Part shown: positions 1 to 64,000 of the stretch, one piece after another
How positions within the stretch are numbered: the first letter of the stretch is position 1
How the letters are laid out: each line of letters opens with the position of its first letter
Origin: an uncultured Hyphomicrobiales bacterium
GTDB lineage: Bacteria > Pseudomonadota > Alphaproteobacteria > Reyranellales > JAQSWP01
NCBI GenBank assembly: GCA_964388115.1
Contig: CAYLYK010000001.1
Location: 1,001,205-1,065,204, forward strand
DNA length: 64,000 nt
Reading direction: 5' to 3'
Program-made: the position numbers and the translations under genes
The notes under the pieces: generated by a model
Seen by the model: only the letters and a program-made list of their open reading frames with translations
Told to the model about the DNA's origin: nothing
The model's database searches: none

Positions 1-487
1 TCGCCGTCGGGTCGATCCAGCGCCGCTCGTCTTCGCGCGCCAGCACGGCCGGCATACGATCATGCACATGCGCGATCTCCGAAGCCGGGGCTCTGGTCAG
101 CATCACCACGCGTTCGCCGTCGGTTAAGCCGGCAAAGCTGAAGCTCTGCTGTCCCGCGGGTTGCAGACGATGCTTGCGTTTGCGCCGGGCGCCTTCGATC
201 GCCTGCCACTCGAACCAGCCTGTTGCGGGGATCAGACAGCGCTGCTCGAGCAAGGGCCGGAAACTGGTTTTCTCCGCAATCGTCTCGCTGCGCGCGTTGA
301 TGATCAGCTTGTTGTCCCAGCTTGCCCTCAGTCCCCAGCGTCGCATGGCGGCGCCCTCGCGCGTGATCACCAACACCGCATTGTCGGGTCGAATGTTGAG
401 GGAGTGGTTATACTCGGGCGGCGCCTTGAGGCCATACAGGGCCAGCAGCTGCGCCGGCGACAGCGTGTTCTCGTAATTTGCGCACAT
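1..487 (-). CDS. SOS response-associated peptidase (SRAP/YedK, DUF159), partial; C-terminus lies beyond the window edge
   Basis: Not in the ORF track because it runs off the edge. My manual minus-strand translation from the ATG at 487 gives MCANYENTLSPAQLLALYGL...INARSETIAEK...RCLIPATGWFEW...HVHDRMPAVLARED. This shows the Cys2 nucleophile plus conserved SRAP motifs. Confidence 0.85.
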   Translation of the reverse strand, partial: MCANYENTLSPAQLLALYGLKAPPEYNHSLNIRPDNAVLVITREGAAMRRWGLRASWDNKLIINARSETIAEKTSFRPLLEQRCLIPATGWFEWQAIEGARRKRKHRLQPAGQQSFSFAGLTDGERVVMLTRAPASEIAHVHDRMPAVLAREDERRWIDPTA

Positions 488-493
488 GCGCCC

Positions 494-901
494 TCAGGCG
501 CCGGCGGAGACGACGACGTAGCGCTTGAACAGCGCCCGCAATTCCTGCAGCACGGCATCGTCGACGTCGCCTTCCACCAATTTGTCTTCAAGCGGCTTCA
601 GGCGTTTCTTGATCAAGGTCGGCGTGCGATTGGAGTGGAGTAGGGCGTAAAGCATCTCGTAGCTGGTGAGTTCGCGGCCATGGCCATTGGTGGCGCGCGG
701 CCGCTCCGCCTGCTGTGGCGGTTCCGCAGCCGCGCCATTCCTGGTCAGCGAAACACTCTGCGCGCCCAGCAGCGTTTCCCACGACACGCCCGAATTCTTC
801 ACCAGCATGTGGGCGCGACGCGCAGCGGCCAAGGCTTCGCCGTCATGGACACTGCCCATCAACTCGAGAATTTTGGCCAGCTGCTGTCTGTTGAGCGCCA
901 T
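494..901 (-). CDS. Hypothetical small protein (135 aa) upstream of and coupled to the SRAP gene
   Basis: The ORF ends 6 nt before the SRAP ATG. The N-terminus LAKILELMGSVHDGEALAAARRAHMLV resembles the helical DUF2786-type motif. No clear SD. Non-shadow-like composition with K/E/L-rich C-terminus. Confidence 0.6.
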   Translation of the reverse strand: MALNRQQLAKILELMGSVHDGEALAAARRAHMLVKNSGVSWETLLGAQSVSLTRNGAAAEPPQQAERPRATNGHGRELTSYEMLYALLHSNRTPTLIKKRLKPLEDKLVEGDVDDAVLQELRALFKRYVVVSAGA

Positions 902-985
902 TGCCGCGCGCCGAAAGGAAAATTGAGCCAGCCGTCACTTTGACCGATTCGCCGGCGCTTGGAAAGATTGTGGATTGTAATATGC

Positions 986-2209
986 CTATTCGGCTGCCGC
1001 ACGCAGCAGCCCCAGCCGACCCCAGATGTCAGTCAGCGCCTGCAGCAGGTCGGTCATCATGGCGTCCGTATGCAGGGGCGTCGGCGTCAGGCGCAGCCGC
1101 TCCGCGCCGCGCGGCACGGTCGGATAATTGATCGGCTGAACATAAATGCCGTGGCGTTCCAGCAGCAGGTCGCTGGCCAGCTTGCAGCGATCGGCATCGC
1201 CTACGAAAAGCGGCACGATATGGCTGTCGGACGGCATGACCGGGAGGCCTGCGGCAGCCAGCTTGCGTTTCAACGTGGCGGCCCGCTCCTGATGGCGGTC
1301 GCGGATCTCGGGGTGCCGGCGCAGATGGCGCACGCTGGCGAGCGCGCCGGCGGCGATCGATGGCGGCAGGGCGGAGGTGAAGATGAAGCCCGCACCGAAG
1401 CTGCGCACGAAATCGACCAACTCGCTGCTCGACGCGATATAGCCGCCAATGACGCCGAAAGCTTTGGCCAGCGTGCCTTGCACCAGATCGACCTTGTCGA
1501 GCACGCCGTCGCGCTCGGCCACGCCAGCGCCCTGGGCGCCATACATGCCGACCGCGTGTACCTCGTCGAGATAGGTCAGCGCGCCGTAGCGATGGGCGAC
1601 ATCGCACAATTCGCCGATGGGCGAGATGTCGCCATCCATCGAATAGACGGACTCAAAGGCCACTATCTTGGCGGCTTCGGGATCGGCTTGGCGCAGCAGG
1701 CGCTCCAGGTCGGCCGCATCGTTATGCCGGAAGATATGCCGCTTGGCGCCGGAGTGTCGGATGCCGGCGATCATCGAGGCATGGTTCAGCGCATCCGAGA
1801 AGATGATGCAGTTGGGCAGTTTGCTGCCCAGAGTCTGCAGCGCGGTTTCGTTGGCGACATAACCTGACGTAAATACCAGCGCCGCTTCCTTGCCATGCAG
1901 ATCGGCCAGTTCGCGCTCCAGCAGCACGTGATTGTGGTTGGTGCCGGAAATGTTGCGCGTGCCGCCCGCGCCGGCGCCGGAAACTTCCAGGGCCTGCCGC
2001 ATGGCGTTCAGCACGACTTCGTGCTGGCCCATGCCCAAATAGTCGTTGGAGCACCAGACGGTGACTTTCTCGACCTTGCCGTCGCGATGGTTGCGGGCGA
2101 AGGGGAAATTGCCGACCTCACGCTCGAGATCGGCGAAGACGCGATAGCGGCCTTCTGCCTGCAATTGCTCGAGCGAGCGGCGGAAAAAACTTTGATAGTC
2201 CATTGTCAT
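986..2209 (-). CDS. hemA: 5-aminolevulinate synthase
   Basis: 407 aa. [14 protein letters not shown]...[13 protein letters not shown]...[11 protein letters not shown]...SVYSMDGD is the typical alphaproteobacterial ALAS / alpha-oxoamine synthase PLP pattern. Confidence 0.95.
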
Positions 2210-2270
2210 CCCAATGCGGCTGACTGAACGGGCCGCACCGCATGAGTATCAACTCAGTCCCCGGTAGTCC

Positions 2271-2284
2271 TTGATTTATATCAA
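2271..2284. promoter_or_regulatory. FNR/FixK-type anaerobox TTGATTTATATCAA (TTGAT-N4-ATCAA, perfect palindrome)
   Basis: Read directly in the hemA/MFS divergent intergenic region. Its centre is about 68 nt upstream of the hemA ATG (2209). Confidence 0.6.
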
Positions 2285-2298
2285 GAAGTTTCGTTCCT

Positions 2299-3576
2299 AT
2301 GGGTGGCGCATTGCCGCATGGCTGCGCTTCCAGAAATAGACAGATTGAGCCTGTCATTATTCCCGATAATCCCCCCGTGAACCGACAATTCCCGTTTTAT
2401 CTCGGTAGCTTGGGCGCCTGGTACGGCGGGCTCGGCCTGCAGTTCGTCATGTTTCCCTGGCTGGTGGCGGTGGTGCTGCAAGCACCTGCCCATCTGGTGG
2501 GCATCGCCCAGACCGCGCTGATGGCGCCCTCGATCCTGTTCATTCTGCTGGGCGGGGCGGTCGCGGACCGCAACGACGGTCGCCGACTGCTGATCCGCTA
2601 TCATCTTCTCTGCGCCGTCCCGCCTCTGGCCCTGGCCGGAGTTATTGGCACGGGCAATCTCAGCTTCGCCGCGGTGGTGATTTTCGGCCTGGCCATGGGC
2701 ACGCTGGGCGCCTTCGCCATGCCCGCGCGCGATGCGCTGCTGGGCCACGTCGCCGGAACCAACATTGCCCGCGCCGTGGCCGTCGTGACCGGCGTGCAGT
2801 TCCTCTCGCAGTTGATCGGCATGGTCGGGGCCAGCCAGGCGGAGGCGCTGGGCGCGCCGATGCTGCTGGCCATCCAAGCCACGATCATGGCGTTGGGGGC
2901 GGCGGCCTGTTGGAAGCTTTTACCCGCGCCGCCACGTGCGCCGGCGGAGCAGAGCGGTCGCTTCGCCGCCATCGTCGAGGGCATGCGCGAGGCCTTCTCA
3001 ACCGCCAGCATCTGGCCGGTCATCGTCGCCATGCTGGGCATCGGCATCTTCTACATCGGCGCGTTCAACGTGCTACTGCCGGTGATGGCGCGCGACGATT
3101 ACGGCGGTGGCGCGCGCGAGATCGCCATGGTCAATTTCTTCTTCTGGGGCGGGGCGCTGGTCTCGATCTTTGCCCAGGTGCGGCTGGGGCAGTTGCGCCA
3201 TCCGGGCAAGGCGATGCTGGTGTCGCTCTTCCTCTCCGCCCTCGTGCTGATCGCCATGTCGCTGCGCCTGCCGTTCTATGGCTTGTGCGCGCTGTGCGCT
3301 GCCTGGGGCATCAGCGCCGGCATCAACATGACCCAGGGCCGCACCATCGTTCAGATGGCATCGCCGCCTTCGCACCGCGCGCGCATCCTGTCGCTATTCC
3401 AGCTCGGCTTCATGGGGGGCGCTCCGATCGGAACACTCCTCATCGGCTATCTCGCCGAGGCCACCGACGTGCACACCGCCTGCATCCCACCGGCGGTGGT
3501 CATGCTGGGCCTGCTGCTCTTCCTGCGCCTGCGCTCGCAGCTATGGCAGCACCGATCCGCCGATCTCAGCCTTTGA
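2299..3576 (+). CDS. MFS transporter (12-TM type); true start possibly the GTG at 2377
   Basis: Hydrophobic multi-TM sequence with an MFS-like loop (AVADRNDGRRLL). The first 26 codons look non-native. VNRQFPFYLGSL begins at 2377. Confidence 0.8.
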   Translation: MGGALPHGCASRNRQIEPVIIPDNPPVNRQFPFYLGSLGAWYGGLGLQFVMFPWLVAVVLQAPAHLVGIAQTALMAPSILFILLGGAVADRNDGRRLLIRYHLLCAVPPLALAGVIGTGNLSFAAVVIFGLAMGTLGAFAMPARDALLGHVAGTNIARAVAVVTGVQFLSQLIGMVGASQAEALGAPMLLAIQATIMALGAAACWKLLPAPPRAPAEQSGRFAAIVEGMREAFSTASIWPVIVAMLGIGIFYIGAFNVLLPVMARDDYGGGAREIAMVNFFFWGGALVSIFAQVRLGQLRHPGKAMLVSLFLSALVLIAMSLRLPFYGLCALCAAWGISAGINMTQGRTIVQMASPPSHRARILSLFQLGFMGGAPIGTLLIGYLAEATDVHTACIPPAVVMLGLLLFLRLRSQLWQHRSADLSL

Positions 3577-4957
3577 ATTCGCCCGCCGCGCGCAGATCGG
3601 CAAGCGTCAGATCGAGCGCCTTGGTCACGCGGACGAACATCTCGTCGATGTCGGCCACGGTCATCACCAGCGGCGGCGAGAAGGCGATGGAATCGCCCAT
3701 GTTGCGCTGGATCAGGCCGTTGTTCTGAGCGTGCTTGGCAACGAGGCCACCCGCGCCGGCGGCGACGGGGAAGGCCTCGCGACTCTTCTTGTTCTTCACC
3801 ATCTCAACGGCGCCGATCATGCCTATGCCGCGCACCTCGCCGATCAGCGGATGCTCGCCCAGCTTGCGCAAGCCCGCCTGCATGACCGGCCCGACCTTGC
3901 GAACATGCCCAACCAAATCGATCTCGTCGTAGATTTTCAGCGTCTCGCAGGCGACAGCGGCCGGCACAGGGTGGCCTGAATAGGTATAGCCATGCCCGAA
4001 CGTGCCGATCTTTTCGCTTTCCAGAAGCATCGCCTGCCATATCTTCTCATTCACCATCACCGCCGAAATCGGCAGGAACGAGGCCGATAGCGCCTTGGCG
4101 CAGGTCAGGATGTCCGGCTTGATGTCGAAAGTCTGGCAGCCCCAGTAATTGCCGGTGCGGCCGAAGCCGCAGATCACTTCGTCGGCAATGAACAGCACGT
4201 CGTGCTTCTTCAACACCGCCTGGATCTTTTCGTAATACGTGGCGGGCGGCACGATGACGCCGCCGGCGCCCATCACTGGCTCGGCGATGAAGGCGGCGAC
4301 GGTTTCGGGGCCTTCTCGCTGGATCATCGCATCGAGCGACTCGGCCAGGCGCGTGGCGAACTGCTCCTCCGTCTCGCCCGGCTGGCCGAAGCGATAGAAG
4401 TGCGGGCAGTCGGTGTGCAGCACATTGGCAATCGGCAGATCGAAGTCGCGATGGTTGTTGGGCAGACCGGTCATGCTGGCCGCGGCGATGGTGACGCCGT
4501 GATAGCCCTTGATGCGCGAGATGACTTTCTTCTTCTTCGGCCGGTCGAGCGCGTTGTTGTAGTACCAGACCAGCTTCAGCGCGCTGTCGTTGGCTTCCGA
4601 GCCGGAATTGGCGAAGAACACGCGGGCCATGGGGGCCGGGGCGCGCTTCAACAGCATTTCGGCCAATTCGATCATCGGCTCGTGCGATTTGCTGGCGAAG
4701 CCATGATAGAAGGGCAACTGCCGCATCTGCTTCAATGCTGCCTGAACCAGCCGCTCGTTGTCGAAGCCGAGCGAGGCGCTCCACAGACCGGCCATGCCCT
4801 CGAGATAGTCGTTGCCCGAATCGTCGTAGACCCGGACGCCTTTGCCGCGGGCGATGACCAGCGGACCTTCCGTCAGATGCTTCTTCAACTGGGTGTAGGG
4901 ATGGACGACCGAGGCGATGTCGCGCGCCTGCAGCGAGTTGGGAGCGTTGTGAGTCAC
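3566..4957 (-). CDS. Class-III (omega) aminotransferase, PLP-dependent
   Basis: GLWSASLGF, FANSGSEANDSALK and ADEVICGFGRTG motifs. I place the start at GTG 4957, preceded by AAGGAG at 6-nt spacing. The ORF-track start at 5125 adds an implausible leader. Confidence 0.9.
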   Translation of the reverse strand: MTHNAPNSLQARDIASVVHPYTQLKKHLTEGPLVIARGKGVRVYDDSGNDYLEGMAGLWSASLGFDNERLVQAALKQMRQLPFYHGFASKSHEPMIELAEMLLKRAPAPMARVFFANSGSEANDSALKLVWYYNNALDRPKKKKVISRIKGYHGVTIAAASMTGLPNNHRDFDLPIANVLHTDCPHFYRFGQPGETEEQFATRLAESLDAMIQREGPETVAAFIAEPVMGAGGVIVPPATYYEKIQAVLKKHDVLFIADEVICGFGRTGNYWGCQTFDIKPDILTCAKALSASFLPISAVMVNEKIWQAMLLESEKIGTFGHGYTYSGHPVPAAVACETLKIYDEIDLVGHVRKVGPVMQAGLRKLGEHPLIGEVRGIGMIGAVEMVKNKKSREAFPVAAGAGGLVAKHAQNNGLIQRNMGDSIAFSPPLVMTVADIDEMFVRVTKALDLTLADLRAAGEFKG

Positions 4958-5276
4958 TGTCGTCTCCTTAAGGCCTGTCCGGCTACGGGCGGGTAATGCT
5001 GCGTTGCAATGTCGAATTCGATCGGCCAGCGTAAAGCCAATGCGGGCGCTAGACCAGACGGGTTCTCGACAGAAACCGTCGCCCGGCGCATCGGCTGTGC
5101 CGTTTTCGGTCTTGTTGCCTGACAAACCACGCTCCGTGGCGCTACGCGATTGACTCGCCTAACGGAGTGTTCTACGCGATAGGCCAAGGACATGCCGGCA
5201 TTCCGCCGGATTCTGTCCAGAATGTCAGAGCCCGTCCGGCAAAGGGCGGCTAAACACAAATTGGGAGACGAGATCC

Positions 5277-6896
5277 ATGAAAATCGGTTTCAGGACGCTA
5301 GTCCTGGCGGCAGGCGCGATGGCGCTTTCGTCGATGGCGTCGGGAACGGCGCTGGCGCAGGGCAAGGTGTTCAAGTGGGCCAATGACGGCGACGTCAACT
5401 CGATGGACCCCTATGCGCGCAACGAGACCTTCCTTCTTTCCTTCCTGAACAACGTTTATGAAGGCCTGGTTCGCCGCGACGGCAATCTGAAGCTCGAGCC
5501 TTCGCTGGCCACTTCATGGAAGCTGACCTCGCCCACGACCTGGGAGTTCAAGCTCCGCCAGGGCGTGAAGTTCCATGACGGCACGCCGTTCGTCGCCGAC
5601 GATGTCGTGTTCTCCATCAATCGCGCCAACACCGGCGCGTCGAACATGAAGGGCTACTTCGTGTCGATGAAGGAGATTCGCAAGGTCGACGAGCAGACCG
5701 TGGTGCTTGAGACCAAGTATCCCGACCCGCTGATGGTCGACAAGCTGGCGCAGATCTTCATCATGTCCAAGTCCTGGGCCGAGAAGAACAACGCCGTTGC
5801 GGTCGCCGACCTGACCAAGCCGGACGAGAGCAATTTCGCGACCCGCAACGCCAACGGCACCGGCCCCTTCAAGCTGCAAAGCCGCGAGCCGGACGTGAAG
5901 ACCGTGCTCGTCAAGAACACGGCCTGGTGGGACAAGATGCCGGGCAACATCGATGTGGCCGAGTTCAACCGCATCGCCAATGCCGCTACCCGCACCGCGG
6001 CTCTGCGTTCGGGCGAAGTGCACTTCGTCTACACCGTCCCGCCGCAGGACGAAGACGCGCTGTCGAAGGACGCCAATACCAAGGTGGTCGCCGGCCGCGA
6101 GACCCGCGTCGTCTATCTCGGCTTCGACCAGGAGCGGCCGGAGCTTCTGAAGTCCAACGTCAAGGGCAAGAATCCGTTCAAGGACGTGCGCGTGCGCAAG
6201 GCGTTCATGGCGGCGATCGACGTCGAAGCCATGAAGCGCACCATCATGCGCGGCCAGTCCTTCCCGACCGCGCTGATGGTCGGTCAGGGCATCAACGGCT
6301 ACTTCAAGGAGCTCGATGTGCGTCCGAAGCTGGACGTCGAGGGCGCCAAGAAGATGCTGGCCGATGCCGGTTATCCTCAGGGCTTCGAAGTCGGCATGGA
6401 TTGCCCGAACGATCGCTACGTGCAAGACGAAGCGATCTGCAAGGCGGTCGTATCGATGCTGGCTCGCATCAACGTCAAGGTGAACCTGAACGCGCAGACG
6501 CGCGCCAAGTACTTCGCCGAGATCCTGCGCAAGCCGGACTACAGCCCGGGCAATACCAGCTTCTTCATGCTGGGCTGGTCGCCGGCCTCGACCTACGACG
6601 CGCATAACGTGCTGGAGCAGCTGATCCAGACCCCGAGCGCGGCGACCAAGAAGGGCGGCTTCAATCCGGGCGGCTATTCGAACAAGAAGATCGACGAGCT
6701 GTCGGACAAGATCGAGCAGGAGACCGACAAGGCCAAGCGCGACGCCATGCTGAAGGAAGCGCAGAAGATCCATCTCGACGAAGTGGGTCATATTCCGCTG
6801 CATCAGCAGGCCGTCGTGTGGGCCATGCGCAAGAACGTCGACGTCGTTCAGCGGGCGGATAACGTCTTTCCGCTGATGTACGTTAAGATGAAGTAA
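5277..6896 (+). CDS. ABC transporter substrate-binding protein, family 5 (peptide/nickel, DppA-like)
   Basis: Signal peptide MKIGFRTLVLAAGAMALSSMASGTALA, 539 aa with SBP_bac_5-like sequence. Followed by permease and ATPase genes. Confidence 0.9.
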   Translation: MKIGFRTLVLAAGAMALSSMASGTALAQGKVFKWANDGDVNSMDPYARNETFLLSFLNNVYEGLVRRDGNLKLEPSLATSWKLTSPTTWEFKLRQGVKFHDGTPFVADDVVFSINRANTGASNMKGYFVSMKEIRKVDEQTVVLETKYPDPLMVDKLAQIFIMSKSWAEKNNAVAVADLTKPDESNFATRNANGTGPFKLQSREPDVKTVLVKNTAWWDKMPGNIDVAEFNRIANAATRTAALRSGEVHFVYTVPPQDEDALSKDANTKVVAGRETRVVYLGFDQERPELLKSNVKGKNPFKDVRVRKAFMAAIDVEAMKRTIMRGQSFPTALMVGQGINGYFKELDVRPKLDVEGAKKMLADAGYPQGFEVGMDCPNDRYVQDEAICKAVVSMLARINVKVNLNAQTRAKYFAEILRKPDYSPGNTSFFMLGWSPASTYDAHNVLEQLIQTPSAATKKGGFNPGGYSNKKIDELSDKIEQETDKAKRDAMLKEAQKIHLDEVGHIPLHQQAVVWAMRKNVDVVQRADNVFPLMYVKMK

Positions 6897-6914
6897 GCGC
6901 GACTTAGAAGAACA

Positions 6915-6953
6915 GGAATGGTCCGGACGGAAGTCCGGGCCATTCCGCTTTTA
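6915..6953 (+). terminator. Intra-operon stem-loop / attenuator between the SBP and permease genes
   Basis: GGAATGGTCCGGAC-GGAA-GTCCGGGCCATTCC forms a 14-bp stem with one G-U pair and a GGAA loop. It is followed by GCTTTTA. Confidence 0.6.
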
Positions 6954-6958
6954 TCCCG

Positions 6959-7942
<984 letters not shown>

Positions 7943-7943
7943 A

Positions 7944-8867
7944 ATGGCCGGTCTTGCCGCAGTGCTGCACAGGGCATGGGACAGCGACGTCGCCTACAGC
8001 TTCCGTAAGTCGCCGGTGGTCGTCGCCGCTGGGATCATGACCTTCCTGCTGTTTATGGCGGCCCTGTTCGCGCCTTTGATCTCGCCGTTCGATCCGCTCG
8101 ATCTCGGCTCCATCGATCTCGTCAACGGCCTGTTGCCGCCGGCCTGGATCGAAGGCGGCAATCCGGACTTTCTGCTGGGCACCGACGAGCAGGGCCGCGA
8201 CATGCTGTCGGCGATTTTCTACGCGCTGCGGATTTCGCTGTTCGTCGGCTTCATCTCGGTCCTACTCGCCATGGTGATCGGCATCACGCTGGGGCTGATC
8301 AGCGGCTATGTCGGCGGCGCGGTCGACGCCGTCATCATGCGCGCGGCCGATGTGCAGCTGACGTTTCCGGCCATCCTGGTGGCGCTGCTGATCAACGGCA
8401 TCGCCCGCGGCATCATCGGCAACGAGCGCTTCGATGAACTGGCTGTGATCGTCGTCATTCTGGCGATCGGCCTGTCGTTCTGGGTGCAGTATGCGCGCAC
8501 AGTGCGCGGTTCGGTGCTGGTCGAGAAGAACAAGGAATACGTGCTGGCCGCCAAGGTAATTGGATTGCATCCGCTGCTGATCCTGTTCCGTCACATCCTC
8601 CCCAACGTCATGGGTCCGGTGCTGGTTATCGCCACGATCAACCTGGCGCTGGCCATTATCACGGAAGCGACGCTCTCATTCCTGGGCGTCGGCCTGCCCG
8701 CCACGCAGCCGTCCCTGGGACGACTGATCGAGGAGGGCAATCGTCTGCTGCAGAGCGGCGAATGGTGGGTGGCGCTGATGCCTTCGATCGCGCTGGTGCT
8801 GCTGGTGCTGTCGGTCAACCTGCTGGGGGATTGGCTGCGTGATGCGCTCAATCCCAAGCTGCGCTAG
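7944..8867 (+). CDS. ABC transporter permease (DppC-like)
   Basis: ATG at 7944 lies 1 nt after the upstream stop and is preceded by GGAGG. The ORF-track start is 7920. Multi-TM permease sequence. Confidence 0.9.
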   Translation: MAGLAAVLHRAWDSDVAYSFRKSPVVVAAGIMTFLLFMAALFAPLISPFDPLDLGSIDLVNGLLPPAWIEGGNPDFLLGTDEQGRDMLSAIFYALRISLFVGFISVLLAMVIGITLGLISGYVGGAVDAVIMRAADVQLTFPAILVALLINGIARGIIGNERFDELAVIVVILAIGLSFWVQYARTVRGSVLVEKNKEYVLAAKVIGLHPLLILFRHILPNVMGPVLVIATINLALAIITEATLSFLGVGLPATQPSLGRLIEEGNRLLQSGEWWVALMPSIALVLLVLSVNLLGDWLRDALNPKLR

Positions 8868-8876
8868 GCGGGCTGC

Positions 8877-9896
8877 ATGAACATCGCCAACCAGCCCTTG
8901 CTCGAAGTGCGCAATCTGCGCGTCGAGTTTCCCACCCGCCGCGGCACGTTGCTGGCGGTGGACGACGTTTCCTTCCAGATCGCGCCGGGCGAAGTGCTGG
9001 GCGTGGTGGGCGAATCGGGCGCCGGCAAATCGCTGACCGGCGCCGCGATCATCGGCCTGCTGGAGCCGCCCGGCCGCGTCGCCGGCGGCGAAATCCTGCT
9101 GGCCGGACGGCGCATCGACAATCTGGGCTACGACGAGATGCGCAAGGTGCGCGGCGCGCAGATCGGCGCGATTTTCCAGGATCCGCTGACCAGCCTCAAC
9201 CCGCTCTACACCGTGGGCCGCCAGCTCACTGAGACGATCCTGACCCATATCAAGATGACGCCGCAACAGGCGCGTACCCGCGCCATCGATCTCCTGAAGG
9301 AGGTCGGCATTCCGGCCGCTGAGCAGCGCATCGATCACTACCCGCATCAGTTCTCGGGCGGCATGCGTCAACGCGTGGTGATCGCGCTGGCGCTTTGCGC
9401 CAATCCCAAGCTAATCATCGCCGACGAGCCGACGACGGCGCTGGACGTGTCCATCCAGGCGCAGATTATTGCGCTGCTGAAGAGGCTGTGTCGCGAGCAT
9501 GGTACGGCGGTGATGCTGGTGACGCACGACATGGGCGTCATCGCTGAGACCGCCGATCGCGTGGCGGTGATGTATGCCGGCCGCATCGCCGAGATCGGTC
9601 CGGTGCGCGATGTCGTGAAGAGCGCGCATCATCCCTATACCAGCGGCCTGATGGGCTCGATCCCGTCCGTCGGTGGCGAGCAGGGCAGGTTGACCCAAAT
9701 CGAAGGCTCCATGCCGCGCCTGACAGAGATTCCTTCAGGCTGCGCTTTCAACCCGCGCTGCCCGCAGGCGGGCCAGCGCTGCACCGTCGAGCGGCCCGAC
9801 CTCATTCCGGCCGGCCGCTCGTTCGCCGCCTGCTGGCTTTACGATGCTGCGGGCGTCGGCCCGAAACTGCGCCAGGCGGAGGTCGTCAATGGCTGA
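8877..9896 (+). CDS. ABC transporter ATP-binding protein (DppD-like)
   Basis: Walker A GESGAGKS, signature FSGGMRQR, Walker B IIADEPTTALD. Oligopeptide-type C-terminal extension. Confidence 0.92.
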   Translation: MNIANQPLLEVRNLRVEFPTRRGTLLAVDDVSFQIAPGEVLGVVGESGAGKSLTGAAIIGLLEPPGRVAGGEILLAGRRIDNLGYDEMRKVRGAQIGAIFQDPLTSLNPLYTVGRQLTETILTHIKMTPQQARTRAIDLLKEVGIPAAEQRIDHYPHQFSGGMRQRVVIALALCANPKLIIADEPTTALDVSIQAQIIALLKRLCREHGTAVMLVTHDMGVIAETADRVAVMYAGRIAEIGPVRDVVKSAHHPYTSGLMGSIPSVGGEQGRLTQIEGSMPRLTEIPSGCAFNPRCPQAGQRCTVERPDLIPAGRSFAACWLYDAAGVGPKLRQAEVVNG

Positions 9897-10938
9897 GCGG
9901 GCGGAGCGCAAAGTCAGCGTCGGCGGCGACACGCTGCTGCAGGTGCGCGACCTGAAGCGTTATTTCGACGTTTCGCCGCCGTGGTTGAACCGCGTACTGG
10001 AGGGCAAGCCCGAGCAGATCGTGCGCGCCGTCGACGGCATCGATTTCGACATCGCACGCGGCGAGACGCTGTCGCTGGTGGGCGAATCGGGTTGCGGCAA
10101 GTCGACGATCGCGCGGCTGATCGTCGGCCTCTACCGGCCAAGCGGCGGCACCATCGCCTTCGAGGGCCGCGTGCTCGATCCGTCGATCAAGCGCCAGGAC
10201 ATGGCCTTGATGCGTCGACGCATGCAGATGATCTTCCAGGACCCCTTCGCCAGCCTCAATCCGCGCTGGCGGGTGTTCGATATCGTCGCCGAGCCGATCC
10301 GCGCCTTCAAACTGGCGAACTCCAAGGCCGCAATAACCGACCGCGTGGGCGATCTGCTGCGCCAAGTGCGGCTGACGCCGGCCGACGGGCTGAAATATCC
10401 GCACGAATTCTCCGGCGGCCAGCGCCAGCGCATCTCCATCGCCCGCGCTCTTGCCAGCGAGCCGGAGTTCCTGGTTTGCGACGAGCCGACCTCGGCGCTC
10501 GACGTCTCGGTGCAGGCGCAGATCCTGAACTTGATGAAGGATCTGCAGCGCCAGTTCGGGCTGACCTATCTGTTCATCTCGCACAATCTGGCGGTGGTCT
10601 ACAACATCTCGACCCGCGTCGGCGTCATGTATCTGGGCCGGCTGGTCGAACTGTCGGATACCAAGACGCTGTTCTATCGGCCCAAGCATCCCTATACGCG
10701 CATGCTGCTGGACACGATCCCCGATCTGGAGATGACGGGCCGCCAGCGCACCCCGGTGGGCGGCGAAGTGCCGAGCCCGATCAACCCGCCTCCGGGCTGC
10801 GCCTTCAACCCCCGCTGCCCCTATGCCAATGAGCGGTGTCGGGTGGAGATCCCCAAGCCTTATCCCATCGAGGGCGGCATGGTTGCCTGCCATGCCATCG
10901 AGGAAGGCCGGCTGGGCGTGGAACAGCGTACTCCGTAA
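9889..10938 (+). CDS. ABC transporter ATP-binding protein (DppF-like)
   Basis: Walker A GESGCGKS, signature FSGGQRQR, Walker B LVCDEPTSALD. The ATG at 9889 overlaps the upstream stop. Confidence 0.92.
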   Translation: MAERAERKVSVGGDTLLQVRDLKRYFDVSPPWLNRVLEGKPEQIVRAVDGIDFDIARGETLSLVGESGCGKSTIARLIVGLYRPSGGTIAFEGRVLDPSIKRQDMALMRRRMQMIFQDPFASLNPRWRVFDIVAEPIRAFKLANSKAAITDRVGDLLRQVRLTPADGLKYPHEFSGGQRQRISIARALASEPEFLVCDEPTSALDVSVQAQILNLMKDLQRQFGLTYLFISHNLAVVYNISTRVGVMYLGRLVELSDTKTLFYRPKHPYTRMLLDTIPDLEMTGRQRTPVGGEVPSPINPPPGCAFNPRCPYANERCRVEIPKPYPIEGGMVACHAIEEGRLGVEQRTP

Positions 10939-10961
10939 CGAAATCTGCCCTGATACGGCCC

Positions 10962-10975
10962 TTGATTTCGATCAT
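10962..10975. promoter_or_regulatory. FNR/FixK-like box TTGATTTCGATCAT (9/10 match to TTGAT-N4-ATCAA)
   Basis: Read directly. Its centre is about 62 nt upstream of the usp ATG at 11030. Confidence 0.45.
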
Positions 10976-11029
10976 TCCGCTGCCCGGAGAATCGGCGCAT
11001 GCTGGAACGACGCAATAGGGAGGGCGGCT

Positions 11030-11869
11030 ATGGCCTACAAGACCATTCTCGTTAACTGCGACACGGCGCCGACAAACGACAAGCGCGTCGAAACGGCAGC
11101 GGAATTGGCGCGGGCCAGCGGTGCGCATCTGGCCGGGCTTTTCCTGCGCAGCAACATCGTTCTGCCGGCCTATCTGGAAGCGGGCATCAGCCCCGACCTG
11201 ATCCTGTTGCAGGAGAAACGCGGCAAGGAGCTGTCGGCCAAAGCCAAGACGGCGTTTGACGCGATCTGCAATCGCATCGGCGTGGCGGGCGAATGGCGCG
11301 ATACGCAGGGCGACGTTTACGAGCTGGCGGCGATGCATGCGCGCTACGCCGACCTCGTCGTCATGGGGCAGTTCGACAGCAAGCTGGCTGACCCCGACGT
11401 CATTCCCGATCTGCCCGAGACAGTGGCGTTGCGCGCCGGCCGGCCGGTCCTGATCCTGCCCTATATCGGCTACAAGAACCCTTTGATGGGCGGCCACGTC
11501 ATGGTGGCGTGGAATGCCAGCCGCGAAGCAACCCGCGCGGTCAGCGATGCGATGCCCTTCCTGCAGGCCGCCAAGGCAGTGACGGTGATGGCGGTCAATC
11601 CCCGCGCCGGCGCACGCGGCCATGGCGAGGACCCCGGCGCCGATATCGCGCTGTTCCTGGCGCGGCACGGCGTGAAGGTTACGGCGTCCTTCACGGTTTC
11701 GGACGACGCTGATCCGGGTGATATCATCCTCTCGCGCATCGCCGATCTGGGCATCGATCTGCTTGTGATGGGGGCCTATGGCCATTCGCGGCTGCGCGAA
11801 CTGGTGATCGGCGGGGTGACGCGCAAGATCCTTGGCTCCATGACCGCGCCGGTGCTGATGAGCCACTAG
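11030..11869 (+). CDS. Universal stress protein, tandem UspA domains
   Basis: MAYKTILVNCD start preceded by GGGAGG. The C-terminus DLLVMGAYGHSRLRELVIGGVTRKIL...APVLMSH is a classic USP motif. Confidence 0.85.
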   Translation: MAYKTILVNCDTAPTNDKRVETAAELARASGAHLAGLFLRSNIVLPAYLEAGISPDLILLQEKRGKELSAKAKTAFDAICNRIGVAGEWRDTQGDVYELAAMHARYADLVVMGQFDSKLADPDVIPDLPETVALRAGRPVLILPYIGYKNPLMGGHVMVAWNASREATRAVSDAMPFLQAAKAVTVMAVNPRAGARGHGEDPGADIALFLARHGVKVTASFTVSDDADPGDIILSRIADLGIDLLVMGAYGHSRLRELVIGGVTRKILGSMTAPVLMSH

Positions 11870-11875
11870 CAGGAA

Positions 11876-12784
11876 ATGATCGTCGTCTTCGGCTCGATCA
11901 TCGTCGACCATCTCTTCGCCGTGCCGGTTTTACCCCGGCGCGGCGAAACCGTTTTGGGCGAACGCTACCGCGTGATGCCAGGCGGCAAGGGCGCCAACCA
12001 GGCGCTGGCGGCGGCGCGCGATGGCGCCGACGTCGAACTGGTCGGTGCTGTCGGCAACGATCATCTGGCGCTGCTGGCCTTGGAAGGCGTGCGCAACGCC
12101 GGCGTGAAGCTTGCCGGCATTCGCACTGTCGATCTGCCGACCGGCGCGGCGGCGGTCGGGATCGATCCGCACGGCGACAACCAGATCATGGTGGCGGCCG
12201 GCGCCAATCTGGCGGCATCGGCAGATTGGCTCGACGGCGTGCTGTCGCCGGGAAAGATCCTCGTCTTGCAGCGCGAACTGGCCCAGGCCGAGACGGAGCG
12301 CGCCATAGCCAAAGCCAAAGCAGCGGGCTGCCGCGTCGTTCTCAATCTGGCGCCGGCGCTACCATTGGCGCTGGAAGCATTGCGGACGGTCGATATTCTG
12401 GTCGTCAACGAAATCGAGGCGGCGGCTTTGGCAAATACGGTTGGCCTTCCCCGATCCGATGCCCGTTCGCTGTCGCAAACGCTCGATGTACGCGTCATCG
12501 TCACTTTGGGCGAGCAAGGCGCGCAAAGCTGCGAGCGGGATCGGTTCTGGCGTACGCCGGCGCTGAAGATCGCTGTCGTCGATACCACCGGAGCGGGAGA
12601 CGCGTTCGTGGGCGTTCTGGCGGCAGCGCTGCAGCGCGGCCTGACGCTCGATCAGGCGGTGCGCCGCGCCTGCGTCGCCGGCAGCCTGTCCTGCCGCGCC
12701 ACCGGCGCGCAGGCCGCTTTGCCCGGCAGCGCCGCGATCGAGGCCGGATTGCGGGATTTGGGGCCGGATTCGCCCGAACCTTGA
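11876..12784 (+). CDS. Ribokinase / PfkB-family carbohydrate kinase
   Basis: MIVVFGSIIVDH...GGKGANQALAAAR...DTTGAGDAFVG are the PfkB signatures. Confidence 0.85.
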   Translation: MIVVFGSIIVDHLFAVPVLPRRGETVLGERYRVMPGGKGANQALAAARDGADVELVGAVGNDHLALLALEGVRNAGVKLAGIRTVDLPTGAAAVGIDPHGDNQIMVAAGANLAASADWLDGVLSPGKILVLQRELAQAETERAIAKAKAAGCRVVLNLAPALPLALEALRTVDILVVNEIEAAALANTVGLPRSDARSLSQTLDVRVIVTLGEQGAQSCERDRFWRTPALKIAVVDTTGAGDAFVGVLAAALQRGLTLDQAVRRACVAGSLSCRATGAQAALPGSAAIEAGLRDLGPDSPEP

Positions 12785-12838
12785 TCTTCCGGGCATAGCG
12801 GCTAAGCTTCGCCAAACCCTGACCCTCGGGAGAAATTC

Positions 12839-14032
12839 ATGCCGATTCTCAACCGCATCGCCGAATTCCATAAGGACATGGAGGCCTGGCGGCACGACAT
12901 CCACCAGCACCCCGAAACCGCCTTCGAGGAACACCGCACGGCGGACGTGGTGGCCAAGCGGCTGGAGTCCTTTGGCATCGAAGTGCATCGCGGCCTGGCC
13001 AAGACCGGCGTCGTCGGCGTGCTGAAAGCGGGCAGCGGCAGGCGGGCCATCGGCCTTCGCGCCGACATGGACGCGCTGGACGTGCACGAGACCAACGAAT
13101 TCGATCACGCGTCCAAGATTCCCGGCAAGATGCATGCCTGCGGCCATGACGGCCACACCACCATGCTGCTGGGCGCGGCCAAGTATCTGGCCGAGACCAA
13201 GAACTTCGACGGCACGGTCTATTTCATCTTCCAGCCGGCGGAGGAAAACGAAGGCGGCGGCCGCGTTATGGTCGAGGAAGGTCTGTTCGACAAGTTCCCC
13301 GCCGAGCAGGTTTACGGCATGCACAACATTCCGGGCATTCCCGTCGGCCAGTTCGCCGTCCGTCCCGGCCCGATGATGGCCGCCTACGATATTTTCGAGA
13401 TCACCATCAATGGCGTCGGCGCCCACGGGGCCATGCCGCATCAGGGCGTCGATCCGGTGATGATCGGCTCGCAAATCGTGGTGGCACTGCAGGCCATCGT
13501 CAGCCGCTATACCGATCCGATGGACACGGCGGTGGTCTCCACCACGCAGTTCCACAGCGGCGACGCCTGGAACGTCATTCCGCAGACCGCCGTGCTGCGC
13601 GGCACGGTGCGCACCTTCAAGGCTGAGGTGCAGGATCGCGTGCAGCGGCAGATCGAGGAGATCAGCCGCGCCGTGGCCAAGGGTTTTGGCGCCACCATCG
13701 GCTGGCGCTACGAGCGCCGCTATCCCGCCACCGTCAACTCAGAGCAGGAGACCGAGATCGCCGCCCGCGCTGCTTCTACGGTCGCGGGCCTCAGCAAGGT
13801 CAATCGCAACCCGACGCCGGCCATGGGTTCGGAAGATTTCGCCTTCATGCTGCAGGCCAAGCCGGGCTGCTACATCTGGATCGGCAACGGCGACAAGCCG
13901 GGGTCGTGCATGATCCATAACCCCGGCTACGATTTCAACGACGAGATCCTGCCGCTGGGCGCCTCATATTGGGCGACTCTGGTCGAGCAGGAACTGTCGA
14001 AGGACGTGCAGCGCAAGCAGGCTGCCGAATAG
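12839..14032 (+). CDS. M20-family amidohydrolase (aminoacylase / hippurate hydrolase-like)
   Basis: RHDIHQHPE...GLRADMDAL...MHACGHDGHTTMLLGAAKYL...FQPAEE. Confidence 0.9.
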   Translation: MPILNRIAEFHKDMEAWRHDIHQHPETAFEEHRTADVVAKRLESFGIEVHRGLAKTGVVGVLKAGSGRRAIGLRADMDALDVHETNEFDHASKIPGKMHACGHDGHTTMLLGAAKYLAETKNFDGTVYFIFQPAEENEGGGRVMVEEGLFDKFPAEQVYGMHNIPGIPVGQFAVRPGPMMAAYDIFEITINGVGAHGAMPHQGVDPVMIGSQIVVALQAIVSRYTDPMDTAVVSTTQFHSGDAWNVIPQTAVLRGTVRTFKAEVQDRVQRQIEEISRAVAKGFGATIGWRYERRYPATVNSEQETEIAARAASTVAGLSKVNRNPTPAMGSEDFAFMLQAKPGCYIWIGNGDKPGSCMIHNPGYDFNDEILPLGASYWATLVEQELSKDVQRKQAAE

Positions 14033-14053
14033 AACTTCGCTTTTCACAGGGAG

Positions 14054-14079
14054 AAGGGCGTCGCTGTCGCGGCGCCCTT
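14054..14079. terminator. Hairpin between convergent genes (possible bidirectional terminator)
   Basis: AAGGGCG-N12-CGCCCTT forms a 7-bp stem followed by TGTCGTT. It lies in the 53-nt gap between the M20 stop and the permease stop. Confidence 0.45.
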
Positions 14080-14085
14080 TGTCGT

Positions 14086-15003
14086 TCAGGCGCTCCGCCG
14101 ATCGAGTGCCCGCGGATCGAGCGCATCCTGCAGCCCGTCGCCAACGAAGTTAAAAGCCACCACCGTTATGAAAATCAGCAGGCCGGGCCAGATCGCCAGC
14201 ATCGGGCTGGACCAGATGAGTTCCTGCGCATTGGTCAGCATGTTGCCCCAGGACGCCAGCGGCGCCTGCACGCCCAGGCCGAGAAAGCTCAGCACCGATT
14301 CGAACAGGATGATGCTGCCCACCGACATGGTAGTGGCGACCACGACCGGCGACAGGGCGTTGGGCAGGATGTGTCGCGCCATGATGCGCAAGGGGCCGGC
14401 GCCTAGTGCTGTGGCGGCGCGAACGTAATCCCGCGTCTTCAGCGACAGGGTCATGCCGCGCACCAGCCGCGCCACCGTGGTCCAGCCGAACAGGCTGACG
14501 ATCACCACGATCTGGTACAGCGACATCGAGGGCGAGCGCGCCAGTTCGGCGGGGATGCCCAGTTTGGCAAGATCGACGGCGCTGAGCAGGATCAGCAGCG
14601 GCAGCACTGGCAGGGCGATGACGATATCGGTCAGCCGCATCAGCAGCGCATCCCAGCGTCCGCCGATATAGCCCGCCAGCACGCCGATGATCGAACCCGC
14701 GACGGCGGCGATTAAAGCGGCAGCGATACCGACCAGCAGCGATATGCGTCCACCCTGCAGCAGGCGCAGGAACAGATCGCGCCCCAGATCGTCGGTACCC
14801 AGCCAGTGCCGCCAGGATGGCGGCTCCAGTCGGGTGAGCAGATCGGCGGCGTTGGGATCAATGTTGCGGATCTCGGCGATCAAGGGGGCGGCGAGCGACA
14901 GTAGTGCCAGCAGGAACAGCAGGGCCAGACTTGCGACAGCGAAGCCATTGCGCCGAAATCGCCGCCAGAAATCGCCGGCGTAATGCGAAGAGGCCTGCGT
15001 CAT
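14086..15003 (-). CDS. ABC transporter permease (DppC-like)
   Basis: Start MTQASSHYAGDFWRRF at 15003 overlaps the upstream stop (ATGA). The ORF-track start at 15273 is an out-of-context extension. Confidence 0.88.
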   Translation of the reverse strand: MTQASSHYAGDFWRRFRRNGFAVASLALLFLLALLSLAAPLIAEIRNIDPNAADLLTRLEPPSWRHWLGTDDLGRDLFLRLLQGGRISLLVGIAAALIAAVAGSIIGVLAGYIGGRWDALLMRLTDIVIALPVLPLLILLSAVDLAKLGIPAELARSPSMSLYQIVVIVSLFGWTTVARLVRGMTLSLKTRDYVRAATALGAGPLRIMARHILPNALSPVVVATTMSVGSIILFESVLSFLGLGVQAPLASWGNMLTNAQELIWSSPMLAIWPGLLIFITVVAFNFVGDGLQDALDPRALDRRSA

Positions 15004-15974
15004 GCCGGCTTGCCCAGCCGCACGCGCGGATCGACCCAGGTATACGCGAGGTCGGCCAGCAGACTGCCGATCAGGGTCGTCAGCGTGGCGAAAAGCAGGC
15101 CGATCAAGGCCAGGTTGTAGTCGTTGGCCTGGATGGCATCGAACATGGTTTTTCCCATGCCCGGCCAGGCGAACATGATTTCCGTGATCAGCGCGCCGGA
15201 GAACAGGCTGCCGAAGGACAGCGCCAGGATGGTCAGGATCGGCGACAGCGAATTGCGCAGCGCGTGCCGCCACACCACGCCGGTTTCCGACACGCCCTTG
15301 GCGCGGGCGGTGCGGATGAAGTCTTGCCGCAGCGTCTCGATCATCGCCGCCCGCACGTAGCGCGTATAATGGCCGATATTGGCCACGGTCAGGGTCAGGA
15401 CCGGCAACGTCAGGTGCCGCGCCTGTTCGCCCAGCGTGGCCAGGAAGCCGCCGCTGGTATCGGCGCCTGAGCCGCTGGCCGGTAACCAGCCGAGCATGAC
15501 CGCGAACAGGATGATCAGCAGCAGCGCGAGCCAGAAGGTGGGCACCGAAATGCCGGCGAAGCAGAAGAGGTTCACGGAGTTATCGAACGCGCCATAAGGC
15601 TTGCGAGCCGCTTCGATGCCCAGTGGCAGGGCGATGGCGATCGAAAGAATGAACGCAAGCCCCATCAGAACCACAGTATTGCCCAGCCGCGGCAGCAGGA
15701 CCTCGAGCGTGGGCCGCGCGAACATACGCGAAAATCCGAAATCGCCCTGCAAAGCCTGCATCAGCCAGGCCAGATAGCGCTCGTGCAAGGGCTGGTCGAG
15801 CCCGTATATGGCGCGCAGGCGGGCGATATCCTCGGGCTTGATGGCGGGATTGCCCATGAACAGCAGGTCGATCGGATCGCCCGGCATCAGGCCGATCATC
15901 AGATAGACCAGCGCCGACATCGCCAGCAGAACCACGACGATTTCCGCCAGCCGGCCGAGAAGATAGCGGCTCAT
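15000..15974 (-). CDS. ABC transporter permease (DppB-like)
   Basis: MSRYLLGRLAEIVVVLLAMSALVYL is a typical N-terminus. Multi-TM. Confidence 0.88.
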   Translation of the reverse strand: MSRYLLGRLAEIVVVLLAMSALVYLMIGLMPGDPIDLLFMGNPAIKPEDIARLRAIYGLDQPLHERYLAWLMQALQGDFGFSRMFARPTLEVLLPRLGNTVVLMGLAFILSIAIALPLGIEAARKPYGAFDNSVNLFCFAGISVPTFWLALLLIILFAVMLGWLPASGSGADTSGGFLATLGEQARHLTLPVLTLTVANIGHYTRYVRAAMIETLRQDFIRTARAKGVSETGVVWRHALRNSLSPILTILALSFGSLFSGALITEIMFAWPGMGKTMFDAIQANDYNLALIGLLFATLTTLIGSLLADLAYTWVDPRVRLGKPA

Positions 15975-16136
15975 GCGGTCAGAGTGGGTGGGCGAAACGC
16001 GACATCGCGGCAACCATACAACATTGGCGGCCGAAAAGAGAGGGCAGGGCCTGCTTGCCCGCTGCCGCGGACCTGCCCTAGGCTCATTGCGACGGGCCGC
16101 GACGGCGGCCCCAAGGAAAGCGAAAGGGAGATCGCC

Positions 16137-18080
16137 ATGGCCGAGCCGTCGGATGCCAATCCGTTGCGTCAGAAAGCGGCCGAGCCGGCCACCAAGGCGG
16201 CCAATGCCGCGTTACTCAACGAGTTGCCTTTCGATGATCGCCGGGATTACGAGGAATCGCGACGCGGCTTCATTGCCGGCCTCCCGGACGGGAAGATCGT
16301 CAGCCGCGGCGGGCTGATCTGGAATCTGGGCGCCTATGAATTCCTCGACGGGCCCAATGCGCCGCCAACGGTCAATCCAAGTCTGTGGCGCATGGCGCAG
16401 CTCAACATGGCAAGCGGCCTATTCAAGGTCACGGACGGCGTCTACCAAGTCCGTGGCCTCGACATCGCCAACATGACGGTGATCGAAGGTGATGATGGCC
16501 TGATCCTGATCGATCCCTTGACGACGGTTGAGGCGGCGGCGGCGGCGCTTGAACTCTATTATGCGCATCGACCGCAGAAGCCGGTGCGGGCGGTGATCTA
16601 CAGTCATTCGCATGTCGATCACTATGGCGGCGTCAAAGGTGTCGCGTCGGACGAGGATGTGAAAGCCGGCAAGATCGCCGTTATCGCGCCCGATGGGTTC
16701 ATGGAGGCGGTGGGCGGCGAGAACGTGCTGGCGGGCAACGCCATGACCCGTCGCGCCATGTTCCAGTTCGGCTCGCTGCTTCCCGCTGGCGAACGGGGGC
16801 AGGTCGATGCCGGTTTGGGCAAGGGCATCGCGCGCGGGCGCGTATCGCTGATCGCGCCGACCCAGGTGATAACCAGGCCGGTCGAGACGCATGTCATCGC
16901 CGGGGTCGAGATGGTGTTCCATCTGGCGCCGGGGACGGAAGCGCCTGCCGAGATGCACATGTTCATGCCCAGAGGCGGGGTGCTGAACATGGCGGAGAAC
17001 GCCACGCGGCATTTGCACAATTTCTGCCCGTTGCGCGGCTCGGTGGTGCGCGACCCCCGCATGTGGGCCTTTTATCTGGCTGATGCCATCGAGCGCTTCG
17101 GCGATCGCACCGAAGTTCTGATCGGCCAGCACCATTGGCCAACCTGGGGCCGCGAAACGATCCTCGATTTCCTCGGCCGCCAGCGCGATCTCTACAAGCA
17201 TGTGCACGATCAGACCGTGCGACTGATGAATCACGGCAAGCGACCGGCCGAGATCGCCGAGGTGCTGCGCCTGCCGCCGGGGCTGGCACGCGACTGGACG
17301 GTGCGGGGCTATTACGGAACCATCAGCCACAATTCCAAGGCGGTCTATCAGCGGTATCTGAGCTGGTATGACGGCAATCCGGCCAATCTCAATCCGTTGC
17401 CGCCGCGCCAGAACGCGGCCAAGTACGTCGAATACATGGGCGGCGCAGAGAAGATCATCGAGCGCGGCCGCGCGGATTTCGCCAAGGGCGAGTATCGCTG
17501 GGTGGCGCAGGTGATGTACCACGTCGTGTTCGCCGATCCCGACAACAAGGAGGCGCGCGAATTGATGGCCGATGCGCTGGAGCAGATGGGCTATCAGGCC
17601 GAGTCGGCGACCTGGCGCAACGCCTATTTGTTCGGCGCCCTGGAACTGCGCTTCGGCACGGTGCGCCTGCCGCCGCGGCCGATACTCAGCCCCGATCTGC
17701 TTAGCGCCATCGCCACCGACACCTTGTTCGATTTCGTTGCCGTGCGCATCGATCCGGCAAAGATCGGCACGCGCAATTTTCAGCTGAACCTGACCCTGAC
17801 CGATTCGAATGAAAAATTGCTGCTGACGCTATCGAACTGCACGCTGACGCAGCTGGTCGGCAAGCATTTACCCAAGGCCGACGCAACGGTCACCTTGACC
17901 CGGCCGGCCCTGATTTCGCTGATCGTGCGCGAGACGACCGCCGCCAAGGCGATTGAGGCCGGCGATATCAGGATCGACGGTGAGAAAGGTCTGCTCGAAA
18001 AGCTGTTCGATTCGCTCGACGATTTCGAGCTGATGTTCGACATCTTGACGCCCGGATCACAGACCGACGCTGCGCAATAA
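16137..18080 (+). CDS. Alkyl/aryl-sulfatase, MBL fold (SdsA1/BDS1-like) with C-terminal SCP2-like domain
   Basis: Start MAEPSDANPL is preceded by GAAAGGGAG. Metallo-beta-lactamase motif YSHSHVDHYGG. Long alkyl-sulfatase dimerisation/C-terminal region. Confidence 0.85.
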   Translation: MAEPSDANPLRQKAAEPATKAANAALLNELPFDDRRDYEESRRGFIAGLPDGKIVSRGGLIWNLGAYEFLDGPNAPPTVNPSLWRMAQLNMASGLFKVTDGVYQVRGLDIANMTVIEGDDGLILIDPLTTVEAAAAALELYYAHRPQKPVRAVIYSHSHVDHYGGVKGVASDEDVKAGKIAVIAPDGFMEAVGGENVLAGNAMTRRAMFQFGSLLPAGERGQVDAGLGKGIARGRVSLIAPTQVITRPVETHVIAGVEMVFHLAPGTEAPAEMHMFMPRGGVLNMAENATRHLHNFCPLRGSVVRDPRMWAFYLADAIERFGDRTEVLIGQHHWPTWGRETILDFLGRQRDLYKHVHDQTVRLMNHGKRPAEIAEVLRLPPGLARDWTVRGYYGTISHNSKAVYQRYLSWYDGNPANLNPLPPRQNAAKYVEYMGGAEKIIERGRADFAKGEYRWVAQVMYHVVFADPDNKEARELMADALEQMGYQAESATWRNAYLFGALELRFGTVRLPPRPILSPDLLSAIATDTLFDFVAVRIDPAKIGTRNFQLNLTLTDSNEKLLLTLSNCTLTQLVGKHLPKADATVTLTRPALISLIVRETTAAKAIEAGDIRIDGEKGLLEKLFDSLDDFELMFDILTPGSQTDAAQ

Positions 18081-18443
18081 TCCCCAGACGGCCAGAAGCC
18101 ACAGCGCCAGCATGCACACGGCGCCAGGCGCATAGGCGTAGCCGCGACTCTCGGCAGCGCGCAGATAGAGCGCGGCGTAGAGAATGCGGAAGGCGATGAA
18201 AGCCAAACCGATGATGGCCGCGATCTGGTCCGAGAAATAGAACGCGGCAAGCCACAGAGAGGGCAGGAAAATCGGCATCTGTTCGAGCGTATTGACCTGC
18301 ACCCGATAGGCGCGATCGAAGTCGGGGTGCCCGGCCGTGGCCGGCGCCTTGATGCCGTAACGCCACCGTGCCCAGCCGACGAGAAGGATCGTCGCCGCGT
18401 AAAGCAGTATGGCCAGCAGGGTTACGGCGGCGACATGGTGCAT
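18057..18443 (-). CDS. MAPEG-family membrane protein
   Basis: 128 aa with 4 predicted TM segments. RAYRVQVNTLEQMPIFL motif. Its 3' end overlaps the sulfatase 3' end by 24 nt. Confidence 0.75.
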   Translation of the reverse strand: MHHVAAVTLLAILLYAATILLVGWARWRYGIKAPATAGHPDFDRAYRVQVNTLEQMPIFLPSLWLAAFYFSDQIAAIIGLAFIAFRILYAALYLRAAESRGYAYAPGAVCMLALWLLAVWGLLRSVGL

Positions 18444-18461
18444 CGTCCAGCGCCTTCGGTG

Positions 18462-20150
18462 TCAGCGCGTATCGCGCCAGTTTTCTATCCAGAGAGTCGT
18501 GGAATAGAGATGGCCGGTCGGCTCGATGCCTTTCAGCCATTTCGGGATAATGAACGTGTCGGTGCGGAAGAACAGCGGCAGCACCGGCAGGTCCGTCGCA
18601 TAGAGACGCTGGAATTCGCCCCACAGCGCCTTCCGTTTGCCCTCGTCGAGTTCGGTTTCCAGCGTGTCGACGATACGGTCCATATCGGCATTGCGATAGG
18701 CGGGATAGTTCTGCCCGGCCCAGCCGTTGTCGGCGGATGGAATTTCCTTCGAGTGCAGCATCGACCGCGGCACGCTTTGCGGCGAGGAGATCCAGGCATA
18801 CATCGCCATCGCTTCCAGCCCACGCTTGTTCAGCGAATTGGCCGAGAAAACGCGCGGCGGTTCGGCCTTCAGCCTGATCTCGATGCCGATTTGTTTCCAC
18901 TGGCTTTGCAGAACCTGCTGCACCAGTTCCCGCACGCGCTGGCCGGCGGTGGTCGTCAACTCCAATGACAGTCGTTTGCCGTCTGCATTGTGACGATAGC
19001 CGTCCTTGATCGTCTTGAAGCCGGCCTCGTCGAGAAGCTGTGCGGCTTTCTTGGGGTCGTAAGGGTAGCGCGGCGTGCCGGAATCGTATTCGGGACGCGT
19101 CTCGGCGATATAGCTGTCGGCGACCGGCTGCTTGCCTTCGAACAGCTTGGTAACGATCGCCTTGCGATCGATGCCATAAAGCAGCGCCTGACGCACGCGT
19201 CTGTCGGCTAGCAGCGGATTGTCGAGATTGAGATCGATGTGCTCGTAGATCAGGCCGGGTTTGTAGACGACGTCGAAACGGTCGCGGTTGCGCTTCTCGA
19301 AGGCCAGGGCTTGATCGAGCGTCAGACCCAGTTCGCCGAGAATGTAATCCACGCTGCCGGACAGAAGATTGGCTTCCAACGCCGCGGTGTTCTCGATGGC
19401 GCGGAAAGTGAGGCGCTTGAAATGGGGCTTGTTGCCGTTCCAATGCGGGTTGAGTTCCAGCGTGATGCTGGAGCCCGGCGTTGCGGCCACGACGCGATAG
19501 GGGCCGTAATAGAGGCCGGGGTTGCTCTGCTCGGTGTCGTACTTGGTGCGCGTGCGATACTGCGCCGGGTCGGCGTCGAAGATCGGCTTTTCGATATGGG
19601 CCGGGAGTGGCTCGGGCAGATAGGCGGTGAAGTTCCAGATCACCCGATCGATATGGATGGTGAGGGTCCGCTCGTCGGCAACGTCGATGGCGGTGATGCG
19701 GCGATAGGTTTCGGCCGCGGTCACCTGCGACTGCGGATGTTTGCCGACTTCCCAGGCGAACACGACGTCGGCGCTGGTCACCGGCTTGCCGTCGGCCCAT
19801 TTCACGCCGTCGCGAATCTTCACCGTAACGGCCATGCCCTTCTTGCCGTCGCGCTCTTCGGGCTTGACCAATCCGTTCTGCAGCGAGGGCACCTCGGTGC
19901 AGATCATGCAGCGTTCCGTCCAGTCCGCGCCGAAGGCGGTGAAAGGCCGCCGCGCCGCCGCCAGGATGATCGACTTCGCCAACATCGAATCGAACATTGG
20001 ATGCAGCGTCGACGGATACTGCGTCGTGCCGATCACCAGTTCGTCCTTGGCTAGTGCGGGCGGGGCTGCGACGGCGACGAACAGGAGAAGCATCGCCGCC
20101 ACGAGGCGGCGTGGACAAATCAGGGCTTTGAGCGATAAGGTTGGAACCAC
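18462..20150 (-). CDS. ABC transporter substrate-binding protein, family 5
   Basis: Signal-like N-terminus KALICPRRLVAAMLLLFVAVAAPPALA. SBP_bac_5-like body. The alternative start at 20093 lacks a charged n-region. Confidence 0.88.
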   Translation of the reverse strand: MVPTLSLKALICPRRLVAAMLLLFVAVAAPPALAKDELVIGTTQYPSTLHPMFDSMLAKSIILAAARRPFTAFGADWTERCMICTEVPSLQNGLVKPEERDGKKGMAVTVKIRDGVKWADGKPVTSADVVFAWEVGKHPQSQVTAAETYRRITAIDVADERTLTIHIDRVIWNFTAYLPEPLPAHIEKPIFDADPAQYRTRTKYDTEQSNPGLYYGPYRVVAATPGSSITLELNPHWNGNKPHFKRLTFRAIENTAALEANLLSGSVDYILGELGLTLDQALAFEKRNRDRFDVVYKPGLIYEHIDLNLDNPLLADRRVRQALLYGIDRKAIVTKLFEGKQPVADSYIAETRPEYDSGTPRYPYDPKKAAQLLDEAGFKTIKDGYRHNADGKRLSLELTTTAGQRVRELVQQVLQSQWKQIGIEIRLKAEPPRVFSANSLNKRGLEAMAMYAWISSPQSVPRSMLHSKEIPSADNGWAGQNYPAYRNADMDRIVDTLETELDEGKRKALWGEFQRLYATDLPVLPLFFRTDTFIIPKWLKGIEPTGHLYSTTLWIENWRDTR

Positions 20151-20905
20151 GCCAGGCTGTCCTCGGTTCGAGCGGTGCTGGGCCGATACTCCGCCGCAAT
20201 ATACCCGCCATAGCCTTGTCTTTCGATGGCGGAAAAGACCGTGGCGAAATTGATCTCGCCGGTGCCGGGCTCATGGCGACCCGGCGTGTCGGCGAACTGG
20301 ATATGGCCGATGCGGTGGAACAGGCGCTGGAAGGTCGGGATCAGGTCGCCTTCCATGATTTGCGTGTGATAGAGGTCGTATTGCAGCAGCAGGTTGGGGC
20401 GGTCGGCGCGGTCCAGTACTTCGATCGCTTCGGACGAACGATTGACCACGAAGCCGGGTATGTCGCGGTTGTTGATCGGCTCCAGCATCATGGCGATGCC
20501 GTGCGGCGCGGCGCGATCGGCGGCATATTGCAGGTTGTCGACCAGCGTGTCGACGTAGCGGCTGCGATCGCCGCCGCGTGGCACGATCCCTGCCACGACA
20601 TGCAGACGCGGGCAACGCAGCGCACGGGCTAAGGTGATGCCGCGATCGACGGCGGTACGGAATTCGCCGACCCGATCGGGCAAGCAGGCCAGGCCACGAT
20701 CGCCGGCTGCGTGATCGCCCGCCGGCAGGTTCATCAGCGCGATGTCGAGGCCGGTAGCCTGCTTGGCCTGCACCAGATCGCCAAGCTCATAGCCCTCGGG
20801 AAAGAAGAATTCGACCGCGCCGAAACCTGCTGCGCGCGCGGCCGCGAAGCGATCGAGAAAGGCGATCTCCGGGAAGAGAAAGGAGAGGTTGGCGGCGAAA
20901 CGCAT
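20120..20905 (-). CDS. Hydroxypyruvate isomerase-family TIM-barrel protein
   Basis: MRFAANLSFLFPE...FGAVEF...MLEPIN...LQYDLYHTQIMEGD...IGHIQFAD. The 478-aa ORF-track call is an upstream run-on into the pyrE region. Confidence 0.85.
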   Translation of the reverse strand: MRFAANLSFLFPEIAFLDRFAAARAAGFGAVEFFFPEGYELGDLVQAKQATGLDIALMNLPAGDHAAGDRGLACLPDRVGEFRTAVDRGITLARALRCPRLHVVAGIVPRGGDRSRYVDTLVDNLQYAADRAAPHGIAMMLEPINNRDIPGFVVNRSSEAIEVLDRADRPNLLLQYDLYHTQIMEGDLIPTFQRLFHRIGHIQFADTPGRHEPGTGEINFATVFSAIERQGYGGYIAAEYRPSTARTEDSLAWFQPYRSKP

Positions 20906-20916
20906 CGCCGCTTGGG

Positions 20917-21648
20917 TCAGCCCCGTGCCGCGGCGGCGGAAGGCGCCGGCCGCATCTTGGCGCCGCCATTGGCAGCCGACCATTCTTCCGGCTTCTCGAG
21001 GAAGGCGCGGGTGGTGTCGAGTCCCTTCTGGTCGAAGTACTTGTACTTCTCGGCCGCTTCTAGCACGTCCCACCAGGTGGCGAGCCCGTGCAGCTTCACG
21101 CCTAGAGAGGCCAACGCTTCGACGCTTTGCGGGAAGATGCCGTAATGGAACACCACGAAAGCGTCGGTGCACTTGGCTTCGGCCTTGCGCAGCGCTTCGA
21201 TGAAATTGATCTTGCTGCCGCCGTCGGTGGCGAGATCCTCGACCAGCAGCGCACGCTGGTTCTTCTTCAGGTCGCCTTCGATCTGCGCCATGCGGCCGAA
21301 GCCCTTGGGCTGCTTGCGGACATACACCATGGGCTTCTTGGCCTTGTCCGCCAGCCAGGCGGCGAAGGGAATGCCGGCCGTCTCGCCGCCTGCCACCACG
21401 TCGATCTTCGACCACTTGATCTTCTCGTCGATCAGCTTGTGGGCGTGCGCCATGATCTTGGTGCGCGCTTCGGGAAAGCCGATGATCTTGCGGCAGTCGA
21501 TATAGACCGGGCTGGCGCGGCCCGAGGTGAAGATATAGGGCTGGTCGGGCCGGCAATGGACCGCCTCGATTTCGAGCAGCAGTTTCGCGGTTTCGCGGGC
21601 CGCTGCCGTCTCGATTTTGCTACGCGTAATTTTCTTAGCGACCATCAT
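20917..21648 (-). CDS. pyrE: Orotate phosphoribosyltransferase
   Basis: FTSGRASPVYIDCRK...VAGGETAGIPFAAWLA...ALLVEDLATDGGSK is the PRPP-binding motif. Start at one of the MM codons, 21648 or 21645. Confidence 0.88.
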   Translation of the reverse strand: MMVAKKITRSKIETAAARETAKLLLEIEAVHCRPDQPYIFTSGRASPVYIDCRKIIGFPEARTKIMAHAHKLIDEKIKWSKIDVVAGGETAGIPFAAWLADKAKKPMVYVRKQPKGFGRMAQIEGDLKKNQRALLVEDLATDGGSKINFIEALRKAEAKCTDAFVVFHYGIFPQSVEALASLGVKLHGLATWWDVLEAAEKYKYFDQKGLDTTRAFLEKPEEWSAANGGAKMRPAPSAAAARG

Positions 21649-21800
21649 TGCCCCCACCCTGAGCGCGCTCGTTCTTAACGGCAAACCGGAAACCCGGCAA
21701 GAGGGCTAACCGCTTACCATTGCTGAAAAAATCGCCATTTTCGATTGTGCGTCGCAATATCCATCCTCGTTACGGCAAATGGAATTTTCCACAGGGATAT

Positions 21801-22442
21801 TCAGAGGGCAATCTGGCCGTGATCGAGAAAAATCAAGCGATCACAAAGGCTTTTAGCGCGTTCCAGATCCTGGTCGGCAAGCAGCAGGGAAATTCCGCTT
21901 CCTGATACCGCGATCAGTGCCTGCTGCAACCGGACCGTGGCATTGGGTGCAAGACCCAAAAAGGGCTCGTCGAGTAGCAGCAATCGCGGCTTGCCCATCA
22001 ACGCCCGGCCCAAAGCCAGCATCTGCTGCTCGCCGCCCGACAACTGCCAAGCCAGGGATGTTCTTCGCCGTTCCAGTTCGGGAAACAGAAGATAGACGGA
22101 GCGGACGATCTCCGCTGCCTGGCTGTCTCGACCCGCAACCGCCAGGTTTTCAGCAACCGTCATGGCTGCGAAAACCCGCCTGCCCTCGGGGCAGAAGCCG
22201 ATCCCGGAGCGGGCGCGACGATGGGCGGGCAGAGCGGCGATGTCCTGACCATCCAATTGCATTCCGCCGGTGCAACGCAGATGGCCGGCTATTGCCAGCA
22301 ACAGGGAGGATTTGCCGGCGCCGTTGTCGCCCACAAGAGCAACGCGTTCGCCGGAAGCAATCTGCAGATCGATGTGGTGCAGCACTGGTGTCGCGCCGCG
22401 CCACGCCGACAGGTCTTCGATGCTTAGCAAGGCCGCGTTCAT
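21801..22442 (-). CDS. ABC ATP-binding protein, LivF-like (short C-terminus)
   Basis: Walker A GDNGAGKSS, signature LSGGEQQML, Walker B LLLLDEP. ATGA overlap with the upstream gene. Confidence 0.85.
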   Translation of the reverse strand: MNAALLSIEDLSAWRGATPVLHHIDLQIASGERVALVGDNGAGKSSLLLAIAGHLRCTGGMQLDGQDIAALPAHRRARSGIGFCPEGRRVFAAMTVAENLAVAGRDSQAAEIVRSVYLLFPELERRRTSLAWQLSGGEQQMLALGRALMGKPRLLLLDEPFLGLAPNATVRLQQALIAVSGSGISLLLADQDLERAKSLCDRLIFLDHGQIAL

Positions 22443-24148
22443 GCGGGCACCGCCTGCCGACCGAAGAAGTGCCGCAAGTCCGCGCGCTCTGCCAGATCGC
22501 CCGGCTTGCCGTCGGCGACGATGCGGCCTTGATCGAGGCAAACAATTCTGTCGGCAAGGGGCAGGAGAAAGCCGATATCATGCTCAACCAGCAGCAGGCT
22601 CAGACCGTCGTCACGCAAGCCCCGCAGCGTTTGCCCCAGCAGCAAGCGTTCGGCGGTATTAAGGCCGGAGGTTGGCTCGTCCAGCATTAGAAGCGATGGG
22701 CTTGCCGCCAAGGCACGGGCGATGTCGACCAGTCGTCGCGTCGCAGGCGCGAGGTCGGATAGAGGTCGGTCTGCGTGCTGCGTTAAAGCCAGTCGTTCCA
22801 TAATCGCCGTGGCTGTACCGCGCGCGTTGGCAAGATGGCGCATTTCGGGGGTGGCTGCGGCAATGGCATCGAGGACACGGATATCGGCGGGCAGCTGATC
22901 CGTCTGGAAGCTGCGGCCGATGCCTTTGCGCGCGCGTTCATGCGTCGGGGCGGATGTTATGTCGGCCTCACGCCAGTCGATAGTGCCGGCATCGACACGG
23001 TCGAAGCCGCTGAGCAAGTTGAGCAGCGTCGTCTTGCCCGCACCATTGGCGCCAATCACGCCGACGATTTCCCTCGGGCCGATTGTCAGAGAGATGTCGT
23101 CCACTGCAACGACGCCACCAAACGCCTTGCGCAAACTCTCCACTCGCAGAACGCTTCCGTCGGATTGTGGCAGGGGACAGGTTGGCTCGACTGGGGGGGC
23201 AAGGGCGCGAAACGGCAGCAGCTTTTCAAGCAGTCCGGCAATGCCGCCCGGCGCGAGCAGAAGCATCAGCAGCATGGCCCCGCCCCAAGCGAAGAGCTGC
23301 CAGCCGCCGATGAAGCGCAGCGTCTCGGGCAGGAAGGCCAGGATCAGCGCGCCGATGATGGCGCCAGCCACCCGGCCACGGCCGCCGATGACGCTCATCG
23401 CCAGCACGTTGATCATCACCGCCAGTTCGGCGATGTCCGGCGCCGCGACGCCGGTAGCCTGCACGTAGAGCCCACCGGCGACGCCGGCGCAGGCGGCGGA
23501 GAAGGCGAACGAGGCGATGCGCCAGCGCGCGGGGTTCAATCCCAGCGCCGGCGCCGCCAGCGGTGCTTCGCGCAAAATGTGTCGTCGCAGCAGCGCAAGC
23601 CCGCCTGGCAGCCAGAAGACGAGGGCGGAAAGCGTAACGACGATCCAGATGGTTATGGTCAGCGGTGCACCGGAATCGATTGCGATGCCGGCAAGGCGCA
23701 GGGGCGGCAATCCACTGAGACCGTTCGAGCCGCCGGTGAGGCTCTCGAAGTTGACCGCCGCCAGCAGCACCAACTGCGCCACGGCCAGCGACGCCAGCGC
23801 GAAATAATGCGACGCCAGTTTCAGCATTGGTGGCGCTACGACGAGTGCCGCGACTGTGGCAAGTCCCATTGCGACCGGCAACAGAATCACTCCGTCCAGC
23901 CCGACGCGCAGACCGAAGATCGCCATGGTGTAACCACCTATGGCGAAGAACGCGCCTTGGGCCAGCGACAGCACGCCAAGCTCGCCGAAAATCCTCTGAT
24001 AGCCGATGGTAACGATGGCGTAGCAACCGGCGATGGCCAGCAACCGCAGCAGATAGGAATCGTCCAAAGCCCAAGCCGCCATAAGCGCGCCGACTATAAG
24101 AACTCCGCTCGAGAGGCGATCGAAGGCGAGGGTGCGATCGGGTTGCAT
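22439..24148 (-). CDS. Fused LivM-like permease + LivG-like ATPase
   Basis: The N-terminal approx 300 aa is multi-TM (AIAGCYAIVTIGYQRIFGELGVLSLAQGAFFAIGGY). The C-terminal part has GANGAGKTT, LLMLDEPTSGL and LLLVEHD. Start MQPDRTLAF overlaps the upstream stop (ATGA). Confidence 0.85.
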   Translation of the reverse strand: MQPDRTLAFDRLSSGVLIVGALMAAWALDDSYLLRLLAIAGCYAIVTIGYQRIFGELGVLSLAQGAFFAIGGYTMAIFGLRVGLDGVILLPVAMGLATVAALVVAPPMLKLASHYFALASLAVAQLVLLAAVNFESLTGGSNGLSGLPPLRLAGIAIDSGAPLTITIWIVVTLSALVFWLPGGLALLRRHILREAPLAAPALGLNPARWRIASFAFSAACAGVAGGLYVQATGVAAPDIAELAVMINVLAMSVIGGRGRVAGAIIGALILAFLPETLRFIGGWQLFAWGGAMLLMLLLAPGGIAGLLEKLLPFRALAPPVEPTCPLPQSDGSVLRVESLRKAFGGVVAVDDISLTIGPREIVGVIGANGAGKTTLLNLLSGFDRVDAGTIDWREADITSAPTHERARKGIGRSFQTDQLPADIRVLDAIAAATPEMRHLANARGTATAIMERLALTQHADRPLSDLAPATRRLVDIARALAASPSLLMLDEPTSGLNTAERLLLGQTLRGLRDDGLSLLLVEHDIGFLLPLADRIVCLDQGRIVADGKPGDLAERADLRHFFGRQAVPA

Positions 24149-25020
24149 CAGGCCCGCCGTCCTGTCGGCTCGCCAAACAATCCCTCCGGCTTCAGCCACA
24201 GCACTGCCAGCAGCATGGCGTACAGCAAAGCCTCCGCCGCGGGCTGCGACAGCAAGGTCGCGCCTATGACTTCGAAAGCGGCCACGACCAGGGCGCCGAG
24301 CAAAGCGCCTTGCAGACGGCCCCAACCGCCGATCACCGTGGCGACATAGGCTTTCAGGATCAGCGCTGCGCCATCCTGCGGCGAGACGAAATGCAATGGC
24401 GCCAGCATCAGCCCGGCGGCGCCCGCCAGCCCGGCAGCGAGGGCGAAGGAGAGTGCGATCATCCGCTTGGTATCGATGCCGACCGACTCCGCCATCAGCG
24501 GGTCTTGCGCCGTGGCGCGCAGCTGGCGGCCGATCTGCGTGCGCTGCAGCAGCAAGTGCAGGCAAAGCAGCAGCACTGCAGCTACAAAGATCGTTGCGAG
24601 AGCCTGGCTCGATAGGACAACGTCGCCCGCTCGCAATGGCGGGCTGTCGATCAGATCGGGTCCGCGCCGCGGCGCCGGACCGAAGAGATTCAGAATCGCA
24701 TTCTGGAGCATCACGCCGATGGCGATGGTGGAGATGTAGATGCCGACCGGCGGCCCGCGGCGCAGCGGAAAATACGCCAGCAGCGATAGCGCAAGCCCCA
24801 GCAGCGCCGAGAACAGCAGCACCGCCGGCGCAATGATGATGCCGGGCAGCTCAAGATGCAGACCCAGCAGCACGGCGATGAAACCGCCAGCCATTACCAG
24901 GTCGCCATGGGCGAAGTTCACCGCGCCGACGGCGTTGATGACCAGCACGAAGCCCAGCGCCACCAGCGCATAGGCCGCCGCCAACGCCAGCGTGTTGAGC
25001 GCAAGCTGCAGGATCAGCAC
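24148..25020 (-). CDS. Branched-chain amino-acid-type ABC permease (LivH-like)
   Basis: LILQLALNTLALAAAYALVALGFVLVINAVGAVNFAHGD. The start is probably the GTG at 25020. The ORF-track start at 25101 would overlap the SBP gene. Confidence 0.8.
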   Translation of the reverse strand: MLILQLALNTLALAAAYALVALGFVLVINAVGAVNFAHGDLVMAGGFIAVLLGLHLELPGIIIAPAVLLFSALLGLALSLLAYFPLRRGPPVGIYISTIAIGVMLQNAILNLFGPAPRRGPDLIDSPPLRAGDVVLSSQALATIFVAAVLLLCLHLLLQRTQIGRQLRATAQDPLMAESVGIDTKRMIALSFALAAGLAGAAGLMLAPLHFVSPQDGAALILKAYVATVIGGWGRLQGALLGALVVAAFEVIGATLLSQPAAEALLYAMLLAVLWLKPEGLFGEPTGRRA

Positions 25021-25040
25021 GGGAGGATTTTTCCCGTCAG

Positions 25041-26153
25041 CTATTGCGTGCCGGCGTAGCGTTCGACGATGGCCGGAACGCGGGTCCTGCCGTCGAAGCA
25101 CACGATGACGGCGTCATGCGCCATGTTGCCCTTGCTGTCGGAGCGGTAGCGCATCGCCAGGCCCTGATGTGGCTGGCTGGCCAGATACTCGCGGACTTGC
25201 GGGCCATCCTTGGCGCCCGATTTCAGCGCCGCCAACATCATCATCGTTCCATCGTATTGCGCCACTGCGAAGGCATCGGGTTCGCTGGAGAATTCTTTTC
25301 GATAGTCGGCAGTGAATTTCTCCATCGCTGGCGAGCCGCCGGAAACCGGCGAGGCGGCCGTTTCGGCACAGACGCCAGCTAGATCGCGCGGCGACAGCAG
25401 TTCGGCGGTGGCAGGCTGGTGCATCGCCGACCCGGCGACGATTGGCAGGGTAATACCTTGGGCACGCGCCTGCGAGATTGCCAACGCGGTGCTGGGCGCG
25501 TGCAGATGCAGGATCAGAACATCCGCACCGGCCGCTTGCGCCTTGACCAGCGCCGGCAGGAGATCCTTCACCGTCGGGGCCAGGCCTTCCTCGTAGACCA
25601 GCGGCGCGCCCAGGCGGGCGAACTGTTCCGCTAGATGCTGGCGTCCGCTCTGGCCATAGGCCGTGGTTTGGTAGAGCAGCGCCGGCTTGCGCTTGCCCAG
25701 TTTCTCGACTGTGTAGCGCGCTTGCGCCAGCTTTACGACGTCGTCGCCAGGGAAGAAGCGAAACACCCACTTGTTGTCGAGCTCGGTGATCTTCGCCGTC
25801 CCCGATACGGTCACCAGCGGAATGCTTTCGCGTTCGGCAAGCGGCAGCAGCGCCAGCATCTGCGTCCCCAGCATCGGCGCCACGATCGCGGGGGTCTTGC
25901 CGCTGCGCAGCGCGCGCTCGAAAGCCGTTACCGCGCCCTCGGGCGTCACGCCGGTATCGATCACCTCAGTTTTCAGCGCGGCGTCGGCGTGTTTCAACGC
26001 CAGCAAGGCGCCATTGCGCTGGCTGGTTCCTTCCAGCGCCAGGAAGCCTGTAATCGGCACCAGGACGGGCAGACGCGCGGTATCGGCTGACGCTGGAAAG
26101 ACCGGCAACAGCAGCAAGACAAGCGAAAAAGCAAACGAGCGGAGTTTAGTCAT
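25041..26153 (-). CDS. ABC substrate-binding protein, LivK / periplasmic binding protein type 1
   Basis: Signal peptide MTKLRSFAFSLVLLLLPVFPASA. Peripla_BP_6-like body. Confidence 0.85.
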   Translation of the reverse strand: MTKLRSFAFSLVLLLLPVFPASADTARLPVLVPITGFLALEGTSQRNGALLALKHADAALKTEVIDTGVTPEGAVTAFERALRSGKTPAIVAPMLGTQMLALLPLAERESIPLVTVSGTAKITELDNKWVFRFFPGDDVVKLAQARYTVEKLGKRKPALLYQTTAYGQSGRQHLAEQFARLGAPLVYEEGLAPTVKDLLPALVKAQAAGADVLILHLHAPSTALAISQARAQGITLPIVAGSAMHQPATAELLSPRDLAGVCAETAASPVSGGSPAMEKFTADYRKEFSSEPDAFAVAQYDGTMMMLAALKSGAKDGPQVREYLASQPHQGLAMRYRSDSKGNMAHDAVIVCFDGRTRVPAIVERYAGTQ

Positions 26154-26357
26154 GGCGGGCTCCCTTGCGCTGGCATTACCCAGATCAGGTTCGTTGGGTT
26201 TGATCTCAGCCGGACGAAAAGCCCGGCACCCCAGCCTGTGCGGCGAAGAATGGGAGCGGCGGCCCGGCTTGTCAACGCGCTCCGGGGGAATTATCTGCGT
26301 TCGTCAAAGGGATATTGGCCGCAGCGTCCTTTGATCGGGTATTCTAGGCAGCGGAAG

Positions 26358-26921
26358 ATGGTGGAAGCAGGACGCGTGCAGCAGGATATCGAGATCGATC
26401 TGAAGGCGCTGGTCGCGGGCGATAAGCGGAGCTGGGATGCCTTTTGCGCCCGCTACGCACCGGCCATCAACGCCGCGGTACGGCGCGCCTTCGGAACCGG
26501 GCGGCCGACGCATGACGATCTGCTCGATGCAGGGCAGGAAGTGTTTCTCAAGCTCTGCCGCGATGATTACAAGCTGCTGCGCGAATTCGATCCCAAACGC
26601 GCCAGGCTTTCGACCTGGATCGGCATCATCGCCTATTCGACAGCCGTCGACTGGCTGCGCCGGCGCCGACCGACCTCGAACATCGATGATGTGCCCGAAG
26701 CGGCGCTCGCGGTGCAGCCGGTCGAGCAGCAACATCTGCAGATACCGGACGGGCTGTTGAGCGAGCGTCAAGCTCTGGTCCTGAAGATGATCTATGACCG
26801 CGAAATGGATGTTCCCGAGATTGCAAAGCTGCTCAACATCGAGGCCCAGACGGTCCGGTCTACCCATCACAAGGCTCTGATTAGATTGAGAGAGCATTTT
26901 CGGGTGCCGGCGGGGGGATAG
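26358..26921 (+). CDS. ECF-type RNA polymerase sigma-70 family factor
   Basis: Region 2 (DAGQEVFLKL...FDPKRARLSTWIGIIAYSTAVDWLRRR) and region 4 (LSERQALVLKMIYDREMDVPEIAKLLNIEAQTVRSTHHKALIRLR). Start at MVEAGRV is assumed. Confidence 0.85.
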   Translation: MVEAGRVQQDIEIDLKALVAGDKRSWDAFCARYAPAINAAVRRAFGTGRPTHDDLLDAGQEVFLKLCRDDYKLLREFDPKRARLSTWIGIIAYSTAVDWLRRRRPTSNIDDVPEAALAVQPVEQQHLQIPDGLLSERQALVLKMIYDREMDVPEIAKLLNIEAQTVRSTHHKALIRLREHFRVPAGG

Positions 26922-26959
26922 TTGCCTCGAATTCGCCGTATAGCCTGCTGAGGACTGAA

Positions 26960-27448
26960 ATGACTGATGAATTTGACCCCATTGAGGCGCGCCGCCTGTG
27001 GCGCCAGGTAGCCCAGCCGGCCCGACGCGACACCGTCACGGCGCTGGAGCTTGCCGCATGGCTGGACGGCAAGGCTGACGCTTCCTTGGCGGCGCGGGTC
27101 GAGCGCGCCATGGCGGCCGACGATTCACTGCTTGAAATGGCGCTGGCTGCGCGTGCTGCCAGCGAAACCAATGAGCCGGCGCCGGAGCGGCTGCTGGTGA
27201 GGGCCCGGGCGTTGGTGGCGCCCCAGGTGATAGGCGCCAAGCCGGCAGGCTTTCTGGCGCGCCTGGGATCGTGGCAACGCGGCATGCAATGGGCGGCGAT
27301 CGGCGCCTGTTTCCTTATTGCTGCCAGCGGCGGATTCTGGATCGGCGATACGGCGAGCAACACGGTCAGACTGTCGGCCGAACCGGCAAGCTTTACGCTG
27401 CTGGGCGTGGATGACGAATCCACTGATTTGTTCGACGAGGAGATATGA
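26960..27448 (+). CDS. Putative anti-sigma factor (single-pass membrane protein)
   Basis: Position immediately after the ECF sigma gene. One TM segment (WAAIGACFLIAASGGFWIG) near the C-terminus. No zf-HC2 motif seen. Confidence 0.55.
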   Translation: MTDEFDPIEARRLWRQVAQPARRDTVTALELAAWLDGKADASLAARVERAMAADDSLLEMALAARAASETNEPAPERLLVRARALVAPQVIGAKPAGFLARLGSWQRGMQWAAIGACFLIAASGGFWIGDTASNTVRLSAEPASFTLLGVDDESTDLFDEEI

Positions 27449-27939
27449 GTATGCGTACCAAACTGCCCTGGATTCTTCTCGCGATTTCCGTTGTGCTCAA
27501 TGTTTTCGTCGTCGGTGGTTTCTTCTACGCCAAAGGCCAGAGCGAAGTGCGCATGATGGACCGGTCGCCGATCATGGCGGCGGTGCGCGATCTTAACCTC
27601 ACTGGTACTCAGAAGCAGGCGCTTGAGAAAATGCGGACAGATATCCGCAAATCGTCGAGCGATATTCGCGACGAGATGCGCCCCTTGCGGCGCGAACTGC
27701 TGACGGAACTGGCCAAGCCGCAACCGGATTTTGCCGCGGTCGACCGCAAGATTGATGATCTGGGCGATGTTCAGAGCAAGAGATTCAAGGCCATGGTCCG
27801 TGCCGTACACGAATTCCAGCAGACGCTGACGCCCGAGCAGCAGGAAGCGTTCCGCAAGGGCATTCGCGACAACATGGGACGGCGCGGATTTCGAGGCGAG
27901 CGGCGCGATCGCGATGGCACGCCGCCGCCTTCGCGCTAG
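27445..27939 (+). CDS. Membrane-anchored LTXXQ-motif protein (Spy/CpxP/ZraP-like 'periplasmic heavy metal sensor' family)
   Basis: N-terminal TM segment, then LNLTGTQKQAL and LTPEQQEAF motifs. ATGA overlap with the anti-sigma gene. Confidence 0.7.
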   Translation: MSMRTKLPWILLAISVVLNVFVVGGFFYAKGQSEVRMMDRSPIMAAVRDLNLTGTQKQALEKMRTDIRKSSSDIRDEMRPLRRELLTELAKPQPDFAAVDRKIDDLGDVQSKRFKAMVRAVHEFQQTLTPEQQEAFRKGIRDNMGRRGFRGERRDRDGTPPPSR

Positions 27940-27966
27940 ACGCGGCTCGACAGTCCGGAGGGGCGG

Positions 27967-29505
27967 ATGATTCGATCGAAGATGTTACGTGGCGTGGCAA
28001 TCGGTTTTGGCATCGCCGTCGCTTTGGCGTCCTCCTCCGTTCTCGCCGCTGCCATGGGCACTGATCAGGCCCGTCATCTGCTTGCCCGCACCGGTTTCCA
28101 GCCGACGCCGGAAGAAGTCGCGCTCTTCGAACGTCTCGATTATGTCGATGGCGTCGAGCGCATCCTTGGCGGCATGCGCGCCAAGGCGGCAACGCCGCTG
28201 CCCGATTGGATGGGCATGTCGCCGATCGAGTTCTTCCAGGTCAATCGCGAACAGCGTCGCGAGAATCGCGAGATGAAGGATGCGCAGGCTCTGGGCAAGC
28301 AGATGGGGCTGGACAAGGATCGCGTCCTAAAGATCGCCAGTCTGGTGAGGGAGCAGGGTGCCGAGGCCAAGGCATGGTGGTATCGAGAGATGCTGACTAC
28401 CGATTCGCCTTTCACCGAGCGCATGGTGCTGTTCTGGCACGGCCACTTCACGTCCAGCGTGCAGAAAGTCAAATACGTGCCAGCGCTGGTGCGACAGAAC
28501 GAACTGTTCCGGCGCGAAGCGGCAGGCAATTTCGGCCGGCTGCTGAAGGAGGTCGCGCGCGATCCGGCGATGCTGATGTATCTCGATGGCGCGACCAGCC
28601 GCAAGGACAGTCCCAATGAGAATTTCGCCCGCGAGCTTCTGGAGCTTTTCACCATCGGCGAAGGCCAGTATGGCGAGCGCGATATCAAGGAAGCGGCGCG
28701 GGCCTTCACCGGCTGGTCGATCGACCGGCAGACCGGGGCGCATCGCGTCTATCGCGTCATCCATGACGATGGCGACAAGACGTTTATGGGCCGCAGCGGC
28801 AATTTCGACGGCGACGACATCGTTGCAGCGGTGCTGGCCCATCCACGCACGGCCGAACGCGTGGTCGAGAAGCTGTGGTTGGAGTTCGTCTCACCCAAAC
28901 CGGAACCGACGGAAGTAAAGCGGCTAGCGGGCATTCTGCGCGGCGCCAACTACGAAATGAAGCCGCTGCTGCGCGCCATGCTGCTGTCGCCGGCTTTCCG
29001 CGACCCGGCCAATCGCGGCACGCTCTTCAAGTCGCCGGTCGAAATGACGGTGGGCACGTTGCGCCTGCTGCAGATTCCAGTCGACGACACGCAGCGGCTG
29101 GTCAGGGCCGGCAGGCTGTTGGGTCAGGACGTGTTCGATCCGCCCAACGTGAAGGGGTGGCCAGGCGGCGAAGCGTGGATTTCCTCCTATACGCTGATGC
29201 TGCGCGAGCAAGGGCTGCAGCGCATCATCCAGGCGACTCAGATTGCGGGCGGCCGGCGTGACATGGGGCGGCCGAAGAACGACATGGCGGACAAGGAACA
29301 GCTCGCCGAAACGCCGGTCGAAGGCCGGTCGATGCGCAACGTGCCCATGGTCGTGCGTCTGCCGGCAACGCTCGACGGTCTCGACCGGGCAAGGCTTGAA
29401 AAGATCATGCTGGCCCTGCCGCCGATCACGCCCGTGCCGCGCGACGCAGCACCCGGTTCGGCGATGGCGCTGATGATGCTCGATCCCGTCTACCAGCTGA
29501 AATAA
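27967..29505 (+). CDS. DUF1800 family protein
   Basis: FWHGHFTSS...NELFRREAAGNFGRLLKEVARDPAMLMYLDG...NENFARELLELFTIGEG...FTGW is the characteristic DUF1800 pattern. N-terminal signal/anchor. Confidence 0.85.
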   Translation: MIRSKMLRGVAIGFGIAVALASSSVLAAAMGTDQARHLLARTGFQPTPEEVALFERLDYVDGVERILGGMRAKAATPLPDWMGMSPIEFFQVNREQRRENREMKDAQALGKQMGLDKDRVLKIASLVREQGAEAKAWWYREMLTTDSPFTERMVLFWHGHFTSSVQKVKYVPALVRQNELFRREAAGNFGRLLKEVARDPAMLMYLDGATSRKDSPNENFARELLELFTIGEGQYGERDIKEAARAFTGWSIDRQTGAHRVYRVIHDDGDKTFMGRSGNFDGDDIVAAVLAHPRTAERVVEKLWLEFVSPKPEPTEVKRLAGILRGANYEMKPLLRAMLLSPAFRDPANRGTLFKSPVEMTVGTLRLLQIPVDDTQRLVRAGRLLGQDVFDPPNVKGWPGGEAWISSYTLMLREQGLQRIIQATQIAGGRRDMGRPKNDMADKEQLAETPVEGRSMRNVPMVVRLPATLDGLDRARLEKIMLALPPITPVPRDAAPGSAMALMMLDPVYQLK

Positions 29506-29515
29506 CGGTGCGACC

Positions 29516-30688
29516 ATGCTGAAGCGACGCGATTTCCTTTCTTTGGCCGGCGGCATGTCCGTCATGCTGGCGACGCGACCCTTGCTGGCCGCGCCTTCTG
29601 CAGCCGCGCCGAACTGGGATCGTGTGCTGGTGCTGGTGGAACTGAAAGGCGGCAATGACGGGCTCAATACGGTGGTGCCCTATGCCGATCCCGCCTATCG
29701 TCGCCTGCGACCCAATCTCGCCATCGATCGCGATCAGATCGTCCAGCTCTCTCCAGAACTGGGTCTCAATCCCGGATTGAAGCCGCTGCTGGAGTCATGG
29801 AAATCGGGCGATATGGGCGTGCTGCTCGGCCTGGGCTATCCCAATCCCAATCGCTCGCATTTCCGGTCAATCGAGATTTGGGATACGGCGTCGGCCAGCA
29901 ACCAGTATCTCAGCGAAGGCTGGATCGCCCGCGCTTTGCAGGGCAATCCGCGACCCCCGTCGTTCACTCTCGATTCGGTGGTCATCGACGACAACGTGCT
30001 ACCGGTCAGCGGCCCGGGCGTGCGCAACATCGTGCTGCGCGACGTGGAGAACTTCATCCAGCAAGCCGAGCGCATGAAGCAGGTGGCGGCCGATCGCGGC
30101 GCCAATCCGGCGATGCGGCATCTGCTGAAAGTCCAGGGCGAAATCCATCAGGCCGCCTTCACCTTGCGCGATCGCATGAAAAGCGCCCCCGCGCCGGCGG
30201 TCGAGATGCCTAACAATCCGTTTGGCAAGCAGCTTGATCTTGCCTTGCGCCTTTTGATGTCGAAGACGCCGCTGGCGGTAATCAAGGTGGGGCTGGGTGG
30301 ATTCGACACGCATGCGCGCGAGCGCGAGACGCATGACCGGCTGATGGGCGTCCTGGGCGAAGGCCTGGCGGCGTTCCGTACATCGCTGAAGAAGGCGGGG
30401 CTGTGGGATCGCGTGCTGGTGATGACCTATTCCGAGTTCGGCCGCCGGGTGGCCGAGAACGGCAGCCGCGGCACCGACCACGGCACGGCCGCGCCGCATT
30501 TCGTTATGGGCGGCAAGGTCAAAGGCGGTTTCCATGGCCGGCAGCCGCCGCTCAACGATCTCAGCGAAGGCGACGTCAAGCACAGCGTCGATTTCCGCAA
30601 CGTCTTCGCCACCGTGTCGCAGCGCTGGTGGGGGCTGGCCGGCGGCGACTTCATGGGTGGCCGCGCCCAGTTGCTGGACTTCGTCTGA
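29516..30688 (+). CDS. DUF1501 family protein (sulfatase/phosphatase-like fold), Tat signal
   Basis: MLKRRDFLSLAGG twin-arginine leader. ELKGGNDGLNT...GFDTH...GTDHG motifs. Confidence 0.85.
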   Translation: MLKRRDFLSLAGGMSVMLATRPLLAAPSAAAPNWDRVLVLVELKGGNDGLNTVVPYADPAYRRLRPNLAIDRDQIVQLSPELGLNPGLKPLLESWKSGDMGVLLGLGYPNPNRSHFRSIEIWDTASASNQYLSEGWIARALQGNPRPPSFTLDSVVIDDNVLPVSGPGVRNIVLRDVENFIQQAERMKQVAADRGANPAMRHLLKVQGEIHQAAFTLRDRMKSAPAPAVEMPNNPFGKQLDLALRLLMSKTPLAVIKVGLGGFDTHARERETHDRLMGVLGEGLAAFRTSLKKAGLWDRVLVMTYSEFGRRVAENGSRGTDHGTAAPHFVMGGKVKGGFHGRQPPLNDLSEGDVKHSVDFRNVFATVSQRWWGLAGGDFMGGRAQLLDFV

Positions 30689-30691
30689 CCG

Positions 30692-31462
30692 CTAAAGTCC
30701 GGTGATCCGCTTTACCAGCGGAAAGTAAACGCGGTACGGCAATAGCTGCAGCAGCTTCAGCAACAAAGTGAAACGCAGCGGGAAATGGATCTCGAAGCGG
30801 CTGCCTTCCAGCCCCTCGGCGATGCAGCGGGCCGCTTGCTCTGGCTCCATCAAGGCGGGCATCTTGAAATCGTTCTTGGCGGTAAGCGGCGTGCGCACGA
30901 ATCCGGGGCTTATCAGCTGCACCTTGATGCCGCGCTCGGCGAGATCCAGATGCAACGTCTCGGCCATGTTGATCAAGGCTGCCTTGCTGGCGCCATAGGC
31001 CAGCGCCTGTGGCAGCCCGCGATAGCCGGCAACGCTGGCGATAATCGCGATATGTCCTTTGCGCGCATCCAACATTGGCGGCACCAGCGCCGCCAGACAG
31101 TTCAGGACGCCTTCGATGTTGACCCGCATCGTCTGTTGCGCGGCCGGCAGGTCGAGCTCGAAAGCCCGCATCGGCGAATAGGCGGCCGCGCCCAGTACCG
31201 CCACATCGATGCCGCCCCATTCGGCCTGCAGGATGGTGGCGGCATTGCCGACGGCTGTAGCATCGGTGGTGTCGAGCGGCAGGGCGCGATGGCCCGAGCC
31301 CAGCAATCCGATCGCCAGAGTGTTGAGGGCATCGGCGGAGCGGGCCGACACCGCCAGACGAGCGCCACGGCCGGCCAGTTCCCGCGCCAGCGCCGCGCCG
31401 ATGCCTGAGGAGGCGCCGACGATCCATACTCGCTTGCCAGTCCAGAAATTCGATCCGCTCAT
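30692..31462 (-). CDS. SDR-family oxidoreductase
   Basis: WIVGASSGIGAALAREL (TGxxxGxG-like) and YGASKAA catalytic motif. Confidence 0.85.
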   Translation of the reverse strand: MSGSNFWTGKRVWIVGASSGIGAALARELAGRGARLAVSARSADALNTLAIGLLGSGHRALPLDTTDATAVGNAATILQAEWGGIDVAVLGAAAYSPMRAFELDLPAAQQTMRVNIEGVLNCLAALVPPMLDARKGHIAIIASVAGYRGLPQALAYGASKAALINMAETLHLDLAERGIKVQLISPGFVRTPLTAKNDFKMPALMEPEQAARCIAEGLEGSRFEIHFPLRFTLLLKLLQLLPYRVYFPLVKRITGL

Positions 31463-31483
31463 GCAGCAGATACGAACCAGGTG

Positions 31484-32860
31484 CTAGGTTCGTTCACTTT
31501 TCAATCGTGAAATCGGCTTGCGGTATTGCCGCCATTGCTTGCGCACCGAAGGTTTGGCCGATTCGACCCGAATTCGCCACAGCCACGCAACCGCCAGGAG
31601 TTTCACCAAAGCGGGAAGGGCCGCATAGACAGCGATCAACGCCCAGCCGGATTCGGTATGGCCCGGCTTGTAACCTAGCACATCGAGCATCGGCAGCGCG
31701 ATGCCGCCCCCGATCGCGGTGGTGATCTTGGTCGCCATGGCCCAGAGGCCAAAATACTTGCCCGACTCGCCCTGGCTGTCGCTGACTTCGTTGTGAATCA
31801 CGTCGGCAAGGATCGCAGGCGGCAGGCCATAATCTGCACCCAGTCCGAACCCGGCCAGAACGCAAACGATCAGATAGCCCGTGACGTCGCCTGCTCCCAC
31901 GAACATCGCCAAAGCGAGGCCGCCGCTGCTGAAGATTATGCCGGCAAACCAGGCGCCCGATTTACTCGTGCGCTTGGAAAGCCAGAGCCAGAACGGCACG
32001 CTGAACATGCCCGAGGCGAAATAGGCCAGAATGAACCAGACCTTGTGCTGCGGCGCCTCGACGATGTCGTCGATGAAGAATAGGACGACGGACGCTGCGA
32101 TCGCCACGGCCGAACCGTTGATGAGGTAGACCGCAAGCAAGGTGCGGAAGCGTTTGTTGCGGAACGGCGCCACGAAAACCCGGCTGATGCTGAAGGCATT
32201 CTTGGGCACAGGCGGCGTAACCGGCCGCGGCTTGAACACCCAGATCAGAATCGCCGGCACCAGTAGCAGCGGCAGGAAGGTCACCGCCAGCCGTGCATGG
32301 CCCTGTAATTCGCCGAACAGAGTGACGAAATAGGGCGGCAGGGCAGCGCCCAGCAGCAAACCCAGAATGCCGAATACTTCGCGCCAGACGGTGACTCGGG
32401 TGCGCTCGTTGTAGTCGTAACTCAGTTCGGCGCCGAGCGAGTGGTAGCTGATCGACACGCCGGAATAGCCCAGATGCACCACAATCAACGCCAGCAGCAG
32501 ATAGAGCAGCATGGCGTGACCGGTCAGATCCGGTGGCGAGAAGACGGCAAAGAAGCCGATGCCCAGAATCGGGACCGAGCCGACAGCCATCCACAACCGA
32601 CCGTTCTTGCGATGCGTCAGCCGGTCGCTGAAATAGCCGATCAGCGGATCCTGAATGGCGTCGATCAGACGGGTCAGCAGGAAAATGATGCCGATCAGCG
32701 TCAGGTTGACGCTGAAATGCTTGCCGTAGAAATGCGAGACGTTGAGAACGATGGGTAATGCCGCCATCGCCAGCGGCAATTGCAGCATCGAATAGGCCCC
32801 AAGACTCCACCCACTCAAACGCACGGGCGCGGCCGTCGGATTGTCTGACGTGGGGGTCAA
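31484..32860 (-). CDS. MFS transporter (GPH/MFS_2-like)
   Basis: 458 aa, multi-TM. RLIDAIQDPLIGYFSDR is the typical GPH loop motif. Confidence 0.8.
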   Translation of the reverse strand: MTPTSDNPTAAPVRLSGWSLGAYSMLQLPLAMAALPIVLNVSHFYGKHFSVNLTLIGIIFLLTRLIDAIQDPLIGYFSDRLTHRKNGRLWMAVGSVPILGIGFFAVFSPPDLTGHAMLLYLLLALIVVHLGYSGVSISYHSLGAELSYDYNERTRVTVWREVFGILGLLLGAALPPYFVTLFGELQGHARLAVTFLPLLLVPAILIWVFKPRPVTPPVPKNAFSISRVFVAPFRNKRFRTLLAVYLINGSAVAIAASVVLFFIDDIVEAPQHKVWFILAYFASGMFSVPFWLWLSKRTSKSGAWFAGIIFSSGGLALAMFVGAGDVTGYLIVCVLAGFGLGADYGLPPAILADVIHNEVSDSQGESGKYFGLWAMATKITTAIGGGIALPMLDVLGYKPGHTESGWALIAVYAALPALVKLLAVAWLWRIRVESAKPSVRKQWRQYRKPISRLKSERT

Positions 32861-32924
32861 AAAAAGCCTTTCTCGCAGTTGCGAAGTGCTCGCGCCTCAA
32901 ACGGCCGAAGATCGCGACGCCTGA

Positions 32925-34130
32925 TTAAGCATGAACCAGTTCGGCCTGCAAGACGTCGGTCCGTCCCGTGGAAAATCCCGCAATGCAATAGGCCAGGTAA
33001 TAGCGCCACATGCGCTGGAAGCGTTCGTCAAATCCCATGTGCCTGATCTTCTCCGAAACCCCATCGAACCGTTCGAGCCAGCCGGACAGGGTGCGCGCAT
33101 AGTCCTGGCCGAAACCATAGGCGTCGGCCAGCTTCAGCCCCGCCTGCCGCGCCTGTTCGGCCAGCTTCTGGCGCGACAGCAGCATGCCGCCGGGAAAAAT
33201 GTAGCGCTGGATGAAGTCAGTACCGCGACAATATTGCTCGAAGGCCTGATCGGCAATGGTGATGGCCTGAATTAGCGCTTTGCCGCCTGGACGCAAATGC
33301 CGCGCCACGGTTGCGAAGTAACGCGGCCAGTATTTCTCGCCCACTGCCTCGACCATTTCGATTGAGACGATGTGATCGTACGCACCCTGAATGTCGCGAT
33401 AGTCGCGGAATTCGAGCGTCGCGTTATGCGTCAGATCGCTGCGTGCCATCCGCTCGCGAGCGAAATCGAGCTGCTCGCGCGATATGGTGATCCCGTGCAC
33501 GCGCGCGCCGCGCCTTGCCGCAATTTCCGCGAAGCCACCCCAGCCGCAGCCGATTTCCAGAATGCTGTCGCCCTGGCGCACGCCAAGCCGGTCGAGAATG
33601 CGGGAATACTTGGCGTCCTGCGCCTGCTCCAAAGTGCGGTCCGGTCCGCCGTCATAGAGCCCCGAGGAGTAGGTCATGCTGTGGTCGAGCCAGAGCTTGT
33701 AGAAATCGTTGCCCAGATCGTAATGCGCGGCGATGTTGCGGGCCGAGCCGCGCTTGGAATTGCCACGCCTGGCATGGATCAGCCGCCATACCATGCGCCG
33801 CAGCCAGGTCGCCTGAAACGCCTTCTCGAGAGCGGCCTGATTGAGCGCGCCCAAAGTCAGCAGCGCGGGCAGATCGGGCGTGTCGTACCAGCCATCCATA
33901 TAGGCTTCGGCGAATGCCATGTCGCCACCGCGCACCACACGCGCAAACAGGCGCCAGTCGCGGATCTGGATTGCCGCGGCGGGCCCCGGCTGATGACCAG
34001 CGAAATTGTGAACGCTGCCGTCGGGAAGAGTGACGGCCAAGGTGCCGACTTCCAGACGCGCTACGGCAGCCAGCACGATGCGCGCTGCCAGCGGCGCCGA
34101 TTTGTCCAGCAAGGCGTGGGGCAGGTTCAT
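32925..34130 (-). CDS. cfa: Cyclopropane-fatty-acyl-phospholipid synthase
   Basis: HYDLGNDFYKLWLD...MTYSSG...ILEIGCGWGG (SAM motif)...ISREQ...FPGG. Confidence 0.9.
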   Translation of the reverse strand: MNLPHALLDKSAPLAARIVLAAVARLEVGTLAVTLPDGSVHNFAGHQPGPAAAIQIRDWRLFARVVRGGDMAFAEAYMDGWYDTPDLPALLTLGALNQAALEKAFQATWLRRMVWRLIHARRGNSKRGSARNIAAHYDLGNDFYKLWLDHSMTYSSGLYDGGPDRTLEQAQDAKYSRILDRLGVRQGDSILEIGCGWGGFAEIAARRGARVHGITISREQLDFARERMARSDLTHNATLEFRDYRDIQGAYDHIVSIEMVEAVGEKYWPRYFATVARHLRPGGKALIQAITIADQAFEQYCRGTDFIQRYIFPGGMLLSRQKLAEQARQAGLKLADAYGFGQDYARTLSGWLERFDGVSEKIRHMGFDERFQRMWRYYLAYCIAGFSTGRTDVLQAELVHA

Positions 34131-34942
34131 CGCGTCAGATCATGCGCCGGCGGCGCGGGCTTGCGGAAGAAGCGCGCCTTCTTCAGGAGCAGCCTGGCAG
34201 CCTGGTAGTGAATGCGGCCGACCACCATCAAGGTCATCAAGGGATGGCGCAGTACGGCGCCCAGCGCCGACGCCGTCGTCAAATCGCGCCGAGTGCCTTC
34301 GACATAGGTCAGCAGCATGGGCCCCTCCGCGTCATGATAATGGATATCGGCACGCACGCCGGCCTCGTCAAGGCGGAAGCGGAAGCGGTAGAAGCCCTCC
34401 ACCGGCAGGAACGGCGAGACGTGGAAAACCTTGTGCGCCTGCAGCCAGTCGCTGGGCCGGATCGGTCGCCTGTCGGCGTGGGCCACCAGATAGAGGTGCC
34501 GCTCGCCGAACGTGTTGTTGACCTCGCACAGCACGGCACGCAACGCGCCGGCGCGGTCATGGCAGAACCACAGGCTGATCGGATTGAAGGCGTAGCCCAG
34601 CAGGCGCGGATGGCAGTGCAGCACGATATCGCCGTCGACCGTTTCAAGTCCATTGTCCTTCAACAGCCCGCGAATCCAGCCATCGAGGTCGGAGCCTGTG
34701 CGCGGGCCGTGATCCTTGCGGTGGAAGCTCAACAGGTTGAAGCGATCGAGCGAGAAGAACGGCCGGTGCAACCGGTCAATTTCCGCCACATTGAAGCAAA
34801 CGTAGAATACGCTGTAGCGGAAGGCGTTCGCCTTCGGCCGCAGCCGCTTGTGGAAAACGGTGGCAAGACTGAGCCCGCCGGCAATGGCAGGCGTCTGCCG
34901 CTCGGCAACGGCGTCAGCAGGCGAAGGCAAAGTAAGCGTCAT
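34127..34942 (-). CDS. DUF1365 family protein
   Basis: HKRLRPKANAFRYSVFYV...FSLDRFNLLSFHRKDHG pattern. ATGA overlaps on both sides. Confidence 0.8.
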   Translation of the reverse strand: MTLTLPSPADAVAERQTPAIAGGLSLATVFHKRLRPKANAFRYSVFYVCFNVAEIDRLHRPFFSLDRFNLLSFHRKDHGPRTGSDLDGWIRGLLKDNGLETVDGDIVLHCHPRLLGYAFNPISLWFCHDRAGALRAVLCEVNNTFGERHLYLVAHADRRPIRPSDWLQAHKVFHVSPFLPVEGFYRFRFRLDEAGVRADIHYHDAEGPMLLTYVEGTRRDLTTASALGAVLRHPLMTLMVVGRIHYQAARLLLKKARFFRKPAPPAHDLTR

Positions 34943-36312
34943 ATGTCTTCCGCGCGGCCCCGCACCGGGCCATGGCCGGGCAGCGCGCCGCCTCCGGCCA
35001 GGCCGGGCAAAGTGTCGATCACGGGCCGCTTGGGCGCAAGTCCCGCCACGGTCCCGTTCCAGGGACGCGGCACGCCCAGCGAGTGGGCGACATCCAGGCC
35101 CGACGCCAGCGCGCCCTCGTGGAAGCCGAAGCCGAAATAGCTGCCGCAGAACCAGGTGCGCTTCTTGCCCTGGAGCTGGGCCAGCAAGGGTTGAGCAGCG
35201 AAGGCGCCGTGATCATAGAGCGGATGGCTGTAGTCGAACTCCGCCAGAACGCTCTCAGGTGCCGGTTGTCGGGTAGGGTTGTTGGTAACGAAGAGCGGGC
35301 AGGCGGGATCGATGTTCTGCAGTCGGTTCATCCAGTATGTCACCGCGACAGGCCCGTGGCGACTTGGCTTGTCGGCGACGTAGTTCCAACTAGACCAGAC
35401 CGCGCGTCGCTTCGGCATCAACAGCCGATCGGTATGCAGGATCGTCCGGTTGGGTGCATAGCGAAAAGCGGACAGATGCCGACGTTCGGCTTCGGTTGCA
35501 TCGCTGCCCAACAGTGCCAGGGCCTCGTCAGCATGACAGGCGAGCACGATCTGATCGAATCGATCCCAGTGTCCCGAAGCATCGCGCACCATGACATGGT
35601 CGAGGTGCCGCTCGACGGCCACGGCGGCATGCGCCGTACGAGCGTTTGCGGCCACGGGTCGAGCGAGCTTGTCGACATATTGCCGGCTGCCGCCGCTGAC
35701 CGTGCGCCATGCTTGCTGGCGCCAGATATTGAATAGCCGGTGTTCGGCGAAGAATTGGGCAAAATGCAGCAACGGGAATTGCCTCATGTCCTCCAGCGAG
35801 CACGACCAGATGCAGGCGCAAAGCGGCAGGATGAAGCGGTCGACGAAATAGGCGCCAAAACGCTGGCGGTCGAGCCAGTCGCCCAAGGTCAGATTGGCCA
35901 GCGCGGCATCGCTTCCCAGGCGCCGGCCCAGTCGATTGAAGCGCAGCAGGTCGGCGATCATGCGGTGGAAGCGCCGGTCCATGATGTTCGATGGCTGACC
36001 GAGGATGGCGAGGTCGCCGCTGCCGAATTCGAAACCGCCATCGAACAGGCTGACGGCGAAAGACATGTCGGAGGCTTCGGTCTTGACGCCGAGATGGGCA
36101 AATAACGCCGTGAGGTCGGGATAGTTGGGCTCGTTATAGACGATAAAGCCCGTATCGACGGCAATCTCGCGGCCATAGGCTTTGGCGATCACCGTATTGG
36201 AATGACCGCCCAACCGAGCGTTCTTCTCGTAGATCGCAATCTCATGCCGTTTGCCGAGCAACCAGGCCGCGCCCAGCCCGGCAACGCCCGCGCCTATCAC
36301 CGCGATTTTCAT
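34939..36312 (-). CDS. NAD(P)/FAD-dependent oxidoreductase (amine-oxidase-like)
   Basis: MKIAVIGAGVAGLGAAWLL dinucleotide-binding motif. 457 aa. Confidence 0.85.
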   Translation of the reverse strand: MKIAVIGAGVAGLGAAWLLGKRHEIAIYEKNARLGGHSNTVIAKAYGREIAVDTGFIVYNEPNYPDLTALFAHLGVKTEASDMSFAVSLFDGGFEFGSGDLAILGQPSNIMDRRFHRMIADLLRFNRLGRRLGSDAALANLTLGDWLDRQRFGAYFVDRFILPLCACIWSCSLEDMRQFPLLHFAQFFAEHRLFNIWRQQAWRTVSGGSRQYVDKLARPVAANARTAHAAVAVERHLDHVMVRDASGHWDRFDQIVLACHADEALALLGSDATEAERRHLSAFRYAPNRTILHTDRLLMPKRRAVWSSWNYVADKPSRHGPVAVTYWMNRLQNIDPACPLFVTNNPTRQPAPESVLAEFDYSHPLYDHGAFAAQPLLAQLQGKKRTWFCGSYFGFGFHEGALASGLDVAHSLGVPRPWNGTVAGLAPKRPVIDTLPGLAGGGALPGHGPVRGRAEDI

Positions 36313-37760
36313 GCAGACAGCTCTTTCAGCGAAGCGAGCGCGCGCAATGCGCGCTGGCGGGCGTGATCGTGCTCGATCACGGGATGGGGGTAGGTTTTGC
36401 CCAAGGTAACGCCGGCATCGGCCAGTTCGAGCGGGCTGGCATCCCAGGGGTGATGGATAACGGCATCCGGCAGTTTAGCCAGTTCGGGCACGTAGCGGCG
36501 CACATAGGCGCCGTCGCCATCGAACTTGTCGCCCTGCAGGATTGGATTGAAGATGCGATAGAAGGGGGCGGCATCGGCGCCGCTGCCGGCCACCCACTGC
36601 CAGCTTGCCGCGTTGTTGGCGAGGTCGGCGTCGACCAGCGTGTCCCAGAACCATTTCTCGCCATGGCGCCAGTCGAGCAGCATATGCTTGATCAGGAACG
36701 ACGCCACCACCATGCGTACGCGATTGTGCATCCAGCCGGTTTGCCATAACTCGCGCATGCCGGCATCGACGATCGGGTAGCCGGTCATGCCGCGCTGCCA
36801 GGCTTTGAGATTGGCGGCGTTGCGCAGCCAGGGAAAGCGGTCGAACTCGGGCCGCAGATTGCGTTCAGGCATCGTCGGGTTGTGGAACAGGAGCGAATGG
36901 CTGAATTCGCGCCAGCCGAGTTCCGACAGGAACTTCTCGCCCGATTTTGCCAGCGCGCCGGAGCGCTTGTCGCTCAGCGCAAAGCGTACGGATTGGAAGA
37001 TCTGACGCGGGCCGATCTCGCCGAAATGCAAATGCGGCGACAGGCGCGACGTCGCATGCAGGCCGGGAATGTCGCGGCCACCCGAGTAGTCGAGCATGAT
37101 GTCGTCGATGAAATCCGCCAACCGCGCTTGCGCGCCCGTTTCACCCGGCGTCCATGCCTGGCGCAGGCCACTTGCCCAATCGGGTTCGTGCGGCAGCAGC
37201 TTCCAGTCGGCCAGTTTGTCAGAATGCGGCCATTCGGTCGGAGCGTCGACCGTTTTTGGGGCTTTGATCGGCGTCGGCGGATCGCCCATGGCGCGGCAGG
37301 CGCGCCAGAACGGCGAGAACACTTTGAACGGCTGGCCGGCCTTGTTGACGACCTCGTGCGGTTCGAACAGCAGCGCCGCGTTATGGCTGCTGGCCCTCAG
37401 ATCGCGCGATTTCAGAGCGGTCTTGATACTCTGATCGCGCTCGACCGCGAAGGGCTCATAGCAGCGATTCCAGAAGACGCCCGACGCGCCGGTTTCGTCG
37501 ATCAATCGATCGATCTGGTCTCCGGACCTGCCGCGACGGAGAATCAGGCGGCTGCCGATTTTGCGCAGCGCCGTGTCCAGCGCCGTCAGGGAATGATGCA
37601 ACCACCACCGGCTGGCTCCACCCATGGCCCAGCGCCCCGGAGTTTCATCGTCGAGGATATAGACGGGAATTACGGGGCCGGCCTTTGCCGCCGCCACCAG
37701 GGCGGGGTTGTCGGAGAGACGAAGGTCCTGGCGGAACCAGAGCAGTTGGGGGGGAGCCAT
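36309..37760 (-). CDS. phr: Deoxyribodipyrimidine (CPD) photolyase
   Basis: LLWFRQDLRLSDNPAL...WREF...TGYPIVDAGMRELWQTGWMHNRVRMVVASFL...WQWVAG. Confidence 0.92.
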   Translation of the reverse strand: MAPPQLLWFRQDLRLSDNPALVAAAKAGPVIPVYILDDETPGRWAMGGASRWWLHHSLTALDTALRKIGSRLILRRGRSGDQIDRLIDETGASGVFWNRCYEPFAVERDQSIKTALKSRDLRASSHNAALLFEPHEVVNKAGQPFKVFSPFWRACRAMGDPPTPIKAPKTVDAPTEWPHSDKLADWKLLPHEPDWASGLRQAWTPGETGAQARLADFIDDIMLDYSGGRDIPGLHATSRLSPHLHFGEIGPRQIFQSVRFALSDKRSGALAKSGEKFLSELGWREFSHSLLFHNPTMPERNLRPEFDRFPWLRNAANLKAWQRGMTGYPIVDAGMRELWQTGWMHNRVRMVVASFLIKHMLLDWRHGEKWFWDTLVDADLANNAASWQWVAGSGADAAPFYRIFNPILQGDKFDGDGAYVRRYVPELAKLPDAVIHHPWDASPLELADAGVTLGKTYPHPVIEHDHARQRALRALASLKELSA

Positions 37761-37810
37761 GTTTCGGCCAGGACCACGTTACCACGTCTCGGGGAGGAGA
37801 CATTCTAATC

Positions 37811-37836
37811 TACGCGCGGCGGAGCTTCGCGGATCA
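37811..37836 (-). promoter_or_regulatory. Candidate ECF11 (RpoE-ChrR-type) promoter TGATCC-N16-CGTA upstream of phr
   Basis: The minus strand reads TGATCC gcgaagctccgccgcg CGTA. The -10 element lies about 50 nt upstream of the phr ATG. It matches my recollection of the sigma-E/ChrR regulon consensus. Confidence 0.5.
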
Positions 37837-37874
37837 CTGCCCTCAAGCAGTTGATCAATTTGGGGAAAAAGGTG

Positions 37875-38666
37875 CTAACAGCCCTTGGCCAACGGGGTTA
37901 TGCCGGTCAGGTCGACGCTGAAATTGAGCCAACCATAGGTCAGCACCATGCGGCTGATGACGCCCGTTTCGTGCAGGCGCAGGCGGGTCTGGAACATCGG
38001 TGGGTCGCCCGAACGGTCGGCACGGAAGAACTGCAGCAGCAGCGGCCAGACCTTGGCGCCAACCACACTGCCATCGATGCCTTGCAGAAGCCGGGGCGGC
38101 AATTCCTGCGGATCCAGGACGCTGCCTTTAACCAGGAAATTGTCGCTGATCAGTTCGACGTCGAAGGCTTCCAGCGTGAAGCTGTCGGCCCCCCGTTTCA
38201 GCCGCTGGATCGCCGCGCCGATCAGGCCGACCGGCAGCACGGTCTCCGATGGCAGTTCGACGGTCTTGCGACCTTCGGGCGTGTTGAGGATGGCAGCCCC
38301 GCCACCGGACGTGGTCAACGTGACGGTGCCGTCGCGCTGGCTGCGCTCGCCATTCATCGCCCGGCGCAGGCGATAGGTCAGGCTATTGCCGTTGACTGTT
38401 TCCTCCGCGCGCAGCGAGGAGTCGACGTCGAAGCGCAGGTTTTGCGTCAGCAACACGGAAGCCTGCACATCGCGTTCGAACTTCCAGTTGCCCTGGCAGC
38501 TGGTCAGGCGTTGGCGCACTTTGCCGATTTGCGAGGCGTTGTCGGTGGTCCCCAGCGTGATGCGATACTCAGCCTGGTGGGCCAGCAAGCCATCTGCCTG
38601 CGCCGGCAATGCGGCGCCAAGGCACAACAGGCCTGCGAGCAGGAAGGGGAGCGAAAAACGATTCAT
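37875..38666 (-). CDS. Secreted DUF1849-like protein (EipB-like, tentative)
   Basis: Signal peptide MNRFSLPFLLAGLLCLGAALPAQA, then LLAHQAEYRITL. About 260 aa and beta-rich. Family assignment is from memory of the DUF1849 N-terminal pattern. Confidence 0.55.
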   Translation of the reverse strand: MNRFSLPFLLAGLLCLGAALPAQADGLLAHQAEYRITLGTTDNASQIGKVRQRLTSCQGNWKFERDVQASVLLTQNLRFDVDSSLRAEETVNGNSLTYRLRRAMNGERSQRDGTVTLTTSGGGAAILNTPEGRKTVELPSETVLPVGLIGAAIQRLKRGADSFTLEAFDVELISDNFLVKGSVLDPQELPPRLLQGIDGSVVGAKVWPLLLQFFRADRSGDPPMFQTRLRLHETGVISRMVLTYGWLNFSVDLTGITPLAKGC

Positions 38667-38735
38667 CGGCGGGTTAAAGCACAATCCGCCCGGATCAGGG
38701 CAGCAAAAAGGCAATGTCGCCGGACCAGAGCAAAT

Positions 38736-39872
38736 ATGCCGTCGTTGCCTCGCTGCCGCCGCTCCTGTCTAATCGGCGCAACAAGCAAGAGGGAGGAAGC
38801 CATTCCCGATACCAATTCCCTGGCTGAACTGCCGCCTGAACAGACGGGGCCCGCGGCATGGTACGGCCCATCGATTGCGGCGCGCGAAGACTACGTCGTG
38901 GCGCTCGACGCCGGCGATATTGCGGAGATCGATGCCGCCATGGCGCCGCTGCTGGTGCGCAACGCCGATATTGCCGCCGTGACGGCGGCCGATTTTCCCT
39001 TGCCGCGCCTTAAGGTCAAGCTCGACGCCACTTTGCGCGAGCTATTGCATGGGCGTGGTTTTGTCGTTTTGCGCGGCCTGCCGGTCGAACGTTATGACCG
39101 TCGCCAATCGGCCCTGGCTTTCTTCGGTCTCGGCACGCATCTGGGCCGGGCGCGTTCGCAGAATGCCAAGGGCCATGTGCTGGGCCATGTCCAGGATCTC
39201 GGGCTGGACGTCAAAGACCCGAATGTCCGCATCTACCAGACTCACGAACGTCAGACTTTCCACACCGATTCCTGCGACATCGTCGGGCTGCTGTGCCTGA
39301 AGACGGCCAAGAGCGGCGGTCTGTCGGCGCTGGTCAGCTCCACCACCATCTTCAACGAGATGCGCCGGCGGCGTCCCGACCTGTTGCGGCTGCTGTTCCA
39401 GCCCATCGCCACGGATCGGCGCGGCGAGGTTCCGGCGGGGATGAAGCCTTATTTCGAGATACCGGTTTTCAACTGGTATCAGGGCTATCTGACGGCCATT
39501 TACCAGCGCCAGTACATCGATTCGGCGCAACGCTTCGCCGATGCGCCGCGCCTGACGCCGCGGCATGTCGAAGCGCTGAACCTGTTCGACTCGCTGGCCA
39601 ACGACCCGGCGCTGAACCTGCACATGGAGTTCCGGCCAGGTGACGTGCAGCTCGTGCATAATCACACGCTGCTGCACGACCGCACCGGTTTCGAGGACTG
39701 GCCGGAGCCGGAGAAGAAGCGCCATCTGCTGCGCCTGTGGCTGGCCGCCGACGGCGCACGGCCGCTCCCACCGGTCTTCGCCCAGCGTTATGGCAAGATA
39801 GATATCGGCGATCGTGGCGGCATCATCCTGCCGTCGACCACGTCGCTGAACGCGCCTCTGGAAGCGGTGTAA
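38736..39872 (+). CDS. TauD/TfdA-family Fe(II)/2-oxoglutarate dioxygenase
   Basis: QTFHTDSCD (HxD), LVHNHTLLHDR (distal His) and RHLLRLW. The start is uncertain: ATG at 38736 is in frame, and there is no Met nearer the conserved core. Confidence 0.8.
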   Translation: MPSLPRCRRSCLIGATSKREEAIPDTNSLAELPPEQTGPAAWYGPSIAAREDYVVALDAGDIAEIDAAMAPLLVRNADIAAVTAADFPLPRLKVKLDATLRELLHGRGFVVLRGLPVERYDRRQSALAFFGLGTHLGRARSQNAKGHVLGHVQDLGLDVKDPNVRIYQTHERQTFHTDSCDIVGLLCLKTAKSGGLSALVSSTTIFNEMRRRRPDLLRLLFQPIATDRRGEVPAGMKPYFEIPVFNWYQGYLTAIYQRQYIDSAQRFADAPRLTPRHVEALNLFDSLANDPALNLHMEFRPGDVQLVHNHTLLHDRTGFEDWPEPEKKRHLLRLWLAADGARPLPPVFAQRYGKIDIGDRGGIILPSTTSLNAPLEAV

Positions 39873-39880
39873 GTTGCGGC

Positions 39881-40903
39881 ATGAACAGTGAAGAGCGTTT
39901 TGCCGGTCTCGACAGCATCAGGGGATTGGCGGCGGTTTGGGTGGCGATAGCCCACGGCGCCTCATTCCCGGCGAGAGAGACGCTGGTCTGGCTAGGTCTC
40001 AACCAATCTCTTTTGCCAAATTCGCTGAATAGCTTTGCCTTCAATAGCACTGCAGCCGTTACGGTCTTCTTCGTCGTCTCTGGCTTCTGCATTCACCGAC
40101 CGTATGTTGACGGACGTTGCCTGCAATTGTTGCCATACCTGACCAGGCGCCTCATACGCGTGGGCGTGCCCATGGTGACGGTGCTTATTTTTGGCTCGTT
40201 CGTCGGCGGCATCATCGAGGGCAAAAGCGCTGCGGTTCTGTGGACGGTTTACTGCGAGCTTGTTTATTACGGCCTTTATCCATTCATCCTGCTGGCGGCT
40301 CGCCGCATTGGAATGATGTCGGTGTTCGGAATTTCCATTGCGTTGTCTCTCGCCGTCATCGTTTTTAATTTCTCCATAACGCACCCAGGTTTTATTCCCG
40401 GTGGGCTGTCATGGGTAGTTTGCCTGCCGTTCTGGTTGACCGGATGCCTGCTGGCGGAGAAATTGAATCTTGGCTCTGGCAACCGTCCGGCGTTTTTGAT
40501 TTGGCTCTGGCGCGGCGGTATATGGGGACTCTCTGTTTTGGCGTTGTGGGGAGTGTTTCATTCGCCGGTTCGAATCGGTTATCCGACGTCCATGCTGGTC
40601 TTTGCTGTTCTCGCCGCGATGTGGCTTGAAAGAGAGTTGGTGCGCTACGCGGTGAAGAAGCCAGTGTGGATTCTCGAACATCTGGGTTCTATTAGCTACT
40701 CGATTTATCTGGTGCACATGATCGCTTTGGGGGCTTTTGTCTCCGTCGATTGGTCGGGCCCTTTCATTGTTGAATGGCTCGCAAAGGTCGCGGCGATTCT
40801 TGGTCTGGGCATGCTTTTCTATGTGCTGGTCGAGCGTCCGTCGCATAACCTGGCACGCTCGCTATCGAACAGGTTTCGCGCGATGCACTCAGTGTCTGCT
40901 TAG
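39881..40903 (+). CDS. Acyltransferase family 3 membrane protein
   Basis: FAGLDSIRGLAAVWVAIAHG...FFVVSGFCIHRPY with about 10 TM segments. Visibly AT-richer than flanking genes. Confidence 0.8.
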   Translation: MNSEERFAGLDSIRGLAAVWVAIAHGASFPARETLVWLGLNQSLLPNSLNSFAFNSTAAVTVFFVVSGFCIHRPYVDGRCLQLLPYLTRRLIRVGVPMVTVLIFGSFVGGIIEGKSAAVLWTVYCELVYYGLYPFILLAARRIGMMSVFGISIALSLAVIVFNFSITHPGFIPGGLSWVVCLPFWLTGCLLAEKLNLGSGNRPAFLIWLWRGGIWGLSVLALWGVFHSPVRIGYPTSMLVFAVLAAMWLERELVRYAVKKPVWILEHLGSISYSIYLVHMIALGAFVSVDWSGPFIVEWLAKVAAILGLGMLFYVLVERPSHNLARSLSNRFRAMHSVSA

Positions 40904-40916
40904 CAATTCCCGTCCA

Positions 40917-43900
40917 TCAGTGGAAGTCGCGCGACTTGATGCGGATACGCACGTCGCGCGGATGAACATTTGTGCGGGCGCGGGCGACGCGAACGTCGCC
41001 CTGATTGGGATGCTTGACCTCGTCGCCGCGGCCGTATTCGGGGATGATGATGTCGCGCGTACGGGTTGGCAGGACGTCGTTGGCCAAGGTGTCGAGCATC
41101 CAGGAAAGATCGATCAGCTTCTCCGCCACGACATGCACCACCAGCCCTTCGCGCTGCAGCTTTCCTTCCACCCGCATCATCCGCGCGCCCATCACGATCC
41201 GCCGATACTGCTCGAAGATCGCCGGCCAGACGATGATGTTGGCGACTCCGAATTCGTCCTCCATGGTGATGAACACCGTGCCGTTGGCGCTGCCCGGACG
41301 CTGGCGCACCAGAACCAGTCCGGCCACGGCAATGGCGCTGCCGGCCTTGATGTCGTCCAGCCTGTCGTTGGCGCTGATGCCGGTTGGCCGCAACTGCTGG
41401 CGTAGCAGCAAAAGCGGATGGGAGCGCAACGACAGGCGCAGGCTGGTGTAATCGTCCACCACATGCTCGCCGATGGCCATTTCCGGCAATTCCACTTCGG
41501 GTTCCGCCTGTATCGGCAACTCGGTCCGCAGTGCGGGCGTTTCGAACAGCGTCATGCGCTCGTCGCGCAATCCACGTACGGCCCACAGCGCCTGCCGACG
41601 GTCCAGTCCCATCGACTGGAAAGCATCGGCCCGCGCCATCTTTTCCAGCGCCTGCCGCGATAACCCGCTGCGCTGACGGAGATCCTGCATGTTGCGATAG
41701 CCATCGCCGCGGTGCTGGATCATCCGTTCGATGGCTTTCTCCTCGCCCCCGGTCACCTGGCGGAATCCCAGGCGCAAGGCGCAAAGCTGCGTGGTGCGGC
41801 CATTGGGGGCGGAAGGCGCGAGCAGGGCGCGGGGAGTCGGGGCCGGCTCCAGAGTGCAGTCCCAGTGGCTATGGTTCACGTCTGGTGGCAGCACTTCCAC
41901 GCCGTGCTCGCGCGCATCCCGCACGATCTGTCCCGGCGCGTAGAAGCCCATCGGTTGCGCGTTGAGCAGGGCGGCGGCGAAGACGTCGGGGTAATGGCAC
42001 TTGATCCATGACGAGACGTAGACCAGCAGCGCGAACGAAGCGGCATGGCTTTCGGGAAAGCCGTAATTGCCGAAGCCCTTGATTTGCTCGAAACATCTTT
42101 CGGCGAACGTCTTTTCGTAGCCATTGGCGATCATGCCGTCGATGAACTTCCTCTCGAAGCTGCCGATGGTGCCGGTCTGCTTGAACGTCGCCATGGCGCG
42201 GCGCAAGCCATCGGCTTCCGTTGGGGTGAAACCGGCGGCGACGATAGCAATCTTCATCGCTTGTTCCTGGAACAGCGGCACGCCCATGGTCCTTTCCAGC
42301 ACGGCACGGAGTTCCGGCTTGGGAAACTCGATGCGCTCCAGATTGTGCCGCCGGCGCAGATAGGGATGCACCATGTCGCCCTGGATCGGGCCGGGTCGCA
42401 CGATGGCTACTTCGACGACCAGGTCGTAGTAATTCTTCGGCTCCAGGCGCGGCAGCATCGACATCTGCGCCCGACTTTCGACCTGAAACACGCCCAGCGA
42501 ATCGGCTCGCGACAGCATTTCGTAGGTTGCGACATCGCCTTCGGGGATATGGAGATCGAGATCCCGGCCGTGATGCTGCTTGGCTAGGGCGAAACTCTTG
42601 CGCAGGCAGGTCAGCATCCCAAGCGCCAGCACGTCGACTTTCAGGATCTTCAGCGCGTCGAGATCGTCCTTGTCCCACTCGATGACGGTGCGATCTTCCA
42701 TCGCCGCATTGGCGATGGGCACCAGATCGTCGAGCCGGTTGCGGCAAATGACGAAACCGCCAACATGCTGCGACAGGTGGCGCGGAAAGCCGGTCAGGAT
42801 TGCCGACAGCTCAAGCGCCAGCGACAGACGCCGGTCGGTGGGATCCAGCCCGGCCTCGCGCACGTGCTCTTCGGGAATGGGTTCTCCTGAGGAGCCCCAA
42901 ACCGAATCAGCCAATGCGCCAACCGTGTCCGGCGATAGTCCCAGCACCTTGCCAACATCGCGAATGGCGCTGCGGCTGCGATAGGCGATCACTGTTGCGG
43001 TGAGGGCGGTATGGTCACGACCATATTCTTTATAGATGTGCTGGATGACCTCTTCGCGGCGCTCGTGCTCGAAATCGACGTCTATGTCGGGCGGCTCGTT
43101 GCGGGCGGTGCTGAGAAAACGCTCGAACAGCAGATCGATGCGGTCGGGACCGACGGCGGTAATGCCAAGGCAGTAGCACACCAGCGAATTCGCCGCCGAG
43201 CCGCGCCCCTGGAATAGAATTTCCTTTTTCCGAGCGAAGTCAACGATGTGGCGAACGGTAAGGAAGAAGGCCGCGTAATTGCGTTCCCGAATCAGATTGA
43301 ATTCGTTCTCGATCTGCTTTCTGTATTTTTCAATGGTGTTGCCGGGAAAGCGCTTCGCCGCTCCCTCCCAGGTCAGCCGTTCCAGTTCTTGCTGCGGCGA
43401 TCGACCGTCAATGCCGGCCTCAACCGGATACTGATAGTCCAGCTCCGTCATCGCGAAATTGCAGCGCTCGGCAATTTCCACGGTGCGCGCCAAGGCGTCG
43501 GAATGACGGTGGAACAGCCGTGCCATCTCTTCCGGCGATTTCAGGTGCCGCTCGGCATTGGCATGTAAACGCCAGCCGGCTTCGTCGATGGTGCAGCGCT
43601 CGCGGATGCAGCTCAGCACGTCCTGCAGGATGCGTCGCTCCGGCGCGTGGTAATGCACGTCGTTGGTGGCGACCAGCGGCACATTGCAGCGATGACCGAG
43701 TTGCTTCAGCTGCTCCAAGCGTCTTGCATCGTCGCCGCGATAGAGATGGTGGCCGGCAAGATGGCAGCGGCCGCGGAAGACATCGGCGCAATCGGCCAGG
43801 CGGCGGACGAATTCCTCGTCCGGATCTTCCGGCGGCACCACGATGGTCAGGATGTTTTCGGCGTGGGCGAAGATGTCGTTAAGGAAGAGATGGCACTGGC

Positions 43901-44237
43901 CTTTGGGCGCGCGCCGATTTCCCAAGGTCAGCAACCGGCAAAGCTTGCTGTAGCCCTTGATGTCCATCGGGTAGGCCAGCAGCGAGAAACCATCCTGCGT
44001 CACCAGCCGGCTACCGATCAGTAGCTTGATATCCTTACCGGCCTTCTTCGCCTCGTGCGCGGCCACATGCGCGCGCACGACGCCGCCCAATGTGTTGCGG
44101 TCGGTGACGGCGATGGCTCGATGGCCCAAGGCTGCCGCCGTCTCGACCAGTTCGGCAGGACGCGAGCCGCCGCGCAGGAAGCTGTAATTGGACGTGACTT
44201 GCAGCTCGGCATAGGCCGGCTCTGGCACCGCACGCAT
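40917..44237 (-). CDS. dnaE2: Error-prone DNA polymerase III alpha-like subunit DnaE2
   Basis: 1106 aa. N-terminal PHP domain (YAELQVTSNYSFLRGGS) and PolIIIA core. Sits downstream of imuA and imuB. Confidence 0.95.
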   Translation of the reverse strand: MRAVPEPAYAELQVTSNYSFLRGGSRPAELVETAAALGHRAIAVTDRNTLGGVVRAHVAAHEAKKAGKDIKLLIGSRLVTQDGFSLLAYPMDIKGYSKLCRLLTLGNRRAPKGQCHLFLNDIFAHAENILTIVVPPEDPDEEFVRRLADCADVFRGRCHLAGHHLYRGDDARRLEQLKQLGHRCNVPLVATNDVHYHAPERRILQDVLSCIRERCTIDEAGWRLHANAERHLKSPEEMARLFHRHSDALARTVEIAERCNFAMTELDYQYPVEAGIDGRSPQQELERLTWEGAAKRFPGNTIEKYRKQIENEFNLIRERNYAAFFLTVRHIVDFARKKEILFQGRGSAANSLVCYCLGITAVGPDRIDLLFERFLSTARNEPPDIDVDFEHERREEVIQHIYKEYGRDHTALTATVIAYRSRSAIRDVGKVLGLSPDTVGALADSVWGSSGEPIPEEHVREAGLDPTDRRLSLALELSAILTGFPRHLSQHVGGFVICRNRLDDLVPIANAAMEDRTVIEWDKDDLDALKILKVDVLALGMLTCLRKSFALAKQHHGRDLDLHIPEGDVATYEMLSRADSLGVFQVESRAQMSMLPRLEPKNYYDLVVEVAIVRPGPIQGDMVHPYLRRRHNLERIEFPKPELRAVLERTMGVPLFQEQAMKIAIVAAGFTPTEADGLRRAMATFKQTGTIGSFERKFIDGMIANGYEKTFAERCFEQIKGFGNYGFPESHAASFALLVYVSSWIKCHYPDVFAAALLNAQPMGFYAPGQIVRDAREHGVEVLPPDVNHSHWDCTLEPAPTPRALLAPSAPNGRTTQLCALRLGFRQVTGGEEKAIERMIQHRGDGYRNMQDLRQRSGLSRQALEKMARADAFQSMGLDRRQALWAVRGLRDERMTLFETPALRTELPIQAEPEVELPEMAIGEHVVDDYTSLRLSLRSHPLLLLRQQLRPTGISANDRLDDIKAGSAIAVAGLVLVRQRPGSANGTVFITMEDEFGVANIIVWPAIFEQYRRIVMGARMMRVEGKLQREGLVVHVVAEKLIDLSWMLDTLANDVLPTRTRDIIIPEYGRGDEVKHPNQGDVRVARARTNVHPRDVRIRIKSRDFH

Positions 44238-44240
44238 GGC

Positions 44241-44669
44241 TCAGGCCGCAAGCGCAGGCAGGGCGGAAAGATGCAGGATGGGGGAGGCCAGGAAATCGGC
44301 ATTCACCGTCGCCAGATCGCGATCGGCGGTGACCAGCGCCGCTTTCAGCGTCTCGGCGCAGGCCAAATAGAAGCAGCTCGCGATCGGCCGGTCGAGCTTG
44401 AGGCTGAGTTGTAAGGCGCGCTCGTGCAGATCCTGCACCGGGTGCAGGCGTTCAAAGAAAGCCGGCGCTCGATGCAAGGCTTCCTGCATCTGCTCCAGCG
44501 TGACCTCGTCACGCTGCAGTTTGAGACGAGCGATTTCGCTCATCTGCATCAGGATCAACTCTGGCGCGTGCAATGCCAGTCGAGAATCGATCAGGCGCAA
44601 CGCCACCGACCGCAAAGGTTCGTTGACGAACCATTTGACGGCGACGGTGGCGTCGACGACGTAAATCAT
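44241..44669 (-). CDS. vapC: PIN-domain toxin (VapC-like)
   Basis: MIYVVDATVAVKWFVNEPL...APELILMQMSE...LVTADRDLA. ATGA overlap with the upstream antitoxin. The stop is 3 nt before the dnaE2 ATG. Confidence 0.85.
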   Translation of the reverse strand: MIYVVDATVAVKWFVNEPLRSVALRLIDSRLALHAPELILMQMSEIARLKLQRDEVTLEQMQEALHRAPAFFERLHPVQDLHERALQLSLKLDRPIASCFYLACAETLKAALVTADRDLATVNADFLASPILHLSALPALAA

Positions 44670-44902
44670 CGACTGCGATTCTCCGTCAGCAGCAATGCGC
44701 TATCGGTCTGCGGCCGGTCCTTGGGCGTCAGCGCAGCGATGTCATTGGCCAGCGCGATCAGTTTATGCGCCGAGGGCGTTTGCGCGTGCCGCTCCATCAA
44801 GGCCCGGACCTCGCCCTCGAGCGAGCGGTTATTGGCTTTCGCCAGCAATTTCAACGCCTGCACGACGTCAGTGCCGAGATTGCGGATGGTCAGAGTAGCC
44901 AT
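44666..44902 (-). CDS. vapB: Ribbon-helix-helix antitoxin (FitA/VapB-like), 78 aa
   Basis: MATLTIRNLGTDVVQALKLLAKANNRSLEGEVRALM is the classic Arc/FitA RHH N-terminus. The ATG at 44902 is preceded by GGGGAAG. The ORF-track start at 45136 overlaps imuB and is rejected. Confidence 0.8.
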   Translation of the reverse strand: MATLTIRNLGTDVVQALKLLAKANNRSLEGEVRALMERHAQTPSAHKLIALANDIAALTPKDRPQTDSALLLTENRSR

Positions 44903-44918
44903 GTCTTCCCCATTCGGT

Positions 44919-46568
44919 TCAGGCGCAAAATCCATGCAGATACCAGCGCGCGGTGCGCATCGTGCCGGCGGCGCCGACCACGCTGTTGAACGGTCCGTCG
45001 CGATAGATCCAGTAGCGCTGCCCGTCTTCGGCTTCGATGCGGTAGTAATCGCGCACTGGCGGGATCGCGTGCAGGAGATTGGCTGCCGTCGCGTCCGCTT
45101 CGCGCCACCATTCGTTGGCCAGCCGTTCCGGCCCATCGACGCGCACCACGCGATGCGCCTGCTGGCGCCAGCGGAACTGCATCGGCGGATCGTCAGGCAC
45201 GGGTGCGGTGACGTCTATCGGCTCGGGGTTAGCGAGAAGTCGCACCGGCCGCACCGGCGCCGCCCGGGCAGGGTCGGGCCTGGCGAAGACGCGCCAATCC
45301 TGCGCCAGCGCCACCGCCGAGCGGGCAGCCCCAGCGCTCCCCGTCACAGGAGCGCTCGCCGAGACGCGCTGCACGGCGCGTTCGGGGATGTGGCTCTGGC
45401 GCGGAATCAGCCGGATGACGCGATCGGAGCCCAGCTTGGCTGTCAGTCGGTCGATCAATTCGTCGACCTTGCCGTCCTCGCTGCCTTCGCCTTGCTCGAG
45501 ACTTTTCTGCCGGCCAACGAAAGGATCGGCCGCGCGCGCGGTCAGCAGCATCAGCTCGACGCCAAAGCCGGCATCGATCTGGCCCAGCGGTTCGGCGAAC
45601 AGACGCAGCAGATGGTCGGCGTCGCGGCTCGGCTGGCTGGTGCCGATCTCGCAGCGCTCGAACGAGCCATCGACGCGATAGAGCACCAGCTCGATCTGCC
45701 GCGCGCCCATGCCGGCCGCCTCAAGCTGGCTGCCCAGGGAAGCCAGCAGGCGGGAAGTGGCGGCAGCAATATCCTCCGGCCGGCCGATCGGCTCGGCGAA
45801 GGCCAGGCGGCAGCGGAAAGGCGGCGTGGGACGGCGCGGCTCGATGGTCTCGGGAATTCTTCCCAGCGCTTGATCGAGCCGCGCCAAAGCGATCGGACCG
45901 AACCGGTTGGTCAGGGGCGCGCGCGGCAGGGAATAGAGATCGCCGATGCGGCGCAGGCCCAGACGGTTCAGCGTATCGATGGCCTCAGCAGGCAGGCGCA
46001 GGGCCTCGACCTGCAACTCCGCCAGAGCCTGGCGCTGGCCACCAGGCGGCAGGATGCGCTGGGCGCGGGTGCCGGTGCCGAAATGCGCCATGGCCCAGGC
46101 TGCGCCCGCGGTGTCGGCCAGCCCGGCGCGGCAGGTGAAGCCCAGCTTCTCGACGCGCTGCATCAAATCCTTGAGCAGCTCCGCTTCGCCCTTGTCGCCG
46201 CCGCCGAAGAGATGGGCGCAGCCGCTGATGTCGAGGAACAGCCCGTAGCCCGCCTGGTCGGGCATGTCGTCGAGTGCCACCCAGGGTGTATAGCGGTCGC
46301 ACCAGGCGGCGAGCTTCTCCAGCAGCCGCTTGTCGGCGCCGATGTCCTCGGCCACGACGCGCAGCTCGGGCAGCATGGCCCGTGCGTCGGCCAGCTTCAG
46401 CTGGCGATAGAGGCCGGCGCGCTGCGCTGCCTCATTGACGGAAGCCAGGCGCTGCCCGCCGGAAACGCTGGCCAGAGTCGCTCCAGGGCGCTCGCGCCAC
46501 TGGGGATCGAGGCGGGCCAGCCGGTCGGTCGACAGCCTGGGAAACCAAAGCGAAATCACCCTTTTCAT
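44919..46568 (-). CDS. imuB: ImuB, Y-family-polymerase-like mutasome subunit
   Basis: MKRVISLWFPRLSTDRLAR is the typical ImuB N-terminus. 549 aa. Position between imuA and dnaE2. Confidence 0.9.
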   Translation of the reverse strand: MKRVISLWFPRLSTDRLARLDPQWRERPGATLASVSGGQRLASVNEAAQRAGLYRQLKLADARAMLPELRVVAEDIGADKRLLEKLAAWCDRYTPWVALDDMPDQAGYGLFLDISGCAHLFGGGDKGEAELLKDLMQRVEKLGFTCRAGLADTAGAAWAMAHFGTGTRAQRILPPGGQRQALAELQVEALRLPAEAIDTLNRLGLRRIGDLYSLPRAPLTNRFGPIALARLDQALGRIPETIEPRRPTPPFRCRLAFAEPIGRPEDIAAATSRLLASLGSQLEAAGMGARQIELVLYRVDGSFERCEIGTSQPSRDADHLLRLFAEPLGQIDAGFGVELMLLTARAADPFVGRQKSLEQGEGSEDGKVDELIDRLTAKLGSDRVIRLIPRQSHIPERAVQRVSASAPVTGSAGAARSAVALAQDWRVFARPDPARAAPVRPVRLLANPEPIDVTAPVPDDPPMQFRWRQQAHRVVRVDGPERLANEWWREADATAANLLHAIPPVRDYYRIEAEDGQRYWIYRDGPFNSVVGAAGTMRTARWYLHGFCA

Positions 46569-47277
46569 GGCACCACTCCATCATCCAGCTTCGTTCTTGA
46601 TCGTCGATCCGGCCGCGCGCGCGGCGCAGGCTGACCCGCAAACGGGGTCGGGCAATGTCATGCAATCCGGGGGTCGAGGCGGCGGCGGCCGAACTGACCT
46701 GCCAGCGCGTCAGCGCCGCACTGGTGCGCAAGGCGCCGGGCAGGCGCAGCAGCAGGGCCGGCGTGGCGCTGGCTTCGGCCGCCAGTTGCAGCCGCCGCGT
46801 CGCCGTCAGATCGGCCGTGCGGATCTCGCCCAGCACCGCGGCCAGCACGCCCGACCGCAGCCCTTCCTCGATGGTCCACAGAACGTGGTCCTCGCTCTCC
46901 GGCTCGATCAGCAGCAGGCGGGAAGGATCGAAATAGGGTAGGAGGCCCGGGGCGTAGGGACGGGAGTCGAAGCGGCCGCCACGGCGGCGGACCCAGAGAA
47001 CGGGCCGGTCCTGCCGGCGCTCGGTGCCACACCGGCCCAGCAACCAGGCGGCAAAGCCGGTAGCGGCGGCAGTCGGCGTTGTTTCATAAGGGCTTACGCC
47101 TTCGATTTCATGCAAACCGCGAACCGACAAGCCGCCTTCAGGCAAGACCTGATCGATTGCCGCCACGCCCAAGGCCACAGCGTCCGACTTGCTGGAAAAA
47201 GACACGCTAAATCGCTGTTCAAGAACATTTATTTGTTCTCGAAGTCTGGCAATATCGGACAAGGATGCAGCGTGCAT
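46432..47277 (-). CDS. imuA: ImuA, RecA/SulA-like mutasome subunit
   Basis: LGVAAIDQVLPEGGLSVRGLHEIEG...VLWV... pattern. First gene behind the LexA box. The annotated stop gives a 137-nt overlap with imuB. Confidence 0.85.
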   Translation of the reverse strand: MHAASLSDIARLREQINVLEQRFSVSFSSKSDAVALGVAAIDQVLPEGGLSVRGLHEIEGVSPYETTPTAAATGFAAWLLGRCGTERRQDRPVLWVRRRGGRFDSRPYAPGLLPYFDPSRLLLIEPESEDHVLWTIEEGLRSGVLAAVLGEIRTADLTATRRLQLAAEASATPALLLRLPGALRTSAALTRWQVSSAAAASTPGLHDIARPRLRVSLRRARGRIDDQERSWMMEWCHEKGDFALVSQAVDRPAGPPRSPVARAPWSDSGQRFRRAAPGFRQ

Positions 47278-47314
47278 GGTCTCGATCCGGCGGTTTGGCG
47301 GAAAGCCGATAAAT

Positions 47315-47329
47315 GTTCTTGTTTTGTTC
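47315..47329. promoter_or_regulatory. Alphaproteobacterial LexA (SOS) box GTTC-N7-GTTC
   Basis: GTTCTTGTTTTGTTC read directly. It starts 38 nt upstream of the imuA ATG (47277), in the divergent intergenic region. Confidence 0.7.
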
Positions 47330-47364
47330 TAGTCCTGTCCGGGCACAGAGTCAAACCGATTCCG

Positions 47365-47440
47365 GCCAGCGTTTTGCTGGCGCTTCTGCTCGCCAAGACG
47401 CCCCGACATTCTGCTTGTTTGAGCCCCAGCGTTCCGCTGG
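47365..47440. repeat. Two copies of a hairpin-forming palindrome CCAGCGTTYYGCTGG about 60 nt apart
   Basis: GCCAGCgttttGCTGGC at 47365-47381 and CCAGCgttccGCTGG at 47426-47440, both read directly. Confidence 0.4.
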
Positions 47441-47466
47441 CTAGGCTGCATCTGGCATCAGGGAGA

Positions 47467-48132
47467 ATGGCAATGCCCGACGATCTCGCCCCCAATCTCA
47501 AGCCAAGCGGCGCCGATCTGCCGCTTTTGCCTGAGGTGACGCTGAAACTGGTCGAGGCGACGGCTGAAACCTTGAAGGGCTATGGCGAGTTGGTCGATCA
47601 CAAGGACCAACGGCCGGTCGAGATCGTGCGCTGGCCGGCGCTGGGTCGTCGGCCCGTCGATCCCGGCACCGGCGACCAGGGCGGCACCACGGAAGGCATC
47701 TTCGAATTCGAATGGGCGGGCGATGTGCTGCGCGGCCGCAACAATGCGGTCGACGACGATTACGTGCTGGGCTTCGCCTGCCAGCCGCAGAAATCGAGCG
47801 AAGCCAAAGCCACGGTGAAGCGCGACAAGGTCCTGCTGTGGCACGCCAACTACCATCCCGATGGCGGCCAGGTGTTCTTCCCTCTGACGCCTGCACCTTT
47901 CGTCGTGCCCCTGGCGCTGCCGGGCGATGAAGTGAGGCCGGAAGATTTCGTCGCCTTCTGGTTCAAGGGCGACAAGGGCCTCTACATCCACCCAGGCATC
48001 TGGCACGAGGGCGTGTTCCCCACCGCCGATCGCGGCCGCTTCTTCGATCGCCAGGGCAAGGTGCATGCCCGCATCAGCGTCGATTTTCCGCGCGAGTTCG
48101 GCTGCTATCTTGCGGCGCCCCTGACACGGTAA
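47467..48132 (+). CDS. Ureidoglycolate lyase (AllA)-family protein
   Basis: YHPDGGQVFFPL...FVVPLALPGD...FVAFWFKGDKGLYIHPGIWHEGVF aligns by eye with E. coli AllA (HPLGTQAFIPM...FVVVVALGDD...NVWHHPLF). Start at 47467 or 47473. Confidence 0.65.
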   Translation: MAMPDDLAPNLKPSGADLPLLPEVTLKLVEATAETLKGYGELVDHKDQRPVEIVRWPALGRRPVDPGTGDQGGTTEGIFEFEWAGDVLRGRNNAVDDDYVLGFACQPQKSSEAKATVKRDKVLLWHANYHPDGGQVFFPLTPAPFVVPLALPGDEVRPEDFVAFWFKGDKGLYIHPGIWHEGVFPTADRGRFFDRQGKVHARISVDFPREFGCYLAAPLTR

Positions 48133-48143
48133 GGAGAAGGCCA

Positions 48144-48428
48144 ATGCCCCGCGCCTTATGGAACGGCAAGGTGATTGCCGAAAGCGACAAGTTCGAAATC
48201 GTCGAAGGCAACGTCTATTTCCCGCCCGACACCATCAAACGCGAATTCTTCAAACCGTCCGACACGCACACGGTCTGTCCCTGGAAGGGCACGGCGAGCT
48301 ACTACACGCTCGAAGTCGACGGCAAGCAGAACAAGGATGCCGCCTGGTACTATCCCGAGACCAAGCCGGCGGCTAACAACGTCAAAGGCTATGTCGCCTT
48401 CTGGCGCGGCGTGACGGTCGAGAAATAG
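48144..48428 (+). CDS. DUF427 domain protein (94 aa)
   Basis: WNGKVIAESD...VEGNVYFP...TVCPWKGTASYY...AAWYY is the DUF427 pattern. RBS GGAGAAGG. Confidence 0.8.
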   Translation: MPRALWNGKVIAESDKFEIVEGNVYFPPDTIKREFFKPSDTHTVCPWKGTASYYTLEVDGKQNKDAAWYYPETKPAANNVKGYVAFWRGVTVEK

Positions 48429-48429
48429 C

Positions 48430-49662
48430 ATGGCCGACAATCTGCGCATCAATGGCGAGCGGCTGTGGTCCAGTCTGATGGAAATGGCCCAGATCGGCGC
48501 CACCGAGAAAGGCGGCGTTTGCCGCATTGCGCTGACCGATCTCGACCGGCAGGGCCGCGATCTGTTCGTCAGATGGTGCAGGGAAGCGGGCTGCGACATC
48601 CGCATCGATGCCATCGGCAACATTTTCGCCCGTCGCAAAGGCCGCAACAACGCGCTGCCGCCCATCGTCACCGGCTCGCATCTCGACAGCCAGCCCACCG
48701 GCGGCAAGTTCGACGGCGCCTATGGCGTGCTGGCCGGGCTGGAGGTGATCCGCGCGCTGAACGATGCCGGTTACGAGACCAATGCGCCGGTCGAGGTAGC
48801 GGTGTGGACCAACGAAGAAGGCTCGCGATTTGCACCGGCGATGGTGGCTTCGGGCGTCTTTGCCGGCGCCTTCGATCTGGATTACGCGCTTTCGCGCACC
48901 GATCCCGAGGGCAAAAGCTTCGGCGACGAGCTCAAGCGCATCGGCTATGCCGGTCCTGAGAAGGTCGGCGGCTTTCCGATCGGTGCCTATTTCGAGGCGC
49001 ATATCGAGCAGGGCCCGATCCTGGAGAACAAGAAGAAGACCATCGGCATCGTCACCGGCGGGCAGGGCCAGCGCTGGTACGAGATCGACATCATCGGCAT
49101 GGAAAGCCATGCCGGCACCACCCCGATGGAATTGCGCAAGGACGCGCTGGTCGGCGCTGCGGAACTGATCGTGGCGGCGCGCCGCATCGCCACCGCGCGG
49201 CCGAACGGGCGCGCCACGGTAGGCGTCATCAACGCGCTGCCGCAATCGCGCAACACCATTCCAGGCCGCGTCGCGCTGACCTTGGAGCTGCGCAACCCCA
49301 GCGATGCCGATCTCACGGTGATGGATGCGGAGATGCGCGCGGAAGCGGCCAGGATCAGCGCGGCGCACGGACTTGAGATGAAGATCGAGCAGATCTGGTA
49401 TTTCCCGCCGCAGCCGTTCGACGCCAAATGCGTCGACGCGGTGCGCAACGCGGCGGAGAAGGCGGGTTATCCGGCGATGGAGATCGTCTCCGGCGCCGGG
49501 CACGACGCCTGCTACATCGCGCGCGTGGCGCCCTCGGCCATGGTGTTTATTCCCTGCGAGGCCGGCATCAGTCACAACGAGATCGAAGCGGCAAGCCAGA
49601 GCGACGTGGCGGCTGGCTGCCAGGTGCTGTTGCAGGCGATGGTCGAGCGGGCGAACCAGTAA
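48430..49662 (+). CDS. Allantoate amidohydrolase / N-carbamoyl-L-amino-acid hydrolase family (M20, HyuC/AmaB-like)
   Basis: INGERLWSSLMEMAQIG...GGVCRIALTD...IDAIGNIFARR...TGSHLDSQPTGGKFDGAYGVLAGLEV...ESHAGTTPM. Confidence 0.85.
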   Translation: MADNLRINGERLWSSLMEMAQIGATEKGGVCRIALTDLDRQGRDLFVRWCREAGCDIRIDAIGNIFARRKGRNNALPPIVTGSHLDSQPTGGKFDGAYGVLAGLEVIRALNDAGYETNAPVEVAVWTNEEGSRFAPAMVASGVFAGAFDLDYALSRTDPEGKSFGDELKRIGYAGPEKVGGFPIGAYFEAHIEQGPILENKKKTIGIVTGGQGQRWYEIDIIGMESHAGTTPMELRKDALVGAAELIVAARRIATARPNGRATVGVINALPQSRNTIPGRVALTLELRNPSDADLTVMDAEMRAEAARISAAHGLEMKIEQIWYFPPQPFDAKCVDAVRNAAEKAGYPAMEIVSGAGHDACYIARVAPSAMVFIPCEAGISHNEIEAASQSDVAAGCQVLLQAMVERANQ

Positions 49663-49777
49663 CCGTCAAACGGCCGACTGATAAAAAATCTTTATCGAGA
49701 ATTACTTTAATTCAGTTGTCGCAATCGGGAGTGAGAGCGCATCTGTGGTGGGCAACCCACCCCTTGCGGAGACTTTC

Positions 49778-50545
49778 ATGACCGGCACTGCCCAATCCCC
49801 GACTTCGAAATGGACCGCGCCCAAAGGCAGCGTGCTGGTGGTGGGCGTCGGCGCCTCGCAAGGCCTGGGCGCGGCTATCGCGCGGCGTTTCGCAAAGGGC
49901 GGCTATCCGGTCGTCGTCGCCGGACGCAGTGCCGCCAAGGTCGAGGCAGTGGCCGAGGAATTGCGCGCCAGCGGCGCTAAGGCCATGGCGGTGATCGGCG
50001 ATGCCTCGTCGGCTGCCGATACCAGGATGTTCGTGGCTTCCGCCGAAACTTTCGGCCCACTCGCTGTCGTGGTGCACAACGCCGGCAGCAACCGGCCGGC
50101 GCCGTTCCTCGAGGTCACGCCCGAACAGTTCGAGCAGCATTGGCGCGAGCATGCGCTGGGCGGGTTCCATGTCAGCCAGGCGGCGTTGCCTGCGCTGTTG
50201 AAGAATGGCGGCGGCAGCCTGCTGTTCACCGGCGCATCAGGCAGTTTGCGCGGCAAGGCGCGGTTCTCGCCCTTCGCTGCCGCCAAGGCGGCGCTGCGCG
50301 GCATGCTGCAGAGCATCGCGCGCGAATTCGGACCGCAGGGCATCCATGTCGGCCATGTCGTCGTCGATGGCGGCATCGCCGGCGAGCGTCTGCTAAGCCG
50401 CGCCCCGCAATTGAAGGAGGAGCGAGGCGAGGACGGCATGCTCGACATCGAGGCGATCGCCGAGGCCTACTGGATGCTGCACCACCAGCATCGCAGCGCC
50501 TGGACGCTGGAGCTCGATCTGCGGCCGTTCAAGGAGCCGTTCTAA
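49778..50545 (+). CDS. SDR-family oxidoreductase
   Basis: VLVVGVGASQGLGAAIARRFA (Rossmann motif) and FAAAKAAL catalytic region. Start MTGTAQSP. Confidence 0.85.
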   Translation: MTGTAQSPTSKWTAPKGSVLVVGVGASQGLGAAIARRFAKGGYPVVVAGRSAAKVEAVAEELRASGAKAMAVIGDASSAADTRMFVASAETFGPLAVVVHNAGSNRPAPFLEVTPEQFEQHWREHALGGFHVSQAALPALLKNGGGSLLFTGASGSLRGKARFSPFAAAKAALRGMLQSIAREFGPQGIHVGHVVVDGGIAGERLLSRAPQLKEERGEDGMLDIEAIAEAYWMLHHQHRSAWTLELDLRPFKEPF

Positions 50546-50549
50546 GGCG

Positions 50550-51488
50550 TCACGCGCCGCGGCGAGATTTCCACCAGGCGGCGATCTCGCCGACGATGCC
50601 GCGGCGGAAGGACAGCACGACGATCACGAAGATCACGCCCTGGATCACCAGCACCCACTCGCCAAAGCTTGACAGATAGTTCTGCATGGTGATGACGAAG
50701 AATGCGCCGACTACCGGCCCGAACATGGTGCCAAGCCCGCCGACCAGCGTCATCAGCACCACCTCGCCCGACATCTGCCACTGCACGTCGGTCAGCGAGG
50801 CGAGCTGGGTGACGAACACCTTGGTGCTGCCGGCCAGACCAGCCAACGAGGCGGATAGAACGAAGGCCAGCAGCTTGTAGTGGTTGACGCGATAGCCCAG
50901 CGAAATGGTGCGTGGCTCGTTTTCGCGGATCGCCTTTAACACTTGGCCGAACGGCGAATGCACGATCCGATAGACCAGCGCGAAACCGGCCAGGAAGATC
51001 GCGAGCACGACGTAGTAGAAAGCCAGTTCGCTTGAGATGTCGATGAAGCCGAACAGCACCTTGCGCGGTATGGCTTGGATGCCGTCCTCGCCGCCGGTGA
51101 ACTTCGCCTGCACCGCCAGGAAGAACACCATCTGCGCCAGCGCAAGCGTCACCATGGCGAAATAGATTCCCTGCCGACGGATCGCCAGCGCGCCGAACAC
51201 CAACCCAAGAAGCGCTGCGACCGCCACCCCGGAAAGAATGGCAAGCTCGATCGGCCAGCCCCAGACCTTGGCGACATGGGCTGCGATATAGGCGGAACCG
51301 CCGAAATAGGCGGCATGGCCGAAAGACAGCAGCCCGACATAGCCGATCAGCAGATTGAAAGCGCAAGCGAAGAGCGCAAAGCACAGCGCCTTCATCAGGA
51401 ATACGGGATAGACGACGAAGGGCGCGGCAATGGCCAGCGCCAGGAGCCCGATGAGAATTGCCAGGTTGCGTGGTTGAAACATCGTCAT
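50550..51488 (-). CDS. Branched-chain amino-acid-type ABC permease (LivM-like)
   Basis: Multi-TM. NLLIGYVGLLSFGHAAYFGGSAY. Confidence 0.88.
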   Translation of the reverse strand: MTMFQPRNLAILIGLLALAIAAPFVVYPVFLMKALCFALFACAFNLLIGYVGLLSFGHAAYFGGSAYIAAHVAKVWGWPIELAILSGVAVAALLGLVFGALAIRRQGIYFAMVTLALAQMVFFLAVQAKFTGGEDGIQAIPRKVLFGFIDISSELAFYYVVLAIFLAGFALVYRIVHSPFGQVLKAIRENEPRTISLGYRVNHYKLLAFVLSASLAGLAGSTKVFVTQLASLTDVQWQMSGEVVLMTLVGGLGTMFGPVVGAFFVITMQNYLSSFGEWVLVIQGVIFVIVVLSFRRGIVGEIAAWWKSRRGA

Positions 51489-51492
51489 GCCC

Positions 51493-52380
51493 TCAACGCG
51501 TCCGGCCGAACAGACCGGCCGGCCTGATCAGCAATACGATGGCCATGACCAGGAAAATCACAGTCGTCGAAGCTTCGGGATAGAAAACTTTGGTCAATCC
51601 CTCGATGATGCCGAGGCCGAACCCTGTGATGATCGAGCCCATAATCGACCCCATGCCGCCGATCACCACGACGGCGAAGACCACGATGATCAGATTGGAG
51701 CCCATCAGCGGGCTCACCTGGTAGATCGGCGCGGCCAGCACGCCAGCGAAAGCGGCCAGCCCGACACCGAAAGCGTAGGTCAGAAGAATCATGCGCGGCA
51801 CGTTGATGCCGAAGGCCGACACCAGCGTCGGATTTTCCGTCGCCGCGCGCAGGTATGAGCCCAATTTGGTGCGCTCGATGACGAACCATGTCGCCAGGCA
51901 GACGACGAGCGAGGCGGCAACGACCCAGCCGCGATAAGTCGGCAGGAACATGAAGCCGAGGTTGTTGCCGCCAGTCAGCGCTTCGGGAATGGAATAGGGC
52001 TGGCCGGAGGAGCCGAATTTGTAGCGGAACATGCCTTCGAAAATCAGGGCCAGGCCGAAAGTCAGCAACAGGCCGTAGAGATGGTCGAGATGATAGAGCC
52101 GGCGCAGCAGGGTGCGCTCGATGAGCGCACCCAGCAGGCCGACAACGATCGGGGAGATGAGCAACGCCGCCCAATAGCCGACGCCCAGATACTGCAGCAG
52201 CAGCCAGGCCACGAACGCGCCGATCATGTACAGCGCGCCATGGGCGAAATTGATCACGTTCAGCATGCCGAAGATTACTGCCAGCCCGAGACTGAGAATG
52301 GCGTAGAAGGAGCCATTGATCAGCCCGAGCAGCAGCTGCCCGAACAGCGCTTGCGGCGCAATGCCAAGCAGTTCGAACAT
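51493..52380 (-). CDS. Branched-chain amino-acid-type ABC permease (LivH-like)
   Basis: LLLGLINGSFYAILSLGLAVIFGMLNVINFAHGALYM. Confidence 0.88.
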   Translation of the reverse strand: MFELLGIAPQALFGQLLLGLINGSFYAILSLGLAVIFGMLNVINFAHGALYMIGAFVAWLLLQYLGVGYWAALLISPIVVGLLGALIERTLLRRLYHLDHLYGLLLTFGLALIFEGMFRYKFGSSGQPYSIPEALTGGNNLGFMFLPTYRGWVVAASLVVCLATWFVIERTKLGSYLRAATENPTLVSAFGINVPRMILLTYAFGVGLAAFAGVLAAPIYQVSPLMGSNLIIVVFAVVVIGGMGSIMGSIITGFGLGIIEGLTKVFYPEASTTVIFLVMAIVLLIRPAGLFGRTR

Positions 52381-52409
52381 GCGTTACATCCCCCCGATCA
52401 TTTTTGTTT

Positions 52410-53615
52410 TTACTTCACCAGGTCGCAGCCGCCGTCCTTGAGCGGACGCGCAGCCTGCTCGGCCGGGATCACGGCGAGCTGCTTGTAGTAGTCCCACGGG
52501 CCCTTCGATTCGGCCGGGGTCTTGACCTGGAACAGGTAGCCGGGGCGCATCACACGGCCATCGACGCGGATTTCGGCGTCTTTGGTCATGAAGTCGTTGA
52601 CCTTCAGTTCGCGCATTTTGGCAGCAACCTTGTCCGGATCGTCCGTCCCGGCTGCCTTGACTGCCTTCAGATAATGCGACACGCCGCTATAGACGCCGGC
52701 CTGCACCATCGACGGCTGCTTGCCCATCTTGTCGAAGAAGCGCTTGGAGAACTTGCGGGTCTCGTCGTTCTGGTCCCAGTAGAAGGACTCGGTGACGACC
52801 AGGCCCTGAGCCGTCTTCAGGCCCAAAGCATGCACGTCGGTCACGAACACCAGCAGACCGGCCAGACGCTGGCCGCCGGCGACGATGCCGAATTCGGACG
52901 CCTGCTTGATCGAGTTGATGGTGTCGCCGCCGGCATTGGCCAGACCGATGATCTTCGCCTTCGAGTTCTGCGCCTGCAGCAGGAAGGAGGAGAAGTCCGA
53001 CGTGTTCAGCGGATGACGCACTGCGCCCAGTATCTTGGCGCCGGCCGCCTTGGCCGCTTCGCCGGCGTCACGCTCGAGAGCGTGGCCGAAGGCGTAGTCG
53101 GCGGTGAGGAAGAACCAGGTGTCGCCGCCGGCCTTGGCCAGGGCTGCGCCGGTGCCGATGGCAAGCATGTAAGTGTCGTAGGTGAAGGCGAAGCCGTAGG
53201 GCGAGCAGGCCTTGCCCGTCAGGTCGGACGAGGCCGGGCCCGACATCAGGAAGATGCGCTTCTTTTCCTTGGTGATCTGCTGCACCGCCAGCGCCACTGA
53301 CGAGGTCGGCACGTCGGCGATGGCGTCGACCTTGTCCTGGTCGATCCATTGGCGCACCACGGTTGAACCGACGTCCGGCTTGTTCTGATGGTCGGCAAAG
53401 ACGATCTCGATCGGCGTGTTGCCGATCTTGCCACCGGCATCCTCGACCGCCATGCGCGCGGCCAGAACCGAGCCCTGGCCGGTGATGTCGGCATAGAGGC
53501 CCGACTGGTCGTTCATGACGCCGATCTTGATGACGTTGTCGGAGATTTGCGCGTTGGCGGTCCCTGCCGCCAACAGCATGCCGGCAAAGCCGGCCAATCC
53601 GTATTTAAGTTTCAT
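52410..53615 (-). CDS. ABC substrate-binding protein (LivK-like, Peripla_BP_6)
   Basis: Signal peptide MKLKYGLAGFAGMLLAAGTANA, then IKIGVMNDQSGLYADITG. Confidence 0.88.
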   Translation of the reverse strand: MKLKYGLAGFAGMLLAAGTANAQISDNVIKIGVMNDQSGLYADITGQGSVLAARMAVEDAGGKIGNTPIEIVFADHQNKPDVGSTVVRQWIDQDKVDAIADVPTSSVALAVQQITKEKKRIFLMSGPASSDLTGKACSPYGFAFTYDTYMLAIGTGAALAKAGGDTWFFLTADYAFGHALERDAGEAAKAAGAKILGAVRHPLNTSDFSSFLLQAQNSKAKIIGLANAGGDTINSIKQASEFGIVAGGQRLAGLLVFVTDVHALGLKTAQGLVVTESFYWDQNDETRKFSKRFFDKMGKQPSMVQAGVYSGVSHYLKAVKAAGTDDPDKVAAKMRELKVNDFMTKDAEIRVDGRVMRPGYLFQVKTPAESKGPWDYYKQLAVIPAEQAARPLKDGGCDLVK

Positions 53616-53678
53616 GCACTTCCTCCACTATGGACGTTGAACGGGTTTATTGCTCCGGAATCGGATGTGTTCCGGTGA

Positions 53679-54380
53679 TCAGACTCCGAGATAGGAATGC
53701 AGCTTGTCGGTATTGGCGGCGATCTCGTCGGCACGGAACGTGTCGACGACGTGACCGTCCTCCATCACATAGTGACGGTCGGCGACTGTGGCGGCAAAGC
53801 GAAAATTCTGTTCGACCAGCAGCACGGTGAAACCGCGCTCCTTGAGGCGCCGGATCGTCGTGCCGATGGTCTGCACGATGACGGGGGCAAGGCCTTCGGT
53901 CGGCTCGTCAAGCAGCAGCATGGTGGCGCCCGTGCGCAGGATGCGGCCGATCGCCAGCATCTGCTGTTCGCCTCCCGACAGCTTGGTCCCCTGACTCTTG
54001 CGCCGCTCGGCGAGGTTGGGGAAGAGGGTGTAGATCTCTTCCACGGTCATGCCGCCGGGTTTGACCACGGGCGGCAGCATCAGGTTCTCCTCGACGCTGA
54101 GAGAGGAAAAGATGCCGCGCTCTTCGGGACAATAGGCGATGCCCAGGCGGGCGATGTCGTTGGAGCGCATGCCGATCGTGTCGGTGCCGCAGAAGCTGAC
54201 GGCGCCCTGGCGCTTGCCGACGATGCCCATGATCGAGCGCAAGGTCGTGGTCTTGCCCGCACCGTTGCGGCCCAGCAGGGTGACGACTTCGCCCTGGGCG
54301 ACGGCGAAGTCGACGCCGTGCAGGACGTGCGATTCGTTGTACCAGGCCTGCAGGCCGGCGACTTTCAGGAACTCGGCCAT
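53679..54380 (-). CDS. ABC ATP-binding protein (LivF-like)
   Basis: GRNGAGKTT, LSGGEQQMLAIGR, LLLDEPTEGLAP, C-terminal YLGV. Confidence 0.9.
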   Translation of the reverse strand: MAEFLKVAGLQAWYNESHVLHGVDFAVAQGEVVTLLGRNGAGKTTTLRSIMGIVGKRQGAVSFCGTDTIGMRSNDIARLGIAYCPEERGIFSSLSVEENLMLPPVVKPGGMTVEEIYTLFPNLAERRKSQGTKLSGGEQQMLAIGRILRTGATMLLLDEPTEGLAPVIVQTIGTTIRRLKERGFTVLLVEQNFRFAATVADRHYVMEDGHVVDTFRADEIAANTDKLHSYLGV

Positions 54381-55135
54381 TACTCGTGCCCCGTGCCGAC
54401 ATAGGCCTCGATGACGCGTGGATCCTTCGAGACCGTGGCATAGGGGCCCTCGGCCAGGATCTCGCCGCGCTGAAGGACGGTGATGGTGTCGGACAGGTCC
54501 GAGACCACGCTCATGTTGTGTTCGACCATCAGCACGGTGCGGCCCTTGGCGACGCGGCGGATCAGATCGCTGATGCGGCCGATATCTTCGTGACCCAATC
54601 CGGCCATCGGCTCGTCGAGCAGCATCATCTCGGGATCGAGCGCGACAGTAGTGGCGATTTCCAGCGCGCGCTTGCGTCCGTAGGGCAGTTCGCCAGCCGT
54701 AAGGTTCGCCATGTCGCGCAGGCCGACGTCGTCGAGCAATTGCAGGGCGCGCGGGTTGAGTTCGTCCAGCGTCCGCTCCGAACGCCAGAACTGGAACGGC
54801 TTGCCCATCTTCTGTTGCAGCGCCACCCGCACGTTCTCGACCAGGGTCAGATGCGGGAAGACGGCTGAGATCTGGAATGATCGCACCAGACCATGGCGGG
54901 CGATATCCGCCGGCTTGGCGCGGGTGATTTCCTCACCCTTATAGAAGATGCGCCCGGCGCTGGGCGTCAAAAACTTGGTCAGCAGGTTGAACACGGTCGT
55001 CTTGCCGGCGCCGTTGGGGCCGATCATGGCGTGGATGGTATTGGCGCGAACCTTGAGGTTGACGTCCTTGACCGCGAAGAAGCCGGCGAATTCGCGCGTC
55101 AGCCCCTGCGTCTCGAGTACGTACTCTGAATCCAT
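54380..55135 (-). CDS. ABC ATP-binding protein (LivG-like)
   Basis: Start MDSEYVLETQGLTREFAGF. GPNGAGKTT, LPYGRKRALEIA, MLLDEPMAGL. TAATG overlap with the downstream gene. Confidence 0.9.
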   Translation of the reverse strand: MDSEYVLETQGLTREFAGFFAVKDVNLKVRANTIHAMIGPNGAGKTTVFNLLTKFLTPSAGRIFYKGEEITRAKPADIARHGLVRSFQISAVFPHLTLVENVRVALQQKMGKPFQFWRSERTLDELNPRALQLLDDVGLRDMANLTAGELPYGRKRALEIATTVALDPEMMLLDEPMAGLGHEDIGRISDLIRRVAKGRTVLMVEHNMSVVSDLSDTITVLQRGEILAEGPYATVSKDPRVIEAYVGTGHE

Positions 55136-55451
55136 TCTCTCCACTCCCCGATCTCGACCGTCTTTTTTTGGGAAGGCATGCTTGGCTGAGGCCAAAGCTG
55201 CCTTTTCCCAATTTGCGGTGATTGGGCGTTTACGCCTTGATCGTCTGATTCGCCGGGCAGAATAGCGATCCAATCCAAGGTTGCCAACTGTTACCGGACC
55301 TGAATTTCCGTGAATACCAAAGGCGGTGCTGCTCGAAATTCATGCAGTCCTGCGTTGCGATAGGCGAGGATGGCTTGCGGAACGCCGGCATGGCAGGATA
55401 TTCAGGCAAATAACGGGCATCGGGCAACGATGCCATTTCGGGAGAACGCCA

Positions 55452-56420
55452 ATGATCACGCGGCGAAACTTCGTCGTCGGCTCTGCAGCCGCAGCCACCG
55501 CAATTTCCACCTCGCGCTGGGCTTCAGCTCAGGAAATCGACCTGCTCAAGCTGTTCGTGCCGGCAGCGCCAGGCGGCGGCTGGGATCAGACCGCGCGTGC
55601 CATCGAGCAGGCCATGCGCGGCGCCAATCTGATCAAGGGCGCGCAGGTGACCAATGTCGCCGGCGCCGGTGGCGCAGTGGGGTTGCCGCAATTCGTCAAT
55701 CAGTGGAAGGGCCAGAGCAACGCCATGATGGTGGCGGGCATGGTCATGGTTGGCGCGCTCATCGCCAACAAGAGCACCACCAAGCTCACGCAGACGACGC
55801 CGATCGCGCGTCTTACCGGCGAGTTCCAGGCGCTGGTGGTGCCGGCGCAATCGCCGATCAAGAGCGCGAAGGAGTTCGCGGCGGCCTTGAAAGCCGATCC
55901 TACGAAAGTACCGGTGGCCGGCGGTTCCGCGGGTGGCACCGATCACATCATGCTGGGGATGATCGCCCAGGCCGTCGGCGTCGATCCCGCCAAAGTGAGC
56001 TATGTCGCCTTCTCGGGCGGCGGGCCGGCCATCGCCGCGCTGCTGGGCAACCAGGTTGCCGGCGGCATTTCCGGATACGGCGAATTCGGCGAGCAGATCA
56101 AGGCCGGCAAATTGCGATTGCTGGCGATCTCCGCGGACAAGCGGCAGGCCGGTATCGATGCGCCGACACTGAAGGAAGAGGGCATCGACGTCGTGCTGTT
56201 CAACTGGCGCGGCGTGTTCGCTCCACCCGGCGTCAGCGATGTGCAGCGCAATGAAATGGTGACGCTGGTGCAGAAGATGGCGGCGACGCCGCAATGGGCG
56301 GAAATCTGCAAGGCGCGCGACTGGACGCAGATCACTATGGTCGGCGATGACTACAGAAAGTTCCTCGACTCCGAGACCACGCGGATTGAAGCAATTCTGA
56401 AATCGCTCGGCCTGGCCTGA
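55452..56420 (+). CDS. tctC: Tripartite tricarboxylate transporter substrate-binding protein (Bug/TctC family)
   Basis: Tat-like leader MITRRNFVVGSAAAA. VPAAPGGGWDQTARA and GGSAGGTDH motifs. RBS GGGAGAA. Confidence 0.88.
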   Translation: MITRRNFVVGSAAAATAISTSRWASAQEIDLLKLFVPAAPGGGWDQTARAIEQAMRGANLIKGAQVTNVAGAGGAVGLPQFVNQWKGQSNAMMVAGMVMVGALIANKSTTKLTQTTPIARLTGEFQALVVPAQSPIKSAKEFAAALKADPTKVPVAGGSAGGTDHIMLGMIAQAVGVDPAKVSYVAFSGGGPAIAALLGNQVAGGISGYGEFGEQIKAGKLRLLAISADKRQAGIDAPTLKEEGIDVVLFNWRGVFAPPGVSDVQRNEMVTLVQKMAATPQWAEICKARDWTQITMVGDDYRKFLDSETTRIEAILKSLGLA

Positions 56421-56422
56421 CC

Positions 56423-56950
56423 ATGCCGAGCGGCGCCGAGCGATCGGGGGTTCGCTTTGGCGAGCTGGCGGTGGCGCTGGGCGTGCTGGCGTTGGCGGTC
56501 GTCGTCTTTTGGCAGACCGAGGCGATACCTATCTCGCCGATCTACGCCAAGGTAGGCCCCACCGTCATGCCGACCATCGCTGCGGGTGGCCTAGCGTTGC
56601 TGTCGCTTGTCCTGATCGTCTCGGCCGTTCGTGGCGGCTGGCAGAGCGAGGAAGAGCGCGAGACAAAACCTGACTATGTCGCGCTTCTGTGGGTGATCGC
56701 CGGACTGGCGTTGAACGTGCTGCTGATAAACCGCGTCGGTTTCACCCTGGCCTCGATCGTTCTCTTCGTCTGCGTCACGCGCGGCTTCGGTTCGCGCCGT
56801 ATCCTGCTCAATGCCGCGATCGCCGCTGCCTTCGCGCTTGTGGCCTATTTCGGTTTCGCCAAGACGCTGGGCATCAATATCGGCAGTGGTCTTGTCGAGA
56901 ACGCGGTGGAGCAGGGCTTCCGCCATATATACGGGCTGGTGGTGGGCTGA
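56423..56950 (+). CDS. tctB: Tripartite tricarboxylate transporter TctB-family small membrane protein
   Basis: 175 aa with 4 TM segments. Position between tctC and tctA. Confidence 0.75.
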
Positions 56951-56951
56951 C

Positions 56952-58490
56952 ATGAACGCTTTCGACTCGTTCGAGTATATCGCCTATGAATTTGTAAACT
57001 CACTCGATCAGCTTCTCGGCGGGCTCGCCACTGCCCTGACGCTGAATAATCTCCTGTGGGCCCTGCTGGGCACCACGCTGGGCACCGCCATAGGCGTGCT
57101 GCCCGGGCTGGGGCCGGCATTGACCATTGCCCTGCTGCTGCCGATCACTTATTCGGTCGAGCCGACGGCGGCCTTCATTCTCTTCGCCGGCATCTATTAC
57201 GGCGCCATGTATGGCGGCTCGACCACGTCGATCCTGCTCAACACGCCGGGGGAAAGCGCAACCATTGTCACCGCGCTGGAAGGCAACAAGATGGCGCGCA
57301 ACGGCCGCGCCGGCGCGGCGCTGGCGACGGCGGCCGTCGGCTCCTTTGTCGCTGGTACGCTGGGCACGCTCGGCATCGCGTTCCTGGCGCCTTTCGTGGT
57401 CGTGTTCGCCTTGAAATTCGGACCCGCCGATTATTTCTCCCTGATGGTTTTGGCCTTCGTCACAGCCTCGGCTGTCCTGGGGTCGTCGATGATCCGCGGG
57501 CTGGCAGCCTTATTCTTTGGTATCTGGCTGGGGTTGATCGGCGTCGATCTCCAGACCGGGCAACCGCGATTCAGTTTTGGCCTTGACGAATTGCTCGACG
57601 GAATCAACGTCATCATCGTCGCAGTGGGATTATTCGCGGTCGGTGAAACGCTTTACGTCGCCTCCCGTCATCGCCATGGCAAGGACCAGCTCGTGCCTTT
57701 GCGCGGCTCGCTATGGATGACAAAGGAAGAGTGGAAACGCTCTTGGGGACCGTGGCTGCGCGGCACGGCGATCGGCTTTCCGATCGGCGCCATGCCTGCA
57801 GGCGGCGCCGAGATTCCGACTTTCCTCAGCTATTACGCAGAGCGCAAGCTGACCTCGAAGCCGGAGGAGTTCGGACACGGCGCCATCGAAGGCGTGGCGG
57901 GACCGGAAGCCGCCAACAACGCGTCAACCGCCGGCGTTCTCGTGCCAATGCTGACGCTTGGCCTTCCCACCTCGGCCACGGCAGCCATCATGCTCTCGGC
58001 GTTCCAGAGCTACGGCATCAATCCAGGACCGCTGCTGTTCCAGACGCAGTCGGCCCTCGTGTGGACGCTGATCGCTTCGCTGGTGATCGGCAACGCGATG
58101 CTGCTGGTGCTGAACCTGCCGCTGATCGCCGTCTGGGTGCAGCTGCTGAAGATCCCGGCACCACAGCTCTATGCTGGCATCCTGATCTTCGCCACCATCG
58201 GCACCTATGGCATCACCCAATCGCCGATCGATCTGTTGCTGCTCTATGTCATCGGCGGCATCGGCTATCTGATGCGGCGCTACGATTTTCCCACCGGGCC
58301 GGTGATCATCGGCGTGATTCTGGGGCCGCTGGCGGAGCAGAATTTCCGCCAGGCGATGACCATTTCGGCCGGCGACTGGACGGTGTTCTTCAGCCGAGGC
58401 CTTTCATTGTCGCTTCTGGTCTTGTCGGCTTTGGCCATCGTCGGTCCATTTCTCTATCGACTCATCAAAGCATCACGTCGCCGAAGCTAG
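56952..58490 (+). CDS. tctA: Tripartite tricarboxylate transporter permease TctA
   Basis: [21 protein letters not shown]...[18 protein letters not shown]... is the typical TctA pattern. The ATG at 56952 is 1 nt after the tctB stop. Confidence 0.9.
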
Positions 58491-58529
58491 GCGTTGCGCT
58501 CGCCCATCGTATTGCGCTGAAATAGACCG

Positions 58530-59417
58530 ATGAACCCGCTCGATCCGTCCATCGGTCCCACGTCACGCACCTATTTCTCGCAGCGCCTGCGCCTGCACTA
58601 TGTCGACTGGGGCAACCCATCGGCGCCACCGCTGCTTTTGATCCATGGCGGGCGCGACCACTGCCGCAATTGGGATTGGATGGCGGCGCGCCTGCGGAAG
58701 GACTGGCACGTCATCGCGCCCGATCTGCGCGGCCATGGCGACAGCCAGTGGTCGCCGGACGGCAACTACTCGATGTCGGGTTATATCTACGATCTGGCGC
58801 AGCTCATCCATCAGCAGAACCTGGCGCCGGTCACCATCGTGGCGCATTCGCTGGGTGGCAACATCGCCATCCGCTATGCCGGCATCTACCCCGAGAACGT
58901 GCGCAAGCTGGTCGCCATCGAGGGGCTGGGGCCGTCGCCCAAGATGATGGCGGAGCGGATGCGCAAGACGATCGGCGAGCGCATGCGCGAGTGGATCGAC
59001 GAGAATCGCGGCCTTGCCGGGCGCCAGTCGCGCCGCTACGCCTCGATCGAGGACGCCTTCAAGCGCATGCAGGAGGAGAACAAGCATCTCTCGCCCGAGC
59101 AGGCGCGGCATCTGACGCAGCACGGCGTCAGCCAGAACGAGGATGGCACCTACAGCTGGAAGTTCGACAATTACGTGCGTGCCTGGCCGCCCTACGACAT
59201 GACCTACGAGGAGATTGAGTGGCTGTGGCGGCAGATTTCCTGCCCGACCCTGCTGGTCTACGGCAAGGAGAGCTGGGCATCCAATCCTGAAGCCGACGGA
59301 AGAGCGAAACATTTCGCCAACGCCAGGGTGGTATCCTTCGAGCGCGCCGGACACTGGGTGCACCATGACCGGCTCGACGATTTCATGGCCGAGACGGTCG
59401 CTTTCATAAAAGACTAG
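58530..59417 (+). CDS. Alpha/beta-fold hydrolase
   Basis: LLLIHGGRDH (oxyanion region) and nucleophile elbow AHSLGG. C-terminal GHWVHHD. Confidence 0.85.
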   Translation: MNPLDPSIGPTSRTYFSQRLRLHYVDWGNPSAPPLLLIHGGRDHCRNWDWMAARLRKDWHVIAPDLRGHGDSQWSPDGNYSMSGYIYDLAQLIHQQNLAPVTIVAHSLGGNIAIRYAGIYPENVRKLVAIEGLGPSPKMMAERMRKTIGERMREWIDENRGLAGRQSRRYASIEDAFKRMQEENKHLSPEQARHLTQHGVSQNEDGTYSWKFDNYVRAWPPYDMTYEEIEWLWRQISCPTLLVYGKESWASNPEADGRAKHFANARVVSFERAGHWVHHDRLDDFMAETVAFIKD

Positions 59418-60076
59418 TATCGATCGGCGCTGGCGCGATCTGGCGCCCGGAACTGGCGAAGATCATTGGCGCGCATTTCGACCGCATCGCGACGGCGTAG
59501 CCGGCGCGCCTGGACCGGCGTGATCAGCCGGTAATGCGGCGCGTCGTCCAGTGCGCCGGCTACTTCCCAGCAATCGTCCTCGTTGCTGACCCACAGCGCC
59601 GGATCGAAGCGGCGCAAATCGATCGGCCGCGAATAGGTGCGCAAGGTCTTGCGATCACGCTTGGTGTATTCGTGGAAATACGACATCGCCAGTTCGCGCA
59701 GCGTGCGATAGACCGGATCGCGCCAGCGCAGCCAGACATGATTGCTCTTGGAAATGGCGCCCCAGCAGCCATCGCGCTTGAACAGCGCCACGATGTGATC
59801 GTCATCCTCGCGCGAGGCCTGGAAATCCATCAATAGCGGCCGCTCGCCGTTCAGCCACAATGCCAGGGCGGCGATGAAGGCGCCTTCGATGCAATGGGCG
59901 TGGTTGGCCTTCAGTGCATTGCGCACCGACAGGCAGGTGCCGCCGCTACGTTCGAAATTGGCAGGCAACGCTGCAACGAAATCCTGAATCTGCTCGGGTG
60001 TTTTCAGGCGCGCCAGAAGTCGTCGCTCGTCGGCGCTAAGCCCAAGACTGCTGGCGAGATCGTGGCGATTACTCAT
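59414..60076 (-). CDS. Hypothetical protein (220 aa); possible papain/transglutaminase-like Cys-His-Asp fold
   Basis: Start MSNRHDLASS. Candidate catalytic elements NHAHCIEGAFIAALAL and DDDHIVALFKRDGCWGAISKSN. No family recognised with confidence. Confidence 0.55.
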   Translation of the reverse strand: MSNRHDLASSLGLSADERRLLARLKTPEQIQDFVAALPANFERSGGTCLSVRNALKANHAHCIEGAFIAALALWLNGERPLLMDFQASREDDDHIVALFKRDGCWGAISKSNHVWLRWRDPVYRTLRELAMSYFHEYTKRDRKTLRTYSRPIDLRRFDPALWVSNEDDCWEVAGALDDAPHYRLITPVQARRLRRRDAVEMRANDLRQFRAPDRASADRY

Positions 60077-60129
60077 GACAAACGCATTACACCACGAATC
60101 GCGAAGTTTTGCGACCGTTGCGGGGGGCG

Positions 60130-61311
60130 TTATTCGCAACTGCGAGAGTCGTGTTTGCGCTGGTAAGGTCGGTTGTCCGACGCGACGCTGAGCGTGCGCA
60201 GGAAAGAGACCAGGTCGTCGATCTCCTGCGCGGAGAGTCTCAACGCGCGAATCAAATTCTCACCGTCCGAATGCACGCGATCGGGACTGACTTCGGAATA
60301 GTGGCGCACGACGTCGTGCAGCGTCGCCAGCGAGCCGTTGTGCATATAGGGCGCGGTCGTTTCGAGATTGCGCAGGCTCGGCACCTTGAACTCGCCCCAG
60401 TTGCGATGCTGCGGCGCGAGGTGTCGCGTGTGCACGGCATTGGCGCCCGTGGGGTCGTCGTTGAAGCGGCCCAATAGGCTGAACGGCGTTGCTCGCAACG
60501 TCATGATGCCGCCATGGCGGCCGGCATCGACCTTGCCCGGCGCGATGAAATGCGAAATGCCGGTGTCGCCGAATTCGCCGTTGGTGAAGGTCGGGCCGAA
60601 ATGGCAGAGCTGACAATCGCCCTTGCCGACGAAAACCTTCAGCCCGCGCCGCGCCGCTTCCGGATAGGCGATGTCGTCTTTTCCGTCCGCTAGCGCATCA
60701 CGGAAGTTGTCAAAAGCGGAACGGCTGCTGATGAGTGTTTCCTGAAAGGCGGCGATGGCCTTGGCTGCGTTGGCGGTCAAAGTCACGTCGTCGCCGCCGG
60801 AACCGCCGAAGACTTTGCCATAGCGGCAGGCGAGCGCCGTATCGGTGCGCAGGAGGGCGGCGACTTGCGCTTCGCTGGTGCCCATCTCGCGCGCATCGAG
60901 CAACGGTCTGATGGCGCTGGCCCACAGGCTGTCGCTGCCGCCATCCCAGCCGAACCAGCGATTGAAGCGTACGTTGAGCAGTCCGGGCGTATTGCGATCG
61001 ACGACTGTAACGCCTTGCGCCGTCTTCCTGCCGTCGCTCCAGCCGCGTTCGGGAATGTGGCAGGTGGCGCAGGCGACCTGGCCGTTCCCCGACAGTCGCG
61101 TGTCGAAGAAAAGAATCTCGCCCAGCGCGATGGCGTCGGCATTGCCGGAGACGCGATTGCCGGGGTCTTTCGGCATCGCCATTGGCCATGGTCCGTGGCT
61201 GACGATGCGGCGGATTTCCGCTGGCGAGAATTGTGTCGCCTGCTGCGCGCTGCCGCTGGTTGCCACGCCAAGGACGAGCAGCGAGAAGAACAGCAGGCGG
61301 CCAGGTCTCAT
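60130..61311 (-). CDS. Di-haem cytochrome c peroxidase / MauG-like enzyme
   Basis: Signal peptide MRPGRLLFFSLLVLGVATSGSA. Two haem c motifs, CATCH and CQLCH. Also PSLRN...APYMHNG. ATGA overlap with the upstream small gene. Confidence 0.88.
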   Translation of the reverse strand: MRPGRLLFFSLLVLGVATSGSAQQATQFSPAEIRRIVSHGPWPMAMPKDPGNRVSGNADAIALGEILFFDTRLSGNGQVACATCHIPERGWSDGRKTAQGVTVVDRNTPGLLNVRFNRWFGWDGGSDSLWASAIRPLLDAREMGTSEAQVAALLRTDTALACRYGKVFGGSGGDDVTLTANAAKAIAAFQETLISSRSAFDNFRDALADGKDDIAYPEAARRGLKVFVGKGDCQLCHFGPTFTNGEFGDTGISHFIAPGKVDAGRHGGIMTLRATPFSLLGRFNDDPTGANAVHTRHLAPQHRNWGEFKVPSLRNLETTAPYMHNGSLATLHDVVRHYSEVSPDRVHSDGENLIRALRLSAQEIDDLVSFLRTLSVASDNRPYQRKHDSRSCE

Positions 61312-61715
61312 TCGATCTCGATATCGGTGGTGACGCGCGCGGGACCGCCGGGCGCGCGCTGCTCGAAGGCGAGCTGCCACTTGCCGGGCATGTGGAACAT
61401 CATGCCCTCGGCGCGATAGGTGTTCGGGCCGATCGCGGCGATCGTCGGCTGGAAGTTCATGCCGTGGCGATGCGCCGGCATTGTGGCGTCGACGCGCAGG
61501 GTTTCCGGCATTGCCGGGCCGGCGCGATTGCAGACGGCGAACTCGACGGCGAAGAATTCTCCGATCTTCGGCTTCGCCGGCACAAAACGCCATGCGAGCG
61601 CAAAGCCTTTGTCGTCGCTAAGCGCGCGCGCCTGCTCGAGGATTGGCATCTGGCAGGCTAAGCTTTGAGCGGTGCCGGCCAGCAACAGGAAAATCGCTGC
61701 GAGGGCCAATCGCAT
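61308..61715 (-). CDS. Small secreted His/Met-rich protein (YtkA-like Ig-fold, tentative)
   Basis: Signal peptide MRLALAAIFLLLAGTAQSLA. Motifs DATMPAHRHGMN and AEGMMFHMPGKWQLAF resemble YtkA-like/metal-binding domains. Confidence 0.6.
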   Translation of the reverse strand: MRLALAAIFLLLAGTAQSLACQMPILEQARALSDDKGFALAWRFVPAKPKIGEFFAVEFAVCNRAGPAMPETLRVDATMPAHRHGMNFQPTIAAIGPNTYRAEGMMFHMPGKWQLAFEQRAPGGPARVTTDIEIE

Positions 61716-61716
61716 G

Positions 61717-62538
61717 TTATTTCGGCCCGATCTTCATGCCGGCGAACAGCGCCTCGAAGTTCTTGTAGGCGATGCGCTCGGCCAGATCCTGGGGCAGGTC
61801 GGCGAGCCAGGCACGCGACCATCTGGCGTGTTCTTCGATGTAGTACCAGCGCTCGGGCGTGAAGGTGTCGGTGCCGACCATGAAGCGGTCGGGAAATTCG
61901 ACGAAGGCCTCGCGCCATGCGGGGTCGACCTTGCCGCCGCTGCCGTGCTCGCTGCGGAAGGCGAGATCGGCCCAGAGCGTTTTGTATTTGCGCAGCATCT
62001 CGCGCACCTTGTCGGGCGCGGCAAAGCCGGAATGCGCCCACAGGATGCGCGCGTTGGGATTCTGCGCGAACAGTCTGTCGATGGCCTCTGCATCGGAATG
62101 CGCATGCAGGACTAGATTGTTGGCTTTGGCGATCTCGACGATGCGGCGCATGACGGGCGAATCGGCGTCGGCGCCATAGATGTGGAATTCGCCGATGCCG
62201 ACGTAATTGAACTTGGCGATGCGGTCCTGGATATGCGTGATCACCGTCTCGTCGCGGAACCAGGTGCCGAGCTCGCCGCGACTGCGATAGGGACGCAGCT
62301 CAGGCACGATGATGTCGGGCGCCTCGGCATAGAGCTTGAGTGTGCCGTCGTCGGACGAGCTCGACACCAGTGCCTTCTTCAGTCCGGCCTTGCGCAAAAC
62401 CGCGATCGCCTCCTTTGGCGGCAGCATGTCCCAGGCGTCGTGGCTATAATGGATATGCGCATCGATGACGGGTATGTCGGCCGCACGCGCGCTGGACAGC
62501 GCAAGAGCGGCGATGAAACAGGCGAGCAGAAAGCGCAT
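61717..62538 (-). CDS. Secreted TIM-barrel metal-dependent amidohydrolase (Amidohydro_2-like)
   Basis: Signal peptide MRFLLACFIAALALSSARA, then IPVIDAHIHY (HxH), LVLHAHSD, WAHSG and VGTDT. RBS GGGAGAA. The 538-aa ORF-track call is an upstream run-on. Confidence 0.8.
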   Translation of the reverse strand: MRFLLACFIAALALSSARAADIPVIDAHIHYSHDAWDMLPPKEAIAVLRKAGLKKALVSSSSDDGTLKLYAEAPDIIVPELRPYRSRGELGTWFRDETVITHIQDRIAKFNYVGIGEFHIYGADADSPVMRRIVEIAKANNLVLHAHSDAEAIDRLFAQNPNARILWAHSGFAAPDKVREMLRKYKTLWADLAFRSEHGSGGKVDPAWREAFVEFPDRFMVGTDTFTPERWYYIEEHARWSRAWLADLPQDLAERIAYKNFEALFAGMKIGPK

Positions 62539-62570
62539 CGGTTTCTCCCGAAAGGCGGACCCGCAGTTTA

Positions 62571-63263
62571 TCAGACCGCCCCGGTCCAACCCATGGCTTT
62601 CAGCGCCACAATCATGTGATCCGGCGGCGGGGCGATGATGGTGACTGGCGGTTTGCCGTCTTCGATCGGCACCGACACGGCGCGGGCGTGCAGCATCAAC
62701 GGCTCTGTAGGCGGGCGGGTTGGCCCATAGATCGGATCGCCGGCCACGGGGAACCCGAGCTCGGCGCAGTGGATACGGATCTGGTGCGTACGGCCGGTTT
62801 GGGGCGTCAACTCCAGCCAGCTTCGCTTGCCGTCGCTGCCGCGAAGCTTGTAATCGGTGCGCGCCGGTTGGCCGGTGGGATCGGGCACGATACGCCAGCC
62901 CTGTCGGCCGGTGACTTTCAGCAGCGGCATGTCGATGGTGCCGCTGTCGGAAGGCGGCTTTCCCTCGACGATAGCCCAGTAGGTCTTGCCGACCTTGTTG
63001 TTGGCGAACAGCTCGCCGAGCTTGCGCAGCGCTCGCTTGTTGCGACCCAGCACCAGGCAGCCGCTGGTGTCTCGGTCGAGTCGGTGGCCGAGCTGCGGCA
63101 GTTCCTTGTAGCCGAACTGCAGATGCGGCAGCAGCTGTTCGAGGCTCTCCTCGGTCTTCGGACCTTTGTGCACGGCAAGCCCGGCCGGCTTGTTCAAAAC
63201 CAGCAGCAGCTTGTCGCGATAGAGTACGCGCGCCTGAATTTCCGACGAGGATAACTGAGCCAT
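62571..63263 (-). CDS. RluA-family pseudouridine synthase
   Basis: LLLVLNKPAGLAVH...HRLDRDTSGCLVLGRN...TGRTHQIRIHCAELGFPVAGDPIYG. Confidence 0.88.
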   Translation of the reverse strand: MAQLSSSEIQARVLYRDKLLLVLNKPAGLAVHKGPKTEESLEQLLPHLQFGYKELPQLGHRLDRDTSGCLVLGRNKRALRKLGELFANNKVGKTYWAIVEGKPPSDSGTIDMPLLKVTGRQGWRIVPDPTGQPARTDYKLRGSDGKRSWLELTPQTGRTHQIRIHCAELGFPVAGDPIYGPTRPPTEPLMLHARAVSVPIEDGKPPVTIIAPPPDHMIVALKAMGWTGAV

Positions 63264-63377
63264 GGCCGGGACTTGGCCGCAAACCCATGCCCCGGTCAAC
63301 CCGGCTGTCATTGACCACATGCCGCCCGCGCACCTAGGCTGCAGCCAGTGCCCTTCTCCAGCCCTGCGAGCCCATAG

Positions 63378-64000
63378 ATGAAGATCGATCCCCGCATTGC
63401 CGCTTCCCATACCGAGCTGACCGATATCCGTCGCGACTTCCATGCCCATCCCGAGCTCGGCTACGAGGAGTTCCGCACCAGCGAGATCGTGGCGCGTAAG
63501 CTGAAGGAATATGGTTGCGACGTCGTCACCGGCATCGCCAAGACCGGCGTCGTCGGCACCATCCGGGTCGGCAATTCGCCGCGCGCCATCGGGTTGCGCG
63601 CCGACATGGACTGCCTGCCGATGGACGAGCTCAACACCTTTGCCCACAAATCCACGCATAAGGGGCGCATGCACGGATGCGGCCATGACGGGCACACCAC
63701 CATGCTGCTTGGCGCGGCCAAGTACCTGTCGGCGACGCGCAACTTCGAAGGCGCGGTGCATTTCTTCTTTCAGCCGGCGGAAGAGGGTGGTGGCGGCGGC
63801 CGCGTGATGGTCGAAGAGGGCTTGTTCGACAAATTTCCCTGCGAGTCGGTGTTCGGCATGCACAACCGGCCCAGCCTCCCGGTCGGCTCCTTCGCCGTAC
63901 GCAGCGGGCCGATGATGGCGGCGGCCGGCCGTTTCGACATCAACATCACGGGCAAAGGCACGCACGGGGCGCGGCCCGAGACCGGCATCGACCCGGTGCT
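63378..64000 (+). CDS. M20-family amidohydrolase (hippurate hydrolase-like), partial; paralogue of 12839-14032
   Basis: Open-ended and not in the ORF track. My translation from the ATG at 63378 gives MKIDPRIAASHTELTDIRRDFHAHPELGYEE...GLRADMDCLP...MHGCGHDGHTTMLLGAAKYL...FQPAEEGGGGG. Confidence 0.88.
   Translation, partial: MKIDPRIAASHTELTDIRRDFHAHPELGYEEFRTSEIVARKLKEYGCDVVTGIAKTGVVGTIRVGNSPRAIGLRADMDCLPMDELNTFAHKSTHKGRMHGCGHDGHTTMLLGAAKYLSATRNFEGAVHFFFQPAEEGGGGGRVMVEEGLFDKFPCESVFGMHNRPSLPVGSFAVRSGPMMAAAGRFDINITGKGTHGARPETGIDPV

Follow-up and report, generated by a model that had tools for sequence, protein, structure and literature searches.

The window, that is, the whole stretch of 64,000 nt analysed here, comes from a Reyranella-like alphaproteobacterium and contains five co-directional genes encoding an ECF sigma factor, a candidate anti-sigma factor, an LTXXQ (Metal_resist) protein, a DUF1800 protein and a DUF1501 protein (Table 1). 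The original prediction had described them as a single module at 26358-30688. The open reading frames were found again, and re-measurement gave the same spacings: 38 nt, a 4-nt ATGA overlap of the LTXXQ gene start with the anti-sigma stop, 27 nt and 10 nt. The assignments of the module genes to families hold in Pfam and NCBIfam, the anti-sigma candidate being the one protein with no match in either collection, zf-HC2 included. Between 25900 and 31600, six terminator-like matches were found versus 4.5 expected, which is not above chance, and the intergenic gaps of the module are free of such matches. In the presumed upstream region of the sigma gene a sigma-70 consensus was looked for and not found, and part of this region is a TPP riboswitch serving a divergent ABC operon.

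Table 1. Genes and regulatory features of the five-gene module in the window
Feature	Position	Strand	Comment
TPP riboswitch	26144-26243	-	divergent ABC operon
ECF sigma gene	26358..26921	+	group IV; start perhaps GTG 26376
ECF-type promoter-like motif GGGGATA-N16-CGTA	26914..26940	+	pattern match
-35-like element GGGGATA	26914-26920	+	overlaps sigma stop TAG 26919-26921
-10-like element CGTA	26937-26940	+	
Ribosome-binding site GAGGA	26950-26954	+	
Anti-sigma candidate gene	26960..27448	+	single-pass
LTXXQ / Metal_resist gene	27445..27939	+	CpxP/Spy/ZraP superfamily; membrane-anchored or exported
DUF1800 gene	27967..29505	+	PF08811
DUF1501 gene	29516..30688	+	PF07394; Tat signal

By its sequence the sigma factor is an ECF (group IV) protein: it contains only sigma-70 regions 2 and 4 (Sigma70_r2 and Sigma70_r4; Pfam PF04542, PF04545/PF08281) and scores 64.8 bits with the NCBIfam superfamily model TIGR02937 sigma70-ECF, the cutoff being 42.9. 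Its best solved relatives are weak matches, SigW 5wuq (E 1.3e-5) and R. sphaeroides RpoE 2q1z_A (E 6.9e-5). The ATG at 26358 may be six codons too long, as 12 orthologues begin at the position of GTG 26376.

A profile of nine orthologues of the anti-sigma candidate matched only anti-sigma domains in PDB, RslA 3hug_B (E 0.031) and ChrR 2q1z_B (E 0.087); the assignment is based on these weak profile matches (E 0.03-0.09) together with the gene position. A faint zf-HC2 Pfam match was found in the anti-sigma factor of one relative, L005. The zinc-finger pattern HxxxCxxC is retained at the aligned position in distant members of the family (HLAACPAC in L119, HLASCPAC in L126), whereas in the window protein the zinc ligands are replaced. 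The latter is a candidate ZAS-derived anti-sigma factor that would have lost the zinc ligands, with a cytoplasmic N-terminal domain. Its single hydrophobic segment spans residues 111-129 and has a Kyte-Doolittle value of 1.59 (up to 2.06 in relatives). The claim of about 35 periplasmic residues holds, as 33 residues follow this segment; the tail closes with a conserved LG...DLF.

The LTXXQ protein matches two Pfam families, PF13801 Metal_resist (56.9 bits, cutoff 29.2) and PF07813 LTXXQ (43.2 bits). It contains an N-terminal hydrophobic segment (residues 5-31) and two LTxxQ motifs, LTGTQ and LTPEQ, at residues 52 and 128, and weakly matches Spy 3o39. It is not a CpxP or Spy equivalog but a member of the broader LTXXQ/Metal_resist families only, as its scores are far under the NCBIfam equivalog cutoffs (CpxP family, 24.7 vs 148; Spy, 23.2 vs 174; CpxP, 21.0 vs 160). 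CpxP and ZraP modulate a membrane signalling protein from the periplasm, and their induction by the pathway creates negative feedback. The window protein shares the LTXXQ helical family with CpxP, Spy and ZraP; however, it is paired with an anti-sigma factor, not with a histidine kinase, and retains the N-terminal hydrophobic anchor.

The DUF1800 protein (PF08811, 355.8 bits vs the gathering score of 26.1) has a signal-like hydrophobic segment at the N-terminus. It is modelled confidently by AlphaFold2 (pLDDT 84, pTM 0.84) as an all-alpha fold without a solved relative: the Foldseek search of PDB with the model found nothing under E 0.78, and the sequence had no match in PDB.

The DUF1501 protein (PF07394, 125 bits vs the gathering score of 27) had been credited with an RRDFL Tat leader, and MLKRRDFL is indeed found at its N-terminus. 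In the N-terminal sequence MLKRRDFLSLAGGMSVMLATRPLLAAPSAA the twin arginine is followed by a hydrophobic stretch, as in Tat signals, and the protein is predicted to be Tat-exported. Residues N47, D48, R113-S114-H115, D264-T265-H266 and T320-D321-H322 are invariant in 53 homologues. In the AlphaFold2 model (pLDDT 82) the catalytic loop, residues 114-119, is of low confidence. Foldseek matched the model to sulfatases, LtaS, YejM/PbgA and phosphonate monoester hydrolase with probability 1.0 and E from 1e-6 to 1e-4, the global TM scores of these matches being low, about 0.3-0.4. Thus the protein models as an alkaline-phosphatase/sulfatase superfamily fold, in agreement with the sulfatase/phosphatase-like core proposed for it earlier. 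The C/S-x-P-x-R motif of Type I (formylglycine) sulfatases is absent: there is no [CS]xPxR in the protein, and no cysteine anywhere. Elsewhere, some DUF1800/DUF1501 pairs adjoin bacterial chitin synthase genes, with the identical order of the two genes and a Tat signal in DUF1501 (PMC5122149), but without an ECF trio.

The first three genes had been called a recognisable signalling trio. Their order, with the anti-sigma gene at +1 and the PF13801 gene at +2 relative to the sigma gene, is the same in the window and in all related loci as far as the PF13801 gene is concerned, and matches an architecture already listed by Casas-Pastor et al. 2021 (PMC7826278). Compared by gene architecture, not by sigma sequence, the module is similar to ECF281, where the PF13801 protein at +2 is described as 'heavy-metal resistance' (PMC7826278); the zinc finger kept in the anti-sigma factors of the distant relatives is a further likeness. 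In contrast to ECF281, the module has an anti-sigma factor without zinc ligands, the added DUF1800 and DUF1501 genes, and a conserved motif after the sigma gene. The alternative group ECF290, whose RskA-like anti-sigma factors have a large extracytoplasmic RskA domain, fails, as there is no Pfam RskA-like domain in the candidate; only 33 residues are available past its membrane segment.

In Azospirillum brasilense, also an alphaproteobacterium, the tricistronic rpoE8 operon is experimentally co-induced and auto-activated (PMC12826043). [quoted passage not shown] However, it carries no DUF1800/DUF1501 cargo, and the tested promoter is upstream of rpoE8. A search of a plasmid collection for relatedness of the rpoE8 trio to the window sigma factor found no close match. 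The CnrYXH system combines an ECF sigma factor, a short membrane anti-sigma factor and a controlling membrane-anchored periplasmic sensor with an adjacent cargo operon. The module shares this three-component logic and the adjoining cargo, but CnrYXH has the gene order cnrY-X-H, a CnrY-type anti-sigma factor, a sensor, CnrX, that does not belong to PF13801, and an RND efflux pump as its cargo. In the classification of ECF groups, CnrYXH of Cupriavidus metallidurans belongs to the context of ECF291 (PMC7826278). In the sequence of the window module, nothing beyond the Pfam family name indicates metal sensing.

The sigma/anti-sigma gap contains a motif GGGGAT(G/A)-N16-CGTA in 46 of 52 non-identical loci. 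The pattern counted was GGAT[GA]-N16-CGTA, at positions -45 to +75 around the sigma stop, and with the background of 0.00086 per 120 nt the enrichment is approximately 1000-fold; as the conserved loci share phylogeny, these counts do not represent independent events. The motif was found also in L036, L155 and L156. Among 45 unique sites, the spacer sequence is variable, while its length is fixed at 16. Most sites have G at the variable position of the -35-like element, and seven, the window among them, have A. The spacing to the ATG of the anti-sigma gene varies little and in most sites is about 20 nt. Distant trios without the DUF pair (L119, L126, L110 and L117) still have the motif, one of these trios being from an organism with 40% GC. 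All additional copies are on the same strand and at promoter-like places, namely upstream of the sigma gene in L003, L005, L008, L106, L118 and L155, and upstream of genes for small secreted proteins in L126. A -10 element CGTA separated by N16 from the -35 element is already known from another ECF group (PMC5507510). What appears to be new here is a conserved bipartite motif after the sigma gene.

The original prediction had named 26154-26357 and 27940-27966 as the regions for comparison with an ECF promoter motif, and neither contains an intact copy. The former is partly the riboswitch and holds a decayed copy of the motif; in the window the usual positive autoregulation is thus missing, since no intact copy precedes the sigma gene. 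The latter contains a ribosome-binding site only, and the same is true of the gap before DUF1800 across the loci (10-37 nt), where there is neither a motif copy nor a conserved block. As the motif precedes the start of the anti-sigma gene by about 20 nt, it is likely that the sigma-dependent unit consists of the anti-sigma, LTXXQ, DUF1800 and DUF1501 genes, whereas the sigma gene itself, upstream of the 38-nt gap with the motif, would be outside this unit. The position of the conserved motif just 3' of the sigma gene suggests that the switch turns on DUF1800/DUF1501.

One possibility is that the motif is not the promoter of the adjacent sigma factor, but a promoter read by a different one (cross-regulation) or a binding site of some other regulator. 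Indeed, a second ECF sigma factor, RpoE6, can activate the promoter of the A. brasilense rpoE8 trio (PMC12826043), the -10 CGTA and the N16 spacer are common to an RpoE/ChrR-type motif 11 kb away, and in most loci no copy of the motif stands before the sigma gene. However, the motif accompanies this sigma family, always adjoining, in genomes that differ greatly, also in GC content, its -35 element GGGGATG is unlike TGATCC, and region 4.2 of the sigma factor is invariant among the loci having the common motif GGGGAT(G/A)-N16-CGTA. We consider recognition by another protein unlikely.

The RpoE/ChrR promoter consensus is TGATCC-N16-CGTA (PMC5507510). It is absent from 26100-30700 and present only upstream of the operon convergent to the module (37836-37811, minus strand, a perfect match). 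The latter is a core operon of the RpoE-ChrR (ECF11) singlet-oxygen regulon (photolyase, CFA synthase, amine oxidase, SDR) with its own consensus promoter; DUF1365 and MFS genes also belong to it. This operon might be the main target of the sigma factor, in which case the module would be a regulator of the photo-oxidative stress replacing RpoE-ChrR. The operon adjoins the module not only in the window but also in most of its relatives, no ECF11 sigma factor or ChrR is encoded within the 64-kb window, R. sphaeroides RpoE is the second-best solved relative of the sigma factor, and the anti-sigma domain of ChrR is among the matches of the anti-sigma profile. On the other hand, the resemblance to RpoE and to ChrR is marginal, and the photolyase promoter conforms to the RpoE/ChrR consensus, not to GGGGATG. 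In L009, L011 and L012 the photolyase promoter reads T(G/C)ATCC-N16-CGTA, and the module has no adjoining photolyase operon in L155 and L156. Further, ChrR is a cytoplasmic protein with a cupin domain. Thus the module and RpoE-ChrR, while sharing the -10 CGTA and the 16-nt spacer, appear to be separate regulons by their promoter sequences, and it is very improbable that the photolyase operon is the main target.

In the metagenome scan with the sigma factor, DUF1800 follows the trio in all 24 loci with the sigma HMM score of at least 290 and enough contig. The five-gene unit is retained over a range of DUF1800 identities from 97% to about 51%, with changing flanks. On the upstream side there is either the riboswitch-ABC operon or a gamma-glutamyltranspeptidase gene; downstream, the photolyase cluster in most loci, isochorismatase and ABC genes in L155, and TetR in L156. 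In the neighbour-joining tree, the ECF-linked DUF1800 proteins form one clade with no unlinked member inside. On the other hand, no such trio accompanies 73 of the 80 DUF1800/DUF1501 loci sampled from other Proteobacteria and Verrucomicrobia, and a lenient rerun on 74 loci outside the core clade yielded only one weak, distant, sigma-like ORF on the opposite strand. Thus the predicted link of DUF1800/DUF1501 to an ECF switch stands for close orthologues and fails as a general property of the pairs: among the gene neighbourhoods compared, it is confined to one lineage (Reyranella, Vineibacter and their relatives).

The pair is missing from more distant trios, and since each occurs without the other, the trio and the pair can each work alone. 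It could be that their adjacency is simply inherited gene order, DUF1800/DUF1501 being functionally unrelated to the trio and transcribed from their own promoter in or after the LTXXQ gene. That all linked loci belong to one clade agrees with this, as the conservation could reflect descent, and so do the many pairs without the trio. There may be a promoter inside the LTXXQ coding region. However, the part of the LTXXQ gene that encodes the C-terminus varies among relatives, which argues against an embedded conserved promoter; there is no terminator-like site between LTXXQ and DUF1800, and the short gaps before DUF1800 have no conserved sequence besides the ribosome-binding site. Moreover, the unit has remained intact although both flanks were replaced. 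Mere inheritance of the gene order therefore seems improbable.

The locus is probably an ECF switch of a catalogued, uncharacterised type that acquired DUF1800/DUF1501 as downstream cargo, read from the promoter at 26914-26940. Gene content, the conservation of the unit, and the conservation and position of the motif were observed directly, and the following scheme is built on them. One alphaproteobacterial lineage would have gained the exported pair downstream of the trio. The sigma gene would be transcribed from its own upstream region, and the anti-sigma factor would hold the sigma factor at the membrane. The LTXXQ protein, translationally coupled to the anti-sigma factor, would act as the sensor by modulating the conserved short periplasmic tail of the latter; its part as a 'sensory partner' and the 'envelope stress' role of the module are putative. 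A periplasmic signal would release the sigma factor, which would then use GGGGATA-N16-CGTA and transcribe the anti-sigma, LTXXQ, DUF1800 and DUF1501 genes as a single unit. This would have two outcomes: negative feedback via more anti-sigma factor and LTXXQ protein, and a periplasmic output in the form of the Tat-exported DUF1501, a putative metallo-hydrolase-like enzyme, with DUF1800 as its obligate partner.

A more speculative reading, which we consider rather unlikely, starts from the sigma-dependent promoter sitting after the sigma gene, so that the wiring would be of negative feedback only. The pair could then be the dedicated periplasmic output of such a switch, produced in a self-limiting pulse, with DUF1800 as the specificity or partner subunit of a Tat-exported hydrolase of the alkaline-phosphatase superfamily that repairs or remodels an envelope component under the sensed stress. 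The ECF switch would make two large uncharacterised families accessible to experiment, although only in one bacterial lineage.

All five co-directional open reading frames of the predicted module are present, separated by 38 nt, a 4-nt ATGA overlap, 27 nt and 10 nt, and the original family assignments were upheld by Pfam and NCBIfam searches. The sigma factor contains regions 2 and 4 (TIGR02937, 64.8 bits at a cutoff of 42.9). In the alignment, its orthologues start at the position of GTG 26376, which may correct the start assigned originally. The third protein, with two LTxxQ motifs, matches PF13801 Metal_resist (56.9 bits) and PF07813 LTXXQ (43.2 bits), the fourth PF08811 DUF1800 (355.8 bits), and the fifth PF07394 DUF1501 (125 bits). 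The twin-arginine leader of DUF1501 is read as KRRDFL at the N-terminus. A sensing role of the LTXXQ protein is putative. Sensing of metals was rejected: the protein has no cysteine, one histidine and no obvious metal-binding motif, and thus "metal" is here the name of a Pfam family only.

The second gene, the candidate anti-sigma factor, has no family match in Pfam or NCBIfam. Residues 111-129 of its product form the only hydrophobic segment, and the tail of 33 residues beyond it is close to the predicted periplasmic part of about 35. A profile built from nine orthologues matched only three PDB chains at E < 10, every one of them an anti-sigma domain: RslA (3hug_B) and two chains of ChrR. These matches are weak (E 0.03-0.1). 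The zinc motif HxxxCxxC is retained at the aligned place in distant relatives (HLAACPAC in locus L119, HLASCPAC in locus L126), and has been lost in the candidate of the window.

Coordinates of the module and associated features (window positions unless a related locus is named)
Feature	Position	Strand	Remark
ECF sigma gene	26358-26921	+	
Anti-sigma candidate	26960-27448	+	
LTXXQ gene	27445-27939	+	
DUF1800 gene	27967-29505	+	
DUF1501 gene	29516-30688	+	
Promoter-like motif GGGGATA-GTTGCCTCGAATTCGC-CGTA	26914-26940	+	-35-like part overlaps the sigma stop codon
Second motif copy, locus L003	4112-4137		upstream of the sigma gene
Second motif copy, locus L155	3285-3310		upstream of the sigma gene
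TPP riboswitch RF00059	26144-26243	-	66.4 bits
ABC operon	26153 down to about 22439	-	directly downstream of the TPP riboswitch
Photolyase, amine oxidase, DUF1365, CFA-synthase-like, MFS_2, SDR	37760 to 30692	-	six tightly packed genes
TGATCC-N16-CGTA, perfect	37836-37811	-	upstream of the photolyase gene

Among the matches listed, the closest homologues of DUF1800 and DUF1501 are metagenomic, and the named ones come from Reyranellaceae, Reyranella and Vineibacter, all Alphaproteobacteria. The gene order sigma, unannotated protein, Metal_resist, DUF1800, DUF1501 was found at every DUF1800 homologue locus looked up, from 79% down to 52% identity. The upstream neighbour of the module is either a riboswitch-ABC operon or a gamma-glutamyltranspeptidase gene, and the downstream neighbours differ in two further genomes: L155 has isochorismatase and ABC genes there, and L156 a TetR gene. 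The latter locus comes from the assembly of an isolate, GCA_007859315.1, which thus carries the module. As both flanks turn over while the five genes stay together, the module is a persistent unit.

A scan with the DUF1800 profile, one genome per species, produced 80 DUF1800/DUF1501 loci, on which HMMs of the module proteins were run. The full module is present in six of them (L008-L013), all Reyranella-like. L036, a deeper alphaproteobacterial contig with 42% DUF1800 identity, has the anti-sigma gene, Metal_resist and the pair and, of the sigma gene, the 3' end. In the same HMM search the trio of sigma, anti-sigma and LTXXQ genes was absent from the other 73 loci, which belong to Burkholderiales, Thiotrichales, Verrucomicrobiota and other Alphaproteobacteria. 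When the 74 loci that do not belong to the core clade were searched again with lenient settings, the sole addition was a weak sigma-like ORF on the opposite strand, at a distance of 5 kb. When metagenomes were scanned with the sigma profile and the loci binned by sigma score, DUF1800 followed the trio in 24/24 loci with a score of at least 290 and enough contig, in 2/4 at intermediate scores and in 0/4 at low scores; in distant loci the trio is kept beside unrelated genes. In a neighbour-joining tree, built without support values, the 14 ECF-linked DUF1800 proteins form one clade with no unlinked member, and the L036 protein stands apart from it on a long branch. We conclude that the trio is the older unit and self-sufficient, that the DUF1800/DUF1501 pair is a widespread unit and likewise self-sufficient, and that their fusion is a single lineage-specific event that has been stably retained. 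Thus the predicted recurrent linkage of the pair to ECF sigma genes holds within one lineage but not in general.

In the distant relative L118 (460-2200), the sigma gene and the motif described below appear to be followed directly by a gene for a Metal_resist-like protein with an N-terminal extension, with no separate anti-sigma gene between them. This may be a fused or reordered variant.

Bipartite k-mer enumeration yielded GATG-N16-CGTA in five loci of different clades. A scan of all loci then revealed GGGGATG-N16-CGTA in the gap between the sigma and anti-sigma genes almost everywhere. The pattern GGAT[GA]-N16-CGTA occurs in 46 of the 52 non-identical loci within -45 to +75 of the sigma stop codon, the background being 24 matches in 3.35 Mb, or 0.00086 per 120 nt. 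In the 45 unique sites GGGAT and CGTA are invariant, and the spacer is fixed in length and variable in sequence. A T-rich stretch lies 5' of CGTA, an AGGAG ribosome-binding site is present, and the distance from CGTA to the anti-sigma ATG is about 20 nt in most sites. Seven sites, including that of the window, have the A variant. The motif is also present in L036, L155 and L156 and in trios far from the window, one of them in an organism with 40% GC. Extra copies occur only on the coding strand and in promoter-like positions, among them upstream of the sigma gene in L003, L005, L008, L106, L118 and L155. No copy was found before DUF1800 in the scanned loci.

The counts, position and invariance of the motif support its being a real feature. 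Since the RpoE/ChrR group is documented to use a -10 element CGTA at a spacing of 16 nt (PMC5507510), the motif is credible as an ECF promoter. From the co-occurrence we infer that it would be read by the adjacent sigma factor. The original interpretation is thus supported in part and sharpened: dedicated sigma control of DUF1800/DUF1501 is probable in this lineage, via the motif after the sigma gene, which the original reading had missed, but it is not a general property of the pair. The sigma gene lies upstream of the gap motif, and the position of the latter predicts that in this arrangement the anti-sigma gene, but not the sigma gene, would be under sigma control.

A shared promoter upstream of the sigma gene was rejected, as neither alignment nor bipartite k-mer enumeration found there a motif common to all clades, and the region is partly occupied by the TPP riboswitch. 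As the riboswitch is on the minus strand, half of the region in which the sigma promoter was presumed to lie is part of the divergent ABC operon. In the largest subclade a conserved block upstream of the sigma gene is ambiguous. A scan of 25900-31600 found no sigma-70 consensus. A GGGATA remnant, lacking CGTA at N16, is seen upstream of the sigma gene in the window (about 26296-26345) and in the related loci L001 and L002, and we read it as a putative decayed copy of the motif. Given the remnant in these three versus an intact copy at the equivalent place in six loci, positive autoregulation seems to persist in some lineages and to have disappeared from others.

The ABC operon, whose arrangement with the riboswitch is kept in L001-L003, encodes a binding protein of the branched-chain-amino-acid type (Peripla_BP_6 / ANF_receptor), BPD_transp_2 permeases and an ABC ATPase. 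Transporters of this family are unusual partners of a riboswitch related to thiamine. Immediately upstream of the riboswitch, the minus strand can be read as a sigma-70-like promoter, TTGACA-N17-CATTCT. In L006, L007, L009-L011, L013 and most metagenome loci, the sigma gene and the divergent gamma-glutamyltranspeptidase gene have between them a highly conserved block of about 50 nt, GACTGTAGCGGGGCCTGATTTCGCCACAAACCCTGTTAAACTGCAGGGCGGAC (e.g. about 4225-4290 in L007). Within this block are near-direct repeats, ACTGTAGCGGGG and ACTGCAGGGCGG, and TGnTAAACT, an element similar to an extended -10 box.

The promoter-like site upstream of the convergent photolyase operon, T(G/C)ATCC-N16-CGTA in relatives, is the published consensus of the singlet-oxygen sigma factor RpoE/ChrR, the core regulon of which consists of these same genes (PMC5507510). 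It was considered as the target of the module sigma and rejected, as a scan for TGATC[CA]-N15-18-CGTA matched only upstream of this operon. The -35 element differs from that of the module motif, and the module occurs without the photolyase operon beside it (L155, L156); we therefore treat the two as separate regulons. Neither an ECF11 sigma factor nor ChrR is encoded in the 64-kb window. The stop codons of DUF1501 and the SDR gene are 3 nt apart (30686-30694), which leaves no room for terminators, so that the 3' ends of the transcripts of two differently regulated convergent operons must overlap. L001-L003 have a similar spacing; in L006 the two genes share 4 nt. The operons may interfere with each other's transcription.

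The AlphaFold2 model of DUF1501 (pLDDT 82, with the loop containing S114 poorly modelled) matches sulfatases, LtaS, YejM/PbgA and phosphonate monoester hydrolase with Foldseek probability 1.0 and a low global TM score, in agreement with the predicted sulfatase/phosphatase-like core. Residues N47-D48, R113-S114-H115, D264-T265-H266 and T320-D321-H322 are invariant in 53 homologues. The whole protein contains no cysteine and no formylglycine motif, which rules out a type I sulfatase; together with the fold matches, this makes DUF1501, by its model, an alkaline-phosphatase-superfamily protein. The DUF1800 model is confident (pLDDT 84, pTM 0.84) and all-alpha. Foldseek found no significant match to it in PDB, with nothing below E 0.78, and it may be a fold without a solved representative. 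Sequence searches of PDB with both proteins gave no match. Both families are very large, with at least 8000 candidates each, and any biochemical activity of these cargo proteins is putative.

With a candidate anti-sigma factor at +1 and a PF13801 protein at +2, the trio resembles group ECF281, described as having an anti-sigma factor of the zinc-finger type and a heavy-metal resistance protein in these positions, and does not fit the description of ECF290, with its RskA-like anti-sigma factor (PMC7826278). In the literature searched, ECF281 was mentioned only in that paper. The rpoE8 trio of Azospirillum brasilense, with a like gene order, is tricistronic and auto-activated, and its function is unknown (PMC12826043). 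No close relative of the window's sigma was found in the plasmid collection, and a link to Azospirillum RpoE8 thus has no support there. The pair is known to adjoin bacterial chitin synthases (PMC5122149). DUF1800 and DUF1501 are rarely mentioned together in the literature searched, and never in connection with an ECF sigma factor. The architecture of the trio is known; its coupling to the pair, and also the motif, appear to be undescribed. In the metagenomic relative L126 (3509-5843, 40% GC), the trio has a zinc-finger anti-sigma factor, and a second motif copy at 5195 precedes two paralogous small secreted cysteine-containing proteins of 83 and 78 aa, a candidate for other cargo behind the same switch.

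The literature on DUF1800 and DUF1501 is close to nil and assigns neither a function, so that a lineage with an ECF-linked pair provides an experimental entry. A predictable ECF promoter before the pair would be a genetic switch: over-expression of the sigma factor or deletion of the anti-sigma gene would turn the pair on. If the LTXXQ protein is the sensor, its ligand would hint at the physiological role of the pair. Finally, for an ECF architecture so far catalogued but experimentally uncharacterised, the motif supplies a target sequence that can be tested.

Follow-up and report, generated by a model that had tools for sequence, protein, structure and literature searches.

In Escherichia coli, the dinB-yafN-yafO-yafP operon places an SOS-regulated type II toxin-antitoxin pair with a translesion polymerase (Singletary et al. 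2009, as summarized in PMC9578287), so that the precedent named in the original prediction for the locus described here is a real one. The same summary describes the HigBA toxin-antitoxin of Caulobacter as LexA-regulated (Kirkpatrick et al. 2016) and gives the Caulobacter SOS box as GTTCN7GTTC. In Deinococcus, an 80-aa ORF between imuY and dnaE2 is the ImuB-C subunit (PMC8072749). FitAB of Neisseria gonorrhoeae (structures PDB 2bsq, 2h1o and 2h1c) binds as a tetramer of heterodimers to an operator upstream of its genes (PMC3920265). As the original prediction had supposed, no description of an RHH-PIN pair between imuB and dnaE2 was found in the literature searched.

On the minus strand of the 64-kb stretch of DNA analyzed here (the window), a LexA-type box is followed by imuA, imuB, an RHH gene, a PIN gene and dnaE2, as read from the sequence. 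The coordinates, gene identities, order and spacings of the original prediction were all reproduced to the base, including the LexA-type box. The features are:

47364..47382, minus strand: dyad CGCCAGCAAAACGCTGGCC, candidate operator for the RHH protein, separated from the -35 hexamer downstream by 9 nt, from a weight matrix
47349..47354, minus strand: putative imuA -35-like hexamer TTGACT, conserved upstream of imuA across loci
47326..47331, minus strand: -10-like TAGAAC, overlapping the LexA-type box, read from sequence
47315..47329, minus strand: LexA-type box GAACAAAACAAGAAC, GAAC-N7-GAAC, read from sequence
46432..47277, minus strand: imuA, 281 aa, sharing 137 nt with imuB
47218..47243, minus strand: hairpin/palindrome TTCGAGAACA-AATAAA-TGTTCTTGAA, 10-bp stem, at about codons 12-21 of imuA
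44919..46568, minus strand: imuB, 549 aa, Pfam IMS, IMS_C and DUF6504
44905..44911, minus strand: Shine-Dalgarno-like GGGGAAG within the 16-nt imuB-RHH spacer, read from sequence
44666..44902, minus strand: RHH antitoxin-type gene, FitA-like, 78 aa, PF22513
44241..44669, minus strand: PIN-domain gene, VapC/FitB-type fold, 142 aa, PF01850
40917..44237, minus strand: dnaE2, error-prone Pol III alpha paralogue, 1106 aa, NF004225

The imuB stop lies 16 nt from the RHH ATG, the RHH and PIN genes share a 4-nt ATGA overlap, and the PIN stop is 3 nt from the dnaE2 ATG. In the family scan, dnaE2 reached 1410 bits with NF004225 (‘error-prone DNA polymerase’), for a cut-off of 939, and has PHP, DNA_pol3_alpha, finger, HHH_6 and OB domains. 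The imuB product is an inactive Y-family polymerase homologue with an ImuB-C/DUF6504 domain; it has more than 3000 homologues, many of them named ImuB. As imuA reached only 57 bits against NCBIfam ImuA_translesion, under the cut-off of 150, its identification depends for the most part on its place in the operon and on the 30-35% identity it shares with genes annotated as ImuA or ‘damage-inducible’ in canonical cassettes. Public gene callers place the RHH start at the in-frame ATG 44935, which makes the protein 89 aa long and the gene overlap imuB; the start at 44902 is favored because of homologue N-termini and the Shine-Dalgarno sequence.

A survey of the imuB-dnaE2 junction, proposed with the original prediction, revealed the same five-gene order in 23 other distinct alphaproteobacterial sequences (L001-L004, L006-L010, L016-L018, L022, L026-L028, L031, L032, L037, L045, L083, L091 and L100), with ImuB identity down to about 40%; in L016 (Rhodovibrio sodomensis) the pair is a decayed, frame-shifted remnant. 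Ten of 16 species-representative genomes with a relative of the window PIN hold it precisely at the imuB-dnaE2 junction, a placement far beyond chance. In an unbiased sample, canonical cassettes with imuB abutting dnaE2 predominate (50 of 69). The RHH/PIN overlap is 4 nt in nearly all loci, and between PIN and dnaE2 there is a 4-nt overlap or a gap of 2-11 nt in all loci but L027 (395-nt gap) and L010 (28-nt overlap by automatic start call). The pair also co-diverges with the cassette proteins, a check likewise proposed at the outset, with PIN and RHH distances correlating with those of ImuA, ImuB and DnaE2 at r 0.60-0.81 (reference value for ImuB versus DnaE2, 0.76). A strain-specific recent insertion, which the original prediction had named as a refuting case, is excluded, as the pairs are syntenic at PIN identities of 36-89% and the pair in the window has the same GC3 as dnaE2. 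Cassette PINs group together in a neighbor-joining tree; as the ImuB neighbor-joining tree does not unite the pair-bearing cassettes in one clade, a single capture is not demonstrated.

One close relative, L038, has a canonical ATGA imuB/dnaE2 junction and no pair, and because its sister L027 (100% bootstrap) has the pair, loss in L038 is the simplest reading. Other genes occupy the junction elsewhere (RAYT/IS200-like, GIY-YIG and DUF559), and two cassettes carry PIN-DUF3775 fusions. Outside cassettes, the closest relatives belong to ordinary toxin-antitoxin pairs, carried by plasmids or lying in toxin-antitoxin islands; 40%-identical pairs lie between sdhA and sdhB, inside an sdh operon, and beside repABC in a Paracoccus plasmid. 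Between the two branches of the original prediction, the loss in L038 and the unrelated selfish genes at the junction favor an addiction module or hitch-hiker over a coupling of growth arrest to mutagenesis.

A position kept across such deep divergence, together with co-divergence, could also mean that RHH-PIN, or PIN alone, was recruited as a partner of ImuA-ImuB-DnaE2. Its possible tasks would be the processing of nucleic-acid structures at lesions or binding to ImuB or DnaE2. The Deinococcus subunit (PMC8072749) offers a precedent, and the PIN-DUF3775 fusions hint at added functions. We consider such recruitment improbable, given that the nearest non-cassette relatives are ordinary toxin-antitoxin pairs, that the same subfamily sits inside an sdh operon, that most cassettes work without the pair (50/69 contiguous), that L038 has lost it, and that a 2026 survey of mutasome modules names no RHH-PIN partner (PMC12926913).

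Pair-bearing cassettes show two architectures. Group I has an AT-rich imuB-RHH spacer of 55-82 nt with two TGCTAGCA-AAA-TGCTAGCA operator dyads, about 9 nt between them, and a PIN with the full D-E-D-D tetrad. The window belongs to Group II, in which spacers measure 0-36 nt and have no boxes, and PIN positions 42, 45 and 98 are variable. Free-standing relatives have a similar box upstream of the RHH gene, and the operator box appears to be a family feature. With operators of their own, Group I copies show that SOS coupling was not the original logic, and the dependence on the SOS promoter put forward in the original prediction is not general: it would be derived in the window’s lineage, as more distant relatives keep the 55-82-nt operator spacer.

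The GAAC-N7-GAAC box of the window, a candidate LexA site, matches the Caulobacter SOS box when reverse-complemented. It is found upstream of imuA in every fetched locus with the upstream region present, except L091, and TTGACTC-N17-TAGAAC is kept there in nearly all cassette loci, pair-bearing or not. A consensus scan, which may miss a weak promoter within the 3′ coding part of imuB, found no sigma-70-like promoter and no intergenic terminator in 40500-47700; with the spacings, this bears out the earlier statement that there is no room for a separate promoter or terminator around the pair. The pair could instead be autonomous and autoregulated from a promoter hidden in the imuB 3′ end, with only incidental SOS read-through, much as the operator-bearing spacers of Group I would suggest, one of three scanned (L007) having a sigma-70-like TTGCAA-17-TATGAT. 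For the window this has little probability, with just 16 nt from imuB to the RHH gene, no promoter-like site in the scanned interval, and no operator-like dyad in the imuB 3′ end, where the best weight-matrix matches are weak.

The weight matrix, built from Group I spacer dyads only and run over the 64-kb window, placed its top match at the dyad upstream of imuA, with a score of 15.2 that is not above the shuffled-sequence maxima (mean 13.8, max 18.3). The homologous site is the top match of the matrix in L022 and its second match in L017, and the site is missing near the imuA promoter of L018, L026, L028 and L027. The dyad is a possible RHH operator, as a lead only. The hairpin within imuA is confined to the window, L017-L023, L026 and L028; RNAalifold on six Group II sequences kept 10/10 pairs, with one compensatory pair and several G.U wobbles.

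In family scans, the RHH protein scored 48.7 bits against PF22513 FitA-like_RHH (cut-off 27) and the PIN protein 41.5 bits against PF01850 (cut-off 23.6). The best solved relative of the RHH protein is FitA (2bsq/2h1o, E=0.013), and its N-terminal DNA-reading strand, TIRNL, is common to the window and Group I proteins. The AlphaFold model of the PIN protein (pLDDT 93.2) gave Foldseek matches to PAE0151, M. tuberculosis VapCs and FitB. Its acidic set is non-canonical (D6-Q42-(E45)-S98-D116), with two of the four canonical acidic residues absent, Gln42 replacing Glu and Ser98 replacing Asp; in the window’s closest relatives, position 98 is occupied by S, T, D, E, I, V, G, A or P. Glu45 is present in most PIN sequences with a variable position 42 or 98, every PIN copy keeps at least three acidic residues, and the active site may be rewired, not dead. 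Because two canonical acids are missing, RNA cleavage or toxicity is not to be assumed for the window PIN.

These residues bear directly on the main reading of the original prediction, a damage-inducible active toxin-antitoxin. Here, LexA cleavage would induce the operon, the RHH protein would be degraded faster than PIN, and free PIN would cleave tRNA, rRNA or mRNA, halting growth during error-prone synthesis by ImuA-ImuB-DnaE2. The anatomy, operon embedding and LexA box on which it was built hold and speak for it, as do the VapC-like fold, the full tetrad of Group I relatives, a Glu45 that possibly compensates, and the precedents of dinB-yafNOP and the LexA-regulated HigBA of Caulobacter, as summarized in PMC9578287. 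The active toxin and its coupling to growth arrest fare less well in the face of Gln42 and Ser98, a position 98 unconstrained in the nearest relatives, a pair dispensable in L038, and Group I operators by which SOS coupling is not ancestral. We regard this reading as rather unlikely, and the window pair is not proven to be a damage-triggered toxin.

Eroded catalytic residues would also suit a neutral relic with no protein-level function, its ORFs staying as a ribosome path to dnaE2 or because deletion is rare, and the frame-shifted remnant in Rhodovibrio sodomensis, the loss in L038 and the many unrelated inserts tolerated at the junction agree with this. However, dN/dS is 0.09-0.38 for PIN and 0.04-0.30 for RHH, in the imuA/imuB range, by which measure both genes are still under purifying selection (0.04-0.38); for PIN this argues for some function, of a kind that selection does not specify. 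With many invariant positions across 30 PIN sequences, a conserved TIRNL strand and a PIN ORF of exactly 142 aa in 15 of 16 close clusters, a relic is hardly probable.

With moderate confidence, and judging from sequence comparison, we favor an old operon-resident FitAB/VapBC-type RHH-PIN module, co-transcribed under LexA and partly domesticated in the window. Such a module would long ago have entered an alphaproteobacterial imuA-imuB-dnaE2 cassette at the point where imuB meets dnaE2, and been carried along with the cassette thereafter. Group I would be ancestral-looking, with its own operator dyads, the full tetrad and a dnaE2 probably coupled translationally to the PIN gene. The Group II lineage would have lost the spacer, leaving transcripts from the LexA-boxed imuA promoter to carry RHH, PIN and dnaE2, and because of this loss the three genes most probably share one transcript in the window, where ribosomes would get to dnaE2 via the PIN ORF. 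As the fold is kept, the canonical site gone and both genes under purifying selection, the window pair would be mainly a DNA-binding or regulatory complex of RHH2-PIN2 type, and also a hard-to-delete ‘lock’ on the cassette, and not a classical RNase toxin triggered by damage.

Among known systems, the canonical imuA-imuB-dnaE2 cassettes (Caulobacter crescentus, Sinorhizobium and Rhizobium plasmids; PMC9578287, PMC3901139) have the three core genes in the same order as the window, and share with it the long overlap of imuA with imuB and a GTTC-N7-GTTC-type LexA box over the -10 region. They are described as uninterrupted, with a 4-nt overlap of imuB stop and dnaE2 start (L034, L036, L038), whereas in the window 679 nt and two genes separate imuB and dnaE2. 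The Deinococcus SOS operon likewise has a small ORF, long annotated as hypothetical, between its Y-family homologue and dnaE2, but this ORF encodes a detached ImuB C-terminal domain and a true mutasome part, not related to RHH/PIN.

The likeness to FitAB, with FitA as best solved RHH relative and FitB among the structures matched by the PIN model, is weak (RHH E=0.013; PIN 16% identity in structural alignment). The FitA half-site is TGCTATCA, and it resembles the boxes of Group I spacers and of free-standing relatives. FitAB is free-standing and autoregulated, whereas the window pair lacks an operator spacer and its acidic tetrad is incomplete.

HigBA, as summarized in PMC9578287, is also an alphaproteobacterial toxin-antitoxin under SOS control, modulating growth after DNA damage, but its locus stands apart, has its own LexA-controlled promoter and a RelE/HigB-type toxin, and is unlinked to the polymerase operon. 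On the same summary, E. coli dinB-yafNOP and the window have in common a type II pair in the same orientation as an error-prone polymerase gene under LexA control, and co-transcribed with it, in the window probably so. In E. coli the pair follows the polymerase gene; in the window it precedes dnaE2, which would be coupled to the toxin ORF, and the families differ (YafN/YafO with Pol IV, RHH/PIN with ImuABC/DnaE2). Unlike dinB-yafNOP as summarized there, the RHH-PIN pair occurs in several alphaproteobacterial lineages and in two regulatory architectures.

The original prediction placed a VapBC-type toxin–antitoxin pair inside a LexA-boxed imuA-imuB-dnaE2 cassette, and its map of one box and five genes was reproduced exactly, in every coordinate, when the ORFs were listed and the minus strand was read.

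Box and genes of the cassette in the window, with the basis of each assignment
47329-47315, minus strand, LexA-type box GAACAAAACAAGAAC (sequence; overlaps the –10-like TAGAAC)
47277-46432, minus strand, imuA (position and overlap with imuB; NCBIfam ImuA profile below cut-off)
46568-44919, minus strand, imuB (Pfam IMS, IMS_C, DUF6504)
44902-44666, minus strand, RHH ORF, 78 aa (FitA-like_RHH profile)
44669-44241, minus strand, PIN ORF, 142 aa (PF01850)
44237-40917, minus strand, dnaE2 (NF004225)

The contiguity of the three cassette genes is broken in the window by two extra genes (44902-44241), an RHH antitoxin-type gene and a PIN toxin-type gene, which separate imuB from dnaE2. Sixteen nucleotides containing a GGGGAAG ribosome-binding site lie between imuB and the RHH gene, the RHH/PIN junction is an ATGA overlap, and 3 nt run from the PIN stop to the dnaE2 ATG. 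In public gene calls the RHH gene begins at ATG 44935 and has an 89-aa product, with an overlap of the imuB stop (window 44900-44935); judging from homologue N-termini and the GGGGAAG site, we favor ATG 44902 (78 aa) as the probable start. DnaE2 is full length, scoring 1410 bits with NF004225 (cut-off 939) with every Pol III alpha domain found, and ImuB, whose homologues carry that name, matches Pfam IMS (34 bits), IMS_C (24.8 bits) and DUF6504 (28 bits). The putative ImuA scores 57 bits with the NCBIfam ImuA profile, under the cut-off of 150, and has no Pfam match; its identity is supported by its position, its overlap with imuB and its 30-35% identity to annotated ImuA genes. The imuA/imuB overlap spans 137 nt in different frames (window 46432-46568), and such long overlaps seem typical of the family, as 80-137 nt are also shared in the canonical cassettes L034 and L036 (comparison loci in which imuB directly abuts dnaE2). 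No known RNA family was found by an Rfam scan of window 40500-47800, and no PADLOC defense-system model was matched by RHH, PIN or ImuA. The flank directly downstream of dnaE2 is variable: a 388-aa membrane-protein-like ORF (39737-40903, plus strand) between dnaE2 and a TauD-like gene is missing from the syntenic loci L018-L020, and in L017 its place is taken by a GNAT acetyltransferase.

PIN homologues exist at 59-89% identity, and all six that were examined (89%, 86% and four at 65-68%) lie in the order imuA-imuB-RHH-PIN-dnaE2, with the longer homologue contigs also sharing the window's neighbors, M20 peptidase and DUF427 on one side and TauD on the other. The pair likewise accompanies the sampled ImuB homologues of 63%, 61% and 53% identity, the last from a Reyranella sp. 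assembly, and the closest named relatives are Reyranellaceae and Reyranella MAGs. In one-genome-per-species representatives, 10 of the 16 genomes bearing a PIN relative have it between imuB and dnaE2; these are Rhodospirillaceae-like and other alphaproteobacterial MAGs, plus Rhodovibrio sodomensis DSM 9895, with ImuB ~37-44% and DnaE2 ~50-62% identical to the window proteins. In the junction survey proposed with the original prediction, the pair recurs in related alphaproteobacteria. Scanning metagenomes with an ImuB profile yielded 80 loci whose ImuB shares 36-53% identity with that of the window, and among the 69 with an informative junction the RHH+PIN pair occupies 5, versus 50 in which imuB abuts dnaE2 and 14 with other inserts or gaps. 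The annotated controls, from Geminicoccaceae and Rhizobium etli plasmids, have the canonical layout with imuB and dnaE2 overlapping by 4 nt, and an unannotated Indioceanicola plasmid also has a direct junction by tblastn. The other genes found at the junction (metagenome loci L039, L040, L051, L071, L101 and L109, and L035 on a Lichenicola cladoniae plasmid) encode a GIY-YIG protein, two IS200/RAYT-like proteins (Y1 transposase), a DUF559 endonuclease-like protein, a glyoxalase/VOC protein and a ~80-aa protein common to L109 and L035; imuB of L035 is split by an IS21 element.

Altogether there are 24 distinct pair-bearing sequences, including the window and one remnant. Strain-specific recent insertion of the pair, which the original prediction had named as a scenario against it, is rejected: the pair is syntenic in relatives and conserved, and its GC3 (RHH 77.2, PIN 76.2) is close to that of dnaE2 (77.5), leaving no compositional sign of recent arrival. 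A plasmid origin was also set aside, as blastn and tblastn of 72,556 plasmids found no pair-bearing cassette and only stand-alone PIN relatives of <=40% identity.

Pair-bearing cassettes take two forms, Group I (L001-L004, L006-L010, L045, L091, L100) and Group II (the window, L017-L028, L031, L032, L037, L083). Group I cassettes have an imuB-RHH spacer of 55-82 nt, mostly AT-rich, typically with two TGCTAGCA-AAA-TGCTAGCA dyads ~9 nt apart that end just before the ribosome-binding site. Free-standing RHH relatives carry the same type of box upstream of the RHH gene, and the box is therefore the operator of the family. The Group II spacer is 0-36 nt and without boxes. The active sites differ as well, the D-E-D-D tetrad of PIN being complete in Group I and variably broken in Group II. 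In two Group I cassettes a DUF3775 domain follows the PIN ORF C-terminally, upstream of dnaE2, giving ~270-aa proteins (L001:6001-6816, L091:5275-6081).

The window PIN matches PF01850 at 41.5 bits, and its AlphaFold model (pLDDT 93.2, pTM 0.88), for which Foldseek returned PAE0151 (E 1e-6), M. tuberculosis VapC26 and VapC20, and FitB, predicts an intact PIN fold. When aligned to Group I homologues and PAE0151, its acidic positions read D6, Q42, S98 and D116, so the tetrad is incomplete. The PINs most closely related to it have S, T, D, E, I, V, G, A or P at position 98 and Q, E or D at position 42. Most Group II PINs have Glu45, where Group I has Asn, which could in principle compensate for the altered tetrad. 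The RHH protein matches FitA-like_RHH at 48.7 bits, has FitA as its best solved relative, and keeps a DNA-reading strand, TIRNL, that is identical in both groups. Within the window's subclade, Nei-Gojobori dN/dS was 0.09-0.38 for PIN and 0.04-0.30 for RHH, alongside 0.21-0.42 for imuA, 0.06-0.35 for imuB and 0.09-0.24 for dnaE2; with such values, PIN and RHH are not pseudogenes.

The promoter-like TTGACT-N17-TAGAAC upstream of imuA, whose –10 is covered by the box, is kept in nearly all cassettes, and the GAACAAAACAAGAAC box is present in all related loci with an available upstream region except L091. The alphaproteobacterial LexA operator is GTTC-N7-GTTC (PMC9578287), which by motif match makes the box a candidate LexA operator. 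A consensus scan of window 40500-47700 detected neither a promoter-like site nor an intergenic terminator, and RHH has no promoter and palindromic operator of its own in the window, the 16-nt spacer holding no promoter-like site and no dyad. A promoter internal to the window operon was dropped as a candidate given this negative scan and a sigma-70-like match in only one of the three Group I spacers scanned. We infer that the LexA-boxed imuA promoter drives both the pair and dnaE2 in the window; translation of dnaE2 would follow from that of PIN.

A palindromic dyad resembling those of Group I spacers, CGCCAGCAAAACGCTGGCC, lies 9 nt upstream of the imuA –35 (window 47364-47382, minus strand). 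A degenerate operator pattern fitted to the window was circular; for an independent weight matrix built from the Group I dyads alone, 47364-47382 is the top match in the whole 64-kb window, with a score within the range of shuffled-sequence maxima. In two relatives the homologous site is the best or second-best match. The arms of the dyad covary in L017 (CCGGC/GCCGG), and several other relatives lack the site. Given the score and these absences, relocation of the RHH operator to the imuA promoter is a lead rather than an established event. Within imuA itself (codons ~12-21), a hairpin or palindrome with a 10-bp stem, TTCGAGAACA-AATAAA-TGTTCTTGAA (window 47218-47243, minus strand), is conserved as nucleotide sequence in the window, L017-L023, L026 and L028, where one pair is compensatory and several are G.U wobbles; none of the other cassettes examined has it. 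It contains GAAC...GTTC and may be an RNA element or a site bound by a protein.

When pairwise distances are compared, RHH and PIN correlate with ImuA, ImuB and DnaE2 at r 0.60-0.81, and the value for ImuB versus DnaE2 is 0.76. In a neighbor-joining tree the cassette PINs group together, one free-standing sequence falling within their cluster, and the plasmid and toxin–antitoxin-island copies fall outside. A single clade of pair-bearing cassettes is unsupported, since at least five groups are interleaved with contiguous ones in the ImuB neighbor-joining tree, whose deep nodes are poorly separated. The concatenated ImuB+DnaE2 tree, in which bootstrap support concerns local relationships only, places L038, which has a canonical ATGA junction, as sister to pair-bearing L027 (100% bootstrap) within the clade of Group II, and loss of the pair is therefore the simplest reading. 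L040, with an IS200/RAYT-like gene at its junction, is sister to pair-bearing L002, and Rhodovibrio sodomensis DSM 9895 has a decayed pair between imuB and dnaE2 (L016:5796-6326), consisting of the N-terminal half of RHH followed in a different frame by PIN without its first ~32 residues (no Asp6). In L027, from a Reyranella sp. assembly, the PIN-dnaE2 gap is 395 nt (L027:8392-8788) and is made of three tandem ~125-nt GC-rich repeats that look REP- or MITE-like.

Relatives of the pair also occur outside the cassette. In ‘Rhizobium rhizosphaerae’ (MKIO01000024.1, L119:4756-5450), an RHH-PIN pair whose PIN is 40% identical is lodged in the succinate dehydrogenase operon, after sdhA or before it but adjoining sdhB at a distance of 2 nt, so that it separates the two genes, with a GC-rich hairpin upstream in place of operator boxes; another 40%-identical pair adjoins repABC on a Paracoccus plasmid, and one further relative lies within a toxin–antitoxin island. 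From these copies, the subfamily behaves like ordinary mobile toxin–antitoxin modules able to wedge into operons.

The ImuA-ImuB-DnaE2 system is the main damage-induced mutagenesis machine where Pol V is absent and drives drug-resistance mutations, and the limits on DnaE2 output are poorly understood. The cassette described here is an SOS mutagenesis operon with a resident, deeply conserved toxin–antitoxin-derived pair. With the operator spacer lost, an incomplete canonical active site and proteins that are still constrained, we favor a partly domesticated module in the window, with the pair serving as an RHH-PIN DNA-binding or regulatory complex and as a hard-to-lose lock on the cassette. Of the original prediction, the gene arrangement stands and the interpretation is supported in part; a classical SOS-triggered RNase toxin is not the reading that we favor for this pair. 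It is also conceivable, if improbable, that the RHH-PIN pair forms a second, LexA-independent layer of control on the error-prone polymerase, its output gated by damage and by a state sensed by the toxin–antitoxin complex. The operator-laden spacer of Group I would then give dnaE2 its own autoregulated promoter or act as a roadblock to imuAB read-through, and in the window's lineage RHH, with PIN as co-repressor, would have shifted its site to the dyad beside the imuA –35. DnaE2 output would in that case depend on LexA and DNA damage and on the proteolysis or translation state that such complexes sense. The evidence for selfish hitch-hiking and repeated loss makes a dedicated mutagenesis role less likely.

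The pair has persisted at the imuB-dnaE2 junction across deep divergence, with dnaE2 probably coupled to its translation. This could mean one of two things: an unusually clear example of a selfish module that has locked itself into a host operon, or an unrecognized regulatory layer on an error-prone polymerase. Cassettes with an operator and an intact active site, set against those with no operator and an eroded active site, are natural comparison material, and this contrast, the conservation and the coupling to dnaE2 make clear experiments possible. Labels of ‘VapC family toxin’ on these genes may misstate function in the Reyranellaceae-like lineage.

A full-text literature search, with subscription papers mostly outside its coverage, returned no description of RHH+PIN between imuB and dnaE2. 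In reviews, imuABC of alphaproteobacteria is an operon without interruption (PMC3901139), whereas the window cassette is interrupted by RHH+PIN. In Deinococcus, the only known small ORF between a Y-family gene and dnaE2 is a split ImuB-C subunit (PMC8072749), and a 2026 survey of >3000 genomes lists 11 DnaE2/PolY module types, none with an RHH or PIN partner (PMC12926913). HigBA of Caulobacter is LexA-regulated and shows that toxin–antitoxin systems of alphaproteobacteria can come under SOS control (PMC9578287). Compared with the VapBC/FitAB class, the window pair shares the PIN fold and the small DNA-binding antitoxin gene upstream of and overlapping the toxin gene, but lacks the D-E-D-D tetrad and its own promoter with a palindromic operator, features seen in Group I as tetrad and dyads. 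The nearest functional analogue of the pair-bearing operon in the window is E. coli dinB-yafN-yafO-yafP (PMC9578287).

Follow-up and report, generated by a model that had tools for sequence, protein, structure and literature searches.

The described systems closest to the locus reported here pair a MauG-type di-haem enzyme with a partner protein. In the literature consulted, a partner is identified or an activity characterised for only a few enzymes of the MauG type (MauG, MbnH and BthA). In MauG, which acts on pre-methylamine dehydrogenase, the di-haem scaffold carries a Tyr at an axial-ligand position, and Trp is oxidised in the partner protein, a logic that is expected for the present locus too. 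MbnH acts on MbnP (PDB 6e1c, 7l6g), and MbnPH has as yet no settled biological role. The 2019 MbnH paper reportedly linked mbnPH to copper-regulated operons, and the copper-protein genes mopE and corA have di-haem gene neighbours. The kynurenine installed by MbnH adjoins the His/Met copper site of MbnP, and copper sites with kynurenine occur in MopE* and CorA as well, whose folds differ (PMC11951088). Genes resembling mbnPH sit in copper-regulated operons with copper-transport genes (PMC9426467), and in the MtoX-SCO1-MauG cluster a copper enzyme is tied to a MauG homologue (PMC5739008).

A second group of relevant proteins is the YtkA family (Pfam PF13115), with CtaK (YtkA) and the YtkA domain of YcnJ from Bacillus subtilis as members. 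These two are implicated in CuA assembly, and their conserved His and Met residues are thought to bind copper (PMC9145763, PMC13344008). CtaK is a lipoprotein that works with Sco in this process and has no haem-enzyme partner. The proteobacterial homologues of YtkA were unstudied as of 2025 (PMC12362106).

The locus described here brings together a MauG/MbnH-type enzyme, a YtkA-fold protein and an amidohydrolase in one linked cassette. The first-pass annotation had not recognised the trio as a described system, and we found no description of it in the searchable literature.

A coupled trio of genes for exported proteins

The window analysed is a stretch of 64,000 nucleotides from an uncultured Hyphomicrobiales bacterium (contig CAYLYK010000001.1). 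Three minus-strand genes, each with a signal peptide, had been annotated in it, with a 1-nt spacer at the first junction and an ATGA overlap at the second, and we observed the three genes and both junctions in the sequence (Table 1). The listed open reading frames extend upstream of two of the chosen starts (61717-63333 and 60130-61593). These extensions were rejected as high-GC read-through, and the start codons of the first-pass annotation were preferred. A scan for promoters and terminators over 59300-63400 gave a yield no higher than that of shuffled sequence.

The signal peptides of all three products were assessed by eye from N-terminal features. Each N-terminus showed a basic residue, a hydrophobic stretch and a small-x-small cleavage site, and signal-peptide-like N-termini were kept among the homologues, in agreement with the annotation. 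Export is a prerequisite for the attachment of c-type haem.

Table 1. Positions of the trio genes, their junctions and the residues discussed in the text (window numbering)
Feature	Positions	Strand	Remarks
Exported amidohydrolase-superfamily TIM barrel, gene	61717-62538	minus	273 aa; signal peptide about residues 1-19
HxH motif H28-I-H30, end of beta-strand 1	62449-62457	minus	invariant alignment columns; strand placement predicted
Amidohydrolase stop codon TAA	61717-61719	minus	read from sequence
1-nt spacer (TAA-c-ATG) between amidohydrolase and small-protein genes	61716	minus	read from sequence
Small-protein start codon ATG	61713-61715	minus	read from sequence
Small YtkA-fold beta-sandwich protein, gene	61308-61715	minus	135 aa; signal peptide about residues 1-20
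Loop D76 to N87, candidate metal ligands M79, H82, H84, M86	61455-61490	minus	
Beta-hairpin turn H108-M-P-G-K-W113, candidate ligands H108, M109	61377-61394	minus	hairpin from model
ATGA overlap of small-protein stop TGA and di-haem start ATG	61308-61311	minus	read from sequence
Exported MauG/MbnH-type di-haem enzyme, gene	60130-61311	minus	393 aa; signal peptide about residues 1-22
First haem motif C81-A-T-C-H85 (CATCH)	61057-61071	minus	
Second haem motif C233-Q-L-C-H237 (CQLCH)	60601-60615	minus	
Tyr338, predicted axial ligand of six-coordinate haem	60298-60300	minus	alignment

The di-haem enzyme carries a Tyr at the position of the peroxidase Met ligand

The product of the last gene matched Pfam CCP_MauG (PF03150) with an E of 2e-41. 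The annotated CATCH and CQLCH motifs were found at residues 81-85 and 233-237, and C233, C236 and H237 were each present in 75/75 sequences of the family alignment. Two CxxCH motifs on a clear CCP_MauG domain are shared with canonical peroxidases, and source databases name the homologues 'cytochrome c peroxidase'; both would suit an ordinary peroxide-detoxifying cytochrome c peroxidase lying among chance neighbours. The ligand position argues against this. Tyr338 aligned with Tyr294 of MauG (3rn0), with the Tyr of 6e1c, and with the Met haem ligand of the canonical peroxidase 3o5c, and it was kept in 74/75 unfused and 120/120 fused homologues. The alignment thus predicts a MauG-like axial Tyr in place of the Met-His ligation of canonical peroxidases, and on this sequence evidence the enzyme is other than a canonical peroxidase. 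The likeness to MauG and MbnH that the first-pass annotation had drawn agrees with the conservation of this residue.

The best match among solved structures, over the full length, was 6e1c (E 5.5e-30, 107.7 bits), which carries the PDB label 'Di-heme enzyme' and which we take to be MbnH. However, the protein fell far under the NCBIfam cut-off for MbnH (TIGR04039; 169.5 bits against 362.85) and also failed that for MauG (TIGR03791; 169.3 bits against 443.85). The neighbouring genes differ from those of both systems as well. The adjacent gene encodes a YtkA match and not an MbnP, and neither the region around the trio nor the related loci that we examined contained mau or methylamine dehydrogenase subunit genes, the partner here being other than a dehydrogenase subunit. 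W122 of the di-haem protein lies within a GWDG motif, with Trp at that position in 56/75 family members; from the likeness to the FWDG motif of canonical peroxidases, and not from an alignment, we take it to be the inter-haem Trp position.

The small protein has a YtkA fold and an invariant His/Met set

The small protein passed the Pfam YtkA threshold marginally (27.0 bits, cut-off 25.9), and YtkA matches were obtained for 80/81 family members at E <= 0.01 (best E 1.8e-8). It gave no NCBIfam match at E <= 0.1, and a PDB search with its profile gave none either. When the AlphaFold2 model (pLDDT 88) was compared with solved structures using Foldseek, the best match was the silver-bound CrdA of H. 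pylori (E 7e-4), and the copper binders CopC, FtrA/P19 and FetP came next; MbnP was not among the top 50 PDB matches. The protein differs from MbnP in having a YtkA fold, 135 aa and no MbnP match, and also in lacking the WxW motif, the surroundings of its invariant Trp being GKWQ.

Two motifs and two Trp residues had been pointed out in the first-pass annotation, and we observed these as DATMPAHRHGMN (residues 76-87), MMFHMPGKW (residues 105-113), W42 and W113. Residues 76-87 varied little or not at all across 81 homologues, 146 cluster representatives (50% identity) and 120 fused proteins. The homologue alignments showed H82, H84, M86, H108, M109 and W113 to be invariant, as were C21 and C62, which probably form a disulfide. 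Judging from the strand topology of the model, the invariant residues would lie together at the same end of the beta-sandwich. W113 was the only invariant Trp; it was retained in 119/120 fused proteins, and a Trp was kept at its position even in distant relatives where H108 is replaced by T or N. In the model W113 shares a strand face with L115 and F117. Its role may be structural, in the core of the fold, or it may cap the metal as in CusF, and the MPGxW motif may be a general feature of YtkA domains, also of those without a haem partner.

The YtkA match, a CrdA-like fold and an invariant His/Met set together give the small protein the look of a copper binder, and the copper role that had been proposed for it is plausible on the same grounds. 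It could then be a CtaK/PCuAC-like copper chaperone for oxidases or other cuproenzymes, with the di-haem enzyme only maintaining the redox state of the chaperone or of its copper. It shares with CtaK and YcnJ the Pfam family, an extracytoplasmic location and conserved His and Met, and those proteins do aid CuA assembly in B. subtilis. Nevertheless, we consider this role rather improbable. CtaK is a lipoprotein without a haem partner, whereas in the present family the residues ahead of Cys21 form no consistent or canonical lipobox, the haem partner is always there, and cta, sco or cox genes were linked in none of the loci examined. The conserved Cys pair and the MPxHxHGMN motif also distinguish this family from CtaK and YcnJ.

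Linkage and fusion tie the small protein to the di-haem enzyme

The small protein has relatives in 444 GTDB species, and its profile matched 2056 representatives of 50%-identity clusters at E <= 1e-10. Linkage was counted over the 80 best small-protein loci, taking only those with enough DNA to be testable. We observed the di-haem gene directly downstream of the small-protein gene in 73/73 loci, and the amidohydrolase gene upstream of it in 67/74. The gene order was kept across Alpha- and Betaproteobacteria. The linkage of the trio is far above chance, and the neighbourhood conservation that had been put forward as a check was thus obtained.

At least 120 protein clusters, the majority from uncultured Burkholderiales, contained the small-protein and di-haem modules in a single chain. 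All of the 120 best clusters retrieved with P0306 were such single chains (120/120), with both modules in 471-585 aa, and in each of them the fusion junction lacked a further signal peptide. The invariable adjacency and these natural fusions mark the small protein as a dedicated partner of the di-haem enzyme, a partnership that the first-pass annotation had raised as a possibility. The same two observations, along with the Tyr at the ligand position, also disfavour an ordinary cytochrome c peroxidase with chance neighbours, which we consider highly improbable.

The pairing was also seen in distant relatives. Three distant YtkA-like matches on PLSDB replicons (Cereibacter, Sinorhizobium and Gemmatirosa) were each followed by a CCP_MauG gene (3/3), all of which retained the HY motif; these pairs were without an amidohydrolase. 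When the open reading frames of the 80 loci were clustered for a fourth component, only background families emerged (e.g. TctC/Bug, in 22 loci). A 220-aa gene downstream of the trio (59414-60076) was confined to Reyranellaceae-like loci, and it was rejected as a shared component, being unrelated to the 220-aa downstream gene of locus L093. No copper-homeostasis genes were conserved near the trio or the fused-gene loci examined, and no copper-resistance or regulator genes were linked in the related loci examined. Unlike in MbnH/MbnP, no TonB-dependent transporter or other copper-uptake genes were linked to the trio.

The fusions bring in a different possibility, that of a stable haem-copper enzyme. 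The YtkA-like module would then be a permanent domain in which Cu(I) or redox-active copper exchanges electrons with the haems, and the activity could be that of a peroxide-driven cuprous oxidase or detoxifier, or of a peroxidase fed electrons from copper. Permanent fusions in such numbers fit a stable two-module enzyme better than a one-time enzyme/substrate pair. The translational coupling of the unfused genes and the survival of the pair after amidohydrolase loss point the same way, and the His/Met set on a CrdA/CopC-like fold is compatible with Cu(I) handling. However, a Tyr-His haem is associated with enzymes that lack the stable half-reduced state of canonical peroxidases and form bis-Fe(IV) oxidants (PMC6405878, on BthA). 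The missing copper-resistance and regulator genes also speak against a stable haem-copper enzyme, and it explains the invariant Trp beside the site no better than a maturation model does. We regard it as unlikely, while giving it serious weight.

The amidohydrolase is a frequent, dispensable accessory

The amidohydrolase matched Pfam Amidohydro_2 (PF04909; E 1e-13, 52.1 bits, cut-off 26.4), the alignment covering residues 122-265 only. It had no NCBIfam match, and PDB searches with its sequence or profile gave no solved relative. The AlphaFold2 model (pLDDT 89) was an (alpha/beta)8 barrel with TatD, phosphotriesterase-homology protein and LigI-type lactonases as its nearest structural neighbours. 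The best Foldseek PDB matches, LigI and TatD, had a TM of only about 0.6, and the tie to TatD is one of fold similarity only, no TatD Pfam or NCBIfam match being obtained. The candidate metal ligands H28, H30, E117, H145, H169 and D224 were invariant in 46 homologues, and we infer the strand on which each of them lies. The first-pass annotation had given the protein as an Amidohydro_2 type with HxH, H, H and D ligands. The family agreed with Pfam, but the ligand set has to be corrected to HxH/E/H/H/D on an (alpha/beta)8 barrel. This is the Glu-bridged binuclear pattern of TatD and phosphotriesterase-homology protein, while a typical Amidohydro_2 is mononuclear. The protein is set apart from TatD and LigI by being exported and tied to the di-haem/YtkA pair.

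That the amidohydrolase is a fixture of the trio, as first presented, is weakened by its absence beside 7/74 small-protein/di-haem pairs and from the distant pairs, and by its truncation or frameshift in some fused-gene loci. It is a frequent, dispensable accessory. No shared substitute was seen in the loci without it, where the upstream genes were mutually unrelated (NIPSNAP, substrate-binding protein, Kelch-repeat protein and alcohol dehydrogenase).

We observed that the amidohydrolase was the most conserved of the three proteins, with a median identity across loci of 67% (47% and 55% for the other two), and that its family was very large (> 7000 matches). Conservation of this degree is more easily explained by an unchanging small-molecule substrate than by a protein partner that evolves fast. 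In a small-molecule pathway, the amidohydrolase would cleave a lactone, amide or ester, the haem/YtkA pair would oxidise the product or the precursor, and the small protein would be a binding or presenting module. The intact binuclear ligand set is in keeping with this, as is the likeness to small-molecule lactonases (LigI) and TatD-type hydrolases. On the other hand, all three sampled amidohydrolase homologues (3/3) lay within a full trio amid unrelated housekeeping genes, so that nothing points to a role apart from the trio. The pair also occurs without the amidohydrolase, in the 7/74 loci as well as in distant lineages, and no transporter or catabolic genes were conserved around the trio in the loci examined. 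We consider a small-molecule pathway improbable.

A possible oxidation of the small protein at a putative copper site

The reading that we favour, tentatively and at a little below an even chance, is a system like MbnH/MbnP, with the haem enzyme as the oxidant of a partner protein that holds a copper site. The likeness lies in an exported di-haem enzyme with a Tyr at the Tyr294 position, next to a small exported beta-rich partner with a conserved Trp and with His and Met residues that could ligate copper. We observed the layout of the genes, their linkage and fusions, the Tyr, the fold and the invariant residues; copper binding, Trp oxidation and any role of the amidohydrolase are inferred, and the mechanism is proposed by analogy with MbnH/MbnP and MauG/preMADH.

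The trio would form a self-contained periplasmic cassette, its core being the YtkA-fold protein with a His/Met metal site and its obligate di-haem partner. The metal at this site would most likely be copper. With H2O2 or O2, the di-haem enzyme could reach a high-valent state at its predicted Tyr-His ligated haem, and hole transfer from the docked small protein would then oxidise the partner. The likeliest target would be the invariant Trp113, predicted to lie across the beta-hairpin from His108 and beside the H82/H84/M86 loop, and its oxidation would create or tune the copper site. The amidohydrolase might hydrolyse an intermediate on the oxidised residue, e.g. by deformylation of N-formylkynurenine. 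The lack of conserved copper genes near the trio contrasts with the mbnPH-like operons and counts against this mechanism. Further points against it are the missing likeness of the small protein to MbnP, the many permanent fusions, the chance that W113 is a core residue or a metal cap, and the high conservation of the amidohydrolase together with its loss in some lineages. The pair also differs from MbnH/MbnP in usually being accompanied by an amidohydrolase and in often being fused into one chain.

MopE*, CorA and the MtoX cluster resemble the trio in that a copper protein is tied to kynurenine (MopE* and CorA; PMC11951088) or a copper enzyme to a MauG homologue (MtoX; PMC5739008). However, their copper proteins have unrelated folds, and neither an amidohydrolase nor a fusion is part of those systems. 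The small protein might add a fourth family, unrelated in structure to the others, to the copper proteins with an enzymatically oxidised Trp at the metal site, here made by the di-haem enzyme, together with an amidohydrolase that hydrolyses the oxidised residue; this fuller proposal we put forward as a long shot.

Significance

If this fuller proposal is true, a metal site would be made from kynurenine or a related product by a dedicated di-haem oxidant, which in many cases shares one chain with its substrate. In that event the amidohydrolase would be the first known deformylase of protein-bound N-formylkynurenine, or another hydrolase of the oxidised residue. The system is convenient for experiment, as it offers a 115-residue candidate substrate, natural fusions and an unexplained exported metallohydrolase. 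The family of the small protein is large, and its study could reveal the making of protein-derived cofactors and copper sites outside the methanotrophs. It could also supply the first function for YtkA-like proteins of Proteobacteria (PMC12362106), and could reveal what reaction is catalysed by a very large subfamily of amidohydrolases, for which sequence searches detect no solved relative.

Linkage and natural fusion of the small protein and the di-haem enzyme

In a pattern scan over one genome per GTDB species, relatives of the small protein were encoded in 444 stretches. Among the best 80 of these, the di-haem gene was the next gene on the same strand in all 73 loci with enough DNA, and the conservation of neighbourhood that the first-pass annotation had proposed to check was thus borne out for this pair. 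The carriers of the 80 loci were Reyranellaceae-like Alphaproteobacteria and many Burkholderiales, with median identities to the window proteins of 67% (amidohydrolase), 47% (small protein) and 55% (di-haem protein). A culturable carrier is Reyranella sp. CPCC 100927 (L064). No further conserved genes were seen around the trio in the 80 loci, the surroundings being unrelated housekeeping genes. Three look-ups were begun from amidohydrolase homologues, and each recovered the trio.

When the small-protein profile was searched against 1.8 billion representatives, 3884 matches reached E <= 1e-3, and 2056 of them E <= 1e-10. One of these, the cluster representative P0306 (495 aa), has the small module fused straight onto the start of the mature di-haem enzyme. 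A search with P0306 gave at least 120 further clusters of 471-585 aa, each with HxHGMN and two CxxCH motifs, and a second signal peptide at the fusion junction was absent from all of them. The fused proteins (P0306, P0368-P0486; ~490 aa) come mostly from uncultured Burkholderiales. These natural fusions are strong evidence that the small protein and the di-haem enzyme work in physical contact.

Gene layout and export

The three ORFs were recovered on the minus strand where they had been annotated from the sequence alone, and every motif quoted there was found. The single-base spacer was also seen, the amidohydrolase/small-protein junction reading TAA-c-ATG (spacer base 61716), as was the ATGA overlap of the small-protein and di-haem genes (61308-61311). 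Mechanically listed ORFs begin farther upstream, since the DNA has ~64% G+C; the start codons chosen in the first pass are the sensible ones. The sequence GGGAGA lies six bases 5' of the amidohydrolase ATG (62538). By eye, all three N-termini show the basic, hydrophobic and small-x-small order of a signal peptide, and this layout is kept in homologues. Export is a prerequisite for c-type haem attachment.

As the upstream RluA-type gene ends so close to the trio, its transcription may run on into the three genes in the window. In other genomes a different gene lies upstream, or one that is oppositely oriented. The protein encoded downstream of the di-haem gene (220 aa) matched no Pfam or NCBIfam model. 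Its gene comes after the trio in no loci but the Reyranellaceae-like L004-L008 (75-86% identity); in L012, a betaproteobacterial locus, a copy with 50% identity lies upstream and on the opposite strand. Farther along, three ORFs take the position of genes for a tripartite transporter. Inspection by eye suggests a TctC/Bug-type binding protein for the first and membrane proteins, possibly TctB and TctA, for the second and third. The ORF that follows is alpha/beta hydrolase-like, also by eye.

Positions of the trio, its neighbours and the related loci (L-numbers, each in its own coordinates)
Feature	Position	Strand	Product or remark
Three ORFs in the position of a tripartite transporter	55326-58490	+	
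Alpha/beta hydrolase-like ORF	58530-59417		295 aa
ORF downstream of di-haem gene	59414-60076	-	220 aa; 54 nt downstream; no signal peptide
Di-haem gene	60130-61311	-	393 aa
Codon of di-haem residue 132	60916-60918	-	Ser
Small-protein gene	61308-61715	-	135 aa
Amidohydrolase gene	61717-62538	-	273 aa
RluA-family pseudouridine synthase gene	62571-63254	-	ends 32 nt upstream of amidohydrolase start
L089, fused gene	1573-3060		
L091 and L092, in-frame ORF	5001-6608		535 aa
L093, split amidohydrolase gene	4295-5034		
L078, Kelch-repeat gene in a locus without amidohydrolase	6637-7776		
L094, Cereibacter azotoformans distant pair	3681-6403		
L095, Sinorhizobium fredii distant pair	3608-5432		
L096, Gemmatirosa kalamazoonensis distant pair	~2700-4450		

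The di-haem protein resembles MauG and MbnH

The di-haem protein matched Pfam CCP_MauG (E 2e-41). It scored equally against the NCBIfam models for MbnH (169.5 bits; curated cut-off 362.85) and MauG (169.3 bits; curated cut-off 443.85), far short of the threshold in each case; it thus differs from both families in score, and its gene context is that of neither. In the PDB search its closest solved relative, over the full length, was 6e1c (5.5e-30), which ranked above the canonical peroxidases and MauG. This entry carries only the label 'Di-heme enzyme' in the search output, and we take it to be Methylosinus MbnH.

The two classes are told apart chiefly by the sixth ligand to the second haem, Met in canonical peroxidases and Tyr in MauG-type enzymes (PMC6405878). 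In HMMER alignments Tyr338 (motif VVRHYSE) aligned with position 294 of the MauG chain, with a Tyr in 6e1c and, in the canonical peroxidase 3o5c, with the Met ligand, and it was kept in 74 of 75 homologues of the related loci and in 120/120 fused homologues. With a conserved Tyr at the ligand position, the protein does not group firmly with canonical peroxidases, and the MauG/MbnH-like assignment of the first-pass annotation stands; that it is a plain peroxidase is hardly credible. As judged from its sequence, the enzyme is predicted to work like MauG or MbnH. W122, in a GWDG motif, is presumably the counterpart of the Trp between the haems in canonical peroxidases and MauG; the family alignment has W in 56 of 75 members, with L in 15 and H in the other 4. 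Residue 132, which we take to correspond to the distal-pocket Gln103 of MauG, is Gln in 62/75 family members and Ser in the window protein.

The small protein is a YtkA-fold protein with a conserved His/Met cluster

The small protein passed the Pfam YtkA cut-off narrowly (27.0 against 25.9 bits), and 80 of its 81 homologues also matched. In Bacillus subtilis, YtkA/CtaK, in which His and Met residues are conserved, assists CuA assembly, as does the YtkA domain of YcnJ (PMC9145763, PMC13344008); for the homologues of Proteobacteria there was no experimental study as of 2025 (PMC12362106). That the small protein is itself a CtaK-like copper chaperone is, in our estimate, very unlikely. Its AlphaFold2 model is an eight-stranded beta-sandwich (pLDDT 88), and the top Foldseek PDB match was silver-bound Helicobacter pylori CrdA (E 7e-4, target TM 0.72), a periplasmic copper binder of the CopC family (PMC9182242). 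A DUF4426 protein came next, and the CopC-like domain of YcnJ, FtrA/P19, FetP and CopC were lower matches amid many weaker Ig-like ones.

Residues C21, C62, M79, P80, H82, H84, G85, M86, N87, H108, M109, G111 and W113 were invariant or nearly so in three sets: the 81 homologues, 146 cluster representatives at 50% identity, and the 120 fused proteins. From the strand order of the model, loop 80-90 and turn 107-110 would share one end of the sandwich, with H108 and W113 on either side of a tight hairpin; C21 and C62, at the opposite end, probably form a disulfide. Most relatives have F or Y in place of the second Trp, W42. W113 lies on one strand face with L115 and F117, and its role may be structural, or that of a CusF-like cap.

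A search of 72,556 records of plasmids and chromids found only three small-protein matches, all of them distant YtkA-like genes, one each in Cereibacter azotoformans, Sinorhizobium fredii and Gemmatirosa kalamazoonensis. In all three a CCP_MauG gene comes next, its product being 30-34% identical to the window protein and keeping the HY motif. The distant small proteins retain H82, H84 and the Trp of MPGxW, while H108 is replaced by T or N, and the Cys pair is missing in at least the Cereibacter protein. No amidohydrolase was found near these three pairs. A Sel1-repeat protein is encoded upstream of the Cereibacter pair, and the S. fredii small protein begins with an SSRRAVL stretch resembling a twin-arginine export signal.

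The amidohydrolase is an accessory member

The Pfam Amidohydro_2 match was confined to residues 122-265 of the amidohydrolase; no NCBIfam model matched, and no PDB relative was found by sequence or profile search. H28, H30, E117, H145, H169 and D224 are invariant across homologues, a set that presumably represents the binuclear type with a bridging Glu, as in TatD and phosphotriesterase-homology protein. The model is a TIM barrel (pLDDT 89) whose nearest structural neighbours, LigI lactonase and TatD, reach a TM of only ~0.6. The protein is a superfamily member outside every characterised subfamily.

In the first-pass annotation it was a member of the trio, taken to act in the same periplasmic process; it proved not to be obligatory. 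Its gene precedes the pair in 67 of 74 of the best 80 loci. Beside fused genes, L089 and L090 retain it whole, L091 and L092 keep only residues 22-83, in frame with the small/di-haem ORF (the 535-aa product also lacks C21), and in L093 it is split across two reading frames. It is thus decaying beside the fused gene in the last three loci, and this variation makes it accessory. The amidohydrolase is also the best conserved of the three proteins, as would suit a small invariant substrate; a small-molecule pathway is, on balance, quite unlikely. In L078, which lacks the amidohydrolase, the gene immediately preceding the pair, in the same orientation, encodes a Kelch-repeat (galactose-oxidase-like beta-propeller) protein.

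A possible role in copper-site maturation

We tentatively favour an MbnH/MbnP-like system, as the first-pass annotation had proposed, and consider that it could well be correct. By analogy, the YtkA-fold partner would dock and be oxidised by the di-haem enzyme, W113 next to the His/Met site being the most likely target, and a copper site would thereby be made or tuned. In MbnP, Kyn174, installed by MbnH, adjoins a His/Met copper site, and kynurenine-copper sites also occur in MopE* and CorA, which have other folds (PMC11951088); the copper enzyme methanethiol oxidase is accompanied by a MauG homologue (PMC5739008). The partner here differs in being a YtkA-family member and not MbnP. No copper-homeostasis genes were linked to the trio, which counts against this reading. 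A fusion that is permanent speaks less for one-time maturation than for a stable haem-copper redox enzyme formed by the two modules; we hold such an enzyme to be rather unlikely. In the literature searched, neither the trio nor the YtkA/di-haem pairing was found to be described. The trio is widespread, unstudied and readily testable.
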